Sequence record: MW679410.1 | Direction: 5' to 3' (one strand) | Source of the DNA: Escherichia phage C6 | DNA length: 64,000 nucleotides | Shown here: positions 1 to 64,000 of the stretch, piece by piece | How positions within the stretch are numbered: position 1 is the first letter of the stretch | How the letters are laid out: each line of letters opens with the position of its first letter | Program-made: the position numbers and the translations under genes | Notes under the pieces: generated by a model | The model's input: the letters and a program-made list of their open reading frames with translations, nothing else | The model's database searches: none | What the model was told of the DNA's origin: nothing

Positions 1-32
1 ACACTTAATATTGTACATAATATTTCCTTAGA

Positions 33-2243
33 TTAAGCCGCTTCCACGGCTTTCATGAATTTAACGATTTGAGCTACAGAAGCCTCGGTAATGGATGTTC
101 CACGACGATACATGTAGTCCGAAACTAAATGGTAATCAGATTCAAACTGTACAGTCATTTTATCATTGTTGCTTGAAGCATTATTGGTTAACGTATTAAA
201 CGTATTGTTACAAATTCTCTTGGTGATATTCAATTTATCATCAGTGATATATCCATGGAAATTCATATAACGGAATATATCATAGAAATTGCTCAGACGA
301 GTATATGTTTCAGACACCGGCTTATCACTGAAATATTTAGTCATAAAACCAAGCTCAGGGAACTTAGCAATGATTTCAAGATAATACCTTGCACGGGTAT
401 TACTGCCAATATAATCATCAATATCTACAGCATCTAATGCTTCGGCATAAGCTTCTAACGTGGTTTCCATCAAGCATTCGCACTGGCCTAACTTTTTAAT
501 CTTTTTGGCAATCTGAGGGCGAATGATATGGAATTCGGTAGCACCAATCAAATTAGCCATACGGCACATGGTAGTGGTATTGATGTCAAAGATACCATAA
601 GCTTCGTCCATTCCCATGATATCAGAACGGCTGCCAAACAGAACATAACCGGTAATTTCTTCTGCTTCAGCTGCGGTCAAATACATGGTCTCTGTTTGCC
701 AACGCCCATCTTTAATGAACCAACGATAAGCACTTGGTGTTTTAGGACGAGGTTCTGATGAACGGACAGTAACCGGAATCCATGGCTTAACAATTTTATT
801 CAGTTCAGAGACTTTATAAAAATGAATTGTATCACCTTTAAAAAGTTCTTTAACCTTTTCAAGCTGCTGCATTTGCAGCAAAGAATTAGGGTCGACGAAA
901 ATAAGGTCAGTTCCGTATTTAGGAATATTGTGCTCTTTAACAATTTTCTTGGCTGAAGCGCTGTTGTCCATTGCCAGCGCCCAGAGTCCTCGAACTAATG
1001 GCACACGACCCTTTTCATCATCATAAACAACATGGATTTCTTTCTTATTAATGCCTAATAAGCCGCTAAGTCCTGCTACTGAAGAAGTATTACCACTCGG
1101 CTTAATTCGTTTCAAACGCGGGTCCATACAAACTTCATAAACAACGCCTAAATTAAGAAGGTCGTTTTGAAGTGTATAACGCTGGTATAATTTCTCGTAT
1201 GTTAATTTTTCAGTTGTGAACTGTTTAGTAATGCCTCTTTTAGAAAGATAATCACGGGCACTATAACCAAGGTTAGAGAGGTCACGATAAACATGGCGCG
1301 GATTATCAGATTCAACCCATTCCCGTGTATCGTTTTTAAAGACTACCGCATCTAGTGCTTCAATACGGGTTGCAATATTTTCCATTGTACGTTTATCAAG
1401 AGACAGCACTTCACGAGATGGAGCGATATCTAACGAACCCATAGGGAACTTAATATAAACTACATCATGGCGAGTACGCATCCATGTGCCTTTATTATAA
1501 GCTGAATCTAATGGGTAGACGATGCCACCATAAACTGCATAAAGACCTGAACGTTCGAAATCGCCATAACCTGTATCGGTTACCGGGTAGTAGTCTTCGA
1601 ATTCAGGGAAATAATCAACTTCAGCACCGTCAACATCGCCAAGTCCAATGAAAGGCCGCATGATATAACGAACTTCAGTTTCGAACTTACGGAAGTCTTC
1701 TTCGTCCACAGGAACTGTTATTTCGATACCTGTTTTATCACCTGGCTGCATAGGTTCGACGAAAGTAGGTTTAATCTGCGGCCCATCACCGTCCATATAC
1801 GCTACATATCCACGAACTTCGCCATTGTGCCATGAGGTGATATTAAACGTTTCGGTATAACTGAACGGAGATTTTGAACCAAGGCCAAAGCCACCGATAA
1901 AATCGTTAGAAGCTGTTTTGGATGATGCGAAATAAGAGTTATACAAACCCGTTTCGTTTTCATCACCACGAATTTGGAAATCACTCATGCCCGGCCCGAA
2001 ATCACGGCATACGAAACGTGGGTCCAGTTTACCAGGAACCTGTACTTTCCAACGTTCTTTATTACCATTCAGAATATGGGCGTCAATCATATTAGTAATT
2101 AGTTCACGTACTACAGCACGTACTTTATTACTATAAAGGTCTGATGACAGAATTTTAAAGACCTTAGGCGATGCCTGGATAGTAAAGCCTGTGGACTTAG
2201 CACCATTACCAATGATTTGTTCTTTTTCGGTTTCGATAATCAT
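33..2243 (-). CDS. rIIA: rIIA protein (membrane-associated, GHKL-like ATPase N-terminus)
   Basis: 736-aa ORF; length and sequence match my recollection of T4 rIIA; first gene of the T4 map. Confidence 0.9.
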   Translation of the reverse strand: MIIETEKEQIIGNGAKSTGFTIQASPKVFKILSSDLYSNKVRAVVRELITNMIDAHILNGNKERWKVQVPGKLDPRFVCRDFGPGMSDFQIRGDENETGLYNSYFASSKTASNDFIGGFGLGSKSPFSYTETFNITSWHNGEVRGYVAYMDGDGPQIKPTFVEPMQPGDKTGIEITVPVDEEDFRKFETEVRYIMRPFIGLGDVDGAEVDYFPEFEDYYPVTDTGYGDFERSGLYAVYGGIVYPLDSAYNKGTWMRTRHDVVYIKFPMGSLDIAPSREVLSLDKRTMENIATRIEALDAVVFKNDTREWVESDNPRHVYRDLSNLGYSARDYLSKRGITKQFTTEKLTYEKLYQRYTLQNDLLNLGVVYEVCMDPRLKRIKPSGNTSSVAGLSGLLGINKKEIHVVYDDEKGRVPLVRGLWALAMDNSASAKKIVKEHNIPKYGTDLIFVDPNSLLQMQQLEKVKELFKGDTIHFYKVSELNKIVKPWIPVTVRSSEPRPKTPSAYRWFIKDGRWQTETMYLTAAEAEEITGYVLFGSRSDIMGMDEAYGIFDINTTTMCRMANLIGATEFHIIRPQIAKKIKKLGQCECLMETTLEAYAEALDAVDIDDYIGSNTRARYYLEIIAKFPELGFMTKYFSDKPVSETYTRLSNFYDIFRYMNFHGYITDDKLNITKRICNNTFNTLTNNASSNNDKMTVQFESDYHLVSDYMYRRGTSITEASVAQIVKFMKAVEAA

Positions 2244-2250
2244 ATTTTTC

Positions 2251-2454
2251 TCAATTCAGGTTACGTTTAAAAAGGTCTGCCACTTCAAGGAGCTCGTCCT
2301 TAGTAGCGATGTCGTTGAGTATTTTATATCTGATTTCTTTAAAGCGTTCTTTAAAATCCTCAGCCGCATTGATATCAAAAAATCGTTGGATTAACCGGAA
2401 TTCTTTATGGACGGCTTTATCGAACAAATCAATATTCACTTTAAAGTTTGTCAT
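2251..2454 (-). CDS. rIIA.1-like small protein
   Basis: 67-aa ORF immediately upstream of rIIA, same strand; synteny with T4 rIIA.1. Confidence 0.6.
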   Translation of the reverse strand: MTNFKVNIDLFDKAVHKEFRLIQRFFDINAAEDFKERFKEIRYKILNDIATKDELLEVADLFKRNLN

Positions 2455-2791
2455 TTTTAACTACCTCATGTTGAACATATTCTCTGGTAGAACCTAGTTC
2501 AGCCAGAATTCTTCTCATAGAACCCATTGTACTTTTGTGCTCTCTGTGGCGATACATTATCTCTAAAACCTTTTCCTGGACAACAGGAGAGAGCGCCTGG
2601 TTATCTTTAATCTTTAAGGCAATAGATTTTACAGCCTTAAGGTATTCAAGTCCCTTACCGCTTGTAGTCACTACTCCTTCATCTTTACAGTTACGAATAG
2701 CCGTTTCCATAAAGGATAAAGCCAGGTTGTCAGTATTCACTATACTGTTATCTTGCATAATCATATTCTCACCTCTAGATAATCCTATCAC
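2441..2791 (-). CDS. hypothetical protein, 116 aa, possible helix-turn-helix
   Basis: ORF between rIIA.1 and the topoisomerase gene; no equivalent at this position in T4 as I recall; C-terminal segment STMGSMRRILAELGSTREYV is HTH-like. Confidence 0.5.
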   Translation of the reverse strand: MIGLSRGENMIMQDNSIVNTDNLALSFMETAIRNCKDEGVVTTSGKGLEYLKAVKSIALKIKDNQALSPVVQEKVLEIMYRHREHKSTMGSMRRILAELGSTREYVQHEVVKNDKL

Positions 2792-2817
2792 AGTTTTGTT
2801 ATGTTGTAAACCCCGAA

Positions 2818-2835
2818 AAGGGCCTTGCGGCCCTT
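2818..2835 (-). other. RNA stem-loop (GNRA loop)
   Basis: Minus-strand AAGGGCC-GCAA-GGCCCUU between the small ORF and the 116-aa ORF. Confidence 0.4.
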
Positions 2836-2837
2836 AA

Positions 2838-2990
2838 TTATTCAATTTTGTAGACTTGTCCTCGAACTTGATAAAATTCGCCTTCCCAGGTTTCTACCAT
2901 AATGGTCACGTACTCTGCGAACAAAGGTCTCTTCTCAGCCCAGAGATATCCAAATTCACCGGTGGCTAGCGTTATCCAGTACTTTCTCAT
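2838..2990 (-). CDS. small hypothetical protein (50 aa)
   Basis: Hand-translated ORF MRKYWITLATGEF...VYKIE with AGGAG 6 nt upstream of ATG; fills the gap between gene 39 and the 116-aa ORF. Confidence 0.35.
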   Translation of the reverse strand: MRKYWITLATGEFGYLWAEKRPLFAEYVTIMVETWEGEFYQVRGQVYKIE

Positions 2991-3033
2991 AAAGTCTCCT
3001 AATTGTATGGCACTCATGTACCATACATATTTA

Positions 3034-4851
3034 TTACGACATCCAGGCCTTACGGAGTTGAGGGTCGTTTCCTAGGAGCATTTCGAACTGTTCTTTCCAA
3101 TCTTCAGGCAATTGAACTACATCAAATTTAGGGTCTTGAATCATTCGACGGTATTCGGCCTTCTCAAGAGAACCTAGTCCTTTGATATAACGAATAGAAT
3201 GTTTTGGTAGAGAGTCCTTAGCTTTGGTATAACTAGGAACATCATAGAACCATTCCTGTTCTTTACCGACCTGAGCAATAATCACTGGGGTTTTACAGAA
3301 TCGTACTCGGCCTTGTTCAAACAATTCAGGCCATTGACTAAAGAAGGCTAGCAATGATGGATAAATCGAACCAGTACCATCCACATCGGCATCAGTCATG
3401 ATAGCGATATTACGATAGTTAGTTTTCTCTGCAGGTTCACCAATAACCAGTCCAGTGATTGCACAGATATCAAATAGTTCCTTGTTCTTCATGATATCTG
3501 TTGCTGTCATTCCCCAGGTATTCATAACCTTACCACGTAATGGATACCCGCCTTGAAGGTCTTTATTACGAACTTCAATGAAAGGACCCATAGCGGAATC
3601 ACCTTCGGTTAGGAACAGGGTTGTATCAGCATCTTTGCCGTATAAGTTAGCTTTAATATGCTTATGGACCTTGGCTTTAGAAGCTTTCTTAGCGGCTTTA
3701 GTTTCAGCAGCCTTTTCAGCTGCTAATTTACGTGCTAAAGCAGCTTCAACGATAGGCATAATCAACCCTTCGTCTTTAAGAATATACTGTGAGATTTTCT
3801 TTGCATCAATTTGAATATGGTTACGAATTTCACCGAATGGTGACGTCAAACGTTCTTTAGTCTGGGAATCAAAACGCATATTACTCATATCGCGAATGAA
3901 CATCAGCATAGTTAAGCATTCTTTAACTCGTGCCTTACTTACTTCGATGCCTTTATATTTCTTCTTGATGCCTGGCAAGAGATGTTCGCAGATATCATCA
4001 AACACACATTCAACATGATGACCACCATTCTTAGTATGAATGTTATTTACATAAGTCAGTTGACGGAATCCATCTGGAGATGTAGTAAATGCCATTGAGA
4101 CATTATCGGTTTCTTGAATTACTACATCTTTACCAAATTGATTAGCATACTTTTTAAAGTTACCATCTACTTTTTTACCATTAAAAGTAAATTGGATACT
4201 AGGATAAATTACAGCTAGAGTTTTAAGACGATCTAGAGTAATATCCAGATAAATTTGTGACAGGCTATTTTCTTCGAAATGGCTAAAGTCTGGAGTGAAT
4301 ATAACCGAAGTACCCTTACCTTTAGATTTCTTAGTAGACCAACCTTTGTTTTCCATTCCATTAGAACAGTTGACAGTAATCTCATTCTCGCCATCAGAGG
4401 TGATGCCTGTAAACAAAACAGAGAAGATATTAGTTAAACTACTACCGACACCATTCATGCCGCCTGTCTTACGCTCTGCGTCATCTCCAAAGTTACCACC
4501 TGCCTTTGGGATAGTCCATGCAGCTACAGGACCTGGGATTTGTTCACCGTTTTGGTCGATGACCATTGCTTGTGGAATACCACGACCATTATCAGAAACT
4601 GAAACCTGGTTATTCTTAATTTGAACATCAATTTTATTTGCGAATTTAAAATTGGTACGAATAGCTTCATCGACAGAGTTATCAATGATTTCGTCAATTA
4701 ATTTAACCAGTCCAGGAACATAGTTTACCTGTGTAAAATTACCAAACAGGAATCGACCGTGAGCTTCATTAGCACTGGAGCCAATATACATCCCACTACG
4801 TTTTTTGATATGTTCAATGTCGGACAGTACTTTAATTTCATTCTTAATCAT
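3034..4851 (-). CDS. 39: DNA topoisomerase II large subunit, gp39 fused to gp60 region (GyrB-like ATPase plus Toprim)
   Basis: 605-aa ORF; N-terminus is GHKL ATPase; C-terminus carries the IAIMTDADVDGTGSIYPSLL...GLGSLEKAEY segment that in T4 belongs to gp60. Confidence 0.9.
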   Translation of the reverse strand: MIKNEIKVLSDIEHIKKRSGMYIGSSANEAHGRFLFGNFTQVNYVPGLVKLIDEIIDNSVDEAIRTNFKFANKIDVQIKNNQVSVSDNGRGIPQAMVIDQNGEQIPGPVAAWTIPKAGGNFGDDAERKTGGMNGVGSSLTNIFSVLFTGITSDGENEITVNCSNGMENKGWSTKKSKGKGTSVIFTPDFSHFEENSLSQIYLDITLDRLKTLAVIYPSIQFTFNGKKVDGNFKKYANQFGKDVVIQETDNVSMAFTTSPDGFRQLTYVNNIHTKNGGHHVECVFDDICEHLLPGIKKKYKGIEVSKARVKECLTMLMFIRDMSNMRFDSQTKERLTSPFGEIRNHIQIDAKKISQYILKDEGLIMPIVEAALARKLAAEKAAETKAAKKASKAKVHKHIKANLYGKDADTTLFLTEGDSAMGPFIEVRNKDLQGGYPLRGKVMNTWGMTATDIMKNKELFDICAITGLVIGEPAEKTNYRNIAIMTDADVDGTGSIYPSLLAFFSQWPELFEQGRVRFCKTPVIIAQVGKEQEWFYDVPSYTKAKDSLPKHSIRYIKGLGSLEKAEYRRMIQDPKFDVVQLPEDWKEQFEMLLGNDPQLRKAWMS

Positions 4852-4903
4852 GTTATTTCCTCATGTAGTAGGAGAATATTATCCCATTTCACTTAAAGCA
4901 TAA

Positions 4904-4919
4904 AAGGGCCGAAGCCCTT
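4904..4919 (-). other. RNA stem-loop with UUCG tetraloop
   Basis: Minus-strand AAGGGC-UUCG-GCCCUU immediately after the stop of the lipoprotein gene and upstream of gene 39. Confidence 0.45.
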
Positions 4920-5178
4920 AATCAAATCGAATGGTCGACTTTTTAAAGAATAATCCAGAACAAACAGTTCCTTCAACCCTTTTACCTGTTGGACCTACAG
5001 CAATAAAGCCCGTACGTTGGAAGTCATCTTCAGAACAGCCGAATAGGTTGTATCCTGTGATTTGGATTTGTTCGTAGCCATTTGCATCCAATACACGGGT
5101 AGCATTATCGGCATCAGTACAACCAACCAACGAAACTGCTAGTACAATAGCTGCAATAGAACGATTAATATATTTCAT
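4918..5178 (-). CDS. putative lipoprotein (86 aa)
   Basis: Signal peptide with lipobox AVSLVGC near N-terminus. Confidence 0.6.
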   Translation of the reverse strand: MKYINRSIAAIVLAVSLVGCTDADNATRVLDANGYEQIQITGYNLFGCSEDDFQRTGFIAVGPTGKRVEGTVCSGLFFKKSTIRFD

Positions 5179-5184
5179 AATTTC

Positions 5185-5361
5185 TCACTTAGTCAGCAGG
5201 TCGTAAAAACCGCCATTAACATGTTTAGGAGCCGAGACTAACCGAACAGCCAGCCGATGGCAATCAGGGCAAACGTCATTATCTCTTTCAGAGATTTTCT
5301 TGATTTTTTCGTATTCTTTCGAGCAGTCTTCAGATTGGCATTTATAATCATAAAGTGGCAT
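5185..5361 (-). CDS. small zinc-ribbon protein (58 aa)
   Basis: Hand-translated ORF MPLYDYKCQSEDCSKEYEK...CPDCHRLAV; two CxxC pairs; start overlaps stop of upstream gene region; fits gap exactly. Confidence 0.45.
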   Translation of the reverse strand: MPLYDYKCQSEDCSKEYEKIKKISERDNDVCPDCHRLAVRLVSAPKHVNGGFYDLLTK

Positions 5362-5362
5362 A

Positions 5363-5770
5363 TTATTCCTTAAAGTGTGCTTTCAACATCTGGTAAACGG
5401 TCCAGGCTTCAGAATTATTAGAGATAGTGATTTTAGTCAAAGGGAAATCACTCGGTTCGGACGGTTTATCACTATCATCGTAGTCATAATCACGGACTTC
5501 ATCCAATTCTTCGTCGCACTCAACTTCAACCATTTCGGTAAAAAATTTCCTCTCACTAGCGTATATAACCATATCTTTATTATCGCCGTAAACCAGGTCG
5601 AAGTTGGTTACACATCCATTTGAAATTTTAACCGGGGAAAAACCTTCACCTTCAATAATAACATCGGCTACAATATTATTGATACCTCTACGACGGAATT
5701 CAGCTTCTGCCGCATCATCTTTAAAATAGTACCATTTACCTTTTTCAAATTCAGGTTCCTGATTAAACAT
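5363..5770 (-). CDS. hypothetical protein (about 135 aa; goF-position gene)
   Basis: ORF track gives 5363..5863, but the internal ATG at 5770 (MFNQEPEF...) has GGAAGG SD and avoids overlapping the upstream ORF. Confidence 0.55.
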   Translation of the reverse strand: MFNQEPEFEKGKWYYFKDDAAEAEFRRRGINNIVADVIIEGEGFSPVKISNGCVTNFDLVYGDNKDMVIYASERKFFTEMVEVECDEELDEVRDYDYDDSDKPSEPSDFPLTKITISNNSEAWTVYQMLKAHFKE

Positions 5771-5981
5771 TGTAAGTTTCCTTCCAGAAGTCGGTGCCTT
5801 CAGCAGTGATTTCACGGAACACTGCATAGATAGGATTTTTATCGCCTTGATTTTCGTATACATAAACCGACGATAAATGAGAAAACGTATCAGAATGTTC
5901 CTTTTGGACCACGATTAAATCAGGGTTGAACAGAACATCTTCAAATTCTTCACGAGTCGAGTTCATAGTAACTTTAGCCAT
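5763..5981 (-). CDS. hypothetical protein (72 aa; cef-position gene)
   Basis: ORF in T4 cef position by synteny; no motif recognised. Confidence 0.5.
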   Translation of the reverse strand: MAKVTMNSTREEFEDVLFNPDLIVVQKEHSDTFSHLSSVYVYENQGDKNPIYAVFREITAEGTDFWKETYNV

Positions 5982-6055
5982 TTTATTTTCCTCTCATTTG
6001 TTGATAGGGTAATCTTATCACTACCCTACCATATTGTATACTGTTTTTTTAAACT

Positions 6056-6622
6056 TTATGAGCGATGAATATTGGCATACTCAACAATAAAGCTTTCAGG
6101 GACCACCTTAAAGGTTCCAAGGAATACGATGTTATAGAGTTTAACACCTTCTTCAACCCATTGGTCTGTGATATAACCGGACATGCTAGTGGTTTCATAA
6201 GTACCGAAAATTTCGTCATAGTATTCAAACGGCTTAGGGGAAACGAAAAAGACACCTTTACCCAATTCCCATTTAAAATCGACACCCACATGAGACTGGT
6301 CAATAGTTTCAACGTCTTGAGCTACTACGCCACGGATATCATTGCTTTCACATACATACCCATCATGGGATTCAACTTCTTCAACTACAGGAGCGATGTA
6401 CCCAGTGAATTCAGTTGATTCCAAGAATTTAGCACGCACATAAGCGAATTGGGTTTCAGTTTGACCATTTTTAGGAATGATGCGCACTTTTACTTCAGAA
6501 TTTTCTTCACTGACACCTTCTTTAAGTTGGATGCTAACAACTTCAACTAAACGGCCTGCAGCTTTTGAACGAGACTTTTTGGATACACGAACAATACCGC
6601 CGATATCGGAAATAGTAATCAT
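6056..6622 (-). CDS. hypothetical protein, paralog 1 of a tandem pair
   Basis: 188 aa; shares C-terminal block GYITDQWVEEGVKLYNIVFLGTFKVVPESF with the next ORF. Confidence 0.7.
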   Translation of the reverse strand: MITISDIGGIVRVSKKSRSKAAGRLVEVVSIQLKEGVSEENSEVKVRIIPKNGQTETQFAYVRAKFLESTEFTGYIAPVVEEVESHDGYVCESNDIRGVVAQDVETIDQSHVGVDFKWELGKGVFFVSPKPFEYYDEIFGTYETTSMSGYITDQWVEEGVKLYNIVFLGTFKVVPESFIVEYANIHRS

Positions 6623-6664
6623 AATTTTTCTCTCTTAGTTAAAAGTTTATTCTCCATGAGAGCC

Positions 6665-6693
6665 ATTATAACATGGCTCTCGATAAAGTAAAC
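6665..6693 (-). promoter_or_regulatory. T4-type early promoter
   Basis: Minus strand GTTTAC-N17-TATAAT; inverted repeat GAGAGCCAT/ATGGCTCTC spans the -10. Confidence 0.55.
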
Positions 6694-6695
6694 TA

Positions 6696-7244
6696 CTAAT
6701 TCAATACATTAACCACTGCACTACGAGGTACTACGCTAAAATCACCAGCATGTACAACGTTCAGCAGCTCAACACCGTCTTCAACCCACTGGTCTGTTAC
6801 CCATCCACAGATAGGATTATCAAAAGGACGACGGATAGACACAGCAACACACAGCAGGTCAGTAGGGTCTTGTTCTTCAACTTCTTGGAACAGGATGAAC
6901 TCTGCTTCATAAACCAAGATTTTCTCTATTTTGTTATTGTCTAAACGACGACCGTGGATGACGTAAGATTTGGCAAACCAGTCACTTTTGGTAAATTCTT
7001 CAACAATAAATTCGCCTTCGCCAAAAACATCAGTCAGAGTTTTATGGCCGGAAATCAAGGCATTAGTTTTAATTTCAGGTTCAACCAGTTTATAGGTTTT
7101 GCCGATTTTGATAGTCTGAGTAGTCATAGTGGTTTCCTTAATTTCCAGTGGTTTAACAGGGCATACATAAGTGCTTAAAACATCAAAATCAATCAGTTTA
7201 GCTGCCGGATTTGGAGTGTATTTAGGGTTGTAATTAAATTTCAT
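6696..7244 (-). CDS. hypothetical protein, paralog 2 of a tandem pair
   Basis: 182 aa; C-terminal GWVTDQWVEDGVELLNVVHAGDFSVVPRSAV matches paralog 1. Confidence 0.7.
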   Translation of the reverse strand: MKFNYNPKYTPNPAAKLIDFDVLSTYVCPVKPLEIKETTMTTQTIKIGKTYKLVEPEIKTNALISGHKTLTDVFGEGEFIVEEFTKSDWFAKSYVIHGRRLDNNKIEKILVYEAEFILFQEVEEQDPTDLLCVAVSIRRPFDNPICGWVTDQWVEDGVELLNVVHAGDFSVVPRSAVVNVLN

Positions 7245-7750
7245 ATTGTTCTCAATTCAATAAAATCTACGAGTTCAGCATGGGATTTGCGGAACATTAC
7301 TTGGCGGCCACCAATGACAACCTCATCTTCTGGTATTTCGTAAACAGCAAGATAGAATCCTTTAGAAGATAATTCAGCACGCTCTTCACGAGTAAACCAG
7401 CGCATCATATCATACTCGCTGGCAAAGGCAAAATGGTAGAGGTTAACAAACCAACCTGGAATGTAGTTATCTACACCTTTATAATCTTCATGTTCGAATT
7501 TGGTTTTAATTACCATATTAGAATTTTTAACCAACAATTCGTCTTGACTTGGTAGTGGAATATTTTTATTATTGGTATGATGGTGTCTAAAATTAGGTCT
7601 GTCGAAACCTACTTCCAATAACCAACCTTCACTCCATTCGTCAAATGAGCCTCTATACGGGGTTAATTGGCGGCATTGTTGACGAGTGATTGCGATAACA
7701 TCGCTGTTGTCTAGGATACTGAACGATGACTCCACTCGATAAATTTTCAT
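7241..7750 (-). CDS. hypothetical protein (169 aa)
   Basis: ORF preceded by early promoter cassette and GAGGAG SD. Confidence 0.7.
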   Translation of the reverse strand: MKIYRVESSFSILDNSDVIAITRQQCRQLTPYRGSFDEWSEGWLLEVGFDRPNFRHHHTNNKNIPLPSQDELLVKNSNMVIKTKFEHEDYKGVDNYIPGWFVNLYHFAFASEYDMMRWFTREERAELSSKGFYLAVYEIPEDEVVIGGRQVMFRKSHAELVDFIELRTI

Positions 7751-7777
7751 TTTGTTCTCCTCATGTTGATAGGGTAG

Positions 7778-7806
7778 ATAATATCATGTCATGAGGAGAA
7801 GTAAAC
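7778..7806 (-). promoter_or_regulatory. T4-type early promoter cassette
   Basis: Minus strand GTTTAC-N17-TATTAT plus CTATCAAC leader and GAGGAG SD. Confidence 0.6.
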
Positions 7807-7810
7807 ACTT

Positions 7811-8485
7811 TTATCGATTTTTTACACTTAACGGGTCAGGATTCTCAGGGACATCTTCCAGGCCCAAGGCGTATCGTTGGGCATATTTAAGCATCAAGAT
7901 ATCCTTAGCACAGTCATGGATGGAGTCATGAGCAACAAAGCCGTTCAATGTTCCGTTAGGCAGAGGACACATGCTCAATCCACGAGTCAATGAATATGCT
8001 TCAATAGCCGTACGGATGTCACGTTGGTTCCAGAATTTAACCGGTTCTAATTTGCTGGTATCGATTTCATTCTCAGGGACACCTTCAGAACGATAAGCAT
8101 CGCGAATAAGGTCGACTAAGATAGGAAAGTCAAATGACATTCCACGACACCACATCTGTGATTTCCATTGGTCCACTTCGTTTTTACGGCAGTATTCCAG
8201 GAAATTACCAAGGCCGATAGAAGTGCTCACATCAATTTCAGATGGCGCCAGGTTTTTACGTGCTTCAGGCCCTTGCTCTTTCCACCACTGTAACGTGCTT
8301 TTAGAAAACAGTCGTCTATCACGTTGAGAAGCGAGGTCAAATTTAATACGAAGGCCTCGTTGAGTAAGCTCTTCAAACGTTTCTACAACCTCTGGATTAG
8401 GGTCATAAGCAATTACCGCGAGGTCGATAACCGCCGCGTTTTGGGTAGTGGCAAAGGTTTCAAAGTCAATAATTATATCTTTCAT
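7811..8485 (-). CDS. dexA: exonuclease A (DnaQ-like 3'-5' exonuclease)
   Basis: 224 aa; N-terminal IIIDFETF acidic exonuclease motif; position between motB-region genes and dda as in T4. Confidence 0.8.
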   Translation of the reverse strand: MKDIIIDFETFATTQNAAVIDLAVIAYDPNPEVVETFEELTQRGLRIKFDLASQRDRRLFSKSTLQWWKEQGPEARKNLAPSEIDVSTSIGLGNFLEYCRKNEVDQWKSQMWCRGMSFDFPILVDLIRDAYRSEGVPENEIDTSKLEPVKFWNQRDIRTAIEAYSLTRGLSMCPLPNGTLNGFVAHDSIHDCAKDILMLKYAQRYALGLEDVPENPDPLSVKNR

Positions 8486-8772
8486 TTAACGTACCTCATA
8501 AGGTCACGGATTTGGCCGACGGTGTAGTCTTCAATATAAACCGAAGAGATATTGTCGTCCATCAGTTTTTGTACAGCAATAAAATCGTATTCAATCTCTT
8601 TAAGTGAATGCAAGACCTTATGAGCCTTGCCACGGATATTGGTATCGTCTTGGTTGACCTTAATAATATATTCTGTTTCAAATTTCAACTTATAGAATTG
8701 GTCTTTAGTTACTTTAATCATATTTTCCTCAAACGTAATAAGCATCGGTACGAGCACGAGTAATACTAACAT
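8482..8772 (-). CDS. hypothetical protein (96 aa)
   Basis: ORF between dexA and dda. Confidence 0.55.
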   Translation of the reverse strand: MLVLLVLVPMLITFEENMIKVTKDQFYKLKFETEYIIKVNQDDTNIRGKAHKVLHSLKEIEYDFIAVQKLMDDNISSVYIEDYTVGQIRDLMRYVK

Positions 8773-10060
8773 AAGCTAGCTGTGAAGCTAAACTCACATC
8801 AGCCATATGCATACACGGCGTATAGATGAAACTGTTCTGGACTGTGAGGCCCTGCGATTTATGAACGGTGCTCACAGGAAGAGCTCGAACCTTAGTAAAC
8901 ATTCTCTTAGCTTTCCAAAAATCAGCCCACTTAGGTTTCTTACCCGTTCCACGCATGGCTTTGTATTCAGTAGCAACCTTAGCCAAGAAATAATGGAACT
9001 TCTCAACTGAAGCCTCATCGATAACCTTTAAATGCTCTACATAGTACTCGTCGTCTTCATCGATAGATTCTACTTGCAGGTCCCAGTAATTAATCATTTG
9101 TCGAGTGCCTACATCCTTAGCAGACAAGAACAATGAGGTGTGGTTCACATCCAGAATACGAACCATTTGGCCGTTATTAAAAATGGTTTCGGAGAATTTC
9201 TTACCGTCGTATTCAAGTTCCTTCATAAAAGGCTCTTGCATTACCAGGATTTCGCCCTTGATATAAGGTGCATCGGTTTCATAAAGCTTTTTACGAATAA
9301 TGCTATTCAGCTTTTCAACCGATTTATTTGTATAAGCAAACATCCTATTCTCAAACAAGGCATCAGCGTCTTTTACGATGGAAAAATAATTCATCATAAA
9401 ATCTTTTAAAGCAGTTTGAGATTTAAAACCATGGACACCATGTCCTTCGAATACACAATCTCTAAACCAACCGCCATTACGGATTTCAGTAGCCACCTCA
9501 ATGATAGGAGCATTACTACGCATTACTTCAGTCAAATGCAATTGCTTGATTTTTGGATGAGTAAAGAATGGAGACAACTGCGGACTACCATCACTTCCAG
9601 GTTCCACTGGCTGTAGCTGAGCTCTGTCGCCAATCCCTAATACAGTACACCATGGTGGCACGGAAGATTCAATAATCTTAAACAGCTTACCGTCAATCAT
9701 CGAGCCTTCATCAACAACTAGCACATTACATTTGCTCAAGTCAGGAGCTTCGCGTTGTTCAAAGATGTCCTGGTCTTCGTATGTAGTAGGGTTAATCTTT
9801 AGAATTCTGTGGATTGTTGATGCTTCTTGACCTGCGAGTTTCGACAACACCTTTTTGGCCGCATGGGTAGGTGCAGTCAAAATAACTCCGAGTTCACCAT
9901 TCTTGACTAGATGGTCAAGAATAAATTTGGTAAGGGTTGTTTTACCCGTACCAGCAGGGCCGTTCAATGTAATCCATTCGCCCTTACGTCGTTTAATAGC
10001 TTCAATGATTTCTTTAAAAGCCGTCCTCTGGCCGATGTTCAAGTCTTCAAATGTAATCAT
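8729..10060 (-). CDS. dda: Dda DNA helicase (SF1B)
   Basis: 443 aa; Walker A GPAGTGKTT; near-colinear with T4 Dda as I recall it. Confidence 0.9.
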   Translation of the reverse strand: MITFEDLNIGQRTAFKEIIEAIKRRKGEWITLNGPAGTGKTTLTKFILDHLVKNGELGVILTAPTHAAKKVLSKLAGQEASTIHRILKINPTTYEDQDIFEQREAPDLSKCNVLVVDEGSMIDGKLFKIIESSVPPWCTVLGIGDRAQLQPVEPGSDGSPQLSPFFTHPKIKQLHLTEVMRSNAPIIEVATEIRNGGWFRDCVFEGHGVHGFKSQTALKDFMMNYFSIVKDADALFENRMFAYTNKSVEKLNSIIRKKLYETDAPYIKGEILVMQEPFMKELEYDGKKFSETIFNNGQMVRILDVNHTSLFLSAKDVGTRQMINYWDLQVESIDEDDEYYVEHLKVIDEASVEKFHYFLAKVATEYKAMRGTGKKPKWADFWKAKRMFTKVRALPVSTVHKSQGLTVQNSFIYTPCMHMADVSLASQLAYVSITRARTDAYYV

Positions 10061-10356
10061 GCCAATTTTACTCGCTTAACATATAAAGTGTCTAAAACTA
10101 ATTTAAGTTCTCGGGCTCGTTCTTCGGTAGGATATACTGTTTTAGTTTCCCACTTATCAAACCACCATTTTCTAGGTGTGCACACCGTTTCAAGGCGTCC
10201 AAGCCGAAGATATCTTTTTGTTGTCATTTCATAAACGGATAGAGCGGTGTCGGCTCCAATCTTTGTCGAATACAAAGTCACTTCACCGGCATCTTCTAAT
10301 GGAATTTCGTACCCATCTTTGTCCTTGTGAACTAATACGTATGCATAGTACATCAC
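10057..10356 (-). CDS. hypothetical protein (99 aa)
   Basis: ORF; dda.1-position. Confidence 0.55.
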   Translation of the reverse strand: MMYYAYVLVHKDKDGYEIPLEDAGEVTLYSTKIGADTALSVYEMTTKRYLRLGRLETVCTPRKWWFDKWETKTVYPTEERARELKLVLDTLYVKRVKLA

Positions 10357-10357
10357 G

Positions 10358-11092
10358 TTAACCTCTAATCAGTGAAAAAATTGAAGCATTCAGTGGAAGA
10401 CCTTTTTTCAACTTCATTTTGTCAATAAAAGAAAGGTGTTCTAAACGCTCCAGACCTTGGATAATTTTATCATACATATCGTAACGCGTTTCTGCTTCAG
10501 ACAATTTAAACTTGACGCGCCAATCAGGCCCACCAATTAAAGATTTAAGACCCTTTTCCATAGTACCGATTGAAGCGTTAGAACCGTGGATACGGGCCTT
10601 AACCGCGATGACAGAAGGGGTCTTATCAGTAGCTCCTGATTTAATAAGGTCCTTAAGACGTTTTTCACGCTTTTTAAGGCCTTTTTGGGTATCTTTAATA
10701 TTTTTAACGATTTTACGAATTTTGTAATAATTATCAGGGGTAACTTTAAAACTATTAGGCATTTTAGAACTACCTGAAATACGGACCGCTAAACGGGTCT
10801 GGGCGCGCTTCAATTCATCTAGAGACAAATCGGCACGTAAGCTGTTGTACTTAACTTTAACCGGGATTACATTACCTTCGATATAACCAATATCATTATT
10901 AAAACGTTCAAATGAAATCTTATCATTAACTGAATTCTCATCAAAGCGCTCGCCTGAATAAGCACACACTTTTTGTTCAAGAAGTCTACGAACATACTTA
11001 CTAGACAGATTGAAGTCCTTACCACGTTTATAAGCAGAAGCTTTGGTATGTTTGCGGCGGTTGTAAACCTTTAATTCAAATTCAGGGGTCAT
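10358..11092 (-). CDS. srd: hypothetical protein, Srd-position (possible anti-sigma decoy)
   Basis: 244 aa; size and position between dda and the mod genes match T4 srd; identity by synteny only. Confidence 0.45.
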   Translation of the reverse strand: MTPEFELKVYNRRKHTKASAYKRGKDFNLSSKYVRRLLEQKVCAYSGERFDENSVNDKISFERFNNDIGYIEGNVIPVKVKYNSLRADLSLDELKRAQTRLAVRISGSSKMPNSFKVTPDNYYKIRKIVKNIKDTQKGLKKREKRLKDLIKSGATDKTPSVIAVKARIHGSNASIGTMEKGLKSLIGGPDWRVKFKLSEAETRYDMYDKIIQGLERLEHLSFIDKMKLKKGLPLNASIFSLIRG

Positions 11093-11132
11093 GATATTTT
11101 TCTCATCTTACGGACGATTAGTTGATATGTCT

Positions 11133-11161
11133 ATAGTATCAAGTTACTCGATAAAGTAAAC
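11133..11161 (-). promoter_or_regulatory. T4-type early promoter cassette
   Basis: Minus strand GTTTAC-N17-TACTAT upstream of the srd-position gene. Confidence 0.55.
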
Positions 11162-11229
11162 ACTTTTTGCTTTAAATTTTCGACGGTATAATGAATCAAG
11201 GACTTTGCCTTTCAATTAAACCGGGTGGT

Positions 11230-11844
11230 TCAGTAAGAAAGAACGGAAAGATTCCAAATGGTGTAATTATTCCATTTAGGATTTCTCTCAATAGAGTCTA
11301 CGCGCAGCGTAGTTCCCGCAGGGAACATCATCTCATCTTCATCATTGATTAATTGTAAGTTTGCTATACGGGTAGATTCAGGAAATGCGCCTGGGAACTC
11401 TTCAGGGGGAGCAGCACATAACATTTTAAAGATTTCTTCCTGATAATTGTACACAAATGGCGCATCATTAATACAAAAGATATTAAATGTTCCATAGAAG
11501 TTATAAGATGCGAAATTCCTTGCCACGTTGAAGTCTTTAGAGAAGCTCATCACACGGTCGAATTCAATTACCGCACCTACACACATTGTGGACTCTAGAT
11601 ACTTCATAGTCTTTTTAGATATGCCGCGATAGAGCTTATCAGGCACTACAGAAGTCAGGTTCTTACGGATGATTTTGTTCAGAGTTTCCTGGATACAATC
11701 TGGTTTATTTTCCATGCACTGCCAGAGGGTACTCTGTTCTAAATCAGAATACACCTCATCAATTTCTATCTGAGTATTCTCACGGAAATCATCGCATTTG
11801 ACATTGTTGATAAATTCTGCTAATTTATGGCTCGGATATAACAT
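11230..11844 (-). CDS. modB: ADP-ribosyltransferase ModB-like
   Basis: 204 aa; R-S-E ART signature: LYRG, SFS, and EDEMMF glutamate motif. Confidence 0.7.
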   Translation of the reverse strand: MLYPSHKLAEFINNVKCDDFRENTQIEIDEVYSDLEQSTLWQCMENKPDCIQETLNKIIRKNLTSVVPDKLYRGISKKTMKYLESTMCVGAVIEFDRVMSFSKDFNVARNFASYNFYGTFNIFCINDAPFVYNYQEEIFKMLCAAPPEEFPGAFPESTRIANLQLINDEDEMMFPAGTTLRVDSIERNPKWNNYTIWNLSVLSY

Positions 11845-11898
11845 ATTATTCTCCTCAGTTGGTAGAAAGATAGTACCACAAGCTTCCTTGCCTGTAAA

Positions 11899-12468
11899 CT
11901 AAAAATCCAACATTTTTAAATGAATTGTTTTATACTCGATTTCGTACGGGTCTCTTTTGACGGTTTCGATTGCAACAATCTCAAATCGCGATTGGCTGGA
12001 GACCATGAACTCACATTCAGTTTCAACCATATCATAGAGGTCAATACGAGTTTCATCAATTTCAAGGTCGTCTACATTCCCTGCAAGAACAAGGTCGATA
12101 GCATGGTTGTAGTAGTCGAAAATGAACGGTGCATTCCTGAGACTTAAAATGGTTTTGGTTCCGTATTCCCATGCCCCTGCAAACTGACGAGCCTGAGAGT
12201 ATTGTGTACTAAAAGAAGTAACGCGACCAGGAGACCATTGACACCCAACAGAAAGAACTTCAAGTTGCTCAAGTTCTCTGGTGGTAATCCCACGATACAA
12301 CTCTACTGGAACCGCTGAAGTAACATGCTTGCGAACCAGTTTGTCGAGGTCGTAATGGAAGTTAGGGTCCTTTTTAGCATCCAGACATTTCTCTAACAAC
12401 GCTTGTTCAGATTTTGAGAATTTGGAATTGATTCGGTCTTGATAAAGACATTTTTGTTCGATGTTCAT
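11899..12468 (-). CDS. modA: ADP-ribosyltransferase ModA-like
   Basis: 189 aa; LYRG arginine motif, TSFST, ECEF glutamate motif; paralog of adjacent ORF. Confidence 0.7.
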   Translation of the reverse strand: MNIEQKCLYQDRINSKFSKSEQALLEKCLDAKKDPNFHYDLDKLVRKHVTSAVPVELYRGITTRELEQLEVLSVGCQWSPGRVTSFSTQYSQARQFAGAWEYGTKTILSLRNAPFIFDYYNHAIDLVLAGNVDDLEIDETRIDLYDMVETECEFMVSSQSRFEIVAIETVKRDPYEIEYKTIHLKMLDF

Positions 12469-12492
12469 ATGACCTCCAGTGATTTAGAGGTC

Positions 12493-12521
12493 ATTATAAC
12501 ATGAAGGGAGGAGGTGTAAAC
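12493..12521 (-). promoter_or_regulatory. T4-type early promoter
   Basis: Minus strand GTTTAC-N17-TATAAT upstream of the modA-like gene. Confidence 0.55.
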
Positions 12522-12775
12522 TACTTAAACACACCAAGTGGGACGCCAAACACTGCAATGTCAGCAGCCATGCCTAATGAGGATTGGGTATATGAAGTAT
12601 AAGAGCTTTTTGATTCATACGAGCTTTTTGTTTCTGGCTTCTCGGCTTCAATCTTAAGAGCTTTCGCCTGAATATTTTTTTGCTCGATTTCCTTACGAGC
12701 CTGTTTACGGTCGATATCCAACGCCGATGTAGGTATATTAGTCAGCCAATTCATTATTTTACCCAAGGAGCCCAA
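12521..12775 (-). CDS. hypothetical protein (84 aa), C-terminal hydrophobic helix
   Basis: ORF. Confidence 0.5.
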   Translation of the reverse strand: MGSLGKIMNWLTNIPTSALDIDRKQARKEIEQKNIQAKALKIEAEKPETKSSYESKSSYTSYTQSSLGMAADIAVFGVPLGVFK

Positions 12776-12942
12776 GGTGGAGGGTCTAAGTAATAAGAAG
12801 CAAGGTCACTAAGGACCTCTTTAGGCAACTTAAAACCGTGCTTCTGTATAATCATATCAAGTTCGTTGACAAGGTCAACAGGCGGCTCCTGAGTTGTTTC
12901 AGGCTCAGGGTCCGGAATGACAAACATATCAAATAAGTCCAT
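12754..12942 (-). CDS. hypothetical protein (62 aa)
   Basis: ORF. Confidence 0.5.
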   Translation of the reverse strand: MDLFDMFVIPDPEPETTQEPPVDLVNELDMIIQKHGFKLPKEVLSDLASYYLDPPPWAPWVK

Positions 12943-13433
12943 TAGTAACCACCGATAGGACCGTACTCGTACATACGAGCTCGCACCTTAGCATCACGAA
13001 TAGCGTCTTCAGTCATGGTAAAGCGCAATCCAATATCAAAGTGTTTCCAAATCTGACGTTCGACTTCAGTAAGGTCTTCGGTAGCTGAAATCAGATAAGT
13101 ACGACCTTTAAGACGTTCGTTGGACATTCTATCGGTATCTTTATAGAAAATGTCCATTGTTCCTTCAGTATAAGGGTCTGCCGGATAACGATAACCCTTG
13201 ATATGCAATGCTTCAGCCAGGCTAAAAGGACAACCTTCAGCAACATCAACATTTTTGTTATGATAAGCCTTCATCATAACATTTTCAGGAAGCTTAATAT
13301 CTTTTAATCGCGTTTCTAACTGGGTTATAGAATTCGTACCATTATCGACAAGGATAAGACACGCCGTAGCATCATAAGGACGCGTTTGTCCGGCAGAATC
13401 ACGAACAAAGAATTCTAGTTCATAAACTTTCAT
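12942..13433 (-). CDS. hypothetical protein (163 aa)
   Basis: ORF. Confidence 0.65.
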
Positions 13434-13587
13434 TATGATTTCCTCTTCTTAGTTTACCTACTAAAGGACCATCCGGAATTTTATTTTCTTGGATGTATTT
13501 CTCGTTTTCTTCCATCATTTTACTACCAATTTTAAGAAGCAAATCCAGTGCCTCTTTAGCATGTTTTTCAGCCTCTTCAGTAGTCAT
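13420..13587 (-). CDS. small hypothetical protein (55 aa)
   Basis: Hand-translated [20 protein letters not shown]...; ATGA overlap with upstream gene stop and overlaps downstream gene start; fills an otherwise empty 150-nt gap. Confidence 0.4.
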
Positions 13588-13784
13588 GATTTATCCCCAT
13601 AGATGTCACGCATAATTCTAAGAGCTTCGCGTTCTAATTTCTTTTCGCGTTCTTCACGGATACCTTTAAGAATCCATTCTTCGGAGTCACGTTTCATTTC
13701 TGCATTGGCTTGGTCTAACCACCCGTCATCAAGATAATCGCCAGGACGGTCTAGCCAATCTTTAAGCCATGATAAAGGTTTCAT
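13584..13784 (-). CDS. hypothetical protein (66 aa)
   Basis: ORF. Confidence 0.55.
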
Positions 13785-14101
13785 TAATCACACGAGCCGG
13801 ACGATGAGCCACAGCTTCCTGAGTCAGAATAAGACGAATCACCGGTCCATGAACTAACGGCAGCCGCAACCATAATAGGAGTGGTATCAATATGGCTTGT
13901 GCGACGAGCTTCTAGATGTTCTTTAAACTTTTTAGAATTCAAAGGAAGAGCGCCTGGCCCCACATTACCAGCTTTTTCAGGTTGACGGATAACTTCTTCC
14001 ATCATACCGTCGCCCACATAAACATATTCCTTCGGACCTGAGATAGGAACCACCCCTTCGCCGGGTTTGGTCTTGAAAAAATTCTTAAGCCAACGAATCA
14101 T
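13784..14101 (-). CDS. hypothetical protein (105 aa) with Ser/Gly/Cys-rich C-terminal tail
   Basis: ORF; C-terminus GDSSYSDSGSCGSSSGSCD. Confidence 0.55.
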   Translation of the reverse strand: MIRWLKNFFKTKPGEGVVPISGPKEYVYVGDGMMEEVIRQPEKAGNVGPGALPLNSKKFKEHLEARRTSHIDTTPIMVAAAVSSWTGDSSYSDSGSCGSSSGSCD

Positions 14102-14343
14102 AGGAAACCTCGTTTAAATTCAACTTTATCGATATCATCAGTCTCGTGACGGATTTCGGCATTAAATTCGATAGAACCGTCTTCATGCATCATAAATGAA
14201 TGGACAATAACTTCGGTATACCAAGGAGTATAAAAGTACTTTTTCAATACGTGGTTAGCGATAATTTCATCCAAAGTTTTATTAGGTTTAATCCAACGAT
14301 TTAACATAGTGTTCTCCTCTATAAGGTAAGACCATCTTAACAC
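14098..14343 (-). CDS. hypothetical protein (81 aa)
   Basis: ORF. Confidence 0.55.
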   Translation of the reverse strand: MLRWSYLIEENTMLNRWIKPNKTLDEIIANHVLKKYFYTPWYTEVIVHSFMMHEDGSIEFNAEIRHETDDIDKVEFKRGFL

Positions 14344-14377
14344 AACCTTCCTAGAAAGTAAACCCTTAAAACGAAAA

Positions 14378-14397
14378 AAGGAACCCGAAGGTTCCTT
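14378..14397 (-). terminator. stem-loop terminator downstream of soc
   Basis: Minus-strand hairpin AAGGAACC-UUCG-GGUUCCUU followed by a U-run. Confidence 0.65.
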
Positions 14398-14401
14398 ATA
14401 A

Positions 14402-14635
14402 TTAAACTACTGGGGTAGGCGTGAACATTGCTGCGTTCTTGGTCTTCCAGTCAGCAGCATCAGTCACTACGGTTGAGTAGGCCGCAACGGCTGAAGGGAA
14501 AGTCTGATAATGAGAGTCTGCAATACGGTGCTCGTTTGAATAAATCTCAAACGGGACCGAAACCTCAGTACCTTTAACTTCTTTGCCTTCACCGGCTGGA
14601 TGTGTAAAGGTTTTGATATTAACGAAACCACCCAT
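14402..14635 (-). CDS. soc: small outer capsid protein Soc
   Basis: 77 aa; GFVNIKTF...HYQTFPS..AAYSTV matches my recollection of T4 Soc; preceded by late promoter. Confidence 0.8.
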   Translation of the reverse strand: MGGFVNIKTFTHPAGEGKEVKGTEVSVPFEIYSNEHRIADSHYQTFPSAVAAYSTVVTDAADWKTKNAAMFTPTPVV

Positions 14636-14666
14636 AATTAACTCCTTTGTTGTTTAATTACAGGTG

Positions 14667-14674
14667 TATTTATA
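14667..14674 (-). promoter_or_regulatory. T4-type late promoter TATAAATA for soc
   Basis: Exact TATAAATA on the minus strand about 30 nt upstream of the soc ATG. Confidence 0.6.
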
Positions 14675-14676
14675 AC

Positions 14677-15198
14677 TTAATAACCTCGGTCTTGACGAGC
14701 AAAGTTCTCAGCATTTTTCAGGTAATACAACTTAAAGATTTCTTCAGCAGTCAGACCAAGACCTTGGAACATATTCAGAACAAAGTGCAGAATATCAATC
14801 ATCTCGAATTTAATTTCAAGCTGGTCTTCAGGAGAGAGTTCGTCAATACGACGGTTACGGAATTCACCGTGCTGAGCTTTCCAAGGCTTCCAGACGCTAG
14901 ATGCGGCTTTCTCACCATTACTCATGCCACCAAGAGAAGTCAACAGTTCACGGAATTCGTCATCAATATAATCTTTCTGGTTGCGAAGCCAATCGACAAC
15001 TTGACCTGCAGTAGCCAGTTCATCGGGGTTAGAGTTAAATTCAGATTTTTCAGTAGCCAAACGGACCTGTAATGATTTCTGCATATCAAGCATAACCTGC
15101 AGAGGGTCTTTATCTTCGTGAATCAAAGCATTAAAATAAGCTTCCTCAGCTTTATCAACACCAGCAATAAGTTGTGAGCATTCGTTAAAGTGTGCCAT
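14677..15198 (-). CDS. 56: dCTP pyrophosphatase gp56 (MazG-like)
   Basis: 173 aa; position and size match T4 gp56. Confidence 0.8.
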   Translation of the reverse strand: MAHFNECSQLIAGVDKAEEAYFNALIHEDKDPLQVMLDMQKSLQVRLATEKSEFNSNPDELATAGQVVDWLRNQKDYIDDEFRELLTSLGGMSNGEKAASSVWKPWKAQHGEFRNRRIDELSPEDQLEIKFEMIDILHFVLNMFQGLGLTAEEIFKLYYLKNAENFARQDRGY

Positions 15199-15290
15199 TA
15201 TATTTTTTTCCTTTTCAATTCATTAGTAAGTTAGATAATTATAAACTGTTAGATTAAAGCGAATAAATAATAATTTAACAGGAGGATAAC

Positions 15291-15491
15291 ATGGGCAGTA
15301 TTTTTTACCAAATCTGGAAATTGGCCGAAAAGAAAGACAAGAAAATGATGTTAGGTTTTCTTGCGCTAGACGTATTCCTTTGGAATCTTCTAGTAGTCCC
15401 TGTAGCCGCTAGCCAAGGGATAATTTTACCAGCGGTTACAATGGAACACGTGTTAAGCATAATTGGATTCTTTAGCGGAATCCACGCTTAA
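15291..15491 (+). CDS. small membrane protein (66 aa) on the opposite strand
   Basis: Plus-strand ORF with perfect AGGAGG SD 7 nt upstream of ATG; two hydrophobic helices; lies in a 290-nt gap between minus-strand genes 56 and 61. Confidence 0.5.
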   Translation: MGSIFYQIWKLAEKKDKKMMLGFLALDVFLWNLLVVPVAASQGIILPAVTMEHVLSIIGFFSGIHA

Positions 15492-16516
15492 ATTTTGGAA
15501 TATTTCGAAAGTCTCATTTTAGCCATTAGACCTTGGGCTATATTAGCTTTCATATATGCCAGTACATCATTTATATCAGCTTTATCTTTCATAATCATAT
15601 CATTTATATCTTTAGAAGGCCATGGAGCCTTGTCCCAGAATAGAACCCTTTCGCCAGCATCAACTAATCGTTGCATACGCTTAATTGTGTCAGGATGGCG
15701 GGGTTCATTGTCCATCACCCAGGCACGAGTTTCTTTACATGGAACCATAGCCAAGTCCAACGACCCGCCAGTAATTGCTATTGCATTCGGTACGAATAAT
15801 GAATCGATAGGACCTTCCATTACCCACACCAATTGACGTTCATCAACCGTATCCATTCCATATATTTTTGTAGCTTGGTCATGAGCTTTTATTGTAATAT
15901 ACTTTTGTGGAGCATCTTTACGTAAGGCTCGACCCTGAAAACTTTCAATTTGTTTATTCTTATTGAAAATTGGAATAACCAAACGAGGTTCAGGCATTTC
16001 TTTAGAATAGGTCCCTGGATTCACAGAGTTAACTAATGCAGGCCATTCTTTAGTAAACCATAGCCGATTCCATTTATTTTCAGGAATGCAACGCAACGTC
16101 ACATATTTGATAATAGGATGGTCCTTTGGCATTCTATCTAATCGTTCACAGAAATTAAGCTTTTCGATAATAGGCATCTTAGCTTTAATTTTTTCAGATA
16201 TCTCCACCTTAGGTGCAGCTTGTCTCCCGAACGATTGCTCTTTATGTTTCTCAAGAATATATTCACGATATAAATCAGGCTCGTATTCGTATAGATACTT
16301 CTTAATTCCTGCTGAATAATCACAGTTAAAACAGTGCAGCATTACGGAGCCGTCATTAGCAGGATAGGCCCAAAAACGAGCTTTGTTCTCATCTTTTAGG
16401 GAGTCACCGCATACACGACAACGGCAGTTTAATTTAAAATCACTACCGGTTACTTGTCTGAATTTAGGTTGGTAATTCAAGGCACGTACAGCAAATTCTC
16501 TATCGACATATGACAT
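15488..16516 (-). CDS. 61: DNA primase gp61
   Basis: 342 aa; N-terminal Cys4 zinc ribbon (CRCRVCGD...CFNCDY) then Toprim-like region; same length as T4 gp61. Confidence 0.9.
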   Translation of the reverse strand: MSYVDREFAVRALNYQPKFRQVTGSDFKLNCRCRVCGDSLKDENKARFWAYPANDGSVMLHCFNCDYSAGIKKYLYEYEPDLYREYILEKHKEQSFGRQAAPKVEISEKIKAKMPIIEKLNFCERLDRMPKDHPIIKYVTLRCIPENKWNRLWFTKEWPALVNSVNPGTYSKEMPEPRLVIPIFNKNKQIESFQGRALRKDAPQKYITIKAHDQATKIYGMDTVDERQLVWVMEGPIDSLFVPNAIAITGGSLDLAMVPCKETRAWVMDNEPRHPDTIKRMQRLVDAGERVLFWDKAPWPSKDINDMIMKDKADINDVLAYMKANIAQGLMAKMRLSKYSKI

Positions 16517-16554
16517 TATTTTTCCTTGGGCTCTAAATTAATAGAGCCATTATA

Positions 16555-16716
16555 TCATTCGTTTTCGGATTTTTCTTTACGCTTTTTAGATGGGATTTGT
16601 TCAGGCCCTTTGTTGACGACAGCGCCTGAGGTAGTTCCGGAGGCAATAGCAGTAGGATTACCACCTGCATCACCTGCGACCATATCTTCGTTCATAACTT
16701 CTTTAAAAGATTTCAT
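16555..16716 (-). CDS. small hypothetical protein (53 aa)
   Basis: Hand-translated ORF MKSFKEVMNEDMVAGDAGGNPT...; AGGAG SD; TATAAATA-like element just upstream. Confidence 0.4.
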   Translation of the reverse strand: MKSFKEVMNEDMVAGDAGGNPTAIASGTTSGAVVNKGPEQIPSKKRKEKSENE

Positions 16717-16732
16717 AGGCTCCTGGCCTTAT

Positions 16733-16924
16733 TTATATTACGAAAATAGCTTTATCACCATTTGCATCAGTGACTTCATAGGTATCTTCGTGGTAAAGTG
16801 GAATAATCCAAGTCACACCATCACCAGCAATAATATGGATAGCTTCTTGGTCTTTTGATACGATTTCATATTCTTCGAATAACTCGAATACAGAAATCTT
16901 AGAGCCCGTACACATTGCACTCAT
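16733..16924 (-). CDS. hypothetical protein (63 aa)
   Basis: ORF. Confidence 0.5.
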   Translation of the reverse strand: MSAMCTGSKISVFELFEEYEIVSKDQEAIHIIAGDGVTWIIPLYHEDTYEVTDANGDKAIFVI

Positions 16925-17120
16925 ATTGTTCCCTTCTTTTAATCAGTTGGCGATGGGCCTTTTTAAGTTTACGAAGCTGGCGTTTAGTTGGTCGTGCAAC
17001 ATAAGCTTGAGTAGTTACTCGTCCAAAAACACCGTACTTAGGCGAAGGAGAATCGATGAAGACTTCCCATTGACAAGAGTAGCTATACACGGCTTTAGAG
17101 AATTGAGTTAAGACAAACAT
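16899..17120 (-). CDS. small basic protein with PTKRQ motif (73 aa)
   Basis: ORF; shares W-E-[VL]...PTKRQ[IL]R block with ORF 17908..18147. Confidence 0.5.
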   Translation of the reverse strand: MFVLTQFSKAVYSYSCQWEVFIDSPSPKYGVFGRVTTQAYVARPTKRQLRKLKKAHRQLIKRREQYECNVYGL

Positions 17121-17121
17121 A

Positions 17122-17562
17122 TTAACCTCGATTCATAAAAGCATTAAAAATTTGGTCATCAATTGAATAAACCGGGGCTTCCAGAATTTTCAACAGACTA
17201 TTTTTGATGTACTTGCTAGGGATATCCATATTAATGCCGTCATTCAATTCATTGTCCGGGAGGATATCTTTAAATTCAAACCCATCAAACTCAACCTTGT
17301 CAGGAATACCTTCAGCGAAAAAATAAACCAATTGATGTATTGCATTACATGAAAATAATTTAGACTTGACTGCAATAAGTTCTTGCCAATGGTTTAATTC
17401 TCTGTTAAGGAGTTTATGAGCAAATATAATTCTATCATCACTATCAACAAGAAAATAACCTAGGTATTGGTGGTCGTCGCTCCAATACATCCTGTATGCT
17501 TGTGCATTTGGATTTTTACAACGAAGTTTTTTGATAACTAAAGTTCTGTTAATCTTATTCAC
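17122..17562 (-). CDS. hypothetical protein (146 aa)
   Basis: ORF. Confidence 0.65.
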   Translation of the reverse strand: MNKINRTLVIKKLRCKNPNAQAYRMYWSDDHQYLGYFLVDSDDRIIFAHKLLNRELNHWQELIAVKSKLFSCNAIHQLVYFFAEGIPDKVEFDGFEFKDILPDNELNDGINMDIPSKYIKNSLLKILEAPVYSIDDQIFNAFMNRG

Positions 17563-17848
17563 CTGTCACCTCTTTAACGATATTTTTGTTATCGAAATTG
17601 GCATCGCAATACAAAACATAGTTATATTGCATAACACCGCTTGAAGCTAATTGGTCTGACACTTCTTTAGCCATATCAGGGCGGTCGCGTTTAGTGATGT
17701 TCATGATATCAGCATAAATCTGATGTTCAACCGATTCTTGGTCTGCAGTCATAGACCATTCACAAAGGTCTTTATCCAATCCAGCCGTAACTGGAGCGGT
17801 GCCACATGATGCTACTGTAAGGATTGCTGCGATTAATAACTTTTTCAT
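17555..17848 (-). CDS. sp: spackle-like periplasmic protein (superinfection exclusion)
   Basis: Start moved to internal ATG giving MKKLLIAAILTVASCG signal peptide; about 97 aa; position in the 61.x block matches T4 sp. Confidence 0.55.
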   Translation of the reverse strand: MKKLLIAAILTVASCGTAPVTAGLDKDLCEWSMTADQESVEHQIYADIMNITKRDRPDMAKEVSDQLASSGVMQYNYVLYCDANFDNKNIVKEVTGE

Positions 17849-17876
17849 TTTTAACTCCTCGTTAGTTGATAGGTCT

Positions 17877-17906
17877 ATAGTATCACTACCATAGACCGTT
17901 GTAAAC
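17877..17906 (-). promoter_or_regulatory. T4-type early promoter cassette
   Basis: Minus strand GTTTAC, 18-nt spacer, TACTAT, then conserved CTATCAAC leader. Confidence 0.6.
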
Positions 17907-17907
17907 A

Positions 17908-18147
17908 CTATTTCAACGAATCTTCTAAATAAATTTTACGGAATTTACGTTTTGTCTGACGAATCTGACGCTTAGTAGGCTTCACAGGAAATTCGAAGAA
18001 CTCTACGTATTCTTGTTCGTAATCGTTGTGACCGACTGAAAGAACCAGTTCCCAGTTGCTTACAGTACGTTGGATAAACATATTATGCTTACCAAAAGAT
18101 TTGTTCCAAAAAGAACTGGGAGTTGGTTTCATTAATACAATATTCAT
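17908..18147 (-). CDS. small basic protein with PTKRQ motif (79 aa)
   Basis: ORF; paralog of 16899..17120. Confidence 0.55.
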   Translation of the reverse strand: MNIVLMKPTPSSFWNKSFGKHNMFIQRTVSNWELVLSVGHNDYEQEYVEFFEFPVKPTKRQIRQTKRKFRKIYLEDSLK

Positions 18148-18288
18148 TTATTCCTCGCCTTCATGTTTATGAGCAATTTCTTCGAATTCGCTGTCACAGT
18201 CTAAACAGGTTGCGTTATCCCAAGCATCAAATACCGCTTGGTCTTCACAGACTGAACAACCGCATACTACACATTCAAATTCTTCCAT
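18148..18288 (-). CDS. small Cys-rich protein (46 aa)
   Basis: Hand-translated MEEFECVVCGCSVCEDQ...CLDCDSEFEE; fits exactly between flanking ORFs. Confidence 0.4.
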   Translation of the reverse strand: MEEFECVVCGCSVCEDQAVFDAWDNATCLDCDSEFEEIAHKHEGEE

Positions 18289-18492
18289 TTAGATTTCCTC
18301 AATGCGAGCATCATATTCAAAAACTTTATTGTCATCAACAAAGGCTTTCACCAGCGCATTATTCACTTCTGCATACTGCACTGTAACCCATTCAATCATA
18401 TTTTGGTCACTAACATCCAGAACGGTTTCTTTGGTAAACATATTACCATTTTCAAACCAACCAATAAACACTACTTTCTCTAATTTAGGCAT
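18289..18492 (-). CDS. hypothetical protein (67 aa)
   Basis: ORF. Confidence 0.55.
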   Translation of the reverse strand: MPKLEKVVFIGWFENGNMFTKETVLDVSDQNMIEWVTVQYAEVNNALVKAFVDDNKVFEYDARIEEI

Positions 18493-18822
18493 TTAGATTT
18501 CCTCACAGAAGGCCCATTCAGCATGATAAACCGTAGCGCCTTTAGTATCATTTAAACAAACCACATCTACCGGAGCAATTACACGATAAAGTCGAGGTTC
18601 TCCTCCCACTGAACGAGCTGCTCGTCCAGCATAAATCTTAGCCAAACCGATATCTTCAGTAAAGAACACACGATTTAGGTTTTTCTTACGACCGGTTTCA
18701 GACAAAACTCCTGTATCCTCAGGAGGACAAAGCATATTACCGATATTAGCAACACTACAACTTCCGTGGTAATACACTTTATATTCTGCTTTACAATCGA
18801 TGGTTTTCATTTTGTTCTCCAA
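18493..18822 (-). CDS. hypothetical protein (109 aa)
   Basis: ORF preceded by early promoter cassette. Confidence 0.6.
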   Translation of the reverse strand: MENKMKTIDCKAEYKVYYHGSCSVANIGNMLCPPEDTGVLSETGRKKNLNRVFFTEDIGLAKIYAGRAARSVGGEPRLYRVIAPVDVVCLNDTKGATVYHAEWAFCEEI

Positions 18823-18834
18823 GTTGATAGGTCT

Positions 18835-18863
18835 ATAGTATCACGCCTACAGGAGATGTAAAC
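18835..18863 (-). promoter_or_regulatory. T4-type early promoter cassette
   Basis: Minus strand GTTTAC-N17-TACTAT plus CTATCAAC leader. Confidence 0.6.
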
Positions 18864-18877
18864 CCTTAAAAACAAAA

Positions 18878-18895
18878 AAGGAGCCGAGGCTCCTT
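18878..18895 (-). terminator. stem-loop terminator after gene 41
   Basis: Minus-strand hairpin AAGGAGCC-UCGG-CUCCUU followed by UUUUUUGUUUUU. Confidence 0.65.
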
Positions 18896-20333
18896 AAAAT
18901 TTGATAGATGCTGCTAAATCGTCCAAATCACTTCTATTAACACGCGTCTGTCGATTGACCTCGGCTTGACGATTCATCTCACCTGTAGCCTCACGAACAG
19001 TGTTCACTGGGCCTGGGTTGGAATCGTCTTCAACTTCGTACCAACGTTGATTTCCTTTCTTAACACCAATCTTAAATTTGTTGTAGTAGCTCTTATCACC
19101 ATAACGAGATTTAAGCTGCTTAACCATCTGCATACCCATCTGAGCAAACTCTTCTGTCTCGACCACACCTAACATGAAGTCTGCAGTATGTGCAATACCA
19201 AAGGATTCGGCAATATCAGCCATATCGATTTCGGCTGCAACGTTCGCACCACGAGTAGTCTGGGCCGCAGTCCACAACAGTAATTTCTTCTCTACTGCCA
19301 GTCCACGTAGTTCTTCGGCTACCATCTTAATCAATCCGTAACTGTTTTCAGAGAAAACTTTCGTACGAGACGATGCACAGATAGCCAAGTAGTCGACGAT
19401 AACGACCTGTGGGACAAAGTTTTGTTTGAGCTTATATTCGTTTAATAATGCACGGAAGGTATCGGCATTAGCACCACCGGTAGGATACTGTTTAATCTTT
19501 AAACGACCTAAGGTAGCAGTTGAACGCCATTTATCCATCTTAGCTTTATATTCAGGCCAAGAGACATGGCCATCATCGATATCGTCTAGTGATACATCCA
19601 GAAGGTTTGCATCGATACGCTTAGCACATACTTCCTCTGCCATCTCCATGGAGATATAAAGAACATCGTATCCGGATTGAAGGTAATCAGCAGCCAATGA
19701 ACACAGACCAAGAGACTTACCTACGTTTGTTCCTGCCAACAATACGTTTTCAGTACCAAACTCAGCACCACCTTTAGTAATCTTATTCAGAATATTAAGA
19801 CGGAACGGGACCTTACGTGCTTTATCGGAATAACTTTTGAATCGTTCTTCGTAGTCATCCATCCAGTCATGACCTAATTCAGAATCGAAACAAATCGATA
19901 ATGCATCACGCATGATATCTGGAATAGCACCAATACCTGGAAGTTTTCTATTTTGTTGCTCAACCGGAAGGTCGGCATTAGTTTGGATTTCAATGATTTT
20001 TGAAGTTGCATTATACATCGCTGCTTTCTGAACGTATTTCTCCGTCTCTTTAACCAACCATTCTTGGTCTTCAGGTCCAGCATTCAGTGAGCTTAAAAGC
20101 TCTTTAGCTCCTTGATGTTCGACTTCTGAAAGCGTGCTGTTATCTAATGCAATGCTCAATGCGTTCTTAGAAGGCACTGCATTATATTCATTGACGTGTT
20201 TTTTAATTTCTTTGAAAAGGGTCTTTGCAGGACCCTGGTCAAAATAAGAATCATTCATATAAGGCCAGACCTTAGTGAAATAATCACTATTGCCTAGCAG
20301 TTGAGCCAAAATAGTTTCTACCACTTCCACCAC
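18894..20333 (-). CDS. 41: replicative DNA helicase gp41 (DnaB-like)
   Basis: 479 aa; Walker A GTNVGKSLG; RecA-like C-terminal domain. Confidence 0.9.
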   Translation of the reverse strand: MVEVVETILAQLLGNSDYFTKVWPYMNDSYFDQGPAKTLFKEIKKHVNEYNAVPSKNALSIALDNSTLSEVEHQGAKELLSSLNAGPEDQEWLVKETEKYVQKAAMYNATSKIIEIQTNADLPVEQQNRKLPGIGAIPDIMRDALSICFDSELGHDWMDDYEERFKSYSDKARKVPFRLNILNKITKGGAEFGTENVLLAGTNVGKSLGLCSLAADYLQSGYDVLYISMEMAEEVCAKRIDANLLDVSLDDIDDGHVSWPEYKAKMDKWRSTATLGRLKIKQYPTGGANADTFRALLNEYKLKQNFVPQVVIVDYLAICASSRTKVFSENSYGLIKMVAEELRGLAVEKKLLLWTAAQTTRGANVAAEIDMADIAESFGIAHTADFMLGVVETEEFAQMGMQMVKQLKSRYGDKSYYNKFKIGVKKGNQRWYEVEDDSNPGPVNTVREATGEMNRQAEVNRQTRVNRSDLDDLAASIKF

Positions 20334-20647
20334 CTCTTAGATTTAATTTTATCCAGTTCTTCTTGTATTTGCATTGTAACACATTTTTCTACATGAAGCG
20401 CTAGCTCTTCTTTTCGGTCTTCGGAAGGTGTTCCGAAATCAACCGACACTTTTCCATCTTTCTCAATAACAATATTCATCACATAAACGATGTGAGCAGT
20501 GCCATCGGGTAAAGTAAGCATAATTTCCTGCTTAACAGAACCCATTGACTTACGGATTATATCTAATGATTTCTCATAATAACGAGGGTCACTAGGACCC
20601 TCTTCGGCATCTTTAACAAAATTATCTAAATCAGATAAATCAGTCAT
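20318..20647 (-). CDS. 40: gp40-position protein (109 aa)
   Basis: Between 41 and uvsX as in T4; identity by synteny only. Confidence 0.5.
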   Translation of the reverse strand: MTDLSDLDNFVKDAEEGPSDPRYYEKSLDIIRKSMGSVKQEIMLTLPDGTAHIVYVMNIVIEKDGKVSVDFGTPSEDRKEELALHVEKCVTMQIQEELDKIKSKRWWKW

Positions 20648-21821
20648 GGTCGCTCACAAAATTCATGTTTTCTAAATCGCTTTCGATGTCAGCAGCGCTT
20701 TGGGTATTTCCACCTAATTTAACAGCAACGTTCTTAGAGACACGAGAGTTAATAAGGTCGTTCACTGCATCGTCAACTTCTTTAATAGAATTAATTGCAC
20801 CAAGCTTATACTTATTCTCGATTGCTTCACGGAACGGAGCGTGTTTAAACAGCGGTCCCCAGAACTCAACACAATCGGTAGCTTTAGCACGCCATGCTTT
20901 TTCTTCTTGAACCATTTCACCCGTGGTTTCGTCAAGGAATGCACGATTATACCAACCAGCTTTAGGTTTCACTACAAAGCCGATATCAGTAGCCATTTCA
21001 AGCAATCCACTGAACGGGTCGATACCGCCTTCAAAGTTAACGGTGATAGGGAACGTTGACTTCTCTTTAACCGTACGAGATTTCTCAGCCTTCAGTGTGA
21101 AGTCATAACCGGTGAGCTCAGTACCATCTTTAACCTGGCGTTTAGAGATAAAGAATACGGTAGACGCAGAATAAAGAATACCAGTACCACCACCCATAAT
21201 CTCTTTAGGATACATTCCACCAATTTCCATAGCCGTGTGGTTAATTGCTACACAAGGGATATCTTTGATGGTCAGATAAGGTGTTACGATACGGAACAGA
21301 GATTTCAGTGACTTAGCACGAGTCATATCACCTACAACTTTCTCGTTCAAAGCATCTTCGGTTTCTTTCTTAGAAGCAGTGTTACCAATGGAGTCGATAA
21401 AGATAATAACCTTTTCGCCACGAGTAATTTCTTCTAACTGGTTAGTCATATCAACTTTAAGCTGTTCGACTGACTGGATTGGTGTATGAACCACACGTTC
21501 CAAATCAACACCCATCGAACGGAAATAAGATTCTGAAGCACCAAACTCAGAGTCATAGAACAAACAAATTGCGTCTGGATATTTCTTCATATATGCCGCA
21601 ACCATGGTAAGTCCAAACAACGTTTTAAAGTGTTTAGATGGAGCAGCAAAGATTGTCAAACCTGATTGTAAGCCTGCATTCAACGCACCACCTAATGCAA
21701 TATTCAGCATAGGGATACGAGTAGGAACTTCGTCACGACCATTAAACAATTTAGATTTGGTCAGGTCGGCAGTCATTTTAGAAGTAGAAGCTTTAATCAA
21801 ACGGGATTTTAAATCAGACAT
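20640..21821 (-). CDS. uvsX: UvsX recombinase (RecA/Rad51 family)
   Basis: 393 aa; RecA-fold ATPase; T4 UvsX length. Confidence 0.9.
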   Translation of the reverse strand: MSDLKSRLIKASTSKMTADLTKSKLFNGRDEVPTRIPMLNIALGGALNAGLQSGLTIFAAPSKHFKTLFGLTMVAAYMKKYPDAICLFYDSEFGASESYFRSMGVDLERVVHTPIQSVEQLKVDMTNQLEEITRGEKVIIFIDSIGNTASKKETEDALNEKVVGDMTRAKSLKSLFRIVTPYLTIKDIPCVAINHTAMEIGGMYPKEIMGGGTGILYSASTVFFISKRQVKDGTELTGYDFTLKAEKSRTVKEKSTFPITVNFEGGIDPFSGLLEMATDIGFVVKPKAGWYNRAFLDETTGEMVQEEKAWRAKATDCVEFWGPLFKHAPFREAIENKYKLGAINSIKEVDDAVNDLINSRVSKNVAVKLGGNTQSAADIESDLENMNFVSDHD

Positions 21822-21898
21822 TATATTTTTCCATAGGCATCATTATATTTTACTCACGTTTTAAGATAGGGTAATTATATCACTTCATATTTACAGCG

Positions 21899-22792
21899 TT
21901 AAAGGACCACGTCCTCATAACTTGGCATTTCGTGCTCAGAATGGATATGGGCACCGAAATAAATGAATTCAGCTAGACCAGGATGGAATACTAAATCAGG
22001 ATTCTCATGATAAATGATATGGGGTCTTGATTTCAGAATCTGATAATATTCAACCTTACTCGGTTTGAATTTAATAATCTCTACATCAGGGCGATAGTCT
22101 TCACGCTTAAATGAATCATTCGGATCGGTGATGTAAAGACGAGCACCTTCAGCCGCGGCTTGGTCTACAACTCTTTCGAATTGATAACATTTATCTGAGA
22201 TACGGAATGGATGGAAAATACCATCAATTTTAATAGGCGCTAGACCTTCAGAGTAACGCTCAATTACTGCCGGATTAATTACCTTTTGGTCTACAAAAAT
22301 CTTATCAGAGGATGCACCTCGTGACACCAGGACGTCTTTCTGGCATTGATTCAGGACTGTAGTATAAATCGAACGTTCAACTGAAGACACGTCGATATCA
22401 ATGAACTCATCAATATAATAACGAGGAACTTCAGGGTCCATTGTAATGTTAAAGTTGAATTGTACAGTCTGAGCACCATCATAACCTGTGATATCGGTTA
22501 CCAATCCTGAGCAGTCATAGTATTCGATTAACGAATCAACAACGAACTCATTTTCAGACCAAAAATGTTTACGAGTTTCATAAGCATTTTCTTTATACCA
22601 GAGTGGTACAAAATTCAGTTCAGGAAATAATTCAATGCATTCTTTGATATCGCTCGAATTTCTAGGATAAGCCAGATAATCACCTGGGCAAGCACGGTTT
22701 AAATGGAGTTGAAAATTGCCGTCCTTAAGGACGGCATATTCACCTGTTTCGTAACTACGCATACTGAAAATAGGAACGATAAACAAACTCAT
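21899..22792 (-). CDS. hypothetical protein (297 aa) occupying the T4 beta-glucosyltransferase locus; candidate DNA-modifying transferase
   Basis: ORF between uvsX and gene 42, where T4 has beta-gt; no similarity by eye to T4 beta-gt; function inferred from position only. Confidence 0.65.
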   Translation of the reverse strand: MSLFIVPIFSMRSYETGEYAVLKDGNFQLHLNRACPGDYLAYPRNSSDIKECIELFPELNFVPLWYKENAYETRKHFWSENEFVVDSLIEYYDCSGLVTDITGYDGAQTVQFNFNITMDPEVPRYYIDEFIDIDVSSVERSIYTTVLNQCQKDVLVSRGASSDKIFVDQKVINPAVIERYSEGLAPIKIDGIFHPFRISDKCYQFERVVDQAAAEGARLYITDPNDSFKREDYRPDVEIIKFKPSKVEYYQILKSRPHIIYHENPDLVFHPGLAEFIYFGAHIHSEHEMPSYEDVVL

Positions 22793-23487
22793 TTCAGGAA
22801 TCCTCGAACGTAGTCAAAATCACGTTCAAATACGTGTGCACTAACCATAGTATGGGAATACGTGCCCAGACCAACACCACACTGTTCAGCAATAAAGGCC
22901 ATCAGTTTACCCTGCAGATAGAAATCCAGCTGCATAACGATAGCACAGTTCTGTGAACGCATATGAGTGTGTGCATACAGACGTCCATCACGAATATAAT
23001 ATGTTACCGAATCGGTACATGGATATTCTAGGGATTCGTCAGAATCAAGGAGGGCTTGGTCTTGTTCTTGGAGAATTTGGAACACAACTCTTCGCGAGTT
23101 AGGCTTTTCTTTAAGCTCTTTAAGTAAGGCTGGGAGTTGGGCCACAATTCGAGGTCCATAGAAAGTGTTGAAGTTTGCAGGCAATACGTCACTTTTCGGC
23201 TTATCAATGAACTTAGCAACATTAGGATATTCCTTAAATGCTTCGGCGGCATCAGTACCACCAGAAATCATAAATTTCCAGAAAGATTCGGCATAATCAT
23301 AGTTGATACGATTAATGCGGGGATCGGTGAATTTGTAAGTGCTTGCATCCAGAACTTCAACTGAAGCCGAACCAATTTCATAACAACGACCGATACGAGA
23401 ATCAACTGCAAACTGTGGAGCTTCCAGGATTTCTTCGTTCATTTGCTTAAACGCGTTTTCAAAACTAACAGCGGTAATGTGTTTCAT
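22789..23487 (-). CDS. 42: dCMP hydroxymethylase-like enzyme (thymidylate synthase fold)
   Basis: 232 aa; TS-family motifs NSRRVVFQ, catalytic-Cys context YPCTDSV, MRSQN...QLD with Asp at the cytosine-specifying position; diverged from T4 gp42. Confidence 0.75.
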   Translation of the reverse strand: MKHITAVSFENAFKQMNEEILEAPQFAVDSRIGRCYEIGSASVEVLDASTYKFTDPRINRINYDYAESFWKFMISGGTDAAEAFKEYPNVAKFIDKPKSDVLPANFNTFYGPRIVAQLPALLKELKEKPNSRRVVFQILQEQDQALLDSDESLEYPCTDSVTYYIRDGRLYAHTHMRSQNCAIVMQLDFYLQGKLMAFIAEQCGVGLGTYSHTMVSAHVFERDFDYVRGFLK

Positions 23488-24020
23488 TTATTCACCTTAT
23501 TTTCAATATATTCATTCAGACGTTTTAATTCTACCATATCGACGTTAAGCAAGTTATTATGACCGTCATGGTTTAAAACTTTAAAAACATTTTTAAAACA
23601 GTCTTCATATTTCTGGATAGTTAGGTTGAACTCATCTTTGGTCAATTTAATAAGGTCATCTTCGAAGTCTTCATCCAATGGATTACGGGTTAAAATAACC
23701 TCAATAATATTGAATTCAGATTTAAACCCTTTCCAATCTTCCAATTCTACATAAGGGTCCATTTCACCGCGAAGGAATCCAGAGTAAACAATATTACTAG
23801 GATATCCACGGTCTAAGATGTAGACAAAATTAGGGTCTAAAAACTTATATAAGGTTTCGACTAAAGCCTTATCATTATCAGTCCCTATTGAAATGCACTT
23901 ACCATTAATCTTTTTAGGAAAATCAATAAGACGATATTTCTTATCAGACAAAAGTGATTCAATTAAAGTAGACTTCCCGGAATTATCCGGGCCGTCGATA
24001 ACAATGATTTTTGGTTTCAC
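23484..24020 (-). CDS. thymidylate-kinase-like dNMP kinase (P-loop)
   Basis: 178 aa; Walker A GPDNSGKST and DRGY motif resembling the TMK DRY motif. Confidence 0.65.
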   Translation of the reverse strand: MKPKIIVIDGPDNSGKSTLIESLLSDKKYRLIDFPKKINGKCISIGTDNDKALVETLYKFLDPNFVYILDRGYPSNIVYSGFLRGEMDPYVELEDWKGFKSEFNIIEVILTRNPLDEDFEDDLIKLTKDEFNLTIQKYEDCFKNVFKVLNHDGHNNLLNVDMVELKRLNEYIENKVNK

Positions 24021-24415
24021 GGATGATATGCCTTATAGGTTTCAAGAGTTCCTTCACGAACCATTTCTTTAAAGTGGTCAGGACGGATTGCTCGGTCATC
24101 GATGATAAAAGTATAACTCGGCTTATGTGTAAGCAGATTATGATATTTCAATCCAATCTTTTCAAGGTTCTTAACCAATGCAGGAACTACTTCAACCAAG
24201 ATTCGACCAGGTCCACATGAAGTCATGCCACGAGCAGTGAACAGCGTAATCTCATAACCTTCGTCATAAAGCTTATTAATCATGGACACCATTTCGGTGT
24301 CCGGTTTAAAGTTTTCGTAATCACGGTCATGGTTCCAAACCGTGATTGTATTATCGATGTCAAAACATAAATGGGGCTTATTTTCTACTCGATGCGACAT
24401 TAAATTTTCTTCCAT
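24017..24415 (-). CDS. small HAD-superfamily phosphatase
   Basis: 132 aa; motif I DIDNTIT (DxDxT). Confidence 0.65.
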   Translation of the reverse strand: MEENLMSHRVENKPHLCFDIDNTITVWNHDRDYENFKPDTEMVSMINKLYDEGYEITLFTARGMTSCGPGRILVEVVPALVKNLEKIGLKYHNLLTHKPSYTFIIDDRAIRPDHFKEMVREGTLETYKAYHP

Positions 24416-26073
24416 TGTTTGTGGAGTTCAGTAGAACCTGTAGGTTTATATTTTACACCAGTTTCTTGGTCAAGCAAAACCCACTTATCAGGACAACGAG
24501 TGATAATTTGGGCCGTGATAGGGTCACGAACTTCATCGACGAATTCACCTGTAATAAGCTTACGCTTGCGAGGATGCCGCTTCAGCAGCACACTCAGTTG
24601 ATATAAACCATTGTAATAAGCACCCAGAGCTTTCAGAGGGTTATTTTTAAAGTAACCTGCCAATGCCATCCAGATAACAGCAATCCAGAGCTTGTGCTTA
24701 AATGTACACATTGGAATATCATCTAAAGGCATAACCTTTTCAATATCAACGAATACACGAGTTCCGTTACGAGTTAAGCCACCCCATAGAGGGTCAGAGT
24801 TAAATTTGTCATACCCATCGATAGAATAAAGCACCTTAGCTTCATCATAAATCGCAGGGCCTTTAGAACTATTACCAAAATAACCACGTGGGTCGATGAT
24901 TTTAATATCACCTTCGTCCGACAACATAATATTACTGTAGTGCGGGTCACCGTGAATAAGTTGGTACGGTTCTTTATGTTCAGACAGAATTTCTAAGGCG
25001 TGGCGAAGAAGTTTTTCAGGGTCGCCTACCTTAAAGTCATTGACATGGGTAATACCCTGTGGAGCAAAGCCTTCAATCAATCCAGCAATAGAAGCATTAC
25101 GAATAAGGACCTTGTCCAATACTTCTTTCTTAACATCGGAATACCATTGCTCATCGGATGGATTATCGATAGTCCCACCGAATGAACGTAATGCACTAAT
25201 AACCTTATAAACCATGAGGACTTTAGTTTCTTTAGACATGAACCGATAGGCATCTGCCATAGTACGACCAAAGATACGTTCCATTTTAATGAATTCACCT
25301 GGAGCAAAGTCTACAATGCTCGGAACGAATTCAGAATCAATAGAATTATACCAATTGATTTCTTTAGATTGGATTTCTTTACCTAATTCGTTGGTAGGTA
25401 CTTTAATAGCCAGATTCTCAGTGAACTCTAATTTATTAAATTCACGGTTAATTTCGGATTCTTCATGGGCCTTAGCCAGTTTCAGTTTGTCACCGACATC
25501 AACTACAAAGTCTAGCTTACGTTCGGTCAAATGGACCATTGAATCCAGGTTGTCGGCAAGGTCTTCACCATAATTAGAGCGGTTGAAACCTGTCCAATTA
25601 GCCACCTGATACAAACCAACCACACCGCCACCGGTACCAATTTCACGCAGGTACGGTTCTTCAAATGTAAAACGACAGTCAGTCCCGTAGGTATAACAGT
25701 AGTCGTTATCCCACTCAACTTTATGACCCTCAGGAATGATGTCACACCAGTTAAACAGGACATTGTGCCCGATAATATCTTCAGCAATGCAATCAATAGC
25801 ATGAGCTGAACCATTGGCGACATCTACGTTACGAATAGTGAATTTAGGCTTATCACTATTAATCATGTTAATGGATTTAATGTAACCCTTAACGAGGTCA
25901 TTAAATTTGCTGTGAATAACCAGAATAATTTCATCTGATTGATTACTATACAAATCATACAAATGTTTTAATACAGTATGTTGTTTGTAGTTAACCAGTA
26001 CCTTCGGGATTTCGTTAGTAATTGGATACAACCGTGAGCCAAGACCCGCGCCTAAAATAACAACCTTTTTCAT
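24400..26073 (-). CDS. bifunctional sugar-1-phosphate nucleotidyltransferase (N-terminal) and APH/choline-kinase-like sugar kinase (C-terminal)
   Basis: Start moved to MKKVVILGAGLGSRLYPIT (GxGxR NTP-transferase motif; GAGGA SD); C-terminal HGDPHYSNIML...DIKIIDPRG is the catalytic loop of the APH/ChoK/MtnK kinase family. Confidence 0.8.
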   Translation of the reverse strand: MKKVVILGAGLGSRLYPITNEIPKVLVNYKQHTVLKHLYDLYSNQSDEIILVIHSKFNDLVKGYIKSINMINSDKPKFTIRNVDVANGSAHAIDCIAEDIIGHNVLFNWCDIIPEGHKVEWDNDYCYTYGTDCRFTFEEPYLREIGTGGGVVGLYQVANWTGFNRSNYGEDLADNLDSMVHLTERKLDFVVDVGDKLKLAKAHEESEINREFNKLEFTENLAIKVPTNELGKEIQSKEINWYNSIDSEFVPSIVDFAPGEFIKMERIFGRTMADAYRFMSKETKVLMVYKVISALRSFGGTIDNPSDEQWYSDVKKEVLDKVLIRNASIAGLIEGFAPQGITHVNDFKVGDPEKLLRHALEILSEHKEPYQLIHGDPHYSNIMLSDEGDIKIIDPRGYFGNSSKGPAIYDEAKVLYSIDGYDKFNSDPLWGGLTRNGTRVFVDIEKVMPLDDIPMCTFKHKLWIAVIWMALAGYFKNNPLKALGAYYNGLYQLSVLLKRHPRKRKLITGEFVDEVRDPITAQIITRCPDKWVLLDQETGVKYKPTGSTELHKQWKKI

Positions 26074-26133
26074 TATCTGTTCCTCAAGTGAATGTAGGTA
26101 CATTATACACTATTTTTAATAAATTGGTATTGC

Positions 26134-26634
26134 TTAAATCTTATCTTTACCGATTTCAATACACTGTTCTATTGCCGCCGGTACTTTGGTCTTGAGCTTA
26201 TTGATTTGTTTCTTATAATCACGGGCCTTATCAAAGCTTTCGGTTTCGAGCATTTCGTAATAACGAGCCTCATGGATGGAAATCTGTAGATTGATATGAT
26301 TTACGCACATCGCATACAGTTTCTGTTTTTTGTACAAATCGTCTTGACGCTTCATTTCTGCCTGGTGTTTGGCTAGTACCGCTTCACGCTTGGACTCTTG
26401 TTCACGTTGGAATTCAATTTCCCTTTGAGCATATTTTGCACAGTTATTACCGCATTGATTATTAGCTCGGGTATACACAAGTCCAGAACCTGCACGGAAT
26501 TTCATTTCGCCATCGAATTGTTTCTGTTCAGCTGCGATACGAGCTTTACCAACTTCATCAGCCGAAACTGCATCACCATATTGGACCGCGCAACCTGATA
26601 GGAGCATACTCATTGCGATAATTAACTTTTTCAT
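26134..26634 (-). CDS. putative lipoprotein (166 aa)
   Basis: Signal peptide with lipobox LLSGCA; coiled-coil-like remainder. Confidence 0.65.
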   Translation of the reverse strand: MKKLIIAMSMLLSGCAVQYGDAVSADEVGKARIAAEQKQFDGEMKFRAGSGLVYTRANNQCGNNCAKYAQREIEFQREQESKREAVLAKHQAEMKRQDDLYKKQKLYAMCVNHINLQISIHEARYYEMLETESFDKARDYKKQINKLKTKVPAAIEQCIEIGKDKI

Positions 26635-26641
26635 AATATCC

Positions 26642-26779
26642 TCAATTAAAACAGTTATACTTAATTTGTGCTATAAGAATAATCCATCCAATGATGAGTG
26701 TCGGAATCATTGGCGGAATTACCACTGCCCAATAAATGGTAAAGGCAGTCATTATAAGAAATAAAATAATTATTTTCAT
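26642..26779 (-). CDS. small membrane peptide (45 aa)
   Basis: Hand-translated MKIIILFLIMTAFTIYWAVVIPP...; ATGA overlap with imm stop. Confidence 0.4.
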   Translation of the reverse strand: MKIIILFLIMTAFTIYWAVVIPPMIPTLIIGWIILIAQIKYNCFN

Positions 26780-27012
26780 TGCTTAACAATAATGATTTGT
26801 GCGTTTGATTTACGTTCAGCGACGATGGCCCAGATTAAAGCCACTACCCAACCAATCATCGTCCAGCCTAACAGGAGATTAAGGAAGAAAATTCCTACAT
26901 TACTACGAGTGCCTCGCAGAAGAGCCAGAATCCATGGTAAAAAGTAACCGATGAACATAATAACCAGAGAACCGAATCCTAAAACACCAGCACTAACGAT
27001 TAAAGCTTCCAT
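26776..27012 (-). CDS. imm: superinfection immunity membrane protein Imm-like
   Basis: 78 aa; two TM helices; motif LLGWTMIGWVVALIWA; position just upstream of gene 43 as in T4. Confidence 0.65.
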   Translation of the reverse strand: MEALIVSAGVLGFGSLVIMFIGYFLPWILALLRGTRSNVGIFFLNLLLGWTMIGWVVALIWAIVAERKSNAQIIIVKQ

Positions 27013-27042
27013 TGTAATTTCCTCATGTAGTTGATAGGAAGG

Positions 27043-27072
27043 ATACTACCACGTTCCATGTGGTATGTAAAC
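27043..27072 (-). promoter_or_regulatory. T4-type early promoter cassette
   Basis: Minus strand GTTTAC-N18-TAGTAT plus CTATCAAC leader. Confidence 0.55.
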
Positions 27073-27074
27073 AC

Positions 27075-29786
27075 TTAAAAGTCGAACATGTCAAATAATG
27101 TTGCTTTTTTCTCGTAGTCGATTTTAGCGGACTCGGTAAAACCAGTCAGAGGCTTGATAAAGGTCTTTTGGAACAGTACGTTGTAGTCCATCCAACGGAG
27201 GACTTGGTCACGAATCTGAACCGGGAGTTCAATACCTGACGGCCATGCCATACAAGCTTCACCGAATGGGTTGCCTTCTTTAAGTGGCAGAACATACACC
27301 TTTTCACCATCAACGATACGAGGCATAGTCAAATCACCTGCAGAAGCACGCATGTAAGCTAAGCAACCTTTGATGTGGTATGGGCATTTAGAACCAGGGA
27401 ATCCGCCTTCATTATATTTCTCGATGTTGTTAGCACTGGATACTGCTGCAATGCTTACATAGTTTAGTTCGTTAAATTCCTTATTAAACTGTTTGAAATA
27501 TTCTTGCAAAGAAGCCTCGCCTTCCTGAAGCATACGACGGATACATTCCTTCAGAGCTTTCTGAACTGCTTTAGGTGTACTTGATTTCTGAGTTTCAAGG
27601 CCCATGATTTTCAAGTGTGGTTCGGCATAACGAGTACCTTCCATGTCCCAAACGTTCAGTGCATAACGTTTCTTGCCTGTCCAGAATCCGCCAAGACCTT
27701 TAGAACCAAGTGGAGGACCAGCAATAGCTTCTCGGTCCATGAACATCAAATGTTGTTTGTTGTTCATATACTCGCACATCTCACGGAAGCCTGCATCAAT
27801 AGCAGGTTCCATACGTTCGCGTGCAAATTTATCTAAGAAGTCGACCCAATGGTTAGTATCACGGAATTTATCTTCGCCTACTTTATTGATGATTGCATCT
27901 GCCTTAACATAAATGGAGTCAGTATCACCATAGAGCACGAACTTCTGATTTTCAGTCTTACACACGCTATTCAGATATTCGTTAACCTTACGTTCAATCC
28001 ATTGGAGGGCCATTTGACCAAACAGTGTGATTGCAGTTGCGTTCCTGAGGTCGTAGTAACGGAACCATACGTTACCAAGTGCACCATAAAGGGAGTTGAT
28101 AAGTAACTTACGGTTAATCTGAGCCGTGTTACCTGCAACTTCAGTGAGCTCGGCTTTCTTCAACATTTCTCTTAAAGAAGGTGCTGACAGTGTTTTAATC
28201 TTGGCTTTGATTTCGTCAGAGAAGTCAAAACGATAATCTATATCCAGTGGACTATCAACCGAGAGATTAGGATTTTCTAATGCTTCTTTAATTAACTCAC
28301 CATTACGTTGAGCTGCAAGCATGTAACCTTTATGTTCTTTACGTTGTAAGAACACCTTAGTGATTTCTGTCGGAATCACACCTTCACGGTCTTTATAGTA
28401 CATCATGCCGTTAGGAGAGCAACTGTAGGTATCGCTAGGACGCTGAGCAGTTCCGGCAATATATTCATGTATCGGTGCGTTAGCGAATGTCCCTGCGATG
28501 GTCTCTGGGCTTATATTCACTTGTCGAATGATACTCGGATACAGAGATGTAAGGTCGAAACTCATTACATATTTGTATGCGTTAGGAATAGGTTCCTTAA
28601 CGAAAGCGCCAGGATAAGGTTGGACCACGTGTGAACGAGCTTGTGGAATGACCTTGCCTTGTTCTTTAAGGCTATTAAAGATAATAGCGTCCCAAGTCTT
28701 AATTGGACTGAACACCGATTGAATCTGCATCTTAGCATAATAACCCATGTCCAAACTCAGAAGAATGAACTGGCGTTTCATATCAATCTGCACTACACGA
28801 TATACGTCGATAATGTTATAGGAAATATATCGTTGGTGGTTAGTCTCACGTAACTTGGAGATTGGACCATCATATTTCAACTTACCTACTTTCAATTCAT
28901 ATTCAGAAACATAATCCAGGGAATAAGAAGGCTGGTTGGTAAAGCTGAATTTTTTATACAGGTCAATATAATCTAGAACAGAGATACCGAACAAAGTAAT
29001 GATTTCACGAGCACCGTACATGTTCTCGATAACTTTAACACGAGTTTTACGATGTGGGCTTAATCGCTTAGCAGTGTTCTCACCGAACAGATTTTTCAGA
29101 CGGTTATAAACGTATGGTACGTCAAACGACTCAACGTTCCATCCAGTCAAAATCACAGGAGTTTTCTGTTGCCAGAAATTCAGATACTCAAGCATCATTT
29201 CTTCTTCAGAATTAAACGGAAGATAAACGATTTTGTCAATGATTTCTTGTGGAACTTCGTCACCACCTTCGTCTTGGAGTTTCTCAGCGATTTTAATCGA
29301 CCACTCTTCAACAGTACCATAAGGCGAAACTAAAAGGTCGAATACATAGAATTTATCGTCAATCGAGTCGTAGTGGGTAATAGCATCGATAGGGTGTTTA
29401 GCCTGAGCTGGTTCAGGGAATCCATCAGGAGATGTTACCTCGATGTCGAAGTTAGCAATACGAATCTTAGAAGAATCATATTTGATTTCTTTACGATAGG
29501 TATCGGACAAATAGGCTAATTTATAGTCGTCCATACCTAGGGCTTCGAGACCCATATCGTCCATACGTTTCATCCATTGGGATGCATCACGCATAGAATC
29601 GAATTCTTTCTTAACACAACCCTTACCATAGATATCAATGTATTTTACAGCTTGCTCTGGGTTAGCATGCATAAACATTGTAGGCTTGTAAGGAACTTCA
29701 CGACTACGTTCTTTGCCATTTTTATCGATGTAACGTTCGAGAATATTATCACCGATTTGTTCGACTGTCAAATAGAATTCTTGCAT
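27075..29786 (-). CDS. 43: DNA polymerase gp43 (family B)
   Basis: Start set at MQEFYLTVEQ (903 aa); exo and pol motifs (FDIEV, YGDTDS); near-identical in places to RB69 gp43 as I remember it. Confidence 0.95.
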   Translation of the reverse strand: MQEFYLTVEQIGDNILERYIDKNGKERSREVPYKPTMFMHANPEQAVKYIDIYGKGCVKKEFDSMRDASQWMKRMDDMGLEALGMDDYKLAYLSDTYRKEIKYDSSKIRIANFDIEVTSPDGFPEPAQAKHPIDAITHYDSIDDKFYVFDLLVSPYGTVEEWSIKIAEKLQDEGGDEVPQEIIDKIVYLPFNSEEEMMLEYLNFWQQKTPVILTGWNVESFDVPYVYNRLKNLFGENTAKRLSPHRKTRVKVIENMYGAREIITLFGISVLDYIDLYKKFSFTNQPSYSLDYVSEYELKVGKLKYDGPISKLRETNHQRYISYNIIDVYRVVQIDMKRQFILLSLDMGYYAKMQIQSVFSPIKTWDAIIFNSLKEQGKVIPQARSHVVQPYPGAFVKEPIPNAYKYVMSFDLTSLYPSIIRQVNISPETIAGTFANAPIHEYIAGTAQRPSDTYSCSPNGMMYYKDREGVIPTEITKVFLQRKEHKGYMLAAQRNGELIKEALENPNLSVDSPLDIDYRFDFSDEIKAKIKTLSAPSLREMLKKAELTEVAGNTAQINRKLLINSLYGALGNVWFRYYDLRNATAITLFGQMALQWIERKVNEYLNSVCKTENQKFVLYGDTDSIYVKADAIINKVGEDKFRDTNHWVDFLDKFARERMEPAIDAGFREMCEYMNNKQHLMFMDREAIAGPPLGSKGLGGFWTGKKRYALNVWDMEGTRYAEPHLKIMGLETQKSSTPKAVQKALKECIRRMLQEGEASLQEYFKQFNKEFNELNYVSIAAVSSANNIEKYNEGGFPGSKCPYHIKGCLAYMRASAGDLTMPRIVDGEKVYVLPLKEGNPFGEACMAWPSGIELPVQIRDQVLRWMDYNVLFQKTFIKPLTGFTESAKIDYEKKATLFDMFDF

Positions 29787-29845
29787 TTCATTTCCTTTAT
29801 AGACGAGTGATTGTCTTTTGTTTGTTGATGAATCATTATACTCCA

Positions 29846-29865
29846 AAAGGGACCGAAGTCCCTTT
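29846..29865 (-). other. RNA stem-loop with UUCG tetraloop between regA-distal ORF and gene 43
   Basis: Minus-strand AAAGGGAC-UUCG-GUCCCUUU; no strong U-run; terminator or stability/processing element. Confidence 0.4.
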
Positions 29866-29867
29866 GC

Positions 29868-30083
29868 TTAAATTTCTATTGTAAAACGTTTAATGGTTGG
29901 ATTGCCATATTCGTCTTTAGTTCTAATCATAGCCTGGAAGACTTGCTGACCTGGATGTAATAACTTATGGAGGTCCTTTTGAAATTCTATTTGGAGCTCT
30001 TCGGAAAGGTCAAAAACAGTTTGAGTTGGGGAAAGTCCGTATACCTCTTTAAGACGTTCACACATTTCAATTTCAAGAATCAT
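29868..30083 (-). CDS. hypothetical protein (71 aa)
   Basis: ORF track gives 29868..30185, but that overlaps regA; the internal ATG at 30083 gives a non-overlapping gene. Confidence 0.35.
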   Translation of the reverse strand: MILEIEMCERLKEVYGLSPTQTVFDLSEELQIEFQKDLHKLLHPGQQVFQAMIRTKDEYGNPTIKRFTIEI

Positions 30084-30084
30084 A

Positions 30085-30447
30085 TTAATTACCAATGGTG
30101 TACTTAGACAGTAGTTCCCAGTCATTTTTCTGCTTAAAGGAAATGACACGGAAGTTATTGGTGATTTCGAACAGTTCAGATTCATCTACAATATCAATCA
30201 GTCCCCACTCCTTAAGAAGCTGGGCAATCGAATCACGACGTTGGTAGTCTTCACCATCGATATCAACTTGGCGGCCATCCATACGCAACATCTCTTTAAA
30301 GTGGACGATATAATATAGCCCTTGCTTTTGCAGAATGTGGCAAGATTGATATAGTTTCTTTTCTTTATTATTAGCGATACCCATACGAGTTAGGGTCTCT
30401 TTTACTTTCAAGAAGTCTTCAGGTTGTTTCAGAGTAATTTCAATCAT
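30085..30447 (-). CDS. regA: translational repressor RegA
   Basis: 120 aa; MIEITLKQPEDFLKVKETLTRMGIANNK... closely matches T4 RegA. Confidence 0.9.
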   Translation of the reverse strand: MIEITLKQPEDFLKVKETLTRMGIANNKEKKLYQSCHILQKQGLYYIVHFKEMLRMDGRQVDIDGEDYQRRDSIAQLLKEWGLIDIVDESELFEITNNFRVISFKQKNDWELLSKYTIGN

Positions 30448-30453
30448 TTTAAT

Positions 30454-31026
30454 TTACCATTCCAATGCTTTCTTTTTCAAGTCTTTTTGTTCTTTAACAT
30501 TTTTGGTTACGGATTTCAGGAACTCGTCTGTAACCAACCCTTTCATCTTCTTAAGCATTGCCGGAAGATGGCCTTTAATTTTATAAGTCTCGAGATAACG
30601 ATAAGCGTCATCATTATTAATTGAATGGTATTTCATCAATAAACGAGTAATAAAAACTACACTAACTTCATCATCATGGGCCTTAGCCCATTTACCAAAT
30701 CTCTTACCCTTAGGAACCGCATGTAAAAGATAGTTGAAGTGACTTTGGTCATCAAGTTTCAAACAGTTAACCATTGCCGCCTGCATAATGCAATCTACAT
30801 GTTGGCTCAAACTATTATCGAGCCAAAATTGATTGTAGTTTTCCGACTGAGCCAAGTTACGTTGGTTCTTACCATATGTGATATCGTTCATAATGGCGAA
30901 CAATTCGTTTTCAGCCTTTTCTTTAAATGAATCGGCCAAGGCTTGAATAGCAGCATCGTTACGTTGTTTCCAAGCAACTTCATGTTCGTTCAGTTCAACG
31001 TCATCATCAAAAAGACTTATAGCCAT
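30454..31026 (-). CDS. 62: clamp loader small subunit gp62
   Basis: 190 aa; overlaps gene 44 stop; T4 synteny. Confidence 0.8.
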   Translation of the reverse strand: MAISLFDDDVELNEHEVAWKQRNDAAIQALADSFKEKAENELFAIMNDITYGKNQRNLAQSENYNQFWLDNSLSQHVDCIMQAAMVNCLKLDDQSHFNYLLHAVPKGKRFGKWAKAHDDEVSVVFITRLLMKYHSINNDDAYRYLETYKIKGHLPAMLKKMKGLVTDEFLKSVTKNVKEQKDLKKKALEW

Positions 31027-31976
31027 TGGAGCTCCAGAGCAAGTTGGATGAACAGATAAGTCATGTGAATTTCTGGGTTAGCCGCAATACCGTGGTATTG
31101 GTTATTTTCACCGACAATTTCGTACATTCTAACAATGCTTGGTCCAGGCAATTTACCATAGAGTTCGTTAGCCAGTGACATAATAAAGTTGGAATAGTCA
31201 TTGACATGGCGCGGAGCTAATGCACGGAGTTCTTTAAAGTTTTTATCTTTAAGTGCAGCCACTACTTCATCGATAGGCGAATTGGTATTCATTACAATAC
31301 TCAAAATGCCTGTATCGATTTTACCACCAGATGAGTAACGGTCCAGTTGGTTAACTGTTTTACGGAAGTCAGGAAAGTTTTGTTTAACTAAAGCAGCAAT
31401 AACTTTAAGGTCTTCGACTTCGATATTTTCGTTTTTACAGATTGCTACAGCACGATGAATCATTTCTTTCATCATAGATGTTTGGTCGGCCGGAGTGGCT
31501 TCACCAAATTTAATAACACGACAACGGGATTGAAGTGGGCCGATAATACCATCAATATTGTTTGCTGTAATAATTACAGAACAGTTTGAGGAATAGGCTT
31601 CTAAGAACGAACGAAGGTGACGTTGAGCTTCAGCAACACCTGCACGGTCGAATTCGTCGATAACAATTACCTTACGCTTACCTTCGATAGATTTGGAAGA
31701 TGCAAAACGAGTAAGTTCGTTACGAACGAAATCAATACGGCAGTCAGAACCGTTAACAAACAGCATGTCTGAATTTGTATCAGCACACAATGCTTTAGCT
31801 ACGGTAGTTTTGCCCGTGCCTGGTGAAGCAGAGACTAGGATAATGTTAGGGATTAGGCCCTTATTAACAATGGCTTGGAGGGTTTCTTTATCATGAGCAG
31901 GCAGAATACACTCAGATAAAGTACCTGGACGATATTTCTGTTCCCACATGAATTCATTATTATTTACTGTAAGCAT
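31017..31976 (-). CDS. 44: clamp loader large subunit gp44 (AAA+)
   Basis: 319 aa; Walker A SPGTGKTT; same length as T4 gp44. Confidence 0.9.
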   Translation of the reverse strand: MLTVNNNEFMWEQKYRPGTLSECILPAHDKETLQAIVNKGLIPNIILVSASPGTGKTTVAKALCADTNSDMLFVNGSDCRIDFVRNELTRFASSKSIEGKRKVIVIDEFDRAGVAEAQRHLRSFLEAYSSNCSVIITANNIDGIIGPLQSRCRVIKFGEATPADQTSMMKEMIHRAVAICKNENIEVEDLKVIAALVKQNFPDFRKTVNQLDRYSSGGKIDTGILSIVMNTNSPIDEVVAALKDKNFKELRALAPRHVNDYSNFIMSLANELYGKLPGPSIVRMYEIVGENNQYHGIAANPEIHMTYLFIQLALELQWL

Positions 31977-32014
31977 ATTAATTTCCTCAGGTTTGTTTTT
32001 ACATTATACTCCAA

Positions 32015-32031
32015 GGGAGGAGATTCCTCCC
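32015..32031 (-). other. stem-loop between genes 45 and 44
   Basis: GGGAGGAGAUUCCUCCC inverted repeat in the 45-44 intergenic region. Confidence 0.4.
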
Positions 32032-32037
32032 TATGCT

Positions 32038-32736
32038 TTAGAACGAGTGGCTTGAGCCTGCTTCCATAGCCAATACATAAGAAGCTTGTGAACCTTCAAA
32101 CTTGGCTGCGAAACGAGCATCTTGACCTTCACCACGAGCCCATAGCAATACATGGTAATCGGCTGGCATCATTTTCATATTGGTTTTGTTGATAATGAAT
32201 TTGAATTCAGGGCCATCATGGTCTGCAACCACTAAGGAATACAATGGACGCGCCAGGTCCTTATCATCAACTTGTTTGTAACCATTGATTACAATTTTAC
32301 CATTGTCTACAGTGATTGCAAATGTATCAATACTCAGTCCAGAGGACACACGCATCAACTGTTGGTAATCTTCAGCTTTAAGGTCAAAAATAACTTCAGC
32401 CACTGGGAACGGAATAGCTTTGCTTGGGAATGCAATTGTGCTTGGGTCGGCAATAGGCCACTTAATAGTTGAACGTTGGTCTTTAATAATTAAAGTGGTT
32501 TGGTCTTCACTTACCGAAACTTCAGCACTATCGGATACCAATGACAGAATACTTAAGAAGCCGTTCAAATCATAAATTGCGGCTTCGATATCAAAGGTGT
32601 CATTTACAGTAGCTTCACCATAACTTGCACCCGTTACTGAACGAGTTAGAATAGTGTTACCAGGTTTAAGCATGATACCTGGGTTAATACCGGAGAAGTT
32701 TTTCAGAATGTTCAGAGTTTCTTTAGAGAATTTCAT
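32038..32736 (-). CDS. 45: sliding clamp gp45
   Basis: 232 aa; near-colinear with T4 gp45. Confidence 0.9.
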   Translation of the reverse strand: MKFSKETLNILKNFSGINPGIMLKPGNTILTRSVTGASYGEATVNDTFDIEAAIYDLNGFLSILSLVSDSAEVSVSEDQTTLIIKDQRSTIKWPIADPSTIAFPSKAIPFPVAEVIFDLKAEDYQQLMRVSSGLSIDTFAITVDNGKIVINGYKQVDDKDLARPLYSLVVADHDGPEFKFIINKTNMKMMPADYHVLLWARGEGQDARFAAKFEGSQASYVLAMEAGSSHSF

Positions 32737-32761
32737 AATGTTTCCTTATCAAGTCAAATTA

Positions 32762-33217
32762 TTAAGCAATAACGATCATTTGTTTACGAATGGATTCAGG
32801 CAGAGATTCAATATACTCTGGAATCTGGGAAGCAACAATAGCACCAGCTTCAAGCAGTTGTTCGTCAAAATCTACGCAATAATCATCTTCGAGACGTTCA
32901 GAACCATCACGGTCGATAACCAGTTTAGCACCTGCGGCCAGTGAATCATTATAGTGGCGACGCATAATTTCTACCCACTTATCGGATACGTCGTTATCAA
33001 TGATACCGTAGAGCATGAACTTAGTTTCTTGTGGAAGAGACTGCAGACGACGTGCAGAGTCGGTATCAATATTCAGTACCCATGATTTACGGATACGGTT
33101 TTGGTTATGTGGGTTGGAATCGGTACGAATGGTTTTAACTTGGATATCTTTAACAGTAATAGCGTTAGCAAACATAATATTTTCTCTCATTTGGTTGGTA
33201 GATGTATTATAAATCAA
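32762..33217 (-). CDS. rpbA: RNA polymerase-binding protein RpbA-position gene
   Basis: 151-aa ORF (true start may be an internal Met); synteny between 45 and 46. Confidence 0.5.
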   Translation of the reverse strand: MIYNTSTNQMRENIMFANAITVKDIQVKTIRTDSNPHNQNRIRKSWVLNIDTDSARRLQSLPQETKFMLYGIIDNDVSDKWVEIMRRHYNDSLAAGAKLVIDRDGSERLEDDYCVDFDEQLLEAGAIVASQIPEYIESLPESIRKQMIVIA

Positions 33218-33235
33218 TATTTTAAAGCACTTAAT

Positions 33236-33427
33236 TTAATCAAAGTATTCATAAACGAACCAGGCAGGGTTCCTGTTCGACATGATTTTAACATACTCTG
33301 ACTTAAAAGCATTTCGGAGATAATCTTCAGTAACAAGATGTTCGTCACCGGAGAAGTTGTTAACTAAAACATACCGCTTTAGTTCAGGAACGGCCAACAA
33401 ATGCTGGCCTGTTATAAAATCACTCAT
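33236..33427 (-). CDS. hypothetical protein (63 aa; 45.2-position)
   Basis: ORF. Confidence 0.55.
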   Translation of the reverse strand: MSDFITGQHLLAVPELKRYVLVNNFSGDEHLVTEDYLRNAFKSEYVKIMSNRNPAWFVYEYFD

Positions 33428-35106
33428 TCCATCACCGTGAATCGTCCAACTTTCTTCATTTGAAGATGTTGGCCATAAGCTTGTGGGTCATGGTCTCGGT
33501 GAGAGATAATGAACACGTTCGTATCCTCAAGGCTATTCAAGATGGTTGCAATGGTCTTAACGCCTTCAGCGTCAGTAGCACTGTCAAATACCTCATCAAG
33601 AATTAACGTGCTGATATTAACACCTGATACCTTTGAAGCAATATCACGCCATGTAAAAAGTAGTGCGATATCAATACGTGCTTTCTCACCCTGTGAAAAT
33701 GAAGCATAACTAAAGTCTTCACGTCCACGTGATTTAATCGTCTCATTGAACTCTTCGTCCAGTGTAAAGACGTAGTCGGCTTCCATAATCTTCAAATAAG
33801 AATTTATCTGCTTATTAAAGATAGGAATGTATTTCTTAATAATGGAACCTTTAATACCGGTGTCCTTCAACATTTCTGTCAGAATTCCACGATGATATTT
33901 TTCCATTACTAAGGACGATTTGGTAGAGACGATTTTATCAAGCTCTGCTTGAAGCGTGGCAATCTCTTCGGCGTTACTTACGAACTCAGCAGCTGCTTGG
34001 TCGATTAATACTTTAACTTTTTTAGCTTTCTCTACAGCAGTAATGGCTTGTTGCTTATGAGTAGCTATCTGAGATTTAATAGCCAGCGCTTTATTACGTT
34101 GTTCGGTTACTTGGTCCTTAATGAGCTTGAGTTCTTGGTACTGCTCATTAATCTTATCCAAAGATTTTTGAAGCTCAAAGTTCTTATCCTTAATTTTAGT
34201 AAGGATATTTCCATGCTCTTCCAATCCTTGCATACATGTAGGACAACTACCGCCGGTTTCGTATAATTTCACGACCTTAGTAAAGGTTGCCATATCATTC
34301 TTGATTGCAAATCCTTTATTGCTCAGGTCACTCATAGAGTCGCTAGGGTCATCATCGACGATGACATTGAGTAATTCATCAGTCAGTTTTTCTATGTTGC
34401 CCTTCGCAGTCCTGGCTTCTTTAACGAGCTCATCGTACATTGTTTGTAGACGTGCTGCATTTTCACCAGATAATTTACGCTGACGTTCTTCATTGTCATT
34501 ATAAATTTTAATTTGCTGGGTAATAGAATCCTGTTTAACGTCGATTACTTGGATTTGGCTATTGGTCTCACGAATCAAAGATTTGTTCAACTTGTCCATA
34601 TCCGCTAATACAGAAACCTCTAAGAGGTCTTCCACAAGCTTTCGGCGCGCAGGGGTCGACAAACCCATGAAAGGGGTATACCCTGCTGTACCAAGTACGA
34701 CAATCTGTTTGAAACTGGTATATGACATTCCGATAAGCTGTTCAAATTCTGCTTGGAAGTCTTTACTGCTGGCAGATTCATCAAGACGTTCACCGCCACA
34801 AGAGATTTCAAAAATATTGGGTTTTTGCCCGCGCTTGATATAGTATTCTTTGCCATCATATTCCATCCACAGTTCGACCAAAAGGTCTTTCTTATTACTT
34901 GAGTTAATCAACTGCCCTTTCTTAACATCACGAAAAGGCTTACCGAACAGAGCAAATGTAACGGCTTCAAGGAACGTAGATTTCCCAGCGCCATTTTTAC
35001 CGGTGACTAAGGTCTTTTGGACCTTATCAAGTTGGATTGTAATAGATTGCTGACCTACCGACATAATATTTTTATACGTTACTTTCTTTAACTTAAACGT
35101 TTTCAT
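33424..35106 (-). CDS. 46: recombination endonuclease subunit gp46 (Rad50/SbcC-like ATPase)
   Basis: 560 aa; Walker A GKNGAGKST, long coiled coil, C-terminal signature/Walker B; same length as T4 gp46. Confidence 0.9.
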   Translation of the reverse strand: MKTFKLKKVTYKNIMSVGQQSITIQLDKVQKTLVTGKNGAGKSTFLEAVTFALFGKPFRDVKKGQLINSSNKKDLLVELWMEYDGKEYYIKRGQKPNIFEISCGGERLDESASSKDFQAEFEQLIGMSYTSFKQIVVLGTAGYTPFMGLSTPARRKLVEDLLEVSVLADMDKLNKSLIRETNSQIQVIDVKQDSITQQIKIYNDNEERQRKLSGENAARLQTMYDELVKEARTAKGNIEKLTDELLNVIVDDDPSDSMSDLSNKGFAIKNDMATFTKVVKLYETGGSCPTCMQGLEEHGNILTKIKDKNFELQKSLDKINEQYQELKLIKDQVTEQRNKALAIKSQIATHKQQAITAVEKAKKVKVLIDQAAAEFVSNAEEIATLQAELDKIVSTKSSLVMEKYHRGILTEMLKDTGIKGSIIKKYIPIFNKQINSYLKIMEADYVFTLDEEFNETIKSRGREDFSYASFSQGEKARIDIALLFTWRDIASKVSGVNISTLILDEVFDSATDAEGVKTIATILNSLEDTNVFIISHRDHDPQAYGQHLQMKKVGRFTVME

Positions 35107-35327
35107 GTATTGTTCTCACGAATTGTTTGTTCAGCATATTCTAGCATTTCTTCGGAAGAAGCAAACACGTCGTCAAGTTCCATGGCCCATGAAACACCTT
35201 CAGAATATTCAGAAGTGACATACATAGTTCCGGTATACCAAGAACCATCCACGTCCCATTCTACATTACCGAACCAGCCATCGCCAATATGAAAATCATG
35301 TTTATACATTTTCATCATTATAAGCAT
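35103..35327 (-). CDS. hypothetical protein (74 aa)
   Basis: ORF. Confidence 0.55.
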   Translation of the reverse strand: MLIMMKMYKHDFHIGDGWFGNVEWDVDGSWYTGTMYVTSEYSEGVSWAMELDDVFASSEEMLEYAEQTIRENNT

Positions 35328-35565
35328 CCTTGATGCATGATTCAGCCATATGAATTAATGTTTCTGGAGTATCATCTACCATTACATTAAAGCTAAATTC
35401 CACAGCCCAATCAGTAGCAACATAAACTTTAATAAGCTCGTTGGTATCGCGAGTGCTCACGGCTTCAAACCAGAACTTAATTGTATTAGGTTGTCCGTCG
35501 TCATCAATAACGATACAGTCGTGTTCTAGTTCAAGTCCTGATTTTTTGAATTCATCTAAAGTCAT
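35302..35565 (-). CDS. hypothetical protein (87 aa)
   Basis: ORF. Confidence 0.55.
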   Translation of the reverse strand: MTLDEFKKSGLELEHDCIVIDDDGQPNTIKFWFEAVSTRDTNELIKVYVATDWAVEFSFNVMVDDTPETLIHMAESCIKDAYNDENV

Positions 35566-36584
35566 CGTGTAACCTCATTATAAAGTTGTGCAGCCATAGT
35601 CTTAAGGGCTTTAACATCGTCTTCAGTGTGGCCATCAGGAAGGGCATCGATATAATCATACATCATATCCAAGAGGGACTTAACTTCATCTTCCTCTTCA
35701 GAATCATCGATATCAACACTGTTATCTACCTTAGACACGATACGTAAAGAATGGACCACCTTTTCAAGCTCTGATTCGAACTTAGTAAGACCGTCATCAA
35801 TTTTATCGACTATAACACGAACTGCGATATTTGTAAAATCTTTGTAATCGATAGTCGCGTTAGGATAATGAATCTTACGGTGCCAACAGGTTTCATTAAT
35901 GATGAAATCCATCTTATGAGTTTCTGTGTCGAAAATCCAGAATCCGCGAGGGTCGTTCTCGTCACCAGCAGTCAGGGTCCATGGCGTACCAATATACTTA
36001 ACGTTTGCTGCATCAGAAATAGTATGGAAGTGTCCAGACCATACCTGCTTATACTTCTTAAGGAAATCAGGTTCTAAACCATGAGATTTCATTCCTTTAT
36101 AGAAATAGAAACCATTTAATTCCCAGTGACCTATACAGAAATCTGCTGTGGTATTTTTGATATGCTCCATGATATCGGTAGTGTTTTCTTCACACATCCA
36201 TGGAATCAAATCAATTTCGGTGCCATCAAAATTAACCGTAGTAGGTTTCTCAATAACCTTGATATGGTCATATTTACCCAGAACTTCTGAAGCTGCGTTC
36301 GGAGTTAGGGTATTTTTGTAGTGCATATCATGGTTGCCAACGATAGTATACATGGTAATGCCGTTGGCTTTAAGCAAATCGGAGATTTCGCGAGCGAATT
36401 CCATGCACTTGTGGGTAATTGCTTTACGAACGTCAAAGATATCACCGTACTGAATCCAGACAGTAATGCCATTTGCTTTAGAATAATTAATAGCGTCTTG
36501 GATACCTTGACGTTGGATATTTTGTACCCATACATCATCGGCCTTAACTCCAAGGTGCCAGTCACCTGTGTTTAATATTTTCAT
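35562..36584 (-). CDS. 47: recombination nuclease subunit gp47 (Mre11/SbcD-like)
   Basis: Start set at MKILNTGDWHLG (phosphoesterase motif I); metallophosphatase motifs; about 340 aa. Confidence 0.9.
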   Translation of the reverse strand: MKILNTGDWHLGVKADDVWVQNIQRQGIQDAINYSKANGITVWIQYGDIFDVRKAITHKCMEFAREISDLLKANGITMYTIVGNHDMHYKNTLTPNAASEVLGKYDHIKVIEKPTTVNFDGTEIDLIPWMCEENTTDIMEHIKNTTADFCIGHWELNGFYFYKGMKSHGLEPDFLKKYKQVWSGHFHTISDAANVKYIGTPWTLTAGDENDPRGFWIFDTETHKMDFIINETCWHRKIHYPNATIDYKDFTNIAVRVIVDKIDDGLTKFESELEKVVHSLRIVSKVDNSVDIDDSEEEDEVKSLLDMMYDYIDALPDGHTEDDVKALKTMAAQLYNEVTR

Positions 36585-36724
36585 AAGCCAAGCGCCGTTA
36601 TCGCAGTGCAAAATAAAATTATTGAAATGAACCCGTCAGGAGTGGAAAAGAATCCTATCCAACAAGCTCGTGTGAATGTATAGAATGCCATGAATAGCAC
36701 GACATATCCTAAAAATAATTCCAT
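36581..36724 (-). CDS. small membrane protein (47 aa)
   Basis: Hand-translated MELFLGYVVLFMAFYTF...; GAGGAG SD; stop overlaps gene 47 start. Confidence 0.45.
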   Translation of the reverse strand: MELFLGYVVLFMAFYTFTRACWIGFFSTPDGFISIILFCTAITALGL

Positions 36725-36773
36725 ATGTTCTCCTCAGTTTAGACTATTGTACTCCGATATACCTAAAGCAAAA

Positions 36774-36793
36774 AAGGAGCCTAAGCTCCTTTA
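36774..36793 (-). terminator. stem-loop terminator
   Basis: Minus-strand AAAGGAGC-loop-GCUCCUUU followed by U-rich tract. Confidence 0.55.
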
Positions 36794-36954
36794 CCAACTA
36801 ATACACCGTACAGAGGTTCGTGATTAGACCTGAACTTGATAGGCTTATATGTAATAGTACCTTCATTTTCTGCTTTAATACGAGCGGCTTCAAATTTAAG
36901 CAACATCTCATTTTTGTCAGATTTAATCTTATCAAAATCCATCGAATTCGTCAT
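36781..36954 (-). CDS. small hypothetical protein (57 aa)
   Basis: Hand-translated MTNSMDFDKIKSDKNEMLLKFEAAR... Confidence 0.35.
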   Translation of the reverse strand: MTNSMDFDKIKSDKNEMLLKFEAARIKAENEGTITYKPIKFRSNHEPLYGVLVGKGA

Positions 36955-37043
36955 TCATACAACCTCTTAAACTTTTTCATATTCGTCATTCATAAGCTTA
37001 AAAATCAGGGTGTTCGTCTTTCATTAGCCACCTGTCCATGTTA

Positions 37044-37244
37044 TCATCGTTGCCACCATTTCTTAAGTTGGTGTGAATCCACCCAAACCTTGGCTACAGG
37101 CTCAATCTGAAAAATACCATCAGAATATTGACCCATCATTTTGTATTCGGTTTCGGACTGCTTAATACAGATATTACCGTATGAGCGAAGTCTAAAGGCG
37201 GCTCCAATAAGAAGCCGTTTAAAGGGTTTATTTACTAGAGCCAT
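37044..37244 (-). CDS. hypothetical protein (66 aa)
   Basis: ORF. Confidence 0.45.
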   Translation of the reverse strand: MALVNKPFKRLLIGAAFRLRSYGNICIKQSETEYKMMGQYSDGIFQIEPVAKVWVDSHQLKKWWQR

Positions 37245-37539
37245 TGACGATTTCCCAAATTTGTTTGCGGGTAGATTCCCACATCAATTGAACAAGTTCA
37301 TCAGTAACAGGTTGACGGTAAATACCACGTAATTTAATTAAAGCGTACTTATATGCTTCAAAGTTGTTTTCAAGTACAGCGCCTTGGGCATGGAGATTTA
37401 AACGACGGATTTCACGAGCATTCTTCTTAAGAATCTTAGCCGCTTGAGAATTAGCTTCTTTAATATTGTGCTCTTCTAAACGTTGCTGGGCTTCTTCAAT
37501 TTGCTCATCAGTCAATTGAGAAATGTCATGGCTTTGCAT
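37228..37539 (-). CDS. hypothetical protein (103 aa)
   Basis: ORF. Confidence 0.55.
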   Translation of the reverse strand: MQSHDISQLTDEQIEEAQQRLEEHNIKEANSQAAKILKKNAREIRRLNLHAQGAVLENNFEAYKYALIKLRGIYRQPVTDELVQLMWESTRKQIWEIVNGSSK

Positions 37540-37540
37540 A

Positions 37541-37771
37541 TTAATCCTTTGGAGTCAATTCAATAGTGAAGTAGAAATTAGCGTTCTCAACATGATAACG
37601 ATAATCTACGTTATTGTCAGGAGAAGTGAATTCAATATTCCTGACGTTAAGTGGGTCAATATCAATAGGAAGGCCTTTAACATCCCGTAATATCAATTTA
37701 ATAAAATAAGGGAGTGCTTCGAAGTCTTCCATTCCATCTAAAAGTGGAGTGATATTAATCTGATGTTCCAT
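37541..37771 (-). CDS. hypothetical protein (about 76 aa)
   Basis: ORF; start ambiguous, trimmed to limit overlap with gene 55. Confidence 0.45.
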
Positions 37772-38312
37772 ATAAAAAATCCAGTTCGCCAACTTTAGGT
37801 TCGGCACTCTTATCAGACCCTGGTGCTTTAGTTAAAGAGGTTTCATACTGAGTCATTTTGTCGTAGATATCTTGGATAAAGGTTTCATCTGCAATACCTA
37901 CCATGTCGTCATCATTACTGTCATAGACGTTATGGACGAAGTAGCTATATTTCTTTGCCATTTCTTTACGTTCTTTTTTGATACGCTGAACGAAGGCATT
38001 AAAACAAGCCATAGTGATATATGCATGTGGGTTGTCGTATTTTGTTTCGTCGAAGTTGTGAAGACCTTTAATCGAAGCTTCGATTCCGTCAGCAATCATT
38101 TCTTGCTTCCAAGATTGGGTATATCCTGAGAAGTTGAAACGTTTACTTAGTCCTTCAGCAATGAGCATAATAGCCAAGCCAATAACGTCGTTCTGGCGAA
38201 CTATTTTATTAGGATCGGTATTTTCTCTGAGCTCTGTTTTCCATTGGGTAATAGCTTTCAGAAGCTCCTTATTATTTACATAGTTATTTTTAGTCAGTTT
38301 AATTTCGGTCAT
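37755..38312 (-). CDS. 55: late-transcription sigma factor gp55
   Basis: 185 aa; NYVNNKELL...[36 protein letters not shown] matches T4 gp55. Confidence 0.9.
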
Positions 38313-38378
38313 TGTTACCTCAGATAACTCAAATCATAGGTCTATTATATCATAGTATTTGAAGACCCTTTTAAAGCA

Positions 38379-38642
38379 TCAACGGAGTAAGCAATAAGCC
38401 TGAAATACTGTTTCAAGGATTTTTTTGAACTCTTCAAAGGAAGGAGCTCCTTCAAACCCTTGGCTTTGAATGTAAAGACAGAATTGTTGGTAAAGGACCA
38501 AATATTCTGATTGGTTATATTTGGAAATATGAGACTTCCATACTTCGGAAGTCTCTCCACAAATAAACTCAACATTCATATAGCTATCTATTAAGAAAAT
38601 CCCTAGTCCTTCGTAGGCGAGGGTAGTGGATACAGGGGTCAT
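38379..38642 (-). CDS. hypothetical protein (87 aa)
   Basis: ORF. Confidence 0.5.
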   Translation of the reverse strand: MTPVSTTLAYEGLGIFLIDSYMNVEFICGETSEVWKSHISKYNQSEYLVLYQQFCLYIQSQGFEGAPSFEEFKKILETVFQAYCLLR

Positions 38643-38905
38643 TGTAGGAATCGAGCTCCTTCCAGTGCATCATCAAGATTATCAAACTCATCGACGTAAT
38701 CAACACCGCCAACTTCGTCCTTCGCATACAACCAATACTGGTGGAATTCGTATTCAATAATAAAGTGGTCGCCCTCAATCTGGAGAACCCCATCGCCATT
38801 AAATTGAACTGCATAACCGGTAAAGCGGACATCATTCAGGAGTTCTTCTTTCATAGCAATCATTTCCAAGTTTTTATCGTAATTAGAGAGTTTTATTTTA
38901 ATCAT
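38639..38905 (-). CDS. hypothetical acidic protein (88 aa)
   Basis: ORF. Confidence 0.5.
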   Translation of the reverse strand: MIKIKLSNYDKNLEMIAMKEELLNDVRFTGYAVQFNGDGVLQIEGDHFIIEYEFHQYWLYAKDEVGGVDYVDEFDNLDDALEGARFLQ

Positions 38906-39146
38906 TTAAATAATCCTCAAATTCATTTAATGTCATGCCTTCGTCCCAAGCTGTTTTAGGATTAGGCATTTTCATATAAGTGGTCTCAGAGCTTATAGGA
39001 AATATCCTGAAATCACGACGGATTACACTTAGCCTCTTAGCCGCTTTTATAACAGTTTCAATATTATCCATCATGGGTGTACGTTGGAAACCGGCTAAAG
39101 CTTTAAGGACGATTATAACCGATACACCTTCAGGCAAATTACTCAT
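38898..39146 (-). CDS. hypothetical protein (82 aa)
   Basis: ORF. Confidence 0.5.
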   Translation of the reverse strand: MSNLPEGVSVIIVLKALAGFQRTPMMDNIETVIKAAKRLSVIRRDFRIFPISSETTYMKMPNPKTAWDEGMTLNEFEDYLND

Positions 39147-39529
39147 TTTGCCGCCTTAACAATTTTAAGGTCGACGAATTTTTTCTTACGTTGGTTTTTC
39201 ATACGACGGATAGTTTTATCCGAGATTTCACCAGGGGCCCAAGCTTTAGATTCTACACCAAAGGCAGCGACATCGAATTCATCAAGGATATATTGAACCA
39301 GGATTTCACGAATACCGTTCTTACCAATTTTCTGGTCTTTAGAGTGCATGATTGGTAACAGTTCAGCAACCCATTGGTCAAGAACCTGAGGAGTTACAAA
39401 ACCGGTTTTCATCAGTTCGTTTACTTTATCGAAAGCGAAAGAGTTCAGTACGTTTTTAATAGCTTGTGACATAATAATTTCCTCAGTTTTAAAGTTATAA
39501 TCCGTAGGACCATTATACTCTGGTCCCAA
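39143..39529 (-). CDS. hypothetical protein (128 aa)
   Basis: ORF. Confidence 0.55.
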   Translation of the reverse strand: MGPEYNGPTDYNFKTEEIIMSQAIKNVLNSFAFDKVNELMKTGFVTPQVLDQWVAELLPIMHSKDQKIGKNGIREILVQYILDEFDVAAFGVESKAWAPGEISDKTIRRMKNQRKKKFVDLKIVKAAK

Positions 39530-39540
39530 GAGTTTGTAAA

Positions 39541-39789
39541 CTATTTTTGTGCTTTAGCACCTTTCCAACCTTCATACATCATTGCGGCGGAAATTAACAA
39601 AGCACCCGAGCAACTTGAATATTTGTGATTCCAAAACCAGTTTAGAAAAACTTCGTCATCAATACCTTGGGCCATCATATTTTCAAAGAACTGACGACGG
39701 GCTTCAGCAATACGTTGTGATAATTTAGATTCAGGATTCATTTTAAATTTTCCAATTGCCATTTTCATCAATGAATTCAATCCAGTCAT
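39541..39789 (-). CDS. hypothetical protein (start ambiguous, 66-82 aa)
   Basis: ORF. Confidence 0.45.
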   Translation of the reverse strand: MTGLNSLMKMAIGKFKMNPESKLSQRIAEARRQFFENMMAQGIDDEVFLNWFWNHKYSSCSGALLISAAMMYEGWKGAKAQK

Positions 39790-39881
39790 TTACTGACCAC
39801 TTGGTTGTATCGCCTTTTGGAGCCACATTTAAAGTATATAACCCTTGCTTAAAAAGCATTCGTTTGATATTCATATTTTCC

Positions 39882-40175
39882 TCAGCTGTAACGATAACAT
39901 TCGTTTGATTTACGTTTTGCAACTTGATGAGAAGTATTGTAATCAGGTTCATCGTCGTTGTAAACATCTTTTTTCAGCTTTCTCACTTCTTTACGAAGCT
40001 GGCGATTCATTTCATTCTTAACTTCAGAATCAACACCGCGCATACGTTTCCACTTGTCAGAACGGAAGATATTTTCTTCAACCAAATCCTGACTTACGCC
40101 GTCCGGTGCTTTACGACGTCCGGAATAATAAAAATCTTTTACAGACAATTCTTTACGACGGATAGTTTTACCCAT
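39882..40175 (-). CDS. hypothetical basic protein (97 aa)
   Basis: ORF; Lys/Arg-rich. Confidence 0.5.
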   Translation of the reverse strand: MGKTIRRKELSVKDFYYSGRRKAPDGVSQDLVEENIFRSDKWKRMRGVDSEVKNEMNRQLRKEVRKLKKDVYNDDEPDYNTSHQVAKRKSNECYRYS

Positions 40176-40177
40176 AG

Positions 40178-40432
40178 TTACCTCAGCAGTTTGTATCCAA
40201 TAAGATTTTTAATGTATTGGACATCTTTGACATCCAAATCTAACTTAATATCTTTCAGGCGTTCGGCCAGAGTAAGAAATGTTACACGTTTCCAATTCTT
40301 AACAGGACAGCAATAAGTTTTAGGGCCGTTAGCGATTTCAATATTCTTATCAGTGATGGTGATAAAAATCAAACGTTCATCATCAAGATTAAGGGTGGCG
40401 ACATTTTTCATTGAGTGTAATTTCAGGCTCAT
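40178..40432 (-). CDS. hypothetical protein (84 aa)
   Basis: ORF. Confidence 0.5.
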   Translation of the reverse strand: MSLKLHSMKNVATLNLDDERLIFITITDKNIEIANGPKTYCCPVKNWKRVTFLTLAERLKDIKLDLDVKDVQYIKNLIGYKLLR

Positions 40433-40611
40433 GATTTAATTTCCTTTGCTACTGAACAAAATAAAGAACGGTCGCACACCATCAATGGGGCATCAGGGTG
40501 AGTCAAAGGTTGATACCATACATCAAGATTTGTTACCTTTGTTACTTGAACAGGGTAGCCATTTACTGAATAATACTGGTCGACTTTAATTTCTTTATCT
40601 TGGATAGTCAT
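40429..40611 (-). CDS. hypothetical protein (60 aa)
   Basis: ORF preceded by early promoter cassette. Confidence 0.5.
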   Translation of the reverse strand: MTIQDKEIKVDQYYSVNGYPVQVTKVTNLDVWYQPLTHPDAPLMVCDRSLFCSVAKEIKS

Positions 40612-40640
40612 AATGTTCTCCTCATGTGTTGATAGGATAG

Positions 40641-40669
40641 ACTATAACACGTGAGGAGAGGAAGTAAAC
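40641..40669 (-). promoter_or_regulatory. T4-type early promoter cassette
   Basis: Minus strand GTTTAC-N17-TATAGT plus CTATCAAC leader and GAGGAG SD. Confidence 0.6.
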
Positions 40670-40670
40670 A

Positions 40671-40988
40671 CTAATCTTCAATTAAATCTTGGTCATAGCC
40701 AAGTTCAATCAAAAGTGATTTGAAGGCAGGAATATTTTCTATTTTCTTATTATCGACAAAGATGACAGGATAGCGTATCGCTAAGCTCTTGAAGCCTGCA
40801 CGTTTGGCCAATGATACTATAAGAGGCTTGTCATATACTGCGCCTGACGGCGTCTGGTTAATCACAGGATAGAAAGTATGTGGGATAGAAAGGGAATTTA
40901 GGAGCGATAGAACTGCAATGCACCCTGGACAGCGCATGACTGTCTCAGGGATACCGTAAATCTCAATTTTAGTTAACTTTTGGTCCAC
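40671..40988 (-). CDS. glutaredoxin/thioredoxin-fold protein (NrdH-like?)
   Basis: 105 aa; CPGC redox motif after a beta-strand (IEIYGIPETVMRCPGC). Confidence 0.5.
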   Translation of the reverse strand: MDQKLTKIEIYGIPETVMRCPGCIAVLSLLNSLSIPHTFYPVINQTPSGAVYDKPLIVSLAKRAGFKSLAIRYPVIFVDNKKIENIPAFKSLLIELGYDQDLIED

Positions 40989-41265
40989 AGGAAATAACTC
41001 CTTGGTAGTCCCAGGTTTTTAGAACTTCGTCCTCATTAGTTCCATACGGGACGTAAATCTGAATAAGAAAACCAGTGTCATCGAAAGAGAAATAAACAGT
41101 CGGTTTAATACCATGAATCTCTGACAGGGCATAGATGTCCTTGAGGTCTTCTTCCTTACCGACAAAGAATTCCGGGTTCAGGTCACAGTCATGGAAGTAC
41201 CAATCATCACCGAATTTGTCCCATGCGGTCCAATTGGTAGCTACATATTCTTCAAAACGTTTCAT
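40969..41265 (-). CDS. hypothetical protein (98 aa)
   Basis: ORF. Confidence 0.55.
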   Translation of the reverse strand: MKRFEEYVATNWTAWDKFGDDWYFHDCDLNPEFFVGKEEDLKDIYALSEIHGIKPTVYFSFDDTGFLIQIYVPYGTNEDEVLKTWDYQGVISCGPKVN

Positions 41266-41477
41266 TCTTTCACCTTCATCATTTTGGAAATAACACCATG
41301 AACAGACTGGATTCGTTTTTCGAACTCGGACCCTTCAAGACCTTTTTCAGTACTCAGGGCGCCGATAATAACAAACAGTAATCCAAACGGGATGACCAGG
41401 ATTAAAAGGCATACGATAAACAGGGCAAATGTAATATTGGCCAGGATATCAGAAACAGCATTACGAAATTTGTTCAT
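41262..41477 (-). CDS. small membrane protein (about 71 aa)
   Basis: ORF; start probably MNKFRNAV; one TM helix. Confidence 0.5.
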   Translation of the reverse strand: MNKFRNAVSDILANITFALFIVCLLILVIPFGLLFVIIGALSTEKGLEGSEFEKRIQSVHGVISKMMKVKE

Positions 41478-41602
41478 TAAAGAACCCACATGTTAGTTAC
41501 AACAAATAACCATTGAGCAGGATACTCAACACCCATAATACGAACCGCATCGTTAAGAGATTCGGCTAAAGCATAAAATGTGTAGCCATAAAAATTAATC
41601 AT
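41477..41602 (-). CDS. small hypothetical protein (41 aa)
   Basis: Hand-translated MINFYGYTFYALAESLNDAV...; ATGA overlap with gene 49 stop. Confidence 0.35.
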   Translation of the reverse strand: MINFYGYTFYALAESLNDAVRIMGVEYPAQWLFVVTNMWVL

Positions 41603-42072
41603 TTAAGCGATTTCCTCAGTTGTTTTTTGAATGAATCCACCATTTGTTTCTTAGTGGCAGATTCATTATAAGTCATTCCGTGTGAAAGCATTTCAGCAAT
41701 CATTTCTTCCTTACCTAACCTGCTGAACTCTTTGGTTTTATCAGGAACGAAATTAGGATGAATATTGTTTTCAGTATAATCAGCTTTCAGATAGACCAGC
41801 AAATTCTCTAACCATTCGAGGTAGTCAACGTTTTGACCTTTAAGACCAGAACGGTTGAACTTATGCTTCATTTGTCCTTCTGCTGCATTGCACAGGTTAC
41901 ATAGTAAACCACGAACCTTACCGGCTTTTGGCCCGTTTAACTCGTGGTCGTGGTCAAGGTGGTTACTTTGAACATCAGGGTTTAATTCACGTTTACAAAT
42001 CAAACACTTACCACATTGTGCATCATAAAGTTTTTGTTTTTCTTCTTTGTATAATTTGCCGGTCAACAACAT
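41599..42072 (-). CDS. 49: endonuclease VII gp49 (Holliday-junction resolvase)
   Basis: 157 aa; MLLTGKLYKEEKQK...CLIC...HLDHDHELNGPKAGKVRGLLCNLCNAAEG nearly identical to T4 gp49. Confidence 0.9.
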   Translation of the reverse strand: MLLTGKLYKEEKQKLYDAQCGKCLICKRELNPDVQSNHLDHDHELNGPKAGKVRGLLCNLCNAAEGQMKHKFNRSGLKGQNVDYLEWLENLLVYLKADYTENNIHPNFVPDKTKEFSRLGKEEMIAEMLSHGMTYNESATKKQMVDSFKKQLRKSLK

Positions 42073-42201
42073 AATAAACCCTTACCATTATTAGATAAGG
42101 GTATTTATTAATATCCTAATAGTTTAGCAGTGCAACTTAGCACTAACAACAATCCGAATAAAACAACTCCGACCCAAAATACCGTAATAAGGGCATCCAT
42201 A

Positions 42202-42378
42202 TCAGACCCCATAGAACGAACGATGCAAACGTTTAAATTGACGAATCATCTTTTTAGTAGGACGGGTATATAATCCTATACAGGTGGCCATAAACTGGTC
42301 GGTAGGGCTTCCTTTGATAAGAAGTTTCCAGACCTTATCACCATTCAACTTTTCGGTATAGACTAATTTGGTTTTCAT
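42202..42378 (-). CDS. small hypothetical protein (58 aa)
   Basis: Hand-translated MKTKLVYTEKLNGDKVWKLL... Confidence 0.35.
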   Translation of the reverse strand: MKTKLVYTEKLNGDKVWKLLIKGSPTDQFMATCIGLYTRPTKKMIRQFKRLHRSFYGV

Positions 42379-42551
42379 CAGAACGCCTTATCAGCAAAGC
42401 GAAGTTGAGCTTCAAGCCAATGGATATAGTCGGCTGCAGCTTTAATCAAATCGGATTCTAGGTCAGGTAAAGAACCCGAATCCGACAACTCGTAAAGCGA
42501 ATGTTCAATCAGACGGCCTTTGTGAAGGCCAATTTCAATTTTGGTACTCAT
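42378..42551 (-). CDS. small hypothetical protein (57 aa)
   Basis: Hand-translated MSTKIEIGLHKGRLIEHSLYEL...; TGATG overlap with next ORF. Confidence 0.35.
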   Translation of the reverse strand: MSTKIEIGLHKGRLIEHSLYELSDSGSLPDLESDLIKAAADYIHWLEAQLRFADKAF

Positions 42552-42667
42552 ATCCAAACTCCATATCGATTAAATCATTGTTTGAAGGTTCATTATACTC
42601 TATTTCGGAATCGTTGTAAACCGGTTCCTCTGGCTCGGTAGTTTCCCACCGAGCGACATACCATGGC

Positions 42668-42976
42668 TTAACGGTCACACCACCAACTCGATACTTCAAA
42701 ATCAGGTTCACCGTCTTCCCAATACCAAGGGCCAATTGGGTGCCAATCGCCATGTTCATCTTCTTCAAATTCTTCAGATTCAAGCCCAACGTATTGCCAT
42801 TGGACTTCATAAGCAGTGCCACCAATTACAACGGTGTTCTCACCATACGGGTGAGCTACAACAAAGTCAATACCTTCTGCTTTAGCCAACCAAACCATAT
42901 ATTCGTATAGCTTATATTCCAGGTCATCTTCGGTGCCATCACCTAGAAAAATGGTTTGTTCGTTTAATTCAATCAT
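42668..42976 (-). CDS. hypothetical acidic Trp-rich protein (102 aa)
   Basis: ORF; a second acidic ORF (42535..42825) overlaps it in another frame. Confidence 0.5.
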   Translation of the reverse strand: MIELNEQTIFLGDGTEDDLEYKLYEYMVWLAKAEGIDFVVAHPYGENTVVIGGTAYEVQWQYVGLESEEFEEDEHGDWHPIGPWYWEDGEPDFEVSSWWCDR

Positions 42977-43149
42977 AATTCCACCATAAATTCAAATAGC
43001 TGGTCACGTACACAAGTATCAGTCCAACCCCATTCGGTGGCTTCTTCTTTTAACCAATCCGGGAGATTTGCCAATACGGTTTCTTTACTAGGCGCAGGAG
43101 TATCAAACTCTCTTGCGCAGGTTCCATAAGCTATATCAAATTCAGTCAT
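42973..43149 (-). CDS. hypothetical protein (58 aa)
   Basis: ORF; start taken at MTEFDIAYG. Confidence 0.45.
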   Translation of the reverse strand: MTEFDIAYGTCAREFDTPAPSKETVLANLPDWLKEEATEWGWTDTCVRDQLFEFMVEL

Positions 43150-43313
43150 TTGAAGTTCCAGAATGAAGCACCAACCAGAAATAAAGGCCAACAAATCATA
43201 GACGTCAGCCACCAACAAAAGTCACCTGCACCGAAATCATCTAATTTAGCTAGGGTCTTAGCATAACCAATACCGATGATAAGATACAAAATACCCAACA
43301 ATAATTCAATCAT
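43146..43313 (-). CDS. small membrane protein (55 aa)
   Basis: Hand-translated MIELLLGILYLIIGIGYAK...; ATGA overlaps at both ends. Confidence 0.4.
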   Translation of the reverse strand: MIELLLGILYLIIGIGYAKTLAKLDDFGAGDFCWWLTSMICWPLFLVGASFWNFK

Positions 43314-43573
43314 TTGAAATACGCTCGCAGTTGGTCAAAGCCACCAATAGAAGTTCCGTCTGGAGCAAATACCTGAGGCATAGTCAAACCCACCTGAGAT
43401 TCGCGACCAAGAGCAGCCAAGAGTTCAGCAATCTTCTCGTCATCAAATACACCTTTTTCCGGCATTACGTTAATGAATTCGTAAGGTTGTTTCTTAACAT
43501 CAAGCAGACGTTTGGCATTATCACAGAAAACACAACGGTGAATATTTGAATCGTAACCATAAACTTTAAACAT
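43310..43573 (-). CDS. nrdC: thioredoxin NrdC
   Basis: 87 aa; MFKVYGYDSNIHRCVFCDNAKRLL... closely matches T4 NrdC. Confidence 0.85.
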   Translation of the reverse strand: MFKVYGYDSNIHRCVFCDNAKRLLDVKKQPYEFINVMPEKGVFDDEKIAELLAALGRESQVGLTMPQVFAPDGTSIGGFDQLRAYFK

Positions 43574-43574
43574 T

Positions 43575-43811
43575 TTAAATTCCTAATATTTGTTTGAATG
43601 CTTCAGAACGGTCAAGTTCTGTTCCATATTTTTCCATGTGCTCATATTTTAAATCATACACATCAGATAGTATATTATTATACGAGCGAGTTAAAGCAGA
43701 TTTTAAAACTGAATAACTATCCGGGAATTTACCATGCTCTTTATAATAAGCTAGAGTAAGTTCGCGGACTGCCTTATCGGCAGCCTCTACATATTCTTTA
43801 CGCTTTGCCAT
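43575..43811 (-). CDS. hypothetical protein (about 78 aa)
   Basis: ORF; start taken at MAKRKEYVE. Confidence 0.5.
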
Positions 43812-44139
43812 TTTCGTCTCGCTCAAATTTATGTTTACAATGGCGACATTTGTAACGAAGATTACTAGTCTGCCAATGGACCAATTGAACCTGTTCTGTG
43901 CCGCACTTAGGACAGTTAGGAACATTCTTAGAAGCTTGTTCTCGTCGTGCGACCATAGCCATTACAGCGTCCCAATTAACGACATCACCATAATCATCAC
44001 AGCCATGAATTTTACCAACCAATTCAGCTTCAACATCCGCGGCTTTAATAAATTTTAAAAGACCTTTATTAAGTCCCGCTGCGGGGGCCCATTCTGGAAA
44101 TGCAGTTTCTGCAATATCTTCAGCTAAACGTTGTTTCAT
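43798..44139 (-). CDS. zinc-ribbon protein (113 aa)
   Basis: C-terminal CPKCG...CRHCKH. Confidence 0.55.
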
Positions 44140-45146
44140 TTCAGCAGCTCCAGAGCCTGTTCAAGACGGTCTAAACGATTGGTAGACTCTTCCCAAAGTT
44201 TCTTGGCAGCGGTATATTGCCCGGTCAGTTTTTTGTTGATAGCCAGGGCATCTTTATACGCTTTTTCTAAGGCAACGATTTCCGGTAACTTGGATTTAGT
44301 AATTGGTGTAGGGGCCATGATAGGGCTGTTCAAGTCGTTAATCAAGTCTTCTAATGTAGCAGGCTCTTTATCAGTATTCACAATTTCCTCACATTTTTCT
44401 TGGTAAATTTCAGCGTCAGTTTTTGGAACAGGGCATTTGATTTCGCGAACTGTTACTAAAGCTTCATATCCTTTCCAGCCTAAGTGGTGTTTGATTTCTT
44501 GAATCTCATATTTCTCTACTGTATCCATCAAAGCTAAAGCCTGTTCTACCATATTCAGGGTATTGTAGGAAATATCTTGGTATTTCGAAACTTCAACTTC
44601 ATCTTTAGGTTTCCAACTAGGCGACCAAATAATAGAAATAAGTACCTTCCCTTTATAGTTGTTTGTTTTAATCATGCCATTAGCCATAGGGTGGATAGTA
44701 CGGCAATCACCCTTTACAAAGGTTTTGGTTGCTGCTTTTAGAATTAATGCAGAGTTAGCCTTAAATTCGCCAGCCCAACGTTGTGGAAATAGGCCCTTAG
44801 GGTCGGTACCTTTAATTTTGACATACCCTTTTAAAACATCACCAAACCATTGGTAGCTAACAACGTGGCTAGAACCTGGATATTTCTCTTTGCCAAACTC
44901 TGAAAGGATGTCCTTATTGACCAGACGCGAAAGCAGTCGAGAACTTTTAAATGTATCTACGATATCAGTAATAAACAAACGACCCGCAATCTTTTCGATT
45001 TCATCTTTGAAACAACCAGATAGTGCTCCATCAATTTGGTCTACCCATTTATTGATATTAGAAACTATTACCACATATGGGGTTAATGGAGGGGTGTTGG
45101 CAGTGATATACGTAGTAAAGGCATTAATGTATTCAGTACGAGTCAT
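44136..45146 (-). CDS. hypothetical protein (336 aa), C-terminal coiled coil
   Basis: ORF. Confidence 0.7.
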   Translation of the reverse strand: MTRTEYINAFTTYITANTPPLTPYVVIVSNINKWVDQIDGALSGCFKDEIEKIAGRLFITDIVDTFKSSRLLSRLVNKDILSEFGKEKYPGSSHVVSYQWFGDVLKGYVKIKGTDPKGLFPQRWAGEFKANSALILKAATKTFVKGDCRTIHPMANGMIKTNNYKGKVLISIIWSPSWKPKDEVEVSKYQDISYNTLNMVEQALALMDTVEKYEIQEIKHHLGWKGYEALVTVREIKCPVPKTDAEIYQEKCEEIVNTDKEPATLEDLINDLNSPIMAPTPITKSKLPEIVALEKAYKDALAINKKLTGQYTAAKKLWEESTNRLDRLEQALELLK

Positions 45147-45172
45147 GATATTCTCCTCAAGTTGATAGAAAG

Positions 45173-45202
45173 ATTATACTCCATCCATCCTTGGATGTAA
45201 AC
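45173..45202 (-). promoter_or_regulatory. T4-type early promoter cassette
   Basis: Minus strand GTTTAC-N18-TATAAT plus CTATCAAC leader and GAGGAG SD. Confidence 0.6.
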
Positions 45203-45203
45203 A

Positions 45204-46109
45204 TTATTTTAGAGCTAATACTGCCGCGCGGAGCTTGTCACGCTGGAGTTCCATGTTCTTGATGCGAATCAATACGTCTTGGATACTCTTTTTCTCATCT
45301 TCGATCTGACCGTTTAAACGGTGGATTGATTCCTGGATGTAGTCCTCATGATACTTCTCGATAGGTTTCATCGTAGGGTTAGTAACCACCATAGAATTAT
45401 CAGGTGCAATTTTCCAATGATATGGTTTGGAATTGAATGGACTCGGCACAGCCGTGGTTTTGAATTTGTCATAGGCTGCATACTGGCCTACACTGTCACA
45501 TGATACTGTAGAAGTAGAGATAGAGATACGTCGTTCCATTTGTGGTTCCTTTTGTTGGGATTGATAAGGGGCATAAGACAAAAGGTATTCGCGAGTTAGT
45601 TTAATATTAAAATAAACTGCATCAGCCCGACCAGAACAATCAGCGTATTCATCGGTTGTAACTTTATATGATTCCACAGCCTTAATACGAGTCATTGCTT
45701 CTCTGAATAAGGTTTCAAATGCTTCACGAAGGGCTTTATTACCTTTTGAGGTAGGACGGAAACGAACTTGAATACCGTCTGCCAAAATATTAATGACCAG
45801 GTTACGAGCCGTAAAATTAATATTCTTGATATTAACAGGAACCGTAGAAATGCGCCCTGCTGTAGCCAAGAGGTCTTTGATATTAGCTCGCAATGTTGCA
45901 CCGAACAGGTGGGCCGGGCAACGGCAATAATCGTTCAAAGAAGAGATATAAGTTCCTTTACGGCCTACGCCATAAGTATAATTACCATTACAAATATGGC
46001 CAAAGTCAGCTAGGCGGTCAATAGCGATACGACGTGTGGTATCAAAATCATATCGGGAATATTCTTTACGTGTTTTAATGTTCATATTAAAGTCCAAATA
46101 ATTTTTCAT
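45204..46109 (-). CDS. hypothetical protein (301 aa)
   Basis: ORF. Confidence 0.7.
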   Translation of the reverse strand: MKNYLDFNMNIKTRKEYSRYDFDTTRRIAIDRLADFGHICNGNYTYGVGRKGTYISSLNDYCRCPAHLFGATLRANIKDLLATAGRISTVPVNIKNINFTARNLVINILADGIQVRFRPTSKGNKALREAFETLFREAMTRIKAVESYKVTTDEYADCSGRADAVYFNIKLTREYLLSYAPYQSQQKEPQMERRISISTSTVSCDSVGQYAAYDKFKTTAVPSPFNSKPYHWKIAPDNSMVVTNPTMKPIEKYHEDYIQESIHRLNGQIEDEKKSIQDVLIRIKNMELQRDKLRAAVLALK

Positions 46110-46290
46110 AGAATTTAGCGATTGGCCAGGTTATAATAAAAACTATCCCAAACATAACAAGAACTGGCCAGATAAAGGTGGCAAACACTGCTTCACCACC
46201 TGAGTTAATTTCCATATGATTACGACCAATAAGGACAGTAATGAATCCTATCACAAGGTATCCAAAAATAAAACTGATAATTATAGCCAT
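46087..46290 (-). CDS. small membrane protein (67 aa)
   Basis: Two TM helices. Confidence 0.5.
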   Translation of the reverse strand: MAIIISFIFGYLVIGFITVLIGRNHMEINSGGEAVFATFIWPVLVMFGIVFIITWPIAKFYEKLFGL

Positions 46291-46291
46291 A

Positions 46292-47137
46292 TTAATCCTT
46301 AAGAAGATTTAGGATATCGATATATTTTTGACGTTCAGCCTTAGCTTTAGCATTCAGACCAGAGAGTCGGAAAATCTCATCATCTTGTTGTTGGATTGTA
46401 ACATTCAAGCAAGTAAGCAAATTGCTAAAATACTCGATTTGAGATTGATGCTTCTCATTGCTGCGCACTGGCACAGGTTCCATTTTAGGAGCTTGTTCTG
46501 AATGACTTTTAACTTCATTACCTGGCTTAACAAGTTTAATACGCCAGCCTGTACTGGTATTAACATTATCGAAGGTAAGAATACCGCTACGTTCGAGTTC
46601 GGACAAAGCCAATCGAAGATGGAATTTCCAGTTGTCATATTGACAACCACTAAAAGTTGAAGTAAGATACTCGTTTTCGTTACCCGGTTGGTTGACAATA
46701 TTAAAGATAATCCAATCGCCTGAACCATTAGTCTTAAATGGCATTTGCTTATCTTTACCTAAAGCCAGACGAGCACCCAGTGCTAGTAAACGACGTTGGT
46801 TAGTACGAAGGTCTTTAACAACTTCATCAAATGACATCGCCGGGATTAAACGACCATAGAGGTCGTAGCCTTTGTTATAATTTCTAAGAATAATTCTGGC
46901 GTTAGCACGAGTCAACATACCGGCCCTGTGAAGAGATTTCATGACTCGGTCTTCTAACGTAAACAAACCTTTAGTCTTGTCAAAGATTTTAGTGAATTCA
47001 TCTACAGAAATACAAACTTCAAACTTTTCCCACATCATGGCCAAAACCTTTTCAACCACTTCTTTATTCAGTGGAATACGACCAAATTTAATAACCTTTT
47101 TAACTTCAGAACGAATTTGATTAATTGCCTGTGACAT
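46292..47137 (-). CDS. hypothetical protein (281 aa)
   Basis: ORF. Confidence 0.7.
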   Translation of the reverse strand: MSQAINQIRSEVKKVIKFGRIPLNKEVVEKVLAMMWEKFEVCISVDEFTKIFDKTKGLFTLEDRVMKSLHRAGMLTRANARIILRNYNKGYDLYGRLIPAMSFDEVVKDLRTNQRRLLALGARLALGKDKQMPFKTNGSGDWIIFNIVNQPGNENEYLTSTFSGCQYDNWKFHLRLALSELERSGILTFDNVNTSTGWRIKLVKPGNEVKSHSEQAPKMEPVPVRSNEKHQSQIEYFSNLLTCLNVTIQQQDDEIFRLSGLNAKAKAERQKYIDILNLLKD

Positions 47138-47200
47138 AATAATTTCCTCAGTAAGTAATTAAGAACCTAGAACCATTATACCATCCTTGGTATAAAGCGT

Positions 47201-47725
47201 TTATGCGAGAACCGTCTTTAAACGCTCTTCAAATTTCTGAAGCAGAGCTTGGCGTTCAGCTCGTTGTGATTTGTACTGCTCGATACGACCTGAAGTGAGG
47301 GCGTACTGTTCATTTACTGATTCCCGCATGAATTCAGGAATCTCTTTACAAGCTTTGATTTCGTCAAACTTATCAATAACCGCTTGTTCCTCGGCAATCA
47401 GATTATCGAAATAAGCGATATCAGATTTAACGTTTGCCAGGTCGGATTCGGTAGGCATTAAACGTTTGTTACGTTCAGCTTGATAAGCTTGATTGTTTTC
47501 ACGACTCCAGTAAAGAATACGTTTTTTGTTGGTGTTTTTATAGAGCTCTACAATACCAACTGAATCGATGATAGCAATCCAGTTCCAACGGCTTTTGTAA
47601 ATCTCTCCTCCGGCAACGGTAATCTCATTACCACAAGCAACGTCGTTAAAGAACTTGCTTTGTTTTTCAGATTTGAAATTACCATTATTAAAATTAATCA
47701 GTGAAAAAATATCTTTAGCGTTCAT
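47201..47725 (-). CDS. hypothetical protein (174 aa)
   Basis: ORF preceded by early promoter cassette. Confidence 0.65.
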   Translation of the reverse strand: MNAKDIFSLINFNNGNFKSEKQSKFFNDVACGNEITVAGGEIYKSRWNWIAIIDSVGIVELYKNTNKKRILYWSRENNQAYQAERNKRLMPTESDLANVKSDIAYFDNLIAEEQAVIDKFDEIKACKEIPEFMRESVNEQYALTSGRIEQYKSQRAERQALLQKFEERLKTVLA

Positions 47726-47751
47726 GATAACCTCCAGTAGTTGATAGGTCT

Positions 47752-47780
47752 ATAGTATCATTTCTGCCGGAGATGTAAAC
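47752..47780 (-). promoter_or_regulatory. T4-type early promoter cassette
   Basis: Minus strand GTTTAC-N17-TACTAT plus CTATCAAC leader. Confidence 0.6.
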
Positions 47781-47782
47781 AA

Positions 47783-48124
47783 CTAATAGAAACTTTTTTC
47801 ACCGGCTTGTCCACTAAACCAAGCGGACTGGGTGTTCTCTTTCCGTCGGTGTTCAATACGAATGCGATATTCATTCCTGATGGCGCAGAGTTCACCTCGG
47901 AAGTCGCCTGCCAACTGTACCTGCTTGCGGTCTAGATTTATTAAGGCTTGGGTCTTCGCTGCCAAGAGCAGTCTCCTGTAGTCTCCTTCTTCACAATCAG
48001 TTTTATAAACTTTATTAGTATATCCGTCGATAAGTTCTTTATCATAGTCCTCGACAGATTGTTTCATAGCTTTGGAAAAAGTCTGACCTGCATTAAAAAG
48101 ATTGTAAATAAATTGTTCGAACAT
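47783..48124 (-). CDS. hypothetical protein (113 aa)
   Basis: ORF. Confidence 0.55.
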   Translation of the reverse strand: MFEQFIYNLFNAGQTFSKAMKQSVEDYDKELIDGYTNKVYKTDCEEGDYRRLLLAAKTQALINLDRKQVQLAGDFRGELCAIRNEYRIRIEHRRKENTQSAWFSGQAGEKSFY

Positions 48125-48134
48125 AATTTCACCT

Positions 48135-49115
48135 TTATTTCAGAAGGGTAACTTCAGCGATTTCGTTCCAGTCATTTTTATCGGTGGCAATGAAGTCCGC
48201 CAGATAAAGAGCTGTACGTAATGATACGTTACGAAGACGAGATACATTAGCCTTCATCCATGCTAAAGCTTGATAAGTCTCAGCATCAGTCAGACCTCGA
48301 TTTTGCATCATATCAGTGGACAGGATAACGTCTTCAACACGAACCATAATCTCTTCGTTAGAGTGAACTCCGAGGTCTAAGTAAACTGAACGAGATACTA
48401 AAGCCTGGAGGTGTGGAGCAAGTTTAGTTCCACGCTCTAATTCACGGTCGATATCAACGTTGGTGATGAACACGATGGTGCCTTCGTATTCGAATTCTTT
48501 ATCGATGTTTTTGTCATCGAGATAAGAACTTGAAGTGCTCCAGCACACCTTACGTTTTTCACCGGTATCCAATGCTGCTTTTAACAGGTTCAGGATATCC
48601 ATATCAGAGAATACATCAACATCATCGATAAGAAGAACACTATTAGGGCCGCGGTTATTCCAAAGCTGCTCGTAAAGACCGATTCCACTAATCTTTCCGT
48701 TGATTGATTTATATTCGATAGTTTCATTTTCGTGGGCATTCTGTAATGCTTTATCCAAAGAATACGTTTTACCAATACCTGCGGCACCAGAGATGATAAG
48801 GGAACGAATTTTACCATCGATGATTCCGTTAGTCATCATGTTCATTACTTTAAAACGTTTGTTGATGCGATGTTTCATTTCTTCAGAGGATTCAGTAACA
48901 ACTGCAGGAGCTTCAGCACCTTCCATTTCAACGTCACATTTGAACACCCATACACCACGTTCAACACCATCAATCTGTACGAATACCTTGCCATCACCGA
49001 GGTGAGCTTCGGATTCATGAATTTTATTAGGGAACCAGGTTTTACCTGAACTCATGAACGTACCAGAGATTTCATTACCGCGATAGATACCTTTGTTGAT
49101 TTTGATAGTTAACAT
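48135..49115 (-). CDS. AAA-type P-loop ATPase
   Basis: Start set at MLTIKINKG with GGAG SD; Walker A GAAGIGKT; Walker B-like LLIDDVD. Confidence 0.7.
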   Translation of the reverse strand: MLTIKINKGIYRGNEISGTFMSSGKTWFPNKIHESEAHLGDGKVFVQIDGVERGVWVFKCDVEMEGAEAPAVVTESSEEMKHRINKRFKVMNMMTNGIIDGKIRSLIISGAAGIGKTYSLDKALQNAHENETIEYKSINGKISGIGLYEQLWNNRGPNSVLLIDDVDVFSDMDILNLLKAALDTGEKRKVCWSTSSSYLDDKNIDKEFEYEGTIVFITNVDIDRELERGTKLAPHLQALVSRSVYLDLGVHSNEEIMVRVEDVILSTDMMQNRGLTDAETYQALAWMKANVSRLRNVSLRTALYLADFIATDKNDWNEIAEVTLLK

Positions 49116-49152
49116 TATATTCTCCATTTCACTCAGTAGATTTGATAGGTCC

Positions 49153-49181
49153 ATAATAACATGCTCTACGAGGTTGTAAAC
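49153..49181 (-). promoter_or_regulatory. T4-type early promoter cassette
   Basis: Minus strand GTTTAC-N17-TATTAT; divergent from the plus-strand late promoter. Confidence 0.55.
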
Positions 49182-49187
49182 TACTTT

Positions 49188-49195
49188 TATAAATA
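49188..49195 (+). promoter_or_regulatory. T4-type late promoter TATAAATA
   Basis: Exact TATAAATA on the plus strand 22 nt upstream of the ATG at 49218, followed by AAGGAG SD. Confidence 0.6.
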
Positions 49196-49217
49196 TTTTA
49201 TTTAAAGGAGAAGGTTT

Positions 49218-49973
49218 ATGATTATATCAGCAAAAACCATCGATGAATTGAACGAGAAGGTCCAGTTAGCATTAGACGATAACTGGCATCTTTTTGGTTC
49301 AACGGTAGTCCTTCCTAATACTGTAACTGATAACAGCGAACGATTCTTTCAAACGATGTCAAAATCAGTTACCCAGATTCCAGGACCTCCTGGACAAAAA
49401 GGTGATAAAGGTGACCCCGGAAATCCTGGCGACCCGGGAGTTCAAGGTGAACCAGGAAAGTCTTCATACCAATTATGGATTGATGAAGGTAATAGTGGAA
49501 CAGTAGATGATTTTTTGACTGCAATAGCAGGAAAGAGAAGAAAATCAGAAGTGTTTTGGAGTGGTATAAACGTTCTATTAACTAATGGTGCGACTTCAAA
49601 CATAATTAGTATTTTAAAGGGGATTCCGCCGACAGCAGGGACTCTATCTCCGTTTTTTAGAACTGCTGATGATAAGATGTGGCCATATAACCAAGACAGA
49701 AGCCTAATGTTTAAACTCAACCTTATTGGTAATTTTACAGGAGTCTCGCAAGCTCGAAGTATAACATTAAATTTCGTTGGAACCAACGGAAACACCTATA
49801 CACAGAACCGTCCAGAAAATGCTACAGATATTTTGTCTTTTACGACGTTCTTTAGCATTGATAAAGATGGGGCAATGGCAACCAATGGTACAGCTATAAC
49901 TGTTACGCCAAATGGCGGCAACTTTACAATAACCTCTGCATTGTTAGTAGCTGAACAAACAGTGACTTCATAA
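49218..49973 (+). CDS. collagen-repeat protein (251 aa), probable late/virion-associated
   Basis: Plus-strand ORF; nine Gly-X-Y triplets (GPPGQKGDKGDPGNPGDPGVQGEPGKS); Asn/Thr/Gly-rich beta-type C-terminal domain; own late promoter and terminator. Confidence 0.75.
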   Translation: MIISAKTIDELNEKVQLALDDNWHLFGSTVVLPNTVTDNSERFFQTMSKSVTQIPGPPGQKGDKGDPGNPGDPGVQGEPGKSSYQLWIDEGNSGTVDDFLTAIAGKRRKSEVFWSGINVLLTNGATSNIISILKGIPPTAGTLSPFFRTADDKMWPYNQDRSLMFKLNLIGNFTGVSQARSITLNFVGTNGNTYTQNRPENATDILSFTTFFSIDKDGAMATNGTAITVTPNGGNFTITSALLVAEQTVTS

Positions 49974-49980
49974 ACAAAAA

Positions 49981-49998
49981 AAGGGCCATATGGCCCTT
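49981..49998. terminator. bidirectional stem-loop terminator
   Basis: AAGGGCC-AUAU-GGCCCUU palindrome; U-run on the minus-strand side, A-run on the plus side; sits between convergent genes. Confidence 0.6.
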
Positions 49999-50236
49999 AG
50001 ATTGCACTCCAAAAATTATGGAATCTTATAGTATTGATAGCCCAGTTAACAAACCTGCGAGTTTGTTTGGGAGTTGGTTTACATACATATTTGACATTGA
50101 CTCGGCGTCCGGTTTCTTTACAGACGGCTTCAAGATACCAACGTCGAGTTTTATGAGGTCTTCCATACGATAGAAAGACGTTAATTTCTTCTTTAGCGGT
50201 AATAAGCGTTGTGGTTGTCAAGGTACACCTCTTCAA
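49997..50236 (-). CDS. hypothetical basic protein (79 aa)
   Basis: ORF. Confidence 0.5.
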   Translation of the reverse strand: MKRCTLTTTTLITAKEEINVFLSYGRPHKTRRWYLEAVCKETGRRVNVKYVCKPTPKQTRRFVNWAINTIRFHNFWSAI

Positions 50237-51203
50237 CGAACTTGTCCCAGAACTTCATATCTACCTTATCAGGCATACCATTCTTAGCGGCCCAGATAGC
50301 ATTAGTTTCGACTTCATCAACGATAGCTTCAAGTTCGGCCTGTACATCTTTAAAAGCATGAAGCCCTTGTTTGATTTCAAGGATAAACGGTGCTGTACGT
50401 AAAGGATATTGGAGGTCGCCTGTTTGATAGATTTCCTTCAACTGATAACCAGCACGATAAGCGTGGCTCAGAGCTTTCCAGTCAATACCTTCATTAGCTT
50501 CAGCTTTACGAGCACGTTCACCGTATTCCGCATCGAGCTTATTCAGAGATTGCTTGAGCTCGATTAATGACAGAGTGGTTTGGTATTTACGTCCGAGAAC
50601 AGTATAGAACGTTTGAGGTCCGGTTTTCTCATGGTTATGGAATACCCATTCACAGAACTCATTTTCAGGGAGTCGATGTTTGATATCTTCTACCTTAGTG
50701 CGACGTTGCTTAGTCGAACCGTCTTCTTGATAATCGACCCACTGTTCAGGAATCTGGTTAACAATAGCCAGTACACCACGCAGAGCAGCCAGTCGAGAAC
50801 CCTTAACGCCATATTTAGAAGCTTGCTTACGGACGTACCCTAAATAGGCTTTCATGTTGGTTGTATAGAACAGAGAACGGTTGCCTTGGATAAATTTCCA
50901 TACATCAGGTAAATCAGATTTAACCACCATTTCAGGTGGAGTGTGAATCATATCCAGAGCAACGGTTTCGCCTTCAGCCGCTAGTTTAAAGAAATATTTC
51001 AGACTGTAAAGCTCGTGGTCAACATCATCTTTAGTGTTTTTGGAAGCGGTGTTATTCGTATTCAGGTTGGTATGGTTCATAGCCGTACCTAACAGAATAT
51101 CACGCGGATGTGGAACAAAGATTTCTTTAAAATCGACATCAGATTCCGGAGTACTTGTTCCGTAAAGATGGCTACCGAAGTAGCCTTTCATAACTGTTCT
51201 CAT
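50193..51203 (-). CDS. polymerase-beta-superfamily nucleotidyltransferase (336 aa)
   Basis: N-terminal GSHLYGTSTPESDVDF matches the G[SG]x(9-13)DxD minimal NTase motif. Confidence 0.65.
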   Translation of the reverse strand: MRTVMKGYFGSHLYGTSTPESDVDFKEIFVPHPRDILLGTAMNHTNLNTNNTASKNTKDDVDHELYSLKYFFKLAAEGETVALDMIHTPPEMVVKSDLPDVWKFIQGNRSLFYTTNMKAYLGYVRKQASKYGVKGSRLAALRGVLAIVNQIPEQWVDYQEDGSTKQRRTKVEDIKHRLPENEFCEWVFHNHEKTGPQTFYTVLGRKYQTTLSLIELKQSLNKLDAEYGERARKAEANEGIDWKALSHAYRAGYQLKEIYQTGDLQYPLRTAPFILEIKQGLHAFKDVQAELEAIVDEVETNAIWAAKNGMPDKVDMKFWDKFVEEVYLDNHNAYYR

Positions 51204-51652
51204 TCTTTGTCCTCGAAGTGGATTACCGGACAGACCTTAGATTTACGAGCTTTGATATATTGAATAACGATATTTTCTTTAATTTCCTTTCCTTCACGTT
51301 TAGCTTTAATTAGTTGCCATTCCTTTTCTTCTTTACGTAAATCATACCAGGCCCATAAACTCATTATACAATACACAATACCAACGGCTACCGCTAGAAT
51401 AAGAGCCAGTGTAACCAGTCCTAAAATAAAACCCAAACCCAAACCAACAGGAGTACTCAATACAAAGAACTGCTCCAATATACCGGCACCTGCAACAGTT
51501 AAGCCGAAAATAGTACTACCTGCAAGCACAGAACACATAAAGAACACCCAAACCATTTTCCAGAAGTATGCGCATAATGAGCGCGGACGTGAATAACTGG
51601 CATAAAAACGGTCATGTAGTTTAACGTGCCAAGAGTTTGTATTGATAATCAT
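51200..51652 (-). CDS. membrane protein (150 aa)
   Basis: Three predicted TM helices; stop overlaps NTase start. Confidence 0.6.
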   Translation of the reverse strand: MIINTNSWHVKLHDRFYASYSRPRSLCAYFWKMVWVFFMCSVLAGSTIFGLTVAGAGILEQFFVLSTPVGLGLGFILGLVTLALILAVAVGIVYCIMSLWAWYDLRKEEKEWQLIKAKREGKEIKENIVIQYIKARKSKVCPVIHFEDKE

Positions 51653-51662
51653 AATATTTTCC

Positions 51663-52223
51663 TTAAGAGTTCATAGTTGGGATAACAGAGTTCAGATAAG
51701 AGACTAAAACTTTTAGCTCGTCCTTAGTAAATACCACTTCATTTTCACCGTCGTGTCTTTGGGTCAAGGATAGCAAATCACGACCCTGATGTTGATACAC
51801 GGTTAATTCAGTATCGTAATCCAGTTCTTCTTCATCACCTTCAAAGGTTTCACTAGAACGAATCACAGCATCTTGGCCTGGGACTTTCCATTCAACTTCT
51901 GGATGGCATTCTTCCTGGAACAGTTTAAAAATACATTTAAAGAAATTAGCAGAATCACTAATGCTTAGACATTCCCCATCCGTTTCCAAATTAAACCCGT
52001 TGTCATGGTTATAAATCTGGGCCCACATATCATCGTTAATATTAAATACACCTCTAAAACTACCCTTAAGATATTCATGTTTGTCCAAAACCTTTAAATC
52101 GTAAAGTGGTTTGATATCTTGGATAGTCAGTACGATTTTATCGTCTTCTTGTGAAAGCACAATTGCATTATCAACTACTTCAGCGGTCAGGTCACCAAAC
52201 AGCCCAGATGTTTCAATAATCAT
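51663..52223 (-). CDS. hypothetical acidic protein (186 aa)
   Basis: ORF. Confidence 0.65.
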   Translation of the reverse strand: MIIETSGLFGDLTAEVVDNAIVLSQEDDKIVLTIQDIKPLYDLKVLDKHEYLKGSFRGVFNINDDMWAQIYNHDNGFNLETDGECLSISDSANFFKCIFKLFQEECHPEVEWKVPGQDAVIRSSETFEGDEEELDYDTELTVYQHQGRDLLSLTQRHDGENEVVFTKDELKVLVSYLNSVIPTMNS

Positions 52224-52233
52224 TTTCTGTTCC

Positions 52234-52416
52234 TCATTTCACATTTTGTTTAATAAAATTTAACAACTCTTTAAGAGCTTCATCTTCTTCTTTAGAAAGC
52301 CTGCTGCATTCACTAGCTGGGTAATCATTGCAAAACGCAGTTTCAAATCTAGCAACTGTACCTGCATAGGCCTCGATAAGCTCTTCAAGCTTTAAATGCT
52401 TTTCTTCGGTTTTCAT
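52234..52416 (-). CDS. hypothetical protein (60 aa)
   Basis: ORF. Confidence 0.45.
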   Translation of the reverse strand: MKTEEKHLKLEELIEAYAGTVARFETAFCNDYPASECSRLSKEEDEALKELLNFIKQNVK

Positions 52417-52419
52417 AAA

Positions 52420-52692
52420 TCACCGGTTATGTTTTAAAATACTATAAAGCTCTTCGACCTGGCTCGCATTCAGACAAATCATATCATTTTCTTGTTGGAG
52501 CGTAATTCCACCTTTTTCTTCCCAATCTTTAACAAAGATGTCATCGTCAGATTCTTCAACATCTGCCAAGAGGACAATAATACCATCTTCAGAATTACCA
52601 CTCGGATCATATAACATTACAGTTTCCTCGCTAACCATGAAAAGAATAAACCAATTAAAACGGGCCCTACAACCATTGTTAACCAAGCCCAA
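52420..52692 (-). CDS. hypothetical protein (90 aa)
   Basis: ORF. Confidence 0.5.
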   Translation of the reverse strand: MGLVNNGCRARFNWFILFMVSEETVMLYDPSGNSEDGIIVLLADVEESDDDIFVKDWEEKGGITLQQENDMICLNASQVEELYSILKHNR

Positions 52693-52737
52693 GGTTCAAG
52701 ATAGTAAATCATCTTCATGCTCCTGTGCCATCGGCCA

Positions 52738-52920
52738 TTATGCTTTCAACTCATTAAGATACTCAACCAAGGCCGCTTTAGAGTTAGCCAAATCTCGTTT
52801 ACACTGCTCTATTCCGGAATATGAATAGCCTTCGCAATGTTCTACTGCAATATCATAAGAATCCCGTTCAATAGCAGTGGCTAGTTTAAGGATTTGTTCA
52901 ATCTGTTCAGTAGTTAACAT
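52738..52920 (-). CDS. hypothetical protein (60 aa)
   Basis: ORF. Confidence 0.45.
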   Translation of the reverse strand: MLTTEQIEQILKLATAIERDSYDIAVEHCEGYSYSGIEQCKRDLANSKAALVEYLNELKA

Positions 52921-52924
52921 AATA

Positions 52925-53161
52925 TCACCAGTATTTGTTGATGGTAGAAATTAATTCTTGGACCTGGGCTGTATTCAGTTTACACCCACAACCCTTTAAT
53001 GTGTCTTTAAGGAGCCACGGTTCCTTGAGCTCGTCCTTTTCCAGACGAATTCTGTATCCTCGATAATCGGCAAAGATACTTCGGTCGTCGAATATCTTAA
53101 TCTCAAGGATACGACCGTTGATTTCATATTCTAATGAAACCGTAGTACTTGCAAGTTTCAT
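52925..53161 (-). CDS. hypothetical protein (78 aa)
   Basis: ORF preceded by early promoter cassette. Confidence 0.5.
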   Translation of the reverse strand: MKLASTTVSLEYEINGRILEIKIFDDRSIFADYRGYRIRLEKDELKEPWLLKDTLKGCGCKLNTAQVQELISTINKYW

Positions 53162-53188
53162 ACTGTTTTCCTCATTAGTTGATAGGTC

Positions 53189-53217
53189 TATAGTATCATG
53201 TTCCTAGAGGATGTAAA
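53189..53217 (-). promoter_or_regulatory. T4-type early promoter cassette
   Basis: Minus strand GTTTAC-N17-TACTAT plus CTATCAAC leader. Confidence 0.6.
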
Positions 53218-53232
53218 CACTAAAAATGAAAA

Positions 53233-53256
53233 AAGGTCCCACCGAAGTGAGACCTT
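53233..53256 (-). terminator. stem-loop terminator
   Basis: Minus-strand AAGGUC...UUCG...GACCUU hairpin followed by UUUUUUCAUUUUU. Confidence 0.6.
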
Positions 53257-53259
53257 TGA

Positions 53260-53643
53260 TTATTCTAACGTCAGCAAATACTTAGTCTGGTAAAAGACGC
53301 CAGTGATATCGTCCAAAGTCGACTGGATGGCCTTAGGAAGGGTGTCATAGATTTTATCAGATGCTTTAAGAAGCTCGTCAAGAAAATCTACCGGGTCCTT
53401 AGGCAAGTCTGAAGCAGACGGTAATGATGCTTTATATTCTTTGCCACTGAATCCAAGATATTGCTCACTAAATTGGTCCAGAGGTCCTTGAACTTCTACA
53501 TAATAGAAGTCATACGCTTTGTGTCTTGCATAGCTTTTGGTTTCTAAATGGGCTGACTTAAAATAGGCTAAAGAAACCAGTAGCCAACCAATATAAGAAT
53601 CCACTTCAGACCCTCGACCGGGTACGAAATCATTGAACTTCAT
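53260..53643 (-). CDS. hypothetical protein (127 aa)
   Basis: ORF. Confidence 0.55.
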   Translation of the reverse strand: MKFNDFVPGRGSEVDSYIGWLLVSLAYFKSAHLETKSYARHKAYDFYYVEVQGPLDQFSEQYLGFSGKEYKASLPSASDLPKDPVDFLDELLKASDKIYDTLPKAIQSTLDDITGVFYQTKYLLTLE

Positions 53644-53923
53644 CTTCCACCTTCATTAGTTTTACATAACGCTCTCCGATGGCGCGACCTTCAATTGAGC
53701 ATGCTTCTATAGTCCGACAACTTGAATTCTTCCAGGAAGCCGTAACATAGGCCCAATAGTCTTCGGAGGCCTTTACGCTAGGTCTACTCATTTGCGCATA
53801 AACAGGCATCGCACTACTAGCAAACGCGTCCATCAATTTATCATTGGTATCATTTGCTAGTGAAACTGAAGGGCCTAAACATCCCGCCATAAGGATACAA
53901 GCCGCTGTACGGAAAATATCCAT
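53630..53923 (-). CDS. rI: RI-like lysis-inhibition antiholin (signal-anchored periplasmic protein)
   Basis: 97 aa, N-terminal signal/anchor; same length as T4 RI and in the same position two genes upstream of tk. Confidence 0.5.
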   Translation of the reverse strand: MDIFRTAACILMAGCLGPSVSLANDTNDKLMDAFASSAMPVYAQMSRPSVKASEDYWAYVTASWKNSSCRTIEACSIEGRAIGERYVKLMKVEDEVQ

Positions 53924-54015
53924 ACAAATGTCCTTTGTTGTTTTATACTATTTGCCTTTCGGCCTTAACCGATAGCGATTACCAAAAGCTAAAGCTCTAC
54001 GGTTAGTATTATTAT

Positions 54016-54294
54016 TTATAGCTTTTTAAGCTTACGACAATAAGAATAGAACACGTCGTTAAAATTATATTCAACCCAATTCCTCTGTATAGGCGAGGTA
54101 ATGGAAAGCATATAATGCGCTTTAATTAAATCCATCCCATTTTTATTAGGACACTCTTTATTATTAGCATTATACGTCGCTGCTACAACCTCTATCTCTC
54201 TTTTGTAAGCCACACCATCCATGATAGGCAAAAGAACAATATAAGAAATAGCCACAGCGAACGCTAGAATTAAAATCTTTGAATTTAGGTCCAT
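54016..54294 (-). CDS. membrane protein (92 aa)
   Basis: N-terminal TM helix. Confidence 0.5.
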   Translation of the reverse strand: MDLNSKILILAFAVAISYIVLLPIMDGVAYKREIEVVAATYNANNKECPNKNGMDLIKAHYMLSITSPIQRNWVEYNFNDVFYSYCRKLKKL

Positions 54295-54301
54295 AGTACC
54301 C

Positions 54302-54874
54302 TCAACTCGTTATTTCTATCCAGTGCTTCCTGCACAATGACACGTAAGAATCGTTGCCACCTATAGAAACTTGGGCTCCGTCCTTAATTGCGATACCATC
54401 TTGGATACGAGCCGTCATAGTAGCTTTACGGCCGCAATGGCACACACCTTTGTACTCAACGAGTTTATCTGCTGTAGCGAGTAATTCAGCAGAGCCAGGA
54501 AACAGTTTACCCTGAAAATCAGTTCTTAGTCCATAGCACATAACCGGAACATTATAATTGTCTACTATCTTTGCCAGTTGTTTTATCTGTACAGGTTCTA
54601 AGAATTGCGCTTCATCCACAAACACACAGTGGATATCTTTTTGAGATTCAGCCCAACGATAGAACTCGTATAGGTCCATATTCGGAGTCACTGCATTAGC
54701 CTCTTGGCTAATCCCTATACGAGACGAAATGCTATGGCTTGATTCTCTATTGTCTATCGCAGGCTTTAAAAGAAGTACGCCCATACCACGTTCTTTGTAG
54801 TTATGAGCGGCTGTTAGCAATGAAGCAGTCTTTCCAGAATTCATTGCAGCATAGTGAAAATAAAGTTGGGCCAT
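54302..54874 (-). CDS. tk: thymidine kinase
   Basis: 190 aa; Walker A MNSGKTASLL; C-terminal zinc cluster CHCGRKA...CRKH. Confidence 0.9.
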   Translation of the reverse strand: MAQLYFHYAAMNSGKTASLLTAAHNYKERGMGVLLLKPAIDNRESSHSISSRIGISQEANAVTPNMDLYEFYRWAESQKDIHCVFVDEAQFLEPVQIKQLAKIVDNYNVPVMCYGLRTDFQGKLFPGSAELLATADKLVEYKGVCHCGRKATMTARIQDGIAIKDGAQVSIGGNDSYVSLCRKHWIEITS

Positions 54875-54883
54875 ATTACCTTC

Positions 54884-55090
54884 TTAAAGACTATTTACAT
54901 AAGCTATTAATTCATTTTCTTTCTCATCAAATCGATTGGCAAATTCTTCCTGATGTTCGGGAGATAGCGGGCCGTATTCATCATAAAAGGCGTTTGCTTC
55001 TGTATGCTCGTCCAAAAGCTCATGGATAAGCTCAAACAATTTATCTTTCTGTTCTTTACTCAGACTCATAACCATTGCACCTTTAAGCAA
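54884..55090 (-). CDS. hypothetical acidic protein (68 aa)
   Basis: ORF. Confidence 0.5.
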   Translation of the reverse strand: MLKGAMVMSLSKEQKDKLFELIHELLDEHTEANAFYDEYGPLSPEHQEEFANRFDEKENELIAYVNSL

Positions 55091-55278
55091 TATTCTTCTA
55101 CATGCTGTTTACGTTTATTTTTATCTATAAAAGTATATTCAACATATTCACCGATATACCATTTATCGGTGTTGTGTTGACTTTTTATAGGGCATTTAGT
55201 TACTCGGGTTTCGGTCCAGTGTCGAATAATTTCCGCTTTGTTTTTAGGGTCAAACGGATGCGGGTAATGGGCTTTCAT
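55066..55278 (-). CDS. hypothetical protein (70 aa)
   Basis: ORF. Confidence 0.5.
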   Translation of the reverse strand: MKAHYPHPFDPKNKAEIIRHWTETRVTKCPIKSQHNTDKWYIGEYVEYTFIDKNKRKQHVEEYCLKVQWL

Positions 55279-55717
55279 AATCTACCACCACTAAATTAAT
55301 ATCAGGAGTAAACAAATTAATCAATTGATAAACCTTGTCCCAATCACCACCAGCAATACCACAACCAATGCGAGGAATATAAATTCTTGGTTTAAACAAA
55401 AGACCTTTTGCGGTACGGTTTAATTCTATCATACAGTTTACTAAAGCACCATAATCAAGATTAGGGCCTGGTTCATATTGGGTATATAAATTATAGCAAA
55501 TTTGGCCGTTATTACCTGTGGCTTGAGTAAACGTGCCAAGTTTTTCCAAATTGCCTAAATAAGTGGTTTTATCGATAGCGAGAATAGGTGGATAAGCCTT
55601 AGCCAATTGTCCGGCTACACCTGAACCCATTGTGTGGAAACAGTTACACCCGTGTGCAACATTATTACCTTGAAGAAATAGGGCGACGATATCGCCCTTA
55701 ATATAATCAATAATCAT
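55250..55717 (-). CDS. macro-domain protein (ADP-ribose binding/hydrolase)
   Basis: 155 aa; GNNVAHGCNCFHTMGSGVAGQL resembles the N-A-A-N...G-G-G-V macro motif; second glycine-rich loop IGCGIAGG. Confidence 0.6.
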   Translation of the reverse strand: MIIDYIKGDIVALFLQGNNVAHGCNCFHTMGSGVAGQLAKAYPPILAIDKTTYLGNLEKLGTFTQATGNNGQICYNLYTQYEPGPNLDYGALVNCMIELNRTAKGLLFKPRIYIPRIGCGIAGGDWDKVYQLINLFTPDINLVVVDYESPLPASV

Positions 55718-56070
55718 TTAGAGTTTAATCCTCGATTGTAAGAATCAACGAGTCTGTCTACCATAGACGCGCACATTTCTTTGTACTTTTTATCAGATGG
55801 AATACATTCAGTAACGTTTAGACGTTGCTCGTATCTTTTAGAAAGAGTTTTCTCTTTCATTCTGCGATGCTCTACGTCGTTCTGTCCATCTTTAAAAGCA
55901 GCTGTGATTTTTGAACTGAATTCGATAACGCATTCAGTATTACTTGGATGACAATAATCTTTTGCTGTACGGGTAGCATACTCAACAATTGAATTATTGC
56001 TATCATCAACTTGTGACGCTAATACTCCCGGAGCGATCAACATAAGCGCTATAGTCATCTGTTTAATCAT
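55714..56070 (-). CDS. secreted protein (118 aa; vs-position)
   Basis: N-terminal signal peptide MIKQMTIALMLIAPGVLAS. Confidence 0.5.
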   Translation of the reverse strand: MIKQMTIALMLIAPGVLASQVDDSNNSIVEYATRTAKDYCHPSNTECVIEFSSKITAAFKDGQNDVEHRRMKEKTLSKRYEQRLNVTECIPSDKKYKEMCASMVDRLVDSYNRGLNSK

Positions 56071-56610
56071 TTAATATACCGCCTCAAACATCTTTTTAGA
56101 TTTTAGGTAATTGGCCTTTTCTAGAACTTCAGAAGCATATTTACTGCCTGCTTTGACGTTCCAGCCCGCATTATAAGAAGCAATCGCTTTTCTCAGGTCA
56201 CCTTTGTGAACATCAATCCAATAAGACAGTTCAATGTAGGCCCAAGAGGCACTGTTCTGTCGTTTTTGGACCATACGAATTATTTCTTTGTCAGACATCT
56301 TCCAACCTACCTGTTGAACACGACTTCTTAACGTAGGCAAGTAATTTTGGAACATGCCATAAGCATGGTGCTTATCTTTATTTAAACCTTGATTAATTCC
56401 GGCGGATGATTCCTGCCATAGTAATCCGGCCATGATATATCCTAATCCTTTTTGATTAGGGTTTTCTTTGAACTTTCCCGACTTTTGGTATTGTTCACCG
56501 AAAGCATACGCATAATGTAAATTATCGAGTTGTTCATTACTGAAAGTAGGCTCTACGCTATGGGCAGACATACTAACTGTCAATAGTAAAGTGGCTAATA
56601 CTTTTTTCAT
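56071..56610 (-). CDS. secreted lytic-transglycosylase-like protein
   Basis: 179 aa; signal peptide; SLT-like catalytic segment LWQESS...HAYGMFQ. Confidence 0.5.
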   Translation of the reverse strand: MKKVLATLLLTVSMSAHSVEPTFSNEQLDNLHYAYAFGEQYQKSGKFKENPNQKGLGYIMAGLLWQESSAGINQGLNKDKHHAYGMFQNYLPTLRSRVQQVGWKMSDKEIIRMVQKRQNSASWAYIELSYWIDVHKGDLRKAIASYNAGWNVKAGSKYASEVLEKANYLKSKKMFEAVY

Positions 56611-56622
56611 GAGACCTCATTA

Positions 56623-57081
56623 TTAAAGATAGATTACTTTAGTGCTTGTTTTACCTTCTAAACGTTTAGAGTTAACAAATGCCATACGGCATTTAAGGGA
56701 ATATCCTTTATCAGGATGTTTACGGTCTACTGTCATACCTAGCCATAAGGTTTTATCGGTAATTTCGAGACGCAATGGACGATACACTTTACCAGGGACA
56801 ATTTCAGATTCTACATCAGGCAGAGGTTCCTGGATTAAGAATTCATGGATTTCTTTAACATGGTTATGGAGTTGCTTGAATAAAGCAAAAACGTATTTTT
56901 CGTCGATTTCACGTTGGATAGCACGGTCCAACAAATGATTAGAGTACTTAATAAAGAAGGCTGGGACTCCGCTCTTAATGGCGGCTTTTTTGATGGACGC
57001 ATTCAGTTCACGGAATTCGGTTTCGAACTGACGACGTAATTTGTTGCGGCGGATGAATACTTCTGAATTAATTTCTGACAT
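56623..57081 (-). CDS. regB: endoribonuclease RegB
   Basis: 152 aa; EVFIRRNKLRRQFE...HLLDRAIQREIDE matches T4 RegB. Confidence 0.8.
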   Translation of the reverse strand: MSEINSEVFIRRNKLRRQFETEFRELNASIKKAAIKSGVPAFFIKYSNHLLDRAIQREIDEKYVFALFKQLHNHVKEIHEFLIQEPLPDVESEIVPGKVYRPLRLEITDKTLWLGMTVDRKHPDKGYSLKCRMAFVNSKRLEGKTSTKVIYL

Positions 57082-57109
57082 TTTGTAATCTCCTGTAGTT
57101 GATAGGTTT

Positions 57110-57138
57110 ATAGTATCATGTCTACAGGAGATGTAAAC
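57110..57138 (-). promoter_or_regulatory. T4-type early promoter cassette
   Basis: Minus strand GTTTAC-N17-TACTAT plus CTATCAAC leader. Confidence 0.6.
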
Positions 57139-57142
57139 TGCT

Positions 57143-57394
57143 TTATTCTTGGAATGGGGTAAGTTTTCCAGCAGCTGAACAAATTTCTACCAGTACAGGG
57201 TAAAACTCTTTCACTTGTTCAAGGCGTTGGGCGGCATACTGTACTTCGCCTTCTTCGAGACAAGCCAATTGGTCGTCAAGCAAGTATTTGTGGTAACCAG
57301 TACAGGCTTCACCGACGATACGCTGGAAATCTTGTAAACTTTCAATTTTCATCAGTATTTTTCCTCGGGTTGGAAAACGGAACGGCACGCCCAC
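57143..57394 (-). CDS. hypothetical protein (83 aa)
   Basis: ORF. Confidence 0.5.
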   Translation of the reverse strand: MGVPFRFPTRGKILMKIESLQDFQRIVGEACTGYHKYLLDDQLACLEEGEVQYAAQRLEQVKEFYPVLVEICSAAGKLTPFQE

Positions 57395-57630
57395 ATGCTT
57401 GCTTCTTTCAAGCGTTCGATTGCTGTACGAATCTGGGCTAGGCGTTCATGGGTGAGGTTAAATTCTTCATCACTCATTTTATCAACACCCGAGCATGTAA
57501 AGGCTTCAACATATTCTTCTTCCAAGGCTTTAAAGATTAACCCCAATCGAACTTCAGCATCTTTAATCGCATTCACTTTACTGATTTTGTCGTCGGTATG
57601 CGGTTTGTAACCCTTGATATCTTCAATCAT
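57352..57630 (-). CDS. hypothetical protein (92 aa)
   Basis: ORF. Confidence 0.5.
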   Translation of the reverse strand: MIEDIKGYKPHTDDKISKVNAIKDAEVRLGLIFKALEEEYVEAFTCSGVDKMSDEEFNLTHERLAQIRTAIERLKEASMWACRSVFQPEEKY

Positions 57631-57845
57631 TTCACTTCCTCATCAGATGCAGTATCATATTCTACCAAACGAAGCCCATCATATCCACCACTAACAGAGA
57701 TATATGTGCTCGGATAAACGGTTTCTTTACCATTCCATTGTCCACCATCCCAGCATTCCAAAAAGCCTTGTTCGCCCTGTTCGTGGAACCAGTCAACAAA
57801 CATCTTCAGAGCTTCATCAGAGCCTTCAATTGTCAATTTAGACAT
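57627..57845 (-). CDS. hypothetical protein (72 aa)
   Basis: ORF. Confidence 0.5.
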   Translation of the reverse strand: MSKLTIEGSDEALKMFVDWFHEQGEQGFLECWDGGQWNGKETVYPSTYISVSGGYDGLRLVEYDTASDEEVK

Positions 57846-58182
57846 ATTTCTTCCAGTCAGAAATCATATGAATCTCTTGGTCATAAGTTAAGAGACTGCG
57901 AGTAATAATACCCTTACAAGGCCCTGAGATGAACTCGAGAGTGAAGTAAGGAACCTGTTTCATTAATCGGATACTTGGGGCATGACATCTAAAACGAGAG
58001 CCCTTAAAGGGCCCTGTCATGAACACGTATTCTAGTGGGTAAAAATAAGCATATTCAAAATTCGCGGTAAGGTCCTCTCTTCGAACCTTACGTGAGAAAT
58101 AACAGAACTCAAAAAGTTCTTCATCAGTCATCATTGCATTCCTATCACAAAGAACAGAGGCAAAGGTTTGTCGCCTTGGCAC
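57838..58182 (-). CDS. hypothetical protein (start ambiguous, about 98-114 aa)
   Basis: ORF. Confidence 0.5.
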   Translation of the reverse strand: MPRRQTFASVLCDRNAMMTDEELFEFCYFSRKVRREDLTANFEYAYFYPLEYVFMTGPFKGSRFRCHAPSIRLMKQVPYFTLEFISGPCKGIITRSLLTYDQEIHMISDWKKYV

Positions 58183-58658
58183 ATAAATTTATTAATCATT
58201 ACCTGATAAGCTTCATAGAACTTATCCATTGCCGGAAGGCGCATCGGCTCTTCGATAATAATCAATAATCGAGTAACAGATAGTCCACGATACTTATGGA
58301 AATGGTCTTCATCAAGGAAACTGCGCACAGTATCATAGACAATAAAACCAGGACCTTCGACTTGGAGATGTGGTTGTGCCTTAGAAACCTGTTTTATTAC
58401 ATTACAAATTTCCCGCGAGCGATGCGAAGAACTTGACATAACAATCACATCATTACCTTTGGAAACCCAATCAGCTGCGAACTGAGCAAGGGCACTTGTT
58501 TTACCTGTTTGGCGTCCGCCATCAAGTCGAAGAGTACCAAACTCTTGCATTCTTGAAGCAGGTTCGTACCAGGTATATTGGTCTGAGTCTAAACGTTCAA
58601 TGGCGCGTTCAGCGAAGGCGTGCATTAAGGTTAGATAAATGGGAGTTAAAAATTTCAT
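58131..58658 (-). CDS. small P-loop NTPase (175 aa)
   Basis: Walker A GGRQTGKTSA; Walker B-like IIIEEP. Confidence 0.6.
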   Translation of the reverse strand: MKFLTPIYLTLMHAFAERAIERLDSDQYTWYEPASRMQEFGTLRLDGGRQTGKTSALAQFAADWVSKGNDVIVMSSSSHRSREICNVIKQVSKAQPHLQVEGPGFIVYDTVRSFLDEDHFHKYRGLSVTRLLIIIEEPMRLPAMDKFYEAYQVMINKFMCQGDKPLPLFFVIGMQ

Positions 58659-58819
58659 AGTAGTCTCTTAGTGGTGGGGCCATTCCTTGGCACATTAAGT
58701 CATCCATGTATCCGTATGTAAACCCTTTACCGCACTTGGGCTCGACCTTATTACAGGTAGGGAAAGGCCCATCACTCAGAGGACACGACGTTCATGAGGA
58801 GAGGGTCGGCTTGCCTTTA

Positions 58820-59119
58820 TTAGAAAGAACCAGAACCTTTAATTGTGTTCTGACGACCTTTATTTTCTAATTCAGAGTGGTCGATTTCATATGCTTGTGC
58901 TACGCCAAAGGCCTTTTTAACTTTAGCTAAAGAACCTTTAGATGTAACAATATTAAAAGTATTACCTTTGGTAAAATCAACCAAATCCACTTGTACACCC
59001 TGTTTACCGAGGCTTGCTACAATAGCATCAACATATTCTTGGTCTAAATTGCCTTGAACTCCAATTTGAAATGCTTTAGGAGCTTTGGCTTCTGTAATAA
59101 ATTCTTGATAAGTTTTCAT
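58820..59119 (-). CDS. internal protein (IPII-like) with capsid-targeting sequence
   Basis: 99 aa; N-terminus MKTYQEFITEA is the T4 internal-protein CTS. Confidence 0.7.
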   Translation of the reverse strand: MKTYQEFITEAKAPKAFQIGVQGNLDQEYVDAIVASLGKQGVQVDLVDFTKGNTFNIVTSKGSLAKVKKAFGVAQAYEIDHSELENKGRQNTIKGSGSF

Positions 59120-59162
59120 TGTTATTCCTTAAGTTGATAGAAGTATTCTATCACGGATTTAA

Positions 59163-59579
59163 TTAAGCGTAAATAGCCTTGCCATAATGTTTGTACCAGG
59201 TAGGACGCTGTGCAATTTTTTCGTCCAAACGGGCCTGAGATATAGCAATAGAAGCTTCGTGTGGAGTATAGTCACCACGGAATTCCTGAGGAATATCACT
59301 AATGTCCTGGACCGTAGTATCCTTGATATTAAAACCACGTTTTAAACATTCCGCTATAAGCTCGATTTGACGTTTACGTAAAAATTCAAGCTTATCATAA
59401 AAGAAAGTAACATGGCCGGTACCAAGGATAAAAGTAGAGCTAATTTTAAAATCACGAACACGTTTACCATTAGCAACATGCTTACGAACTGCACCGAAAA
59501 CACGTGGTAATTCGCGATATTCAGCCATTAAGTGTTGGTCGGCCAATTCAGATACTAAGGTAAGGTTAATACGAGTCAT
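59163..59579 (-). CDS. denV: endonuclease V (pyrimidine-dimer DNA glycosylase)
   Basis: Start set at [34 protein letters not shown], which matches T4 DenV. Confidence 0.85.
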
Positions 59580-59639
59580 TTTAGTGTTCTCCATGTTTGT
59601 GTGAGAACACTATATCACAGCTATTGTAAAAGTAAACTG

Positions 59640-59942
59640 TTATTTACCTTTAATTGCTTTAGCTGCTTCGGTAGCCGCTTGCTGAAGGTCATCCATAGAC
59701 ATACCAAACTTAGAAGCAAAGTTATCAATTTTCTTTTCGACAGAATTCAAAGGCTTGGCCTGTTTACCTTCATTAGCGCCCGGGAGAGCGAGAATACGCT
59801 CTTTCTCAATATAAAGGCTTACAAGTTTCTTACGGTCTTTATCTGGCAAATCATGAAATGAATGGGCCTTTTTATTTACGGCGGCTTCTAATTTACCTGC
59901 AGTTACGCGGGCTTCAGTGATAAATTCTTGATAGGTTTTCAT
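59640..59942 (-). CDS. internal protein with capsid-targeting sequence
   Basis: 100 aa; N-terminus MKTYQEFITEA. Confidence 0.7.
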   Translation of the reverse strand: MKTYQEFITEARVTAGKLEAAVNKKAHSFHDLPDKDRKKLVSLYIEKERILALPGANEGKQAKPLNSVEKKIDNFASKFGMSMDDLQQAATEAAKAIKGK

Positions 59943-59983
59943 ATGTTTCCTTTAAAGGTAAATAGGTCTAAGTATTCGCTTTA

Positions 59984-60580
59984 TTAATTACCACGGGCCG
60001 CATTAGCAACGGCGTAAGCGTACTGGATATTAGCGTCTTTAAACGTACCTTTAGAGGTATCTAGTTCTGCCTTAAAGCCAGCTTTAGTCATAACATCAGC
60101 GAATTCTTTACGGAAAGCCATTGTATCAAGACCTTTCCATGTTGATTTGTGCTTGGCAAATTCAAGACCAGCGAAGTTGACAGCCTTAGCCAATTTATTA
60201 TCAATAGCCCATTTACCTGCTTTAGGTACAAATACCGGGCCTTTCTGTTTAGAGAACAGTTTTAAATTCCAGCGACGAAGGTCACCGTCGGCTTTAATAA
60301 AAGCTGCGTCCAAGTTACTAGCAACAACATCTTGGATATGGCCAAATTTAAGTCCATCAGCTTCAATATTTAGGTCGTTACGCCAGCGAAGTCCTTCCCA
60401 GGCGAAAGCTTTAAAGTCGGAAGCCTTTGTAGCTAAATACCGTTCAATAGGAGCTGTTTTAGCGTCAAAACCGTTTCCTGGGTTGTCAACGCCGTTTCCT
60501 CGGTAAGTCCACTCATCTTTATTAATGCCTTGGACCTTTCCTACAGAAGCTTCGGCGATAAATTCTTTATACGTTTTCAT
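59984..60580 (-). CDS. internal protein (IPIII-like) with capsid-targeting sequence
   Basis: 198 aa; N-terminus MKTYKEFIAEA; close to T4 IPIII length. Confidence 0.7.
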   Translation of the reverse strand: MKTYKEFIAEASVGKVQGINKDEWTYRGNGVDNPGNGFDAKTAPIERYLATKASDFKAFAWEGLRWRNDLNIEADGLKFGHIQDVVASNLDAAFIKADGDLRRWNLKLFSKQKGPVFVPKAGKWAIDNKLAKAVNFAGLEFAKHKSTWKGLDTMAFRKEFADVMTKAGFKAELDTSKGTFKDANIQYAYAVANAARGN

Positions 60581-60633
60581 ACGGGTTCCTTAAAGGTAAA
60601 TATTTTAATTGGTATGTTCAAGTAACTGTAGAT

Positions 60634-60662
60634 ATACTATCACAATTCTAGGAGATGTAAAC
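60634..60662 (-). promoter_or_regulatory. T4-type early promoter
   Basis: Minus strand GTTTAC-N17-TAGTAT upstream of an internal-protein gene. Confidence 0.5.
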
Positions 60663-61061
60663 TTATTTGTAGGTTTTCATCCAATTCTTGAACAAAGCCG
60701 CGACGTCTTTCTCTTTAACGTTCAGTTTAACGTCCAACATTTTACCACCCGCTGCTCTCGTTTGGCGAATCTTAGCAGTACCGGTTTCACCATTCCACTC
60801 AACATAATACTGTCCAGTGTTCATTGCAATACCGTCACCGTAGTCTTCATTTTTAGAAGTGGTGAAGGCCAGCTTCATAGTCTTAGAGACGCGAGCCTGC
60901 ATGCCTGTCTGCAGAGCGTTACGAACTCGAATAACCTGAGGAGTGGCCTGGGTCAGGTTCTCATTCAGTTCTTCAGTGAACTCTTCAGATTCAAACATAT
61001 CCAAAAGTTCTTTAGATGCAGGAATTACATTCTCTGCGATAAATTCATTATAAGTTTTCAT
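60663..61061 (-). CDS. internal protein with capsid-targeting sequence
   Basis: 132 aa; N-terminus [11 protein letters not shown]. Confidence 0.7.
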
Positions 61062-61542
61062 ATGCTTTCCAAGTACCTGTTTTAAATGTAGAAATCACGC
61101 GCTTAGCACGATTAGGAGTTTGTCTATACCAACGAGATTGGGCCAGGTTAACTGCCGCATCGTCCCAACGTTTCTGTTGGAGCATACGTAAAGAGTTAGT
61201 GAACCCGGCTACACCTGCTTCACCCATCTGGAAGACCATGTTAATTAAAGCACAACGACGAACTTCGTCCAGCACATCATAAACAGGTTTCAATTTAGGA
61301 TTACGCAGAATAGCTCTACGAGCATTTTCAACCGATCGGTTAAAGAGTTGCTCAGCTTCAGCCATAGTAATACGGCCATTACAAACCCGGCCCATAAGCT
61401 TATCAAGTTCAGCGCGAGCAACATCTTTAGATGGGTTCTTGGTAACCAACTGACCAATCCCAATAGTCCAATAACCTTCGGTGTCTTTATAAAGATTTAA
61501 ATCAAGACCTTCGTCTTGACGTAACATATCAAAAATATCCAT
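61048..61542 (-). CDS. e: lysozyme (endolysin, T4 e family)
   Basis: 164 aa; [32 protein letters not shown]... matches T4 lysozyme. Confidence 0.9.
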
Positions 61543-61572
61543 AATACCTCCTGAGTATAGGAGGTATTTATA

Positions 61573-62022
61573 TCAAAAGAGCGAATCTAAAACCTTAAAC
61601 ATCGACGGGCCCATGACATATTCCCATTGTGGACGTTTAATCAAAGCGAATGCATCGAATTCAGGAATCGTGCGACCGTCAGGGAATGTATGGTAAGCTG
61701 TACATTTGCAATCCTTGAACTGCTCGTGTTCCACAGGCACAGTATATAAGAACAGGTGTAGATTCTTATTGCTTGAATATTTGAACTCACCTAGGTCTTT
61801 CAGGAACGCAGGGTCGTATGCTGTGAATCCAATCTCTTCTTCGGTTTCACGCATCGCCGCTTGAATAGGCTCTTCGCCTGGTTCTACATGACCTTTAGGG
61901 ATGTCCCATTTATGACGCATATTCTCTGGATTACGAGAGCCTGTTACACGGCCCATGACCAGTTCTTTATCAACGGTCATGAATAAAATACCTGCCGATA
62001 ATTCTTTCGCTTTCTTACTCAT
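61573..62022 (-). CDS. nudE: Nudix hydrolase NudE
   Basis: Nudix box GHVEPGEEPIQAAMRETEEEIGF; start placed at an internal Met to avoid overlap with the upstream ORF. Confidence 0.75.
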   Translation of the reverse strand: MSKKAKELSAGILFMTVDKELVMGRVTGSRNPENMRHKWDIPKGHVEPGEEPIQAAMRETEEEIGFTAYDPAFLKDLGEFKYSSNKNLHLFLYTVPVEHEQFKDCKCTAYHTFPDGRTIPEFDAFALIKRPQWEYVMGPSMFKVLDSLF

Positions 62023-62260
62023 CGTCTCGTTCCCATGATTGTTTAAAAATATCTCGTATAATAATTTCAACACACGTTTCTGTTGACGGACTTTCACTAT
62101 CAGATATTTGGACCATATAATCAGAAATAGGTCGGAACATATCCAAGTCGCTTTCTAAATCTTCTTTGATTTTCTCTTCTGATGTTCCGGTGTCATAGGA
62201 ATACAGATAAGAATCACATGACTCGGATTTAATATAAATTGCAATACTCATTTGCGGCAT
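62015..62260 (-). CDS. hypothetical acidic protein (81 aa)
   Basis: ORF. Confidence 0.5.
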   Translation of the reverse strand: MPQMSIAIYIKSESCDSYLYSYDTGTSEEKIKEDLESDLDMFRPISDYMVQISDSESPSTETCVEIIIRDIFKQSWERDDE

Positions 62261-62835
62261 TCCTCAATAAAGGAGTTCAATGTATTTTTCTTGGTGTTAT
62301 CATCATATACCTTTTTAACTTTAGAAATACGAAAAGGTACTTCGATAACCGAGGTCCATAAAAATGATGCAATAAGACCCGAGATAGCTGCAGACATCGC
62401 TGAAGCAAATACACAAATAGGCAGGTCATTATCTGTTGTCAGGAAAAACCAAAGGAGTGGAAAAAATAATATTCCCATCCAAACATAGAACCTAGAACTC
62501 ACTAATTTGTCATATTCGTCACTCCATGCACGAAAGCCGTATTTTTTGCTATAACAAATCAATGGGTCAGGTGTCTGTTCTTTGAGCGGTTCTGGTTGCC
62601 AACCGTTTACAATATAGCCCATTTTATATTCCTCAATTAAAAGCCGTTTCATTTCAGCAGTACAACCTGACCAATCTATCGTACTAGCTGGAATTCCTTC
62701 ATCACCATCATCAATATTTCGCCAGGACTTTTTAATAATCATATGCTCACCACTTGGGATAATAATTCCGGCATTTTCCGACCGACGGATGAAGTTTGTA
62801 TCAATGCCCATACACCCGGGTTCATAAAGGGCCAT
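62248..62835 (-). CDS. membrane protein (195 aa)
   Basis: Two TM helices in the C-terminal half. Confidence 0.6.
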   Translation of the reverse strand: MALYEPGCMGIDTNFIRRSENAGIIIPSGEHMIIKKSWRNIDDGDEGIPASTIDWSGCTAEMKRLLIEEYKMGYIVNGWQPEPLKEQTPDPLICYSKKYGFRAWSDEYDKLVSSRFYVWMGILFFPLLWFFLTTDNDLPICVFASAMSAAISGLIASFLWTSVIEVPFRISKVKKVYDDNTKKNTLNSFIEECRK

Positions 62836-63524
62836 TACCAGCCCTCCATAGGGAATTCCAGATATACTTGAGCATTAACACGGATTTCATTAGTAATCTT
62901 TTTAACACGGTCGGTATTACGAGACACACGACCAAACCAGCGCCAACCGTTACTTACTGCACGAGAACCCGTATGCCATGTCTGCCAATCAAACTGGAGC
63001 AACGTGCGGTCAGGAGCATCCCACTTGGTTAATTCATTAGACTCAATTTTTTCCAGAACTTCTTTATGCCACTGACGATAGATAAGTTCGCCTTCAGGAA
63101 TCTGGCTAAATTGCGCAGTTCCGGTTGCAAAATGGGTAGGACACACATCAGCGTTAACAAGACCAAGAATATGTTCAGAATGGTAACGAGGATTATCATA
63201 ATCAGGCTGCCCTGCGGTAATAAAGTGTTGACCGACCGGAATATCCGGGCGTGGTACATCATCATGGTGGAAGCCTGGAATTGCAGGGTACCAGCCGGGC
63301 ATTAACATGTGTACACGGGAATCAAATACAATATCAGGGCCACATTGCCAATCTTCAGGCAGGTTTTCAATAAAGCTACGAGTAATAGGACCGCCGTGTT
63401 TATGAGCAAAATAAGCATCGCAATTAAAGAACATAGGCTCATTTTTAATCATATCATTACTGATATCTTGAGCAAAATTACCTACTATAGAAGCTTTAGA
63501 ATTAAAAGTTTTTGGGCCATTCAT
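62835..63524 (-). CDS. hypothetical protein (229 aa)
   Basis: ORF; His/Asp-rich segment PGFHHDDVP. Confidence 0.65.
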   Translation of the reverse strand: MNGPKTFNSKASIVGNFAQDISNDMIKNEPMFFNCDAYFAHKHGGPITRSFIENLPEDWQCGPDIVFDSRVHMLMPGWYPAIPGFHHDDVPRPDIPVGQHFITAGQPDYDNPRYHSEHILGLVNADVCPTHFATGTAQFSQIPEGELIYRQWHKEVLEKIESNELTKWDAPDRTLLQFDWQTWHTGSRAVSNGWRWFGRVSRNTDRVKKITNEIRVNAQVYLEFPMEGW

Positions 63525-63538
63525 AATATTTTCCTCAC

Positions 63539-63751
63539 TTACTTTTTGTTGAAAAAGTACATTTTACCTTTAGGGGATAAGGATACACGAAGTGCGTTAC
63601 CAATACCAACTGAACATTTAACCAGGTCAGCAGATTTCAATTCACCAAATGCTTGACGAAGGTCACCGTCACGAGTGTTAACCATCAGGCATTTAGCACC
63701 AGCTGCACGAACTTCGTTTAACATGTTGATTGCTTGGTTAGAAAGTTTCAT
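63539..63751 (-). CDS. hypothetical protein (about 70 aa)
   Basis: Start set at MKLSNQAINML, downstream of the promoter cassette that lies inside the longer ORF-track call. Confidence 0.55.
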   Translation of the reverse strand: MKLSNQAINMLNEVRAAGAKCLMVNTRDGDLRQAFGELKSADLVKCSVGIGNALRVSLSPKGKMYFFNKK

Positions 63752-63788
63752 TTTATTCTCCGTTTCACTCTGTTGTTTTGATAGGTCT

Positions 63789-63817
63789 ATAGTATCATGC
63801 CTATAGACCTTGTAAAC
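63789..63817 (-). promoter_or_regulatory. T4-type early promoter cassette
   Basis: Minus strand GTTTAC-N17-TACTAT with flanking inverted repeat AGGTCTATAG/CTATAGACCT. Confidence 0.6.
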
Positions 63818-63826
63818 AATTTTATG

Positions 63827-64000
63827 CAATTATTTTTCGAAAGGACGAATTAAATGATGATTATCTTGGAAACGCTTGATGTAGTCGTTTTCACCTAAAG
63901 TCTTGTACATATTAACCACAGCTTGGTAGTTTTCCCAGGCATACTCGCGGAACCAACCTGAAGTGATTGAGGTACACACTTTCTCAAGGGCCATATAGAA
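63827..64000 (-). CDS. partial CDS (C-terminal part; start lies beyond the window)
   Basis: Open minus-strand frame running to the window edge, ending ...HHLIRPFEK stop. Confidence 0.4.

Follow-up and report, generated by a model that had tools for sequence, protein, structure and literature searches.

Between gene 47 and gene 55 of the window, i.e. the whole stretch of 64,000 nucleotides of phage DNA analyzed here, lie five small genes (Table 1). They were identified by tblastn of T4 proteins (41-78% amino acid identity), they are annotated likewise in phage JS10, and their order matches that of T4, RB69 and JS10. The Pfam matches of a-gt.2, a-gt.4 and a-gt.5 score 70.5, 81.9 and 53.6 bits, all above the respective gathering cut-offs of 27, 25 and 27, and all five ORFs fall into PHROG families (phrog_6693, phrog_2140, phrog_1648, phrog_951 and phrog_1169) with E-values of about 1e-30. 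Judged by this homology and conserved order, they are real conserved genes and not chance ORFs. The original prediction had stated that alpha-gt lies between genes 47 and 55 in T4 and that the same interval holds just five small ORFs of 47-103 aa here. The former agrees with the T4 block, which holds a-gt between 47.1 and a-gt.2, and the latter is borne out by the ORF listing, the JS10 annotation and tblastn.

Table 1. Position and assignment of the genes and features discussed in the text
Feature	Position	Strand	Evidence
Gene 56-type dCTPase/dUTPase, predicted to supply dCMP and exclude dCTP	14677-15198	-	phrog_173, 2.3e-45; colinear with IME341 gp251
Predicted GT-B glycosyltransferase, RB69 gp46:47 orthologue, predicted first DNA arabinosyltransferase (AraT1)	21899-22792	-	64-69% identity to RB69p046/p047
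Thymidylate-synthase-family protein at the gene 42 position, predicted 5-hydroxy-dCMP synthase	22789-23487	-	79% identity to RB69 gp48
P-loop nucleotide kinase	23484-24020	-	37% identity to RB69p045; phrog_761 'thymidylate kinase', 6.7e-40
HAD-like sugar phosphatase, counterpart of RB69 gp51 and HY126 AfhF	24017-24415	-	63% identity to RB69p051
Bifunctional sugar-1-P nucleotidyltransferase (N-terminal) and kinase (C-terminal), counterpart of RB69 gp52:53 and HY126 AfhE	24400-26103	-	Pfam
166-aa ORF within the cluster	26134-26634	-	phrog_1754 (unknown function)
Gene 47, SbcD/Mre11-like recombination nuclease subunit, lower boundary of the interval	35562-36584	-	71% amino acid identity to T4 gp47 over 339 aa; Pfam Metallophos; phrog_100
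47.1 orthologue, 47 aa, predicted small membrane protein	36581-36724	-	78% identity to T4 47.1; phrog_6693, 1e-30
Predicted regulatory cassette in the 56-bp spacer (position of T4 mobB and a-gt)	36746-36792	-	Terminator-like match; sequence reading
a-gt.2 orthologue, 57 aa, DUF5486	36781-36954	-	57% identity to T4, 56% to RB69; PF17588, 1.1e-19
a-gt.3 orthologue, 66 aa	37044-37244	-	45% identity to T4 a-gt.3; phrog_1648, 2.9e-29
a-gt.4 orthologue, 103 aa, DUF2654	37228-37539	-	41% identity to T4 a-gt.4; PF10849, 4e-23
a-gt.5 orthologue, 76 aa from ATG, DUF5491	37541-37771	-	41% identity to T4 a-gt.5; PF17595, 2.8e-14
Gene 55, late sigma factor, upper boundary of the interval	37755-38312	-	79% identity to T4 gp55; phrog_234, 8.9e-69

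The start of gene 47 is the ATG at 36584, which matches T4 (by alignment to T4 gp47) and JS10 (by annotation). A longer ORF of 349 aa from a TTG at 36611 was rejected as over-extended, the T4 gp47 alignment beginning at the ATG at 36584. At the other end, the alignment of a-gt.5 to its T4 counterpart begins at 37771 and the gene overlaps the 3' end of gene 55. In JS10, 47.1 is annotated as 'gp47.1 hypothetical predicted membrane protein'.

In T4, 47.1 and a-gt.2 flank a-gt (400 aa) and mobB, which encodes an HNH homing endonuclease, whereas 47.1 and a-gt.2 of the window are separated by a spacer of 56 bp, too short to accommodate a gene or the remains of a pseudogene. Such an a-gt remnant within the interval was considered and rejected, given the length of the spacer and the lack of any tblastn match. 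T4 mobB, segA and imm.1 likewise have no counterpart in the window by tblastn. The interval can thus be read as the usual T4-type set of small early/middle genes, 47.1 and a-gt.2 to a-gt.5, with no insertion, and T4 a-gt and mobB as a lineage-specific module that is absent from this JS98-group Dhakavirus. The 'a-gt.N' gene names are misleading, as these genes are conserved with or without a-gt and whichever sugar is used.

The spacer appears to carry a regulatory cassette. A terminator-like hairpin (36792-36773), whose loop contains the stop codon of a-gt.2, is followed on its 3' side by a MotA-box-like sequence, TTTGCTTTA (36772-36764), a 12-nt spacer and the -10 element TACAAT (36751-36746), downstream of which are found a Shine-Dalgarno sequence and then the start of 47.1. 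This arrangement fits the consensus of T4 MotA-dependent middle promoters, and on that consensus the cassette is a putative middle promoter. The T4 late-promoter motif TATAAATA was not found in the 47-55 interval. The same terminator-promoter cassette is present in JS10 and RB69, while in T4 it occurs twice, between a-gt.2 and mobB and again between a-gt and 47.1. Copies of the cassette therefore flank the mobB and a-gt module of T4, an arrangement consistent with the gain or loss of this module at a regulatory-cassette boundary.

By sequence comparison, the window is from a T4-type coliphage of the JS98 type, genus Dhakavirus (Straboviridae, Tevenvirinae). Its closest relatives are the Dhakaviruses IME341 and IME08, with 96-97% nucleotide identity by megablast over the interval region and a 24-kb stretch around it, and JS10 and JS98 share 92% nucleotide identity with the window (megablast). 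The whole genome measures about 170 kb, and IME341, a 93-97% identical relative, was used as a stand-in for the genome outside the 64-kb window. A virtual whole genome was thus composed of the window and IME341 positions 1-114000, with an overlap of 93% identity at both window ends.

Searches for glucosyltransferases returned only noise. The best tblastn match of T4 alpha-gt (GT72) in the window has an E-value of 0.028 over 36 aa and that of T4 beta-gt an E-value of 3.2, and the best match of T2 beta-alpha-gt (E=0.071 over 73 aa) lies inside an unrelated gene. At a threshold of E<=0.05, none of the three enzymes was detected by tblastn in IME341 1-114000, which spans the genome beyond the window, and the virtual whole genome likewise gave nothing above noise. 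In the IME341 annotation, all ORFs of at least 250 aa outside the window region have known T4 functions, and a Pfam survey of IME341 gp154 and of the large window ORFs lacking an assignment revealed no hidden glycosyltransferase family. Among 50,697 phage records, about 504 contain alpha-gt homologues of at least 80% identity, in named Escherichia, Shigella and similar phages. These track the T4-type gene 42 (506 records by megablast), and the homologues of the thymidylate synthase (ThyA)-like protein of the window form a separate set of 371 records. No Dhakavirus name was found among the sampled alpha-gt rows or among 60 sampled rows of the gene 42 search. The absence of glucosyltransferases is in fact already known for JS98-type phages, since RB69 and JS98 have been reported to contain homologues of genes 42 and 56 without glucosyltransferase genes, alpha-gt being reported in T-even types only, and the question of other modifications in such phages was raised in the same study (Petrov et al., 2010; PMC2993671).

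Some 13 kb from the 47-55 interval, six genes of the window lie between uvsX (20640-21821) and gene 43 (27075-29846), where T4 has segA, b-gt, 42, imm and imm.1. Collectively, they point to an arabinosylation cluster. The protein encoded at the gene 42 position (232 aa) is just 25-26% identical to T4 gp42. In an alignment numbered by E. coli ThyA, the protein carries Asn169, Asp177 and Glu143 (D169N, N177D and L143E), and T4 gp42 keeps Asp169. RB69 gp48 and nine further D169N homologues have been shown to produce 5-hydroxy-dCMP using O2 and flavin, and D169N has been proposed as a diagnostic signature of 5-hydroxycytosine (5hoC) synthases (Lee et al., 2026; PMC13326640). The window enzyme thus has D169N along with the N177D and L143D/E exchanges of a 5-hydroxy-dCMP synthase and lacks the Asp169 of a T4-type dCMP hydroxymethylase. 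By sequence, it also matches PDB entries 9iqu, 9iqc and 9ir2 (E=1.5e-125), versus 4.7e-6 for the T4 dCMP hydroxymethylase (1b49). These entries appear to belong to the deposition series of phage HY126, going by the neighbouring entry code 9iqz, which is named as HY126. The enzyme is hence predicted to be a 5-hydroxy-dCMP synthase and not a dCMP hydroxymethylase, and the modified base of this phage is probably not hydroxymethylcytosine (hmC), 5hoC being predicted instead.

The gene adjoining the synthase, at the beta-gt locus, encodes a protein of 297 aa and is syntenic with RB69 arabosyltransferase 1. Pfam gave no family for it and phmmer no PDB sequence match, and BLASTP did not relate it to alpha-gt, beta-gt, ba-gt or RB69 gp3. 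A database search retrieved 117 clusters of homologues, all labelled 'hypothetical', including proteins of phages Acj61, Acj9, Ac42 and Serratia 92A1. A single-sequence AlphaFold run was unusable (pLDDT 31.6), and a 67-sequence alignment as input gave a model with pLDDT 95.3 and pTM 0.90. Its glycosyltransferase identity was revealed by fold comparison only and not by sequence searches. On this predicted fold, the protein is a glycosyltransferase of the GT-B type. RB69p046 and RB69p047 have been shown to derive from a single gene that a sequencing error had split, and this gene was named arabosyltransferase 1 (Lee et al., PMC13326640). No activity was seen with single glycosyltransferases in that study, and in vitro reconstitution of the first arabosyltransferase is so far lacking for all phages.

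These results bear on the remainder of the original prediction. That the beta-gt locus holds a non-beta-gt protein is upheld, this protein being an orthologue of RB69 gp46:47 without BLASTP similarity to beta-gt. The check put forward at the time, tblastn of both T4 enzymes against the whole genome, gave no match in the window and the IME341 1-114000 stand-in, and the claim that the T4 glucosylation machinery is unrecognisable in the window extends to beta-alpha-gt in addition to alpha-gt and beta-gt. The proposal of 'a different hmC modification' holds in so far as the modification appears to differ from that of T4, but it is outdated as regards the base, because 5hoC is predicted from the 79% identity to RB69 gp48 and the D169N exchange.

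Two further genes of the cluster encode homologues of sugar-activating enzymes. The 567-aa AfhE-like protein contains Pfam NTP_transferase (residues 13-110) and APH (356-427) domains and is 41-44% identical to RB69p052/p053, and the HAD-like phosphatase matches PDB entries 9iqw (E=3.9e-55) and 1xpj (2.7e-12). Hence, the window combines an AfhE-type and AfhF-type enzyme pair with a syntenic GT-B arabosyltransferase 1. Outside the cluster, the dCTPase family phrog_173 corresponds to nucleoside triphosphate pyrophosphohydrolases, and dNMP kinase, alc and denB are annotated in IME341 outside the window. The 166-aa ORF has no significant Pfam or PDB match. It was considered as a divergent arabinose-5-phosphate (A5P) isomerase and rejected, as it has no SIS domain, no match to RB69p055 and no PDB match.

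Several RB69 functions were not detected in the window and IME341. By tblastn, there is no homologue of the A5P isomerase RB69p055/DLP3 gp83 or of the second arabosyltransferase RB69 gp3 (RB69p003), and the U32-like p050 has no homologue in the same sequences. In the window, the spacer between rIIA and gene 39, i.e. the site of gp3 in RB69, contains only ORFs of 67, 116 and 59 aa. No counterpart was thus found of the second or third arabosyltransferases (RB69 gp3; DLP3 gp76/77) associated with di- and tri-arabinosides. Because E. coli itself encodes A5P isomerases (KdsD and GutQ), a phage enzyme can be dispensable. The phage A5P isomerase is probably an accessory and not a defining feature of the pathway, and KdsD or GutQ of the host could substitute for it.

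The interpretation we favour, with a probability of about 0.85, is that this phage does not glucosylate hmC and carries a cytosine arabinosylation pathway of the RB69/HY126 type, whose predicted product is mono-arabinosyl-5-hydroxycytosine formed from host-supplied A5P. The basis for it here is gene content, orthology, an active-site signature and a predicted fold, and the enzyme activities come from published work on RB69, HY126 and DLP3. By analogy, the enzymes would operate likewise in this phage, with a mono-arabinosyl outcome. The gp56 dCTPase would break dCTP down to dCMP, which the flavin-dependent thymidylate-synthase homologue would convert to 5-hydroxy-dCMP. The phage dNMP kinase and host kinases would then provide 5-hydroxy-dCTP for incorporation by the phage polymerase in place of C. 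In parallel, the AfhE-like and AfhF-like enzymes would convert arabinose-5-phosphate into Ara-1,5-P2, Ara-1-P and finally UDP-arabinofuranose, from which the GT-B transferase at the former beta-gt position would add arabinose to the 5-hydroxyl (O5). Since one transferase and no A5P isomerase were found, the predicted product is mono-arabinosyl-5-hydroxycytosine, with A5P derived from the host. With no second transferase detected in the window and IME341, a single arabinose per modified base is the probable outcome. Similarly, phage Thanatos is mono-arabinosylated and encodes just one syntenic ara-GT (PMC13326640).

Two other readings would keep the T4 base. One is that the phage makes hmC like T4 and leaves it unglycosylated, anti-restriction proteins taking the place of the sugar. 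A thymidylate-synthase homologue at the gene 42 position, a gene 56 dCTPase and the lack of alpha-gt and beta-gt would all fit such a phage, and this was one of two possibilities raised by Petrov et al. (2010; PMC2993671). However, the window enzyme has Asn where T4 gp42 has Asp at ThyA position 169, it is 79% identical to the demonstrated RB69 5hoC synthase and 26% to gp42, and a GT-B transferase and a pair of NDP-sugar-forming enzymes adjoin it, which makes unglycosylated hmC very improbable. The other is that glucosylation is kept by an alpha-gt or beta-gt gene located outside the window. The window covers just 64 kb out of about 170 kb, and modification genes can lie apart, as does the second transferase of RB69 from its main cluster. 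[quoted passage not shown] Glucosyl transfer moreover needs hmC, which is not predicted from the ThyA homologue of the window, so that this reading is scarcely credible and the least probable of those considered.

It is rather unlikely, but less so than either of these, that the base is 5hoC with a sugar or chain unlike that of RB69, i.e. another pentose or a hexose, or a di-arabinoside built by an unrecognised second transferase. Because the A5P isomerase p055, p050 and gp3 of RB69 are missing, the sugar or the chain length could differ from RB69. The AfhE-like protein is just 41-44% identical to its RB69 counterpart, the cluster includes the 166-aa ORF of unknown function, and Rhizobium phage RL38J1 attaches hexoses to 5hoC (PMC13326640). 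Against this stand the AfhF-like phosphatase, 63% identical to RB69 gp51 and matching 9iqw at 3.9e-55, the AraT1 orthologue at 64-69% identity, and the Pfam survey, in which no further glycosyltransferase-like ORF was found among the large unassigned ORFs. A phage-encoded A5P isomerase, for its part, can be dispensable given KdsD and GutQ of the host.

Within the favoured arabinosylation pathway, a narrower proposal is that Dhakaviruses carry a minimal set for 5hoC arabosylation, consisting of the synthase, one GT-B transferase, AfhE, AfhF, the nucleotide kinase and the 166-aa protein, with no isomerase, U32-like protein or second transferase. We advance it tentatively, at odds just short of even. 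If true, Dhakaviruses would be strictly mono-arabinosylated and reliant on host KdsD/GutQ for the sugar precursor, a reliance which could be exploited or selected against, and they would show which genes of the RB69 cluster are dispensable.

The replacement chemistry is already known from work on RB69, HY126 and DLP3 published between 2018 and 2026, in which Dhakaviruses are listed as predicted carriers. Arabinose was reported in RB69 DNA, and an IME08 homologue of the bifunctional enzyme noted, by Thomas et al. (2018; PMC6024577). More recently, the RB69 modification was revised to arabosyl-5hoC, with 5-hydroxycytosine as the base, and Dhakaviruses were included among the genera with a syntenic cluster and predicted to be carriers (Lee et al., NAR 2026; PMC13326640). 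In 2026, work on the Durham phage collection also confirmed the presence of 5-ara-dC and 5-ara-ara-dC in one Mosigvirus. No chemical analysis of any Dhakavirus DNA was found in the searchable literature. Given the reports of Petrov (2010), Thomas (2018) and Lee (2026), the observation made at the 47-55 interval is therefore a correct re-observation, already explained, and its discovery value is small. Its practical use lies in the annotation of these phages. In public records, the key pathway genes go under the names "thymidylate synthase", "RNA polymerase binding protein", "phosphoheptose isomerase" and "thymidylate kinase", and these labels mask a DNA-hypermodification pathway with consequences for restriction, CRISPR sensitivity, sequencing and the choice of phages for therapy.

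Compared with other Dhakaviruses, the window is typical. JS98, JS10, IME08 and IME341 have an identical gene order across the interval, at 92-98% nucleotide identity, and their ThyA homologues are 98-100% identical to that of the window. The differences are minor: JS10 departs from the window in the -10 region of the putative spacer promoter, and IME08 and QL01 have about 420-450 bp of extra DNA in the compared stretch (match span of 3318-3348 bp versus a 2901-bp query), where the QL01 RefSeq annotation lists an HNH endonuclease.

RB69, a Mosigvirus whose cluster comprises gp45-gp55 and gp3 and whose DNA has been shown experimentally to be arabinosylated (PMC6024577; PMC13326640), has the interval 47, a-gt.2 to a-gt.5, 55 without a-gt, as does the window, which in addition keeps 47.1. 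Between uvsX and gene 43, the two phages have in common orthologues of the synthase (79%), AraT1 (64-69%), the HAD phosphatase (63%), the kinase/nucleotidyltransferase (41-44%) and the nucleotide kinase (37%). RB69 differs by gp3, p055, p050 (U32-like) and p049, which have no homologue in the window, whereas in the window the kinase gene lies on the opposite side of the synthase and the unrelated 166-aa ORF is present. In the Afh pathway of HY126 (He et al., cited in PMC13326640), AfhE has a bifunctional architecture like that of the 567-aa protein. Structures that appear to be from HY126 are matched by both the ThyA homologue (9iqu, 1.5e-125) and the HAD phosphatase (9iqw, 3.9e-55). The contrast is with the T-even phages, T4 using gp42, alpha-gt and beta-gt and T2/T6 beta-alpha-gt, while the window has no homologues of alpha-gt, beta-gt, beta-alpha-gt, mobB or segA. 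The T4 gp42 and the ThyA homologue of the window are 26% identical and differ by Asp versus Asn at position 169. Finally, while in T4 the sugar donor is host UDP-glucose, in the phage described here the donor must come from phage enzymes.

In the window, a hairpin followed by a candidate middle promoter, made up of a MotA-box-like element and a -10 element, occupies precisely the site at which T4 carries mobB and a-gt, the homing endonuclease and alpha-glucosyltransferase genes. The same cassette is found in RB69 and JS10, while in T4 it is present twice, flanking the mobB and a-gt module on both sides. Since the two T4 copies bracket this module, its arrangement suggests that mobB and a-gt may have been gained or lost at such a terminator/middle-promoter cassette. 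Mechanical ORF calls proved too long for gene 47 (TTG 36611 versus the homology-supported ATG 36584) and for a-gt.5 (GTG 37807 versus ATG 37771).

Coordinates of the features discussed (window unless a comparison locus is named)
Feature	Location	Strand	Context
Hairpin, MotA-box-like TTTGCTTTA, -10 element	36746-36792	-	
Same cassette, T4	L011 14570-14640; 16660-16760		
Same cassette, RB69	L003 19980-20075		
Same cassette, JS10	L001 4215-4295		
Gene 47, mechanical call	35562-36611	-	
a-gt.5, mechanical call	37541-37807	-	
251-aa ORF	49218-49973	+	between nrdC.10 and nrdC.11 homologues
T4 late-promoter motif TATAAATA	49188-49195	+	~23 nt upstream of 251-aa ORF start
166-aa ORF (phrog_1754)	26134-26634	-	between AfhE-like gene and imm, inside arabosylation cluster
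rIIA-gene 39 spacer	2251-3017	-	rIIA.1 (67 aa), 116-aa DUF7367 protein, 59-aa ORF
IME341 modification genes	NC_055742.1 150354-152831 (L008)		

The 251-aa ORF lies on the strand opposite to every early-region neighbour. Its product combines an Sf6-type tail needle knob domain (Pfam, 7.1e-33; phrog_1030, 4.2e-65) with a collagen-like repeat; the ORF is absent from IME341, and its sole full-length match is in phage MN04, with partial matches in other relatives.

In RefSeq, the product names given to the modification genes of IME341 mislead: "RNA polymerase binding protein" is used for the GT-B transferase, "thymidylate synthase" for the 5hoC synthase, "phosphoheptose isomerase" for the HAD phosphatase and "thymidylate kinase" for the kinase. 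The 166-aa ORF, for which Pfam and PDB searches returned no match, could be a cluster-specific accessory protein. RB69 has no counterpart of this ORF and, in the rIIA-gene 39 spacer, carries the second arabosyltransferase gp3, whereas the window has three small ORFs instead.

Follow-up and report, generated by a model that had tools for sequence, protein, structure and literature searches.

Escherichia phage C6, a Dhakavirus of the JS98-like T-even group, encodes on the strand opposite to its large neighbours a 251-aa protein that combines an N-terminal DUF1737-type module, a short collagen-like tract, a helical linker and a C-terminal Sf6-type knob (Table 1). Such an architecture points to a non-essential, late-expressed, homotrimeric accessory virion fibre, a reading to which we give about an even chance, and the most likely location of this fibre would be the head. 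The predicted product matches a phage C6 "hypothetical protein" with 100% identity, and we refer to its gene as the knob gene. The preliminary description had likened the collagen stalk and beta-rich distal domain to those of fibre, decoration or adhesin proteins, a comparison borne out by the knob and DUF1737 homologies detailed below.

Table 1. Sequence elements and protein domains of the knob gene and its immediate surroundings.
Feature	Position	Strand	Basis or detail
Early sigma-70-type promoter of nrdC.10	49153-49180	-	-35 TTTACA (49180-49175), 16-nt spacer, TG-extended -10 TATTAT (49158-49153)
T4-type late promoter TATAAATA	49188-49195	+	Exact octamer; 22 nt separate it from the ATG
Shine-Dalgarno AAGGAG	49205-49210	+	7 nt upstream of the ATG
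ORF, 251 aa, DUF1737-collagen-linker-knob protein	49218-49973	+	ATG 49218, TAA 49971-49973
N-terminal DUF1737-type beta-alpha-beta-beta module, putative capsid anchor (residues 1-52)	49218-49373	+	Pfam, hhalign, AF2
Collagen-like tract, 9 Gly-X-Y triplets, 6 Pro (residues 56-82)	49383-49463	+	Pfam Collagen, E 7.6e-5
Helical linker with motif KSSYQLWIDEGNSGTVDDFL (residues 83-104)	49464-49529	+	Alignment; helices predicted at 83-89 and 96-104
Sf6-type TNF-like jelly-roll knob (residues 105-251)	49530-49970	+	Pfam PF16532, PDB homologs, Foldseek
GC hairpin AAGGGCC-ATAT-GGCCCTT	49981-49998	.	Flanked by A7 at 49976-49982

Locus, late promoter and early cassette

The window, that is, the whole 64-kb stretch of DNA analysed, has 18 ORFs with a length of 250 aa or more; 17 are on the minus strand, and the knob gene is the sole exception. 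It had been described as a single plus-strand unit within a long run of minus-strand genes. One other, small plus-strand ORF occurs at 15291-15491, 34 kb away. The proposal of a self-contained late-type unit on the opposite strand is supported by its sequence elements, since the claimed 251-aa ORF, its AAGGAG Shine-Dalgarno sequence and an exact T4 late promoter are all present. An Rfam scan of the whole window gave no RNA family above threshold.

With one copy of TATAAATA on the plus strand and four on the minus strand, against about 6.4 expected on both strands together, the number of octamers is not significant by itself; showing no enrichment, it was dropped as statistical support, and the argument for a late promoter rests on position and conservation. 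All five exact copies are intergenic and correctly oriented, upstream of soc, a 53-aa ORF, the knob gene, rI and the lysozyme gene e, with soc, e and rI serving as positive controls within the same window. Every T4-like copy of the knob gene is preceded by a late octamer, either exact or with one mismatch. Beyond the window, four T4-like lineages carry the exact TATAAATA. Its position is -30 to -33 in homologs from Dhakavirus, Tegunavirus and Kanagawavirus, and a metagenomic T4-like contig has it at -65. Two lineages have a one-mismatch version, CATAAATA in RB43-like copies and TAAAAATA in Gaprivervirus copies. The Shine-Dalgarno sequence is conserved among homologs together with the late promoter. 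This pattern suggests that the knob gene is expressed late from a gp55-type promoter. A plus-strand early promoter was considered and rejected: the sole candidate scores 9/12, and the region holds eight sigma-70-like sites compared with a shuffled expectation of 8.8.

The knob gene occupies the exact spacer between a hairpin and an early promoter, between nrdC.11 and nrdC.10. The promoter, already pointed out as lying back-to-back with the late one, precedes nrdC.10 and is real by consensus: with its TG-extended -10 it scores 10/12, the top sigma-70 match of the region, and it is conserved in IME08, IME341 and T4, being present with or without the knob gene. The true start codon of nrdC.10 is probably ATG 49115 (MLTIK..., with GGAGA ahead of it) and not 49154. 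At the other end of the unit, the hairpin forms a stable fold on either strand (-12.9 and -15.5 kcal/mol). It is followed by a U-tract, TTTTTTTGTTT, on the minus strand only, the plus strand having TTAGATT, so that it would primarily terminate the converging early transcript and act as a terminator of the knob gene at best weakly or partially. Of the palindromic terminator initially assigned to the gene, the stable hairpin was thus recovered, but it appears to belong mainly to the minus strand. A hairpin of differing sequence lies at the equivalent place behind every homolog. In T4, IME08 and most relatives the cassette is intact ("empty"); the empty sites of IME08, IME341 and T4 also hold a hairpin, separated from the promoter by ~23 nt in IME08 and IME341 and by ~30 nt in T4. 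The T4 genes nrdC.10 and nrdC.11 are adjacent, with a 114-bp gap, in agreement with the earlier impression that T4 has no counterpart at this position. In IME341 the promoter segment is duplicated and its two copies bracket a different small ORF.

The PeSL (promoter-early stem-loop) cassettes known from T4-type phages (Arbiol et al. 2010; Comeau et al. 2014; PMC2839356, PMC4122927) have the same anatomy, namely a hairpin followed by a strong early promoter in a hyperplastic region with variable ORFs. The empty sites of IME08, IME341 and T4, with their closely spaced predicted sigma-70-like promoter and predicted stem-loop terminator in a hyperplastic region with variable flanking ORFs, agree with the PeSL pattern of both elements within ~100 bp of intergenic space, and the nrdC.10 promoter fits the T4/PST PeSL consensus TTTACW-N17-TAYWAT given in PMC4122927, save for its spacer of 16 nt instead of 17. 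Unlike the cassettes portrayed there, the cargo lies inside, between hairpin and promoter, on the opposite strand and with its own late promoter; a term search of PMC2839356 and PMC4122927 gave no mention of a late promoter or of an opposite-strand gene.

Domain architecture of the predicted protein

By homology and predicted fold, the C-terminal domain truly belongs with the tail-needle knobs of the Sf6 type. Pfam PF16532 (Phage_tail_NK) matches residues 103-247 with 114.1 bits (cut-off 27, E 7e-33), and a phmmer search of the PDB retrieves 3RWN (E 8.8e-32) and 4K6B (E 4e-31), the knobs of Sf6 gp9 and HS1, with which the C-terminal 145 residues are homologous at ~40% identity. The domain had been described as Asn/Thr/Gly-rich and of beta type; Asn, Thr, Gly and Ser indeed make up 41% of its residues, and its AF2 model (pLDDT mostly >90) is a TNF-like jelly-roll that structure comparison identifies as an Sf6-type knob (TM ~0.9), the Foldseek superpositions on 3RWN and 4K6B having TM 0.85-0.90 and rmsd 1.7-2.4 Å. 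In Sf6, Glu146, Lys200, Ser248 and Asp250 contact an L-glutamate bound between subunits and Arg232 has a structural role (PMC3741392). The corresponding E111, K166, S213, D215 and R198 are conserved in the C6 knob and invariant or nearly so in 26 homologs, whereas the Ser and Asn of the Sf6 phosphate site are not conserved in C6.

Behind these in the Foldseek ranking come trimeric proteins of the TNF/C1q type, among them PRD1 P5, C1QL, adiponectin, collagen X NC1 and TNF-like lectins, and proteins that join a collagen tract or shaft to a TNF/C1q-like knob are found with probability 1.0 and E 1e-5 to 1e-3. PRD1 P5, adenovirus fibre, C1q/C1QL, adiponectin and collagen X NC1 share with the C6 protein, as predicted, a plan in which a trimeric jelly-roll at the far end nucleates a fibrous stalk, although sequence identity to TNF/C1q-like knobs is just 9-13%, so the resemblance is one of fold and design, not of family. 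PRD1 P5 and adenovirus fibre attach at five-fold vertices, and their N-termini are unrelated. The nine consecutive Gly-X-Y triplets reported for C6 form an uninterrupted run that is unique across all six frames of the window, and runs of at least six triplets arose in none of 20,000 shuffles of the protein; the Pfam Collagen score (22.8 bits, cut-off 27.2) stays under the cut-off because the tract is short. As in collagen-like proteins, the Gly-X-Y repeats lie beside a predicted trimerisation domain, here the knob, and the homology of the knob together with the collagen tract suggests a homotrimer. Stalk length varies among homologs from 0 to ~27 triplets, with none in RB43-like copies and more than nine in fHe-Yen9-01, while the linker motif KSSYQLWIDEGNSGTVDDFL is a conserved family feature, present more than once in some homologs.

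Homology to Sf6 gp9 starts at the knob. Sf6 gp9 has a plug domain and a trimeric coiled-coil shaft, whereas the C6 protein has the DUF1737 module and the collagen stalk instead, and Pfam and PHROG scans return DUF1737, Collagen and Phage_tail_NK only. With neither plug nor coiled-coil shaft, a tail needle of the P22-like gp26/gp9 kind was rejected. The tail tip of T4-like phages is the gp5/gp5.4 spike, which leaves no position for a needle; the term "tail needle" is therefore inapplicable to this myovirus with its gp5-type spike, and the RefSeq name "tail needle knob" is a misnomer for the T4-like family. The protein could still belong to the tail in another way, as an accessory fibre of tail, neck or baseplate held by its N-module to some part of the tail or connector. 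Its knob would then touch the envelope at adsorption and tune triggering or the kinetics of DNA delivery, a role proposed for the tip of the Sf6/P22 needle. All experimentally placed members of the knob family (Sf6, HS1) sit at the tail tip, and a similar TNF-like knob caps the central spike of the myophage phi812 (Foldseek rank 10). We nonetheless hold a tail fibre to be unlikely in view of the absent needle parts, the occupied tail tip and an N-module homologous to a capsid-binding domain. Against the favoured accessory fibre itself, the knob showed no host-specificity role in P22/Sf6 hybrids, and mutants of its glutamate pocket had no phenotype (PMC3741392).

The evidence for the head comes from the N-terminal module. 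Seven of seven diverse N-modules match Pfam DUF1737 (PF08410; best E 6.5e-6), the C6 module itself reaching 18.2 bits (E 0.0024) against a gathering cut-off of 24. In hhalign comparisons, the N-module profile matches ten short proteins at 99.4% (E 7e-22; seven of the eight of them scanned by Pfam pass the DUF1737 cut-off) and the N-terminus of phi24B gp84 alone at 69% (E 4.4e-5, 19% identity). The AF2 model (pLDDT 84.6; E2-5, H8-20, E23-32, E42-49) superposes on viral DUF1737-named proteins in BFVD at TM 0.8-0.93 and agrees with the DUF1737 fold described in a recent preprint (bioRxiv 10.64898/2026.04.10.717836); searches of a PDB copy with the N-module profile and with a genuine DUF1737 profile found no DUF1737 structure. 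According to the cryo-EM data of that preprint, phi24B gp84, the NanS-p esterase, is a decoration protein whose N-terminal DUF1737 binds the capsid, forming a hexamer on the hexons with an aromatic "tooth", Tyr42, in a loop that inserts into the hexon pore (bioRxiv 10.64898/2026.04.10.717836). Both proteins have an N-module of ~50 residues with one helix and three strands that profile comparison places in the same Pfam family, followed by a linker and an exposed (in C6, predicted) functional domain, and both genes are late (in C6, judging by the promoter) and lie outside the core capsid genes. They differ in the distal part, an esterase in gp84 and a collagen stalk with knob in C6, in the hexameric state on a T=9 podovirus capsid compared with the trimer predicted by the C6 knob, and in the tooth, which is replaced by Thr in C6. 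With gap placement in the loop being ambiguous, the Tyr42 equivalent is Tyr or Phe in the fHe-Yen9-01, PEi20 and RB43 homologs, P0010 and P0012, Thr in the C6/AnYang/RZ lineage and Ser in Carvaje, and the absence of the tooth from the C6 lineage speaks for the tail alternative. Overall, the module is a putative anchor that may fix the protein to the capsid exterior.

DUF1737 is found mostly in single-domain proteins and also in giant viruses without HK97-type capsids, and the latter implies that it is not universally a capsid anchor. This leaves room for a soluble, non-virion late protein, a trimeric TNF-like lectin or ligand binder that stays intracellular or is released at lysis, where it might, for instance, block receptors on debris and nearby cells or capture some small carboxylate, DUF1737 then being a general oligomerisation or interaction module. 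Such a role would suit the likeness of the fold to the soluble TNF-like lectins BC2L-C and PLTL, the position of the gene outside structural blocks and its absence from most relatives. However, late genes outside structural blocks include those of virion proteins, such as soc with the same octamer, knob homologs are virion components in every case tested, the combination of anchor, variable spacer and distal domain is a typical displayed-fibre design, and the sequence has neither signal peptide nor membrane segment. We judge the soluble protein improbable and favour the accessory virion fibre.

Distribution, mosaicism and selection

The C6 gene is a member, recognisable by sequence, of a known family catalogued as PHROG 1030, named "tail needle knob" in RefSeq and noted by Leavitt et al. 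2013. These entries, as well as the cassette setting, had been overlooked in the preliminary description. The family includes RB43 ORF128w, AnYang gp031, PEi20 ORF-099, fHe-Yen9-01 gp120 and the Miller, CfP1 and Margaery homologs. Proteins of the RB43 ORF128w type are full-length homologs with 45-97% identity and the same N-module and knob, and their genes are likewise lone opposite-strand genes near nrdC.11 with a hairpin behind, although the immediate neighbours and the collagen length differ from C6. Distribution is patchy: at least five Straboviridae genera contain the gene, which in every case stands alone on the opposite strand close to nrdC.11, but only three of 411 flank-matching records retain the whole region. 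Most Dhakaviruses lack it, which indicates that it is dispensable.

The two ends of the protein have exchanged partners. Compared with C6, the AnYang copy shares the N-module (dS = 0) and has a diverged knob (dS saturated), and RZ presents the reverse pattern, a diverged N-module with a shared knob. Carvaje-like siphophages carry a homolog between the large terminase and portal genes, a setting in the head-morphogenesis block that argues against the tail fibre, and in a metagenomic Carvaje-like contig the same slot holds a gene for a protein that joins two DUF1737-like modules to a distal domain of an unrelated kind. At tblastn sensitivity, no N-module joined to another distal domain was found in sequenced phages, 38 of 38 records being T4-like knob genes.

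A frameshift in related genomes had been named as a sign that the gene might be non-functional, but each of the eight homologs compared (five Straboviridae genera and a siphophage) has an intact ORF, with dN/dS of ~0.1-0.3 in each domain where it could be estimated. These sequence comparisons show that the knob gene is under purifying selection, and pseudogene decay is ruled out by the intact ORFs and the low dN/dS. The same data bear on the idea of a selfish or neutral passenger ("moron") devoid of current function and spread by PeSL-mediated shuffling. Its patchiness and its residence in a shuffling-prone cassette of a hyperplastic region would fit a passenger, but the constraint just described, the invariant pocket residues and the conservation of late promoter and Shine-Dalgarno sequence make this explanation highly improbable.

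Possible virion association and head fibre

Incorporation into the particle is suggested by Sajous1 gp119, a free-standing knob protein of a myovirus detected with 16 spectra in CsCl-purified virions (PMC10892097); this virion-found protein of the Vi01 type has no DUF1737 module. Our literature search found no proteomics, transcriptomics or structure for the T4-like homologs, the Vi01-like Sajous1 virion data being the only relevant ones. The head is favoured as the site since it is through DUF1737 that phi24B gp84 binds the capsid. Against this placement, DUF1737 is hexameric on phi24B hexons, whereas the knob predicts a trimer. In addition, knob-carrying Dhakaviruses also encode Hoc, which occupies the hexon centres in T4, and centres already taken by Hoc would favour the tail. 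The C6 protein, as predicted, resembles T4 Hoc and Soc in being dispensable, late and added to the outside of the particle, and soc shares the exact TATAAATA; the folds are unrelated, Hoc consisting of Ig-like domains and binding as a monomer. RB43 has Hoc-like fragments only (61 aa and 47 aa), which is suggestive but concerns a single genome. The knob gene as a general substitute for a missing Hoc was rejected: AnYang has a Hoc-like gene and the knob gene together, and IME08 has two Hoc-like genes.

For the accessory virion fibre we propose the following working model. After transcription from the gp55-type late promoter, the C-terminal knob would trimerise and bring the short collagen triple helix into register, the role played by the corresponding domains of C1q, collagen X NC1, adiponectin and PRD1 P5, and this helix would form a stalk of variable length. 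The DUF1737 module would fix the fibre to the particle, most probably to the head. The exposed knob, with its inter-subunit L-glutamate pocket, may act as a weak auxiliary adhesin or sensor that helps the phage to remain near hosts or surfaces, not as a primary receptor-binding protein. The nested position in the spacer would allow gain, loss and exchange of the gene by homologous recombination between co-infecting T4-like phages, leaving early transcription undisturbed. More tentatively, and with our doubts exceeding our confidence, the protein may represent a new class of T4-like head fibre, a collagen-stalked TNF-like knob anchored by DUF1737 to the gp23/gp24 shell, with two trimers per hexon pore or at Hoc-free positions, coexisting with Hoc or displacing it, and serving as an exchangeable lectin-like adhesion module.

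Among myoviruses the T4-like phages are the most thoroughly studied, and phage therapy and display make wide use of them, yet their hyperplastic regions are rich in late genes without assigned role. For one of these, the DUF1737 link recasts the misleading "tail needle knob" annotation as a specific testable hypothesis, that of a head fibre which is optional, has swappable domains and could influence adsorption, retention in mucus or on surfaces, particle aggregation or immunogenicity. The locus is a clean case of a predicted late, opposite-strand cargo nested in an early promoter/terminator cassette, extending the picture of cassette-borne gene movement among T4-like phages. If the head fibre is confirmed, DUF1737 would be a portable capsid anchor across the HK97-type shells of podo-, sipho- and myoviruses, providing, should it work on gp23 shells, a ready display handle independent of Hoc and Soc, and the Sf6 "needle knob" would be a general displayed ligand-binding domain, not a tail-specific one.

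Transcription signals and genomic setting of the knob gene

The window represents a Dhakavirus, a JS98-like T-even phage; among the phages of the collection, MN04 gave the best match (96.9%). Its minus strand carries 17 of the 18 ORFs that reach 250 aa or more. The exception is the knob gene, a plus-strand ORF encoding an N-terminal module, a collagen tract, a linker and an Sf6-type knob; its product and a 'hypothetical protein' of Escherichia phage C6 share 100% identity. The late promoter, SD, 251-aa ORF and nine Gly-X-Y triplets of the preliminary description were all recovered, at the same coordinates. The palindrome that it took for the terminator of this gene does form a stable hairpin (folding energies of -12.9 and -15.5 kcal/mol for the two strands); a U-tract follows it on the minus strand only, so that it would mainly terminate the converging early transcript.

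Features of the knob locus and other late-promoter-associated genes in the window
Feature	Coordinates	Strand	Details
Late promoter octamer TATAAATA	49188-49195	+	sequence inspection
SD AAGGAG	49205-49210	+	sequence inspection
Knob gene ORF, 251 aa	ATG 49218, TAA 49971-49973	+	ORF translation
GC hairpin	49981-49998		stable on both strands; folding
DUF7279 / PHROG 8921 ORF	49997-50236	-	likely start TTG 50221, 74 aa, SD AGAGGTG
Soc homolog, 77 aa	14402-14674, ATG 14635	-	exact TATAAATA at 14667-14674, 31 nt upstream
66-aa hydrophobic protein gene, PHROG 2024	15291-15491	+	second plus-strand gene of the window
53-aa ORF (MKSFKEVMNEDMVAGD...)	16556-16737	-	exact TATAAATA at 16730-16737, 13 nt upstream
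rI-like lysis-inhibition ORF, 97 aa	53630-53923	-	exact TATAAATA at 54013-54020, ~90 nt upstream
T4-type lysozyme e homolog, 164 aa	61048-61572, ATG 61542	-	exact TATAAATA at 61565-61572

The octamer is not enriched (five exact copies on both strands of the window, against 6.4 ± 2.4 expected), and what is informative is its position and not its count: all five copies are intergenic and lie, correctly oriented, upstream of ORFs, namely the Soc homolog, the 53-aa ORF, the knob gene, the rI-like ORF and the lysozyme homolog. In T4, soc, rI and e are classical examples of genes expressed late, or both early and late, and the Soc homolog served as our positive control for late promoters in the phage C6 genome. 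The lysozyme octamer lies 22 nt upstream of the ATG, a spacing identical to that of the knob gene. The octamer is also exact at -30 to -33 before the knob gene homologs of Dhakavirus, Tegunavirus (fHe-Yen9-01) and Kanagawavirus (PEi20) and at -65 on a metagenomic T4-like contig, and carries one mismatch in the RB43-like (CATAAATA) and the Gaprivervirus (TAAAAATA) copies; the DNA around it has diverged in all of these homologs. Elsewhere in the window, the 66-aa protein gene is preceded by a strong SD (AGGAGG) and, ~28 nt upstream, by a late-promoter variant with one mismatch (AATAAATA), and it adjoins the primase gene, just upstream of which sits the 53-aa ORF; the rI-like ORF has a long leader with a GC-rich hairpin-like stretch, ggccgaaaggc (53630-54020, minus strand).

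An early promoter for the neighbouring AAA ATPase gene had been proposed back-to-back with the late one, and the best sigma-70-type match within 48000-51500 is indeed found there, on the minus strand, immediately abutting the late promoter (score 10/12; TTTACA, 16-nt spacer, TG-extended TATTAT) and directed toward nrdC.10, the AAA-type NTPase gene (PHROG 1250). The longest-ORF start of nrdC.10 at 49154 is probably wrong and the true start ATG 49115 (MLTIK; 49113-49154, minus strand): the PHROG profile and the MN04 and IME341 annotations begin there, and GGAGA precedes it; the IME08 annotation is longer still. The other neighbours are nrdC.11 (RlaP-type nucleotidyltransferase) and the small DUF7279 ORF, which overlaps the nrdC.11 3' end. 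Present in MN04, IME341 and RZ and absent from AnYang and IME08, this ORF constitutes an independent presence/absence unit beside the knob cassette. As the preliminary description suspected, T4 has no counterpart at this locus, nrdC.10 adjoining nrdC.11 with no gene between. The whole region is kept in only 3 of the 411 phage records that match the flanks, and T4-like phages that have the knob gene always carry it near nrdC.11, by itself and on the opposite strand.

Our junction analysis revealed that in IME08 and IME341 a terminator (A-run/hairpin/T-run) lies ~23 nt from the early promoter, and that the T4 spacer is ~30 nt. This arrangement corresponds to the composite promoter-early stem-loop (PeSL) element outlined by Arbiol et al. 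2010 and Comeau et al. 2014 (PMC2839356, PMC4122927), and the early promoter agrees, apart from its 16-nt spacer, with the published T4/PST PeSL consensus TTTACW-N17-TAYWAT. In the window, ~49189-49975 (late promoter, SD and ORF) stands exactly in place of the PeSL spacer; judging from these junctions, the knob gene is nested, on the opposite strand, within a PeSL-type cassette. IME341 carries in its place (locus L002, 3037-3419) an unrelated 84-aa minus-strand ORF (MNIKAPFAGNVIRED...) flanked on both sides by copies of the early-promoter segment (n=2; window 49140-49188), which looks like a textbook PeSL-flanked module.

Domain architecture of the knob protein

Pfam PF16532 (Sf6-type tail needle knob) matches residues 103-247 with 114 bits, and against the solved knobs of Sf6 gp9 and HS1 these residues give E values of about 1e-31 with ~40% identity. 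The C-terminal fold, for which structure prediction had been proposed, is modelled by AlphaFold as a TNF-like Sf6-type knob (pLDDT >90; TM 0.85-0.90 to 3RWN and 4K6B). TNF/C1q-like trimers follow in the structural ranking: ExsFA, the phi812 spike knob, PRD1 P5 and EDA, and further C1QL, adiponectin, collagen X NC1 and the lectins BC2L-C and PLTL. C1q-family and collagen X NC1 domains nucleate the adjoining triple helix, and by analogy the knob may nucleate a short collagen triple helix here. The tract occupies residues 56-82 (GPPGQKGDKGDPGNPGDPGVQGEPGKS), nine unbroken triplets, unique across all six frames of the window; runs of at least six triplets arose in none of 20,000 shuffles of the protein. 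Among homologs its length ranges from 0 (RB43-like copies) to ~27 triplets, and it is directly followed by a conserved helical linker motif, KSxYQxWLxxGNxGTxxDFL. Sf6 subunits hold L-glutamate between them through Glu146, Lys200, Ser248 and Asp250, Arg232 being structural (Leavitt et al. 2013, PMC3741392); the corresponding E111, K166, S213, D215 and R198 are invariant or nearly so in 26 homologs. Conservation does not extend to the phosphate-site Ser and Asn.

The N-terminal module (residues 1-51) matches Pfam DUF1737 in seven of seven diverse copies (best E 6.5e-6), the window copy scoring 18.2 bits against a cut-off of 24 bits. Short single-domain proteins, most of which exceed that cut-off, were retrieved when a profile was searched against 1.8 billion representative proteins, and profile-profile comparison of the module with these DUF1737 proteins gave 99.4% (E 7e-22). 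Modelled by itself (pLDDT 84.6), it shows a beta-alpha-beta-beta layout with TM 0.8-0.93 to viral proteins named DUF1737.

Selection and domain mosaicism

Frameshifts in relatives, sought as a sign of a non-functional gene, were absent: all eight homologs, which represent five genera of Straboviridae plus a siphophage, are intact. dN/dS is about 0.1-0.3 in every domain that allowed an estimate in these eight, as expected of a functional gene. In the comparison with AnYang, dS is 0 for the N-module and linker and reaches saturation in the knob (2.85); with Gaprivervirus RZ, it is 0.13 in the knob and saturated in the N-module. The gene is thus mosaic, with breaks at domain boundaries. In the siphophage Carvaje, the slot that separates the large terminase gene from the portal gene holds the knob-protein gene; it is filled instead, on a metagenomic Carvaje-like contig (L014, 8001-9563), by a 520-aa protein (P0039) with two tandem DUF1737-like modules followed by repeated '...IQWR...' units; a Pfam scan of its beta-rich C-terminus gave no match. 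This slot follows a design of an anchor combined with an exchangeable distal domain.

Possible function and significance

Such an anchor/distal-domain design, the late promoter and the presence of a knob protein in Sajous1 virions favour a displayed trimeric fibre. In Sajous1, a Vi01-like myophage, a free-standing knob protein without DUF1737 was detected in CsCl-purified virions with 16 spectra, a number similar to that of the neck proteins (PMC10892097). In phi24B, DUF1737 is the anchor of a decoration protein and assembles as a hexamer on the central pore of hexons at the face centres (bioRxiv 10.64898/2026.04.10.717836). The phi24B protein, gp84 (vb_24B_21), carries SASA and DUF6645 besides its DUF1737 (65 bits); direct hhalign of our N-module to it gave E 4.4e-5. 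Against phi24B-like anchoring, the position of its Tyr42 'tooth', Y or F in most homologs, is Thr in the window's lineage, and the knob implies trimers and not hexamers. Two trimers per pore could reconcile this conflict; the Sf6 needle/hub interface likewise tolerates a 3:6 mismatch. Stand-alone DUF1737 proteins occur in BFVD in giant viruses (Hyperionvirus, Yasminevirus, Terrestrivirus, Edafosvirus and Harvfovirus) and in the T4-like vibriophage nt-1, so the domain is not restricted to phages with phi24B-like capsids. AnYang has Hoc-like genes together with the knob gene, a complication for head anchoring. In RB43 (L020, 17353-17856), from a phage group uniformly carrying the knob gene, hoc looks fragmentary, with just two 'Hoc-like head decoration' ORFs of 61 and 47 aa; in IME08 (L010), in contrast, Hoc-like genes and gene 24 paralogs each number two, and gene 24 is followed by a tail-fibre-like gene. 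In P22 hybrids the knob influenced DNA-delivery kinetics only, and glutamate-pocket mutants had no phenotype (Leavitt et al. 2013, PMC3741392); even in Sf6, the role of the knob is still described as just 'possibly implicated'. Because of these complications, we consider association of the protein with the virion probable and head anchoring an even call; attachment at the tail or neck and a soluble, non-virion role are each unlikely.

The knob family is already catalogued as PHROG 1030, and Leavitt et al. 2013 (PMC3741392) recorded knob homologs with N-terminal extensions in T4-like phages. The RefSeq name 'tail needle knob', used in AnYang, RB43, PEi20, fHe-Yen9-01, Miller and others, is misleading, since the needle-defining plug domain and coiled-coil shaft are absent, and we rejected a tail needle identity. 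What appears to be new is the nesting of the gene within a PeSL-type cassette, its mosaicism at the domain level, and the identification of the N-module as DUF1737, which yields the head-fibre hypothesis and gives the knob family a specific, testable functional prediction.

Follow-up and report, generated by a model that had tools for sequence, protein, structure and literature searches.

What is the substrate of a phage nucleotidyltransferase whose start codon overlaps the stop codon of a membrane-protein gene, and do the two products work together? The question is raised by a 64,000-nucleotide stretch of Escherichia phage C6 (MW679410.1), here called the window, in which a first-pass annotation had singled out a 336-aa nucleotidyltransferase (NTase) and a translationally coupled membrane protein. 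The features that bear on it are the following.

50193-51203, minus strand: nrdC.11 ortholog by sequence, encoding a 336-aa RlaP-family (PF10127) Pol-beta nucleotidyltransferase (ORF, Pfam, phrog_388, AF2).
51129-51176, minus strand: G10-S11...D22-x-D24 NTase signature GSHLYGTSTPESDVDF, residues 10-25 (sequence, alignments, hhalign).
51018-51020, minus strand: D62, the putative third metal-binding carboxylate (conservation, hhalign, AF2 strand 61-67).
51200-51652, minus strand: 150-aa phage membrane protein, phrog_944, 'RB69 ORF104c-like' (ORF, phrog_944, hydrophobic block, AF2).
51200-51203, minus strand: ATGA stop/start overlap of the membrane gene and nrdC.11 (read off the sequence).
51210-51214, minus strand: GAGGA Shine-Dalgarno for nrdC.11, within the 3' end of the membrane gene (read off the sequence).
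49981-49998, minus strand: terminator-like hairpin AAGGGCCATATGGCCCTT with a T-run, the likely end of a leftward unit holding both genes (consensus scan).

Both reading frames are present as first described: the 336-aa ORF, whose product begins MRTVMKGYFGSHLYGTSTPESDVDF and carries the NTase signature, and a hydrophobic ORF that overlaps its start. At the junction (...GAG GAC AAA GAA TGA GAA CAG...) the NTase ATG occupies 51203-51201 and the membrane-gene TGA 51202-51200, with a spacer of 6 nt between the GAGGA and the ATG. The membrane gene is thus transcribed first and the NTase second, the reverse of the order in the title of the first-pass annotation, whose own text had it right. Full-length relatives of the NTase are found in 1547 phage records by tblastn, and the membrane protein occurs in 789, which establishes that both are real genes rather than chance ORFs; no plus-strand ORF longer than 87 aa lies between 50193 and 51652.

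The DNA of this region is 94-96% identical to that of MN04 and AnYang, two phages of the genus Dhakavirus, and collinear with IME08/JS98, and by this sequence comparison the window is that of a Dhakavirus, a JS98/IME08-like relative of T4. The matching genes of IME08 are annotated as nrdC.10, nrdC.11 ('nucleotidyltransferase'), 'membrane protein, similar to RB69 ORF104c', mobD.1, and further on rI and tk, and the synteny nrdC.10 - nrdC.11 - membrane - mobD.1 - tk agrees with annotated IME08 and T4. Identity of the NTase falls from 98.8% in MN04 through about 82% in Tequatrovirus/T2 and about 69% in Klebsiella T4-like phages to 44-52% in Acinetobacter and Aeromonas phages and 29% in Vibrio schizoT4 (tblastn), and an exhaustive HMMER scan collected 3154 clusters (at 50% identity) at E <= 1e-3, 776 of them at E <= 1e-30. 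Both the full-length identity and the position, from nrdC.10 to the mobD.1-tk block, are those of the T4 nrdC.11 orthologous group.

Within this block nrdC.11 would be housed in a leftward early/middle transcription unit whose genes are tightly packed. The consensus scan places a strong hairpin and T-run (49998-49981) downstream of a small DUF7279 gene, and a second terminator-like hairpin (53257-53232) and a promoter-like site (53217-53190) upstream. These matches suggest a leftward unit of about 3.2 kb and about eight genes, both ORFs included. The window contains no tRNA genes.

Family searches give the NTase a clear placement. Pfam assigns residues 8-134, and only these, to RlaP (PF10127; E 3e-10, 40.7 bits against a gathering cutoff of 23), and PHROGs assigns the protein to phrog_388, 'nucleotidyltransferase' (E 5e-132). 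Precomputed PF10127 annotations are carried by 119 of the 120 closest cluster representatives, and a bacterial long-form relative scores 53 bits against the same model. The protein is almost certainly NrdC.11 and a member of the RlaP family, judging from sequence. NCBIfam and PADLOC returned no meaningful match for the NTase or the membrane protein, and no match to CCA-adding enzymes/poly(A) polymerases (PF01743) was found in Pfam or NCBIfam at E <= 0.1. For cyclic-nucleotide synthases, toxin-type NTases, CCA-adding enzymes and antibiotic NTases, the classes that the first-pass annotation lists, the HMMs of Pfam, NCBIfam and PADLOC give no support.

The active site is preserved. In alignments of 36 and 96 homologs, reaching down to 32% identity, G10, S21, D22, D24, Y131, K243, H247, R250 and P267 are invariant and S11, N56, D60, D62, D84 and R230 are at least 90% conserved, with D62 invariant in one of the two alignments and at least 90% conserved in the other. 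Against a profile of 14 canonical bacterial RlaPs, hhalign gives 91% probability (E 1e-6, 118 columns) and pairs the GS motif, the DxD motif (canonical D39 and D41), D62 with the invariant D72, and D84 with E94; the hG[GS] motif and three catalytic aspartates of RlaP are all found in the phage protein. These homolog alignments and the profile match to canonical RlaP show the acidic triad (D22, D24 and D62) to be present and conserved. The assignment to the Pol-beta superfamily is thereby borne out, as is the triad whose absence had been named as the outcome that would speak against it.

The predicted structure agrees with an NTase of this kind. In an AlphaFold2 model from a 96-sequence alignment (pLDDT 94, pTM 0.80), an alpha/beta NTase lobe at the N-terminus is followed by a beta-rich insert at about residues 154-208 and then by helices packed into a bundle at 213-335. 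Neither the protein sequence by itself nor a profile built from 36 sequences retrieved anything relevant from the PDB, and Foldseek against the PDB returned only weak NTase matches (3c18 at E 0.013, HalB and ANT(4')); in a search of predicted viral structures it matched further phage NTases, those of jumbo phages included. When profiles of the C-terminal halves are aligned, the long form and canonical RlaP show no significant similarity; the best local alignment, itself non-significant, sets K243-x3-H247-x2-R250 onto K149-x3-Y153-x2-R156, a motif pairing that is suggestive only.

The view of the first-pass annotation that the substrate is not predictable from sequence finds no support: the protein passes the PF10127 threshold, is an ortholog by sequence of T4 NrdC.11, and belongs to a family whose assayed members act on RNA 3'-OH ends. 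Two Pseudomonas RlaPs (PfRlaP and PaRlaP) were reported in a preprint of December 2025 to extend RNA 3'-OH ends by one or two NMPs (PMC12776372). They prefer Mn2+, are inactive on DNA and protein, accept any NTP in labelling rRNA, tRNA and fragments at modest specificity, and favour the broken anticodon-loop end of split tRNA; nucleotide addition by RlaP also improves the aminoacylation of repaired tRNA that lacks a nucleotide (PMC12776372). The same study names T4 NrdC.11 as a member of the RlaP family, in SSN cluster 5, and describes a crystal structure of PfRlaP in which an N-terminal NTase domain and a C-terminal helical domain form a cleft (PMC12776372). In a comparative study of jumbo phages, the distribution of RlaP tracks that of RNA ligases, and the prediction is restated that RlaP puts back nucleotides taken by RloC-type nucleases. 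By analogy with the assayed enzymes, NrdC.11 probably adds nucleotides to RNA 3' ends.

Bacterial relatives provide a context for this activity. We examined 80 bacterial and archaeal genome loci with relatives of the NrdC.11 clade at 30-51% identity. In 17 of the 80, the next gene downstream on the same strand encodes a canonical RlaP of 255 aa (Pfam E ~1e-79), and RtcB, RtcA, Hen1, Pnkp-ligase or Ro60/TROVE occurs within four genes in 10 of the 80. The union of the two sets is 24 of 80 loci, so that the RNA-repair association is true of the NrdC.11 clade itself, in a minority of loci only; the other 56 have no RNA-repair neighbour. On one Nitrosospira contig the gene order is Ro60 - RtcB - RtcA - long-form RlaP - canonical RlaP - Hen1 - MoxR AAA - DUF2201. 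Since the long form and canonical RlaP are often adjacent in bacteria, they need not share an activity, and their co-occurrence suggests that they are neither interchangeable nor redundant.

Taken with the family biochemistry, the most likely role of NrdC.11 is to restore nucleotides lost from cleaved tRNA before ligation. Host RloC-type anticodon nucleases would cut tRNA and excise a nucleotide. NrdC.11, with Mn2+ and any NTP, would then add one or two untemplated nucleotides to the 3'-OH of the broken RNA, preferably that of the 5' tRNA half left by an anticodon-loop cut. In this scheme the ends are healed by the phage Pnkp (pseT), the gap left by the excised nucleotide is filled by NrdC.11 and the strand is rejoined by Rnl1 (rnlA), a three-enzyme route that would add a step to the classical T4 pathway of tRNA repair. 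The congeneric IME08 encodes both pseT and rnlA, about 90 kb from nrdC.11, and by this distance nrdC.11 is not adjacent to either gene in the phage. Laboratory growth of T4 tolerates a deletion from nrdC.11 to mobD.3, which is what is expected of a counter-defence gene and lends no positive support to the proposal. A T4-like nrdC.11 whose product is an RlaP-type RNA-end NTase with a role in tRNA repair is the best overall explanation of the locus, and we consider it reasonably probable. For the specific anti-RloC role, argued from analogy, the chances stand at or slightly under even. The tRNA or RNA repair that appeared among the options of the first-pass annotation is thus the best-supported role that can be predicted for the phage protein.

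The side-by-side pairs in bacteria raise a narrower idea, which we offer tentatively and regard as rather doubtful: that the long NrdC.11-type enzyme is a functionally distinct component of RNA repair and not a redundant copy of canonical RlaP. According to the model, the beta-rich insert of ~60-80 residues and the divergent C-terminal lobe could confer a different substrate or nucleotide specificity. For example, the enzyme could select the right nucleotide for the wobble position, or work with canonical RlaP in a heteromer. A distinct function would explain the frequent tandems in bacterial RtcB/RtcA/Hen1/Ro60 operons.

Part of the same evidence can be read differently, with NrdC.11 as an RNA 3'-end tailing enzyme that has no repair role and instead tags host or phage RNAs for decay, or modifies tRNA or primer ends during host takeover. 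The modest specificity of the assayed RlaPs, with their labelling of rRNA, tRNA and fragments alike, would fit such an enzyme, as would the fact that neither pseT nor rnlA is linked to nrdC.11 in the phage, and the majority of bacterial relatives that have no RNA-repair neighbours. However, where the genomic context is informative it is one of RNA repair (RtcB, RtcA, Hen1, Pnkp and Ro60), and RlaP halts after one or two nucleotides and prefers the broken anticodon-loop end. We therefore hold general tailing to be unlikely.

Nucleotidylation of a small molecule or a protein, as by kanamycin and lincosamide NTases, MntA-type antitoxins or DrrA-type AMPylators, is very improbable. The similarities that recall these enzymes are generic Pol-beta fold matches. 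The NCBIfam model of the MntA-type antitoxin (NF047752) scores 13.1 bits against a cutoff of 60 and no HEPN gene is a neighbour, no antibiotic-NTase family is matched in Pfam, and proteins are not labelled by the assayed RlaPs.

The second part of the question concerns the membrane gene. Its product matches phrog_944 (E 2.7e-54), belongs to no Pfam family and is unrelated to the NrdC.7 membrane protein of T4; homologs were found only in T4-like phages. The family has an N-terminal motif MxIN-NSWH...P-SLC-YFWK and a C-terminal motif [FY][IL]KA[RK]K-K-CP-[IL], between which the hydrophobic core diverges fast. In the phage protein a single, continuous hydrophobic block spans residues ~25-103, and an AlphaFold model of moderate confidence (pLDDT 72) shows long helices at 26-63 and 68-119 and brings together two strands, one at the N-terminus (2-4) and one at the C-terminus (145-147), as a pair. 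The paired terminal strands, together with N- and C-terminal tails that are both net positive, point to an even number of membrane spans. The protein is more likely an N-in/C-in hairpin of two transmembrane helices than one of three, and the three spans originally proposed are thus in doubt. Whereas the NTase is 98.8% identical to its MN04 counterpart, the membrane protein is 73% identical to that of MN04 and 98.7% to that of AnYang, and the contrasting identities to MN04 indicate that the two genes have separate recombination histories.

Conservation of the arrangement argues against a partnership. Across 80 IMG/VR loci centred on nrdC.11, the membrane gene lies directly upstream in 12-13 and 0.5-2.3 kb upstream in about 28 more, with between one and three unrelated genes, or a homing endonuclease, in the gap; it is thus found anywhere within 2.3 kb upstream in about 40 of the 80 and is undetectable in the rest. 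Overlap with the nrdC.11 start is itself common: an upstream gene overlaps it in 44 of the 80 viral loci, the membrane gene in 12 of those, and the overlapping genes usually encode soluble, unrelated proteins. The adjacent upstream genes of Vibrio phage R10Z and Aeromonas phage CC2 likewise encode soluble proteins. In T4, no copy of the membrane gene was found in a 16-kb region around nrdC.11, HMM search included, and small multi-TM neighbours are rare beside the bacterial relatives (2 of 71 upstream, 2 of 73 downstream). A dedicated NTase-membrane partnership, hinted at in the first-pass annotation by the words 'membrane partner', was rejected on these grounds: the slot upstream of nrdC.11 is variable and is occupied by MobD in T4, and small membrane proteins are almost never encoded beside the bacterial relatives. 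The stop/start overlap reflects nothing more than the usual T4-style packing of genes and is no sign of a two-component system. The membrane gene would then be a quickly evolving accessory gene of T4-like phages that fills this variable slot by chance.

These counts also bear on Hailong, the known system that consists of an NTase and a transmembrane protein and in which the product of HalB is a protein-primed oligo-dA. The overlap of an NTase and a membrane gene in the window recalls that system, and one could imagine a Hailong-like pair or an anti-Hailong device, in which an oligo-dA-type product gates a membrane channel or mimics its ligand, the partner being the upstream protein or the target being host HalA. 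But the conserved operon of a HalB-family NTase with a HalA-type tetrameric channel is lacking, the likeness to HalB is at the level of the fold only, as it is for the kanamycin NTase and 3c18, and HMMs place the protein in RlaP while PADLOC gives no match. With the membrane gene adjacent in so few viral loci and missing from T4 and the bacterial relatives, and with DNA not extended by assayed RlaPs, we give this reading very little credence. Least credible of all, to the point of being negligible, is a CD-NTase/cGAS-type second-messenger enzyme that makes or sequesters a signal against host signalling immunity: a GS...DxD signature and nothing further is held in common, no match to CD-NTase/SMODS was found in PADLOC, Pfam or NCBIfam, cGAS/DncV-like folds are absent from the fold-search matches, and the bacterial genomic context is RNA repair, not CBASS.

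The RNA-repair reading of NrdC.11 carries several implications. If the enzyme restores excised nucleotides, it would complete the tRNA-repair counter-defence of T4 Pnkp and Rnl1; if, in addition, the long form is distinct, NrdC.11 would be the enzyme so far missing from the Pnkp-Rnl1 pathway as its third member, the one by which nucleotide-excising anticodon nucleases such as RloC are defeated. Such a role would also explain why the gene is retained in more than 1500 sequenced T4-like phages despite being dispensable in the laboratory. The gene is already known, the anti-excision idea has been published as a prediction and family-level biochemistry exists; the window thus adds another ortholog and no new system. 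Two by-products of the analysis are the clear negative on an NTase-membrane partnership and the tandems of long-form and canonical RlaP in bacterial RNA-repair operons.

Comparison with known systems sets the phage NTase apart from some and aligns it closely with others. HalB of Hailong (PDB 9dbh) shares 13% identity with it (Foldseek E 0.026, TM 0.24-0.35) and shows no HMM relationship; moreover, the membrane neighbour here is not kept with the NTase, and the assayed RlaPs are inactive on DNA. The ANT(4') kanamycin NTase and the structural-genomics NTase 3c18 resemble it in fold alone, at 8-10% identity. Canonical RlaP is nearer. Its published description, for PfRlaP, has an NTase lobe and a helical lobe, to which those of the AF2 model of the phage protein may correspond, and its operon association with RtcB, RtcA, Hen1 and Pnkp is seen also for bacterial members of the NrdC.11 clade. 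In contrast, the phage NTase is about 80 residues longer, with the beta-rich insert at ~150-210, its Pfam and hhalign similarity to canonical RlaP is confined to the first ~130 residues, and the canonical assayed RlaPs fall in SSN cluster 1a whereas NrdC.11 falls in cluster 5. The closest counterpart is T4 NrdC.11 (NP_049709). The surroundings differ, in that the gene just upstream encodes the HNH homing endonuclease MobD in T4 and the phrog_944 membrane protein here, and an insert of about 1 kb, with a knob/collagen gene and a DUF7279 gene, separates nrdC.10 from nrdC.11 here, unlike in T4. The proteins themselves are 336 aa long in both phages, share the phrog_388 and PF10127 assignments, and are encoded in matching leftward-strand slots between nrdC.10 and mobD.1/tk.

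Comparison of the nrdC.11 neighbourhood with the Dhakaviruses MN04 and AnYang reveals a mosaic boundary at the junction between the nucleotidyltransferase (NTase) and membrane protein genes (window 50193-51652). The NTase is 98.8% identical to the MN04 copy, and the adjoining membrane protein shares 73% identity with that of MN04 and 98.7% with that of AnYang. Homing endonucleases have landed repeatedly in the slot immediately 5' of nrdC.11, as seen in the T4 region (L002) and in another Dhakavirus contig (L007):

L002 12430-13209: T4 MobD, in the slot just upstream of nrdC.11
L007 3198-4001: HNH-like ORF of 267 aa, an insertion that separates nrdC.11 from the membrane gene

Within the membrane protein family (window 51200-51652, minus strand), H9, D14, C27, C141 and P142 are strictly conserved. 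These residues fall in the two predicted cytoplasmic tails, with the transmembrane core free to diverge. In the AlphaFold model, the N-terminal strand MIIN pairs with the C-terminal strand VIHF, and the tails may form a small cytoplasmic module containing Cys and His residues.

The region on the 3' side of nrdC.11 holds three further genes:

48135-49154, minus strand: NrdC.10 ortholog (phrog_1250 match, 2e-163)
49218-49973, plus strand: collagen/tail-needle-knob gene, 251 aa, between nrdC.10 and nrdC.11 and opposite in orientation to both
49997-50236, minus strand: small DUF7279/phrog_8921 gene (match, 3e-37)

The adjacency of nrdC.10 and nrdC.11 is kept in T4 and in IME08, which has no knob gene at the corresponding position. 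The NrdC.10 ortholog has weak similarity to P-loop AAA/STAND NTPases (AAA_14, AAA_22 and nSTAND5, all under Pfam cutoffs), and its C-terminus may contain an HTH. The knob gene has the appearance of a moron-style insertion that has brought a gene of structural type into an early region. Its product combines a collagen-like G-x-y stretch (approximately residues 56-81) with an Sf6-type tail-needle-knob domain (Pfam PF16532, 7e-33). Full-length copies are restricted to a few T4-like phages (97% identity in MN04, 81% in AnYang and 42-50% in some Klebsiella and Citrobacter T4-likes); the knob domain by itself is common to P22/Sf6-like, Vi1-like and rak2-like phages. The insert of about 1 kb that is missing from IME08 includes the DUF7279 gene as well as the knob gene. 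The 3' end of nrdC.11 is shared with the DUF7279 gene, which lacks an ATG start and probably begins at TTG 50221. Directly after the DUF7279 gene lies a predicted hairpin terminator (49981-49998), which could act for both the DUF7279 and the knob gene, the two being convergent.

Among the 80 bacterial and archaeal loci encoding NrdC.11-clade relatives, 17 carry a long-form (NrdC.11-type, ~300-320 aa) RlaP followed directly by a canonical 255-aa RlaP (L089, L094, L095, L102, L116, L119, L121, L124, L127, L132, L135, L144, L151, L154, L156, L160 and L164). In the Nitrosospira contig L119, the pair is embedded among RNA-repair genes:

L119 1555-12057: Ro60-RtcB-RtcA-[long RlaP]-[RlaP]-Hen1-MoxR-DUF2201

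This tandem of long and canonical forms suggests two non-redundant NTases within one RNA-repair operon.
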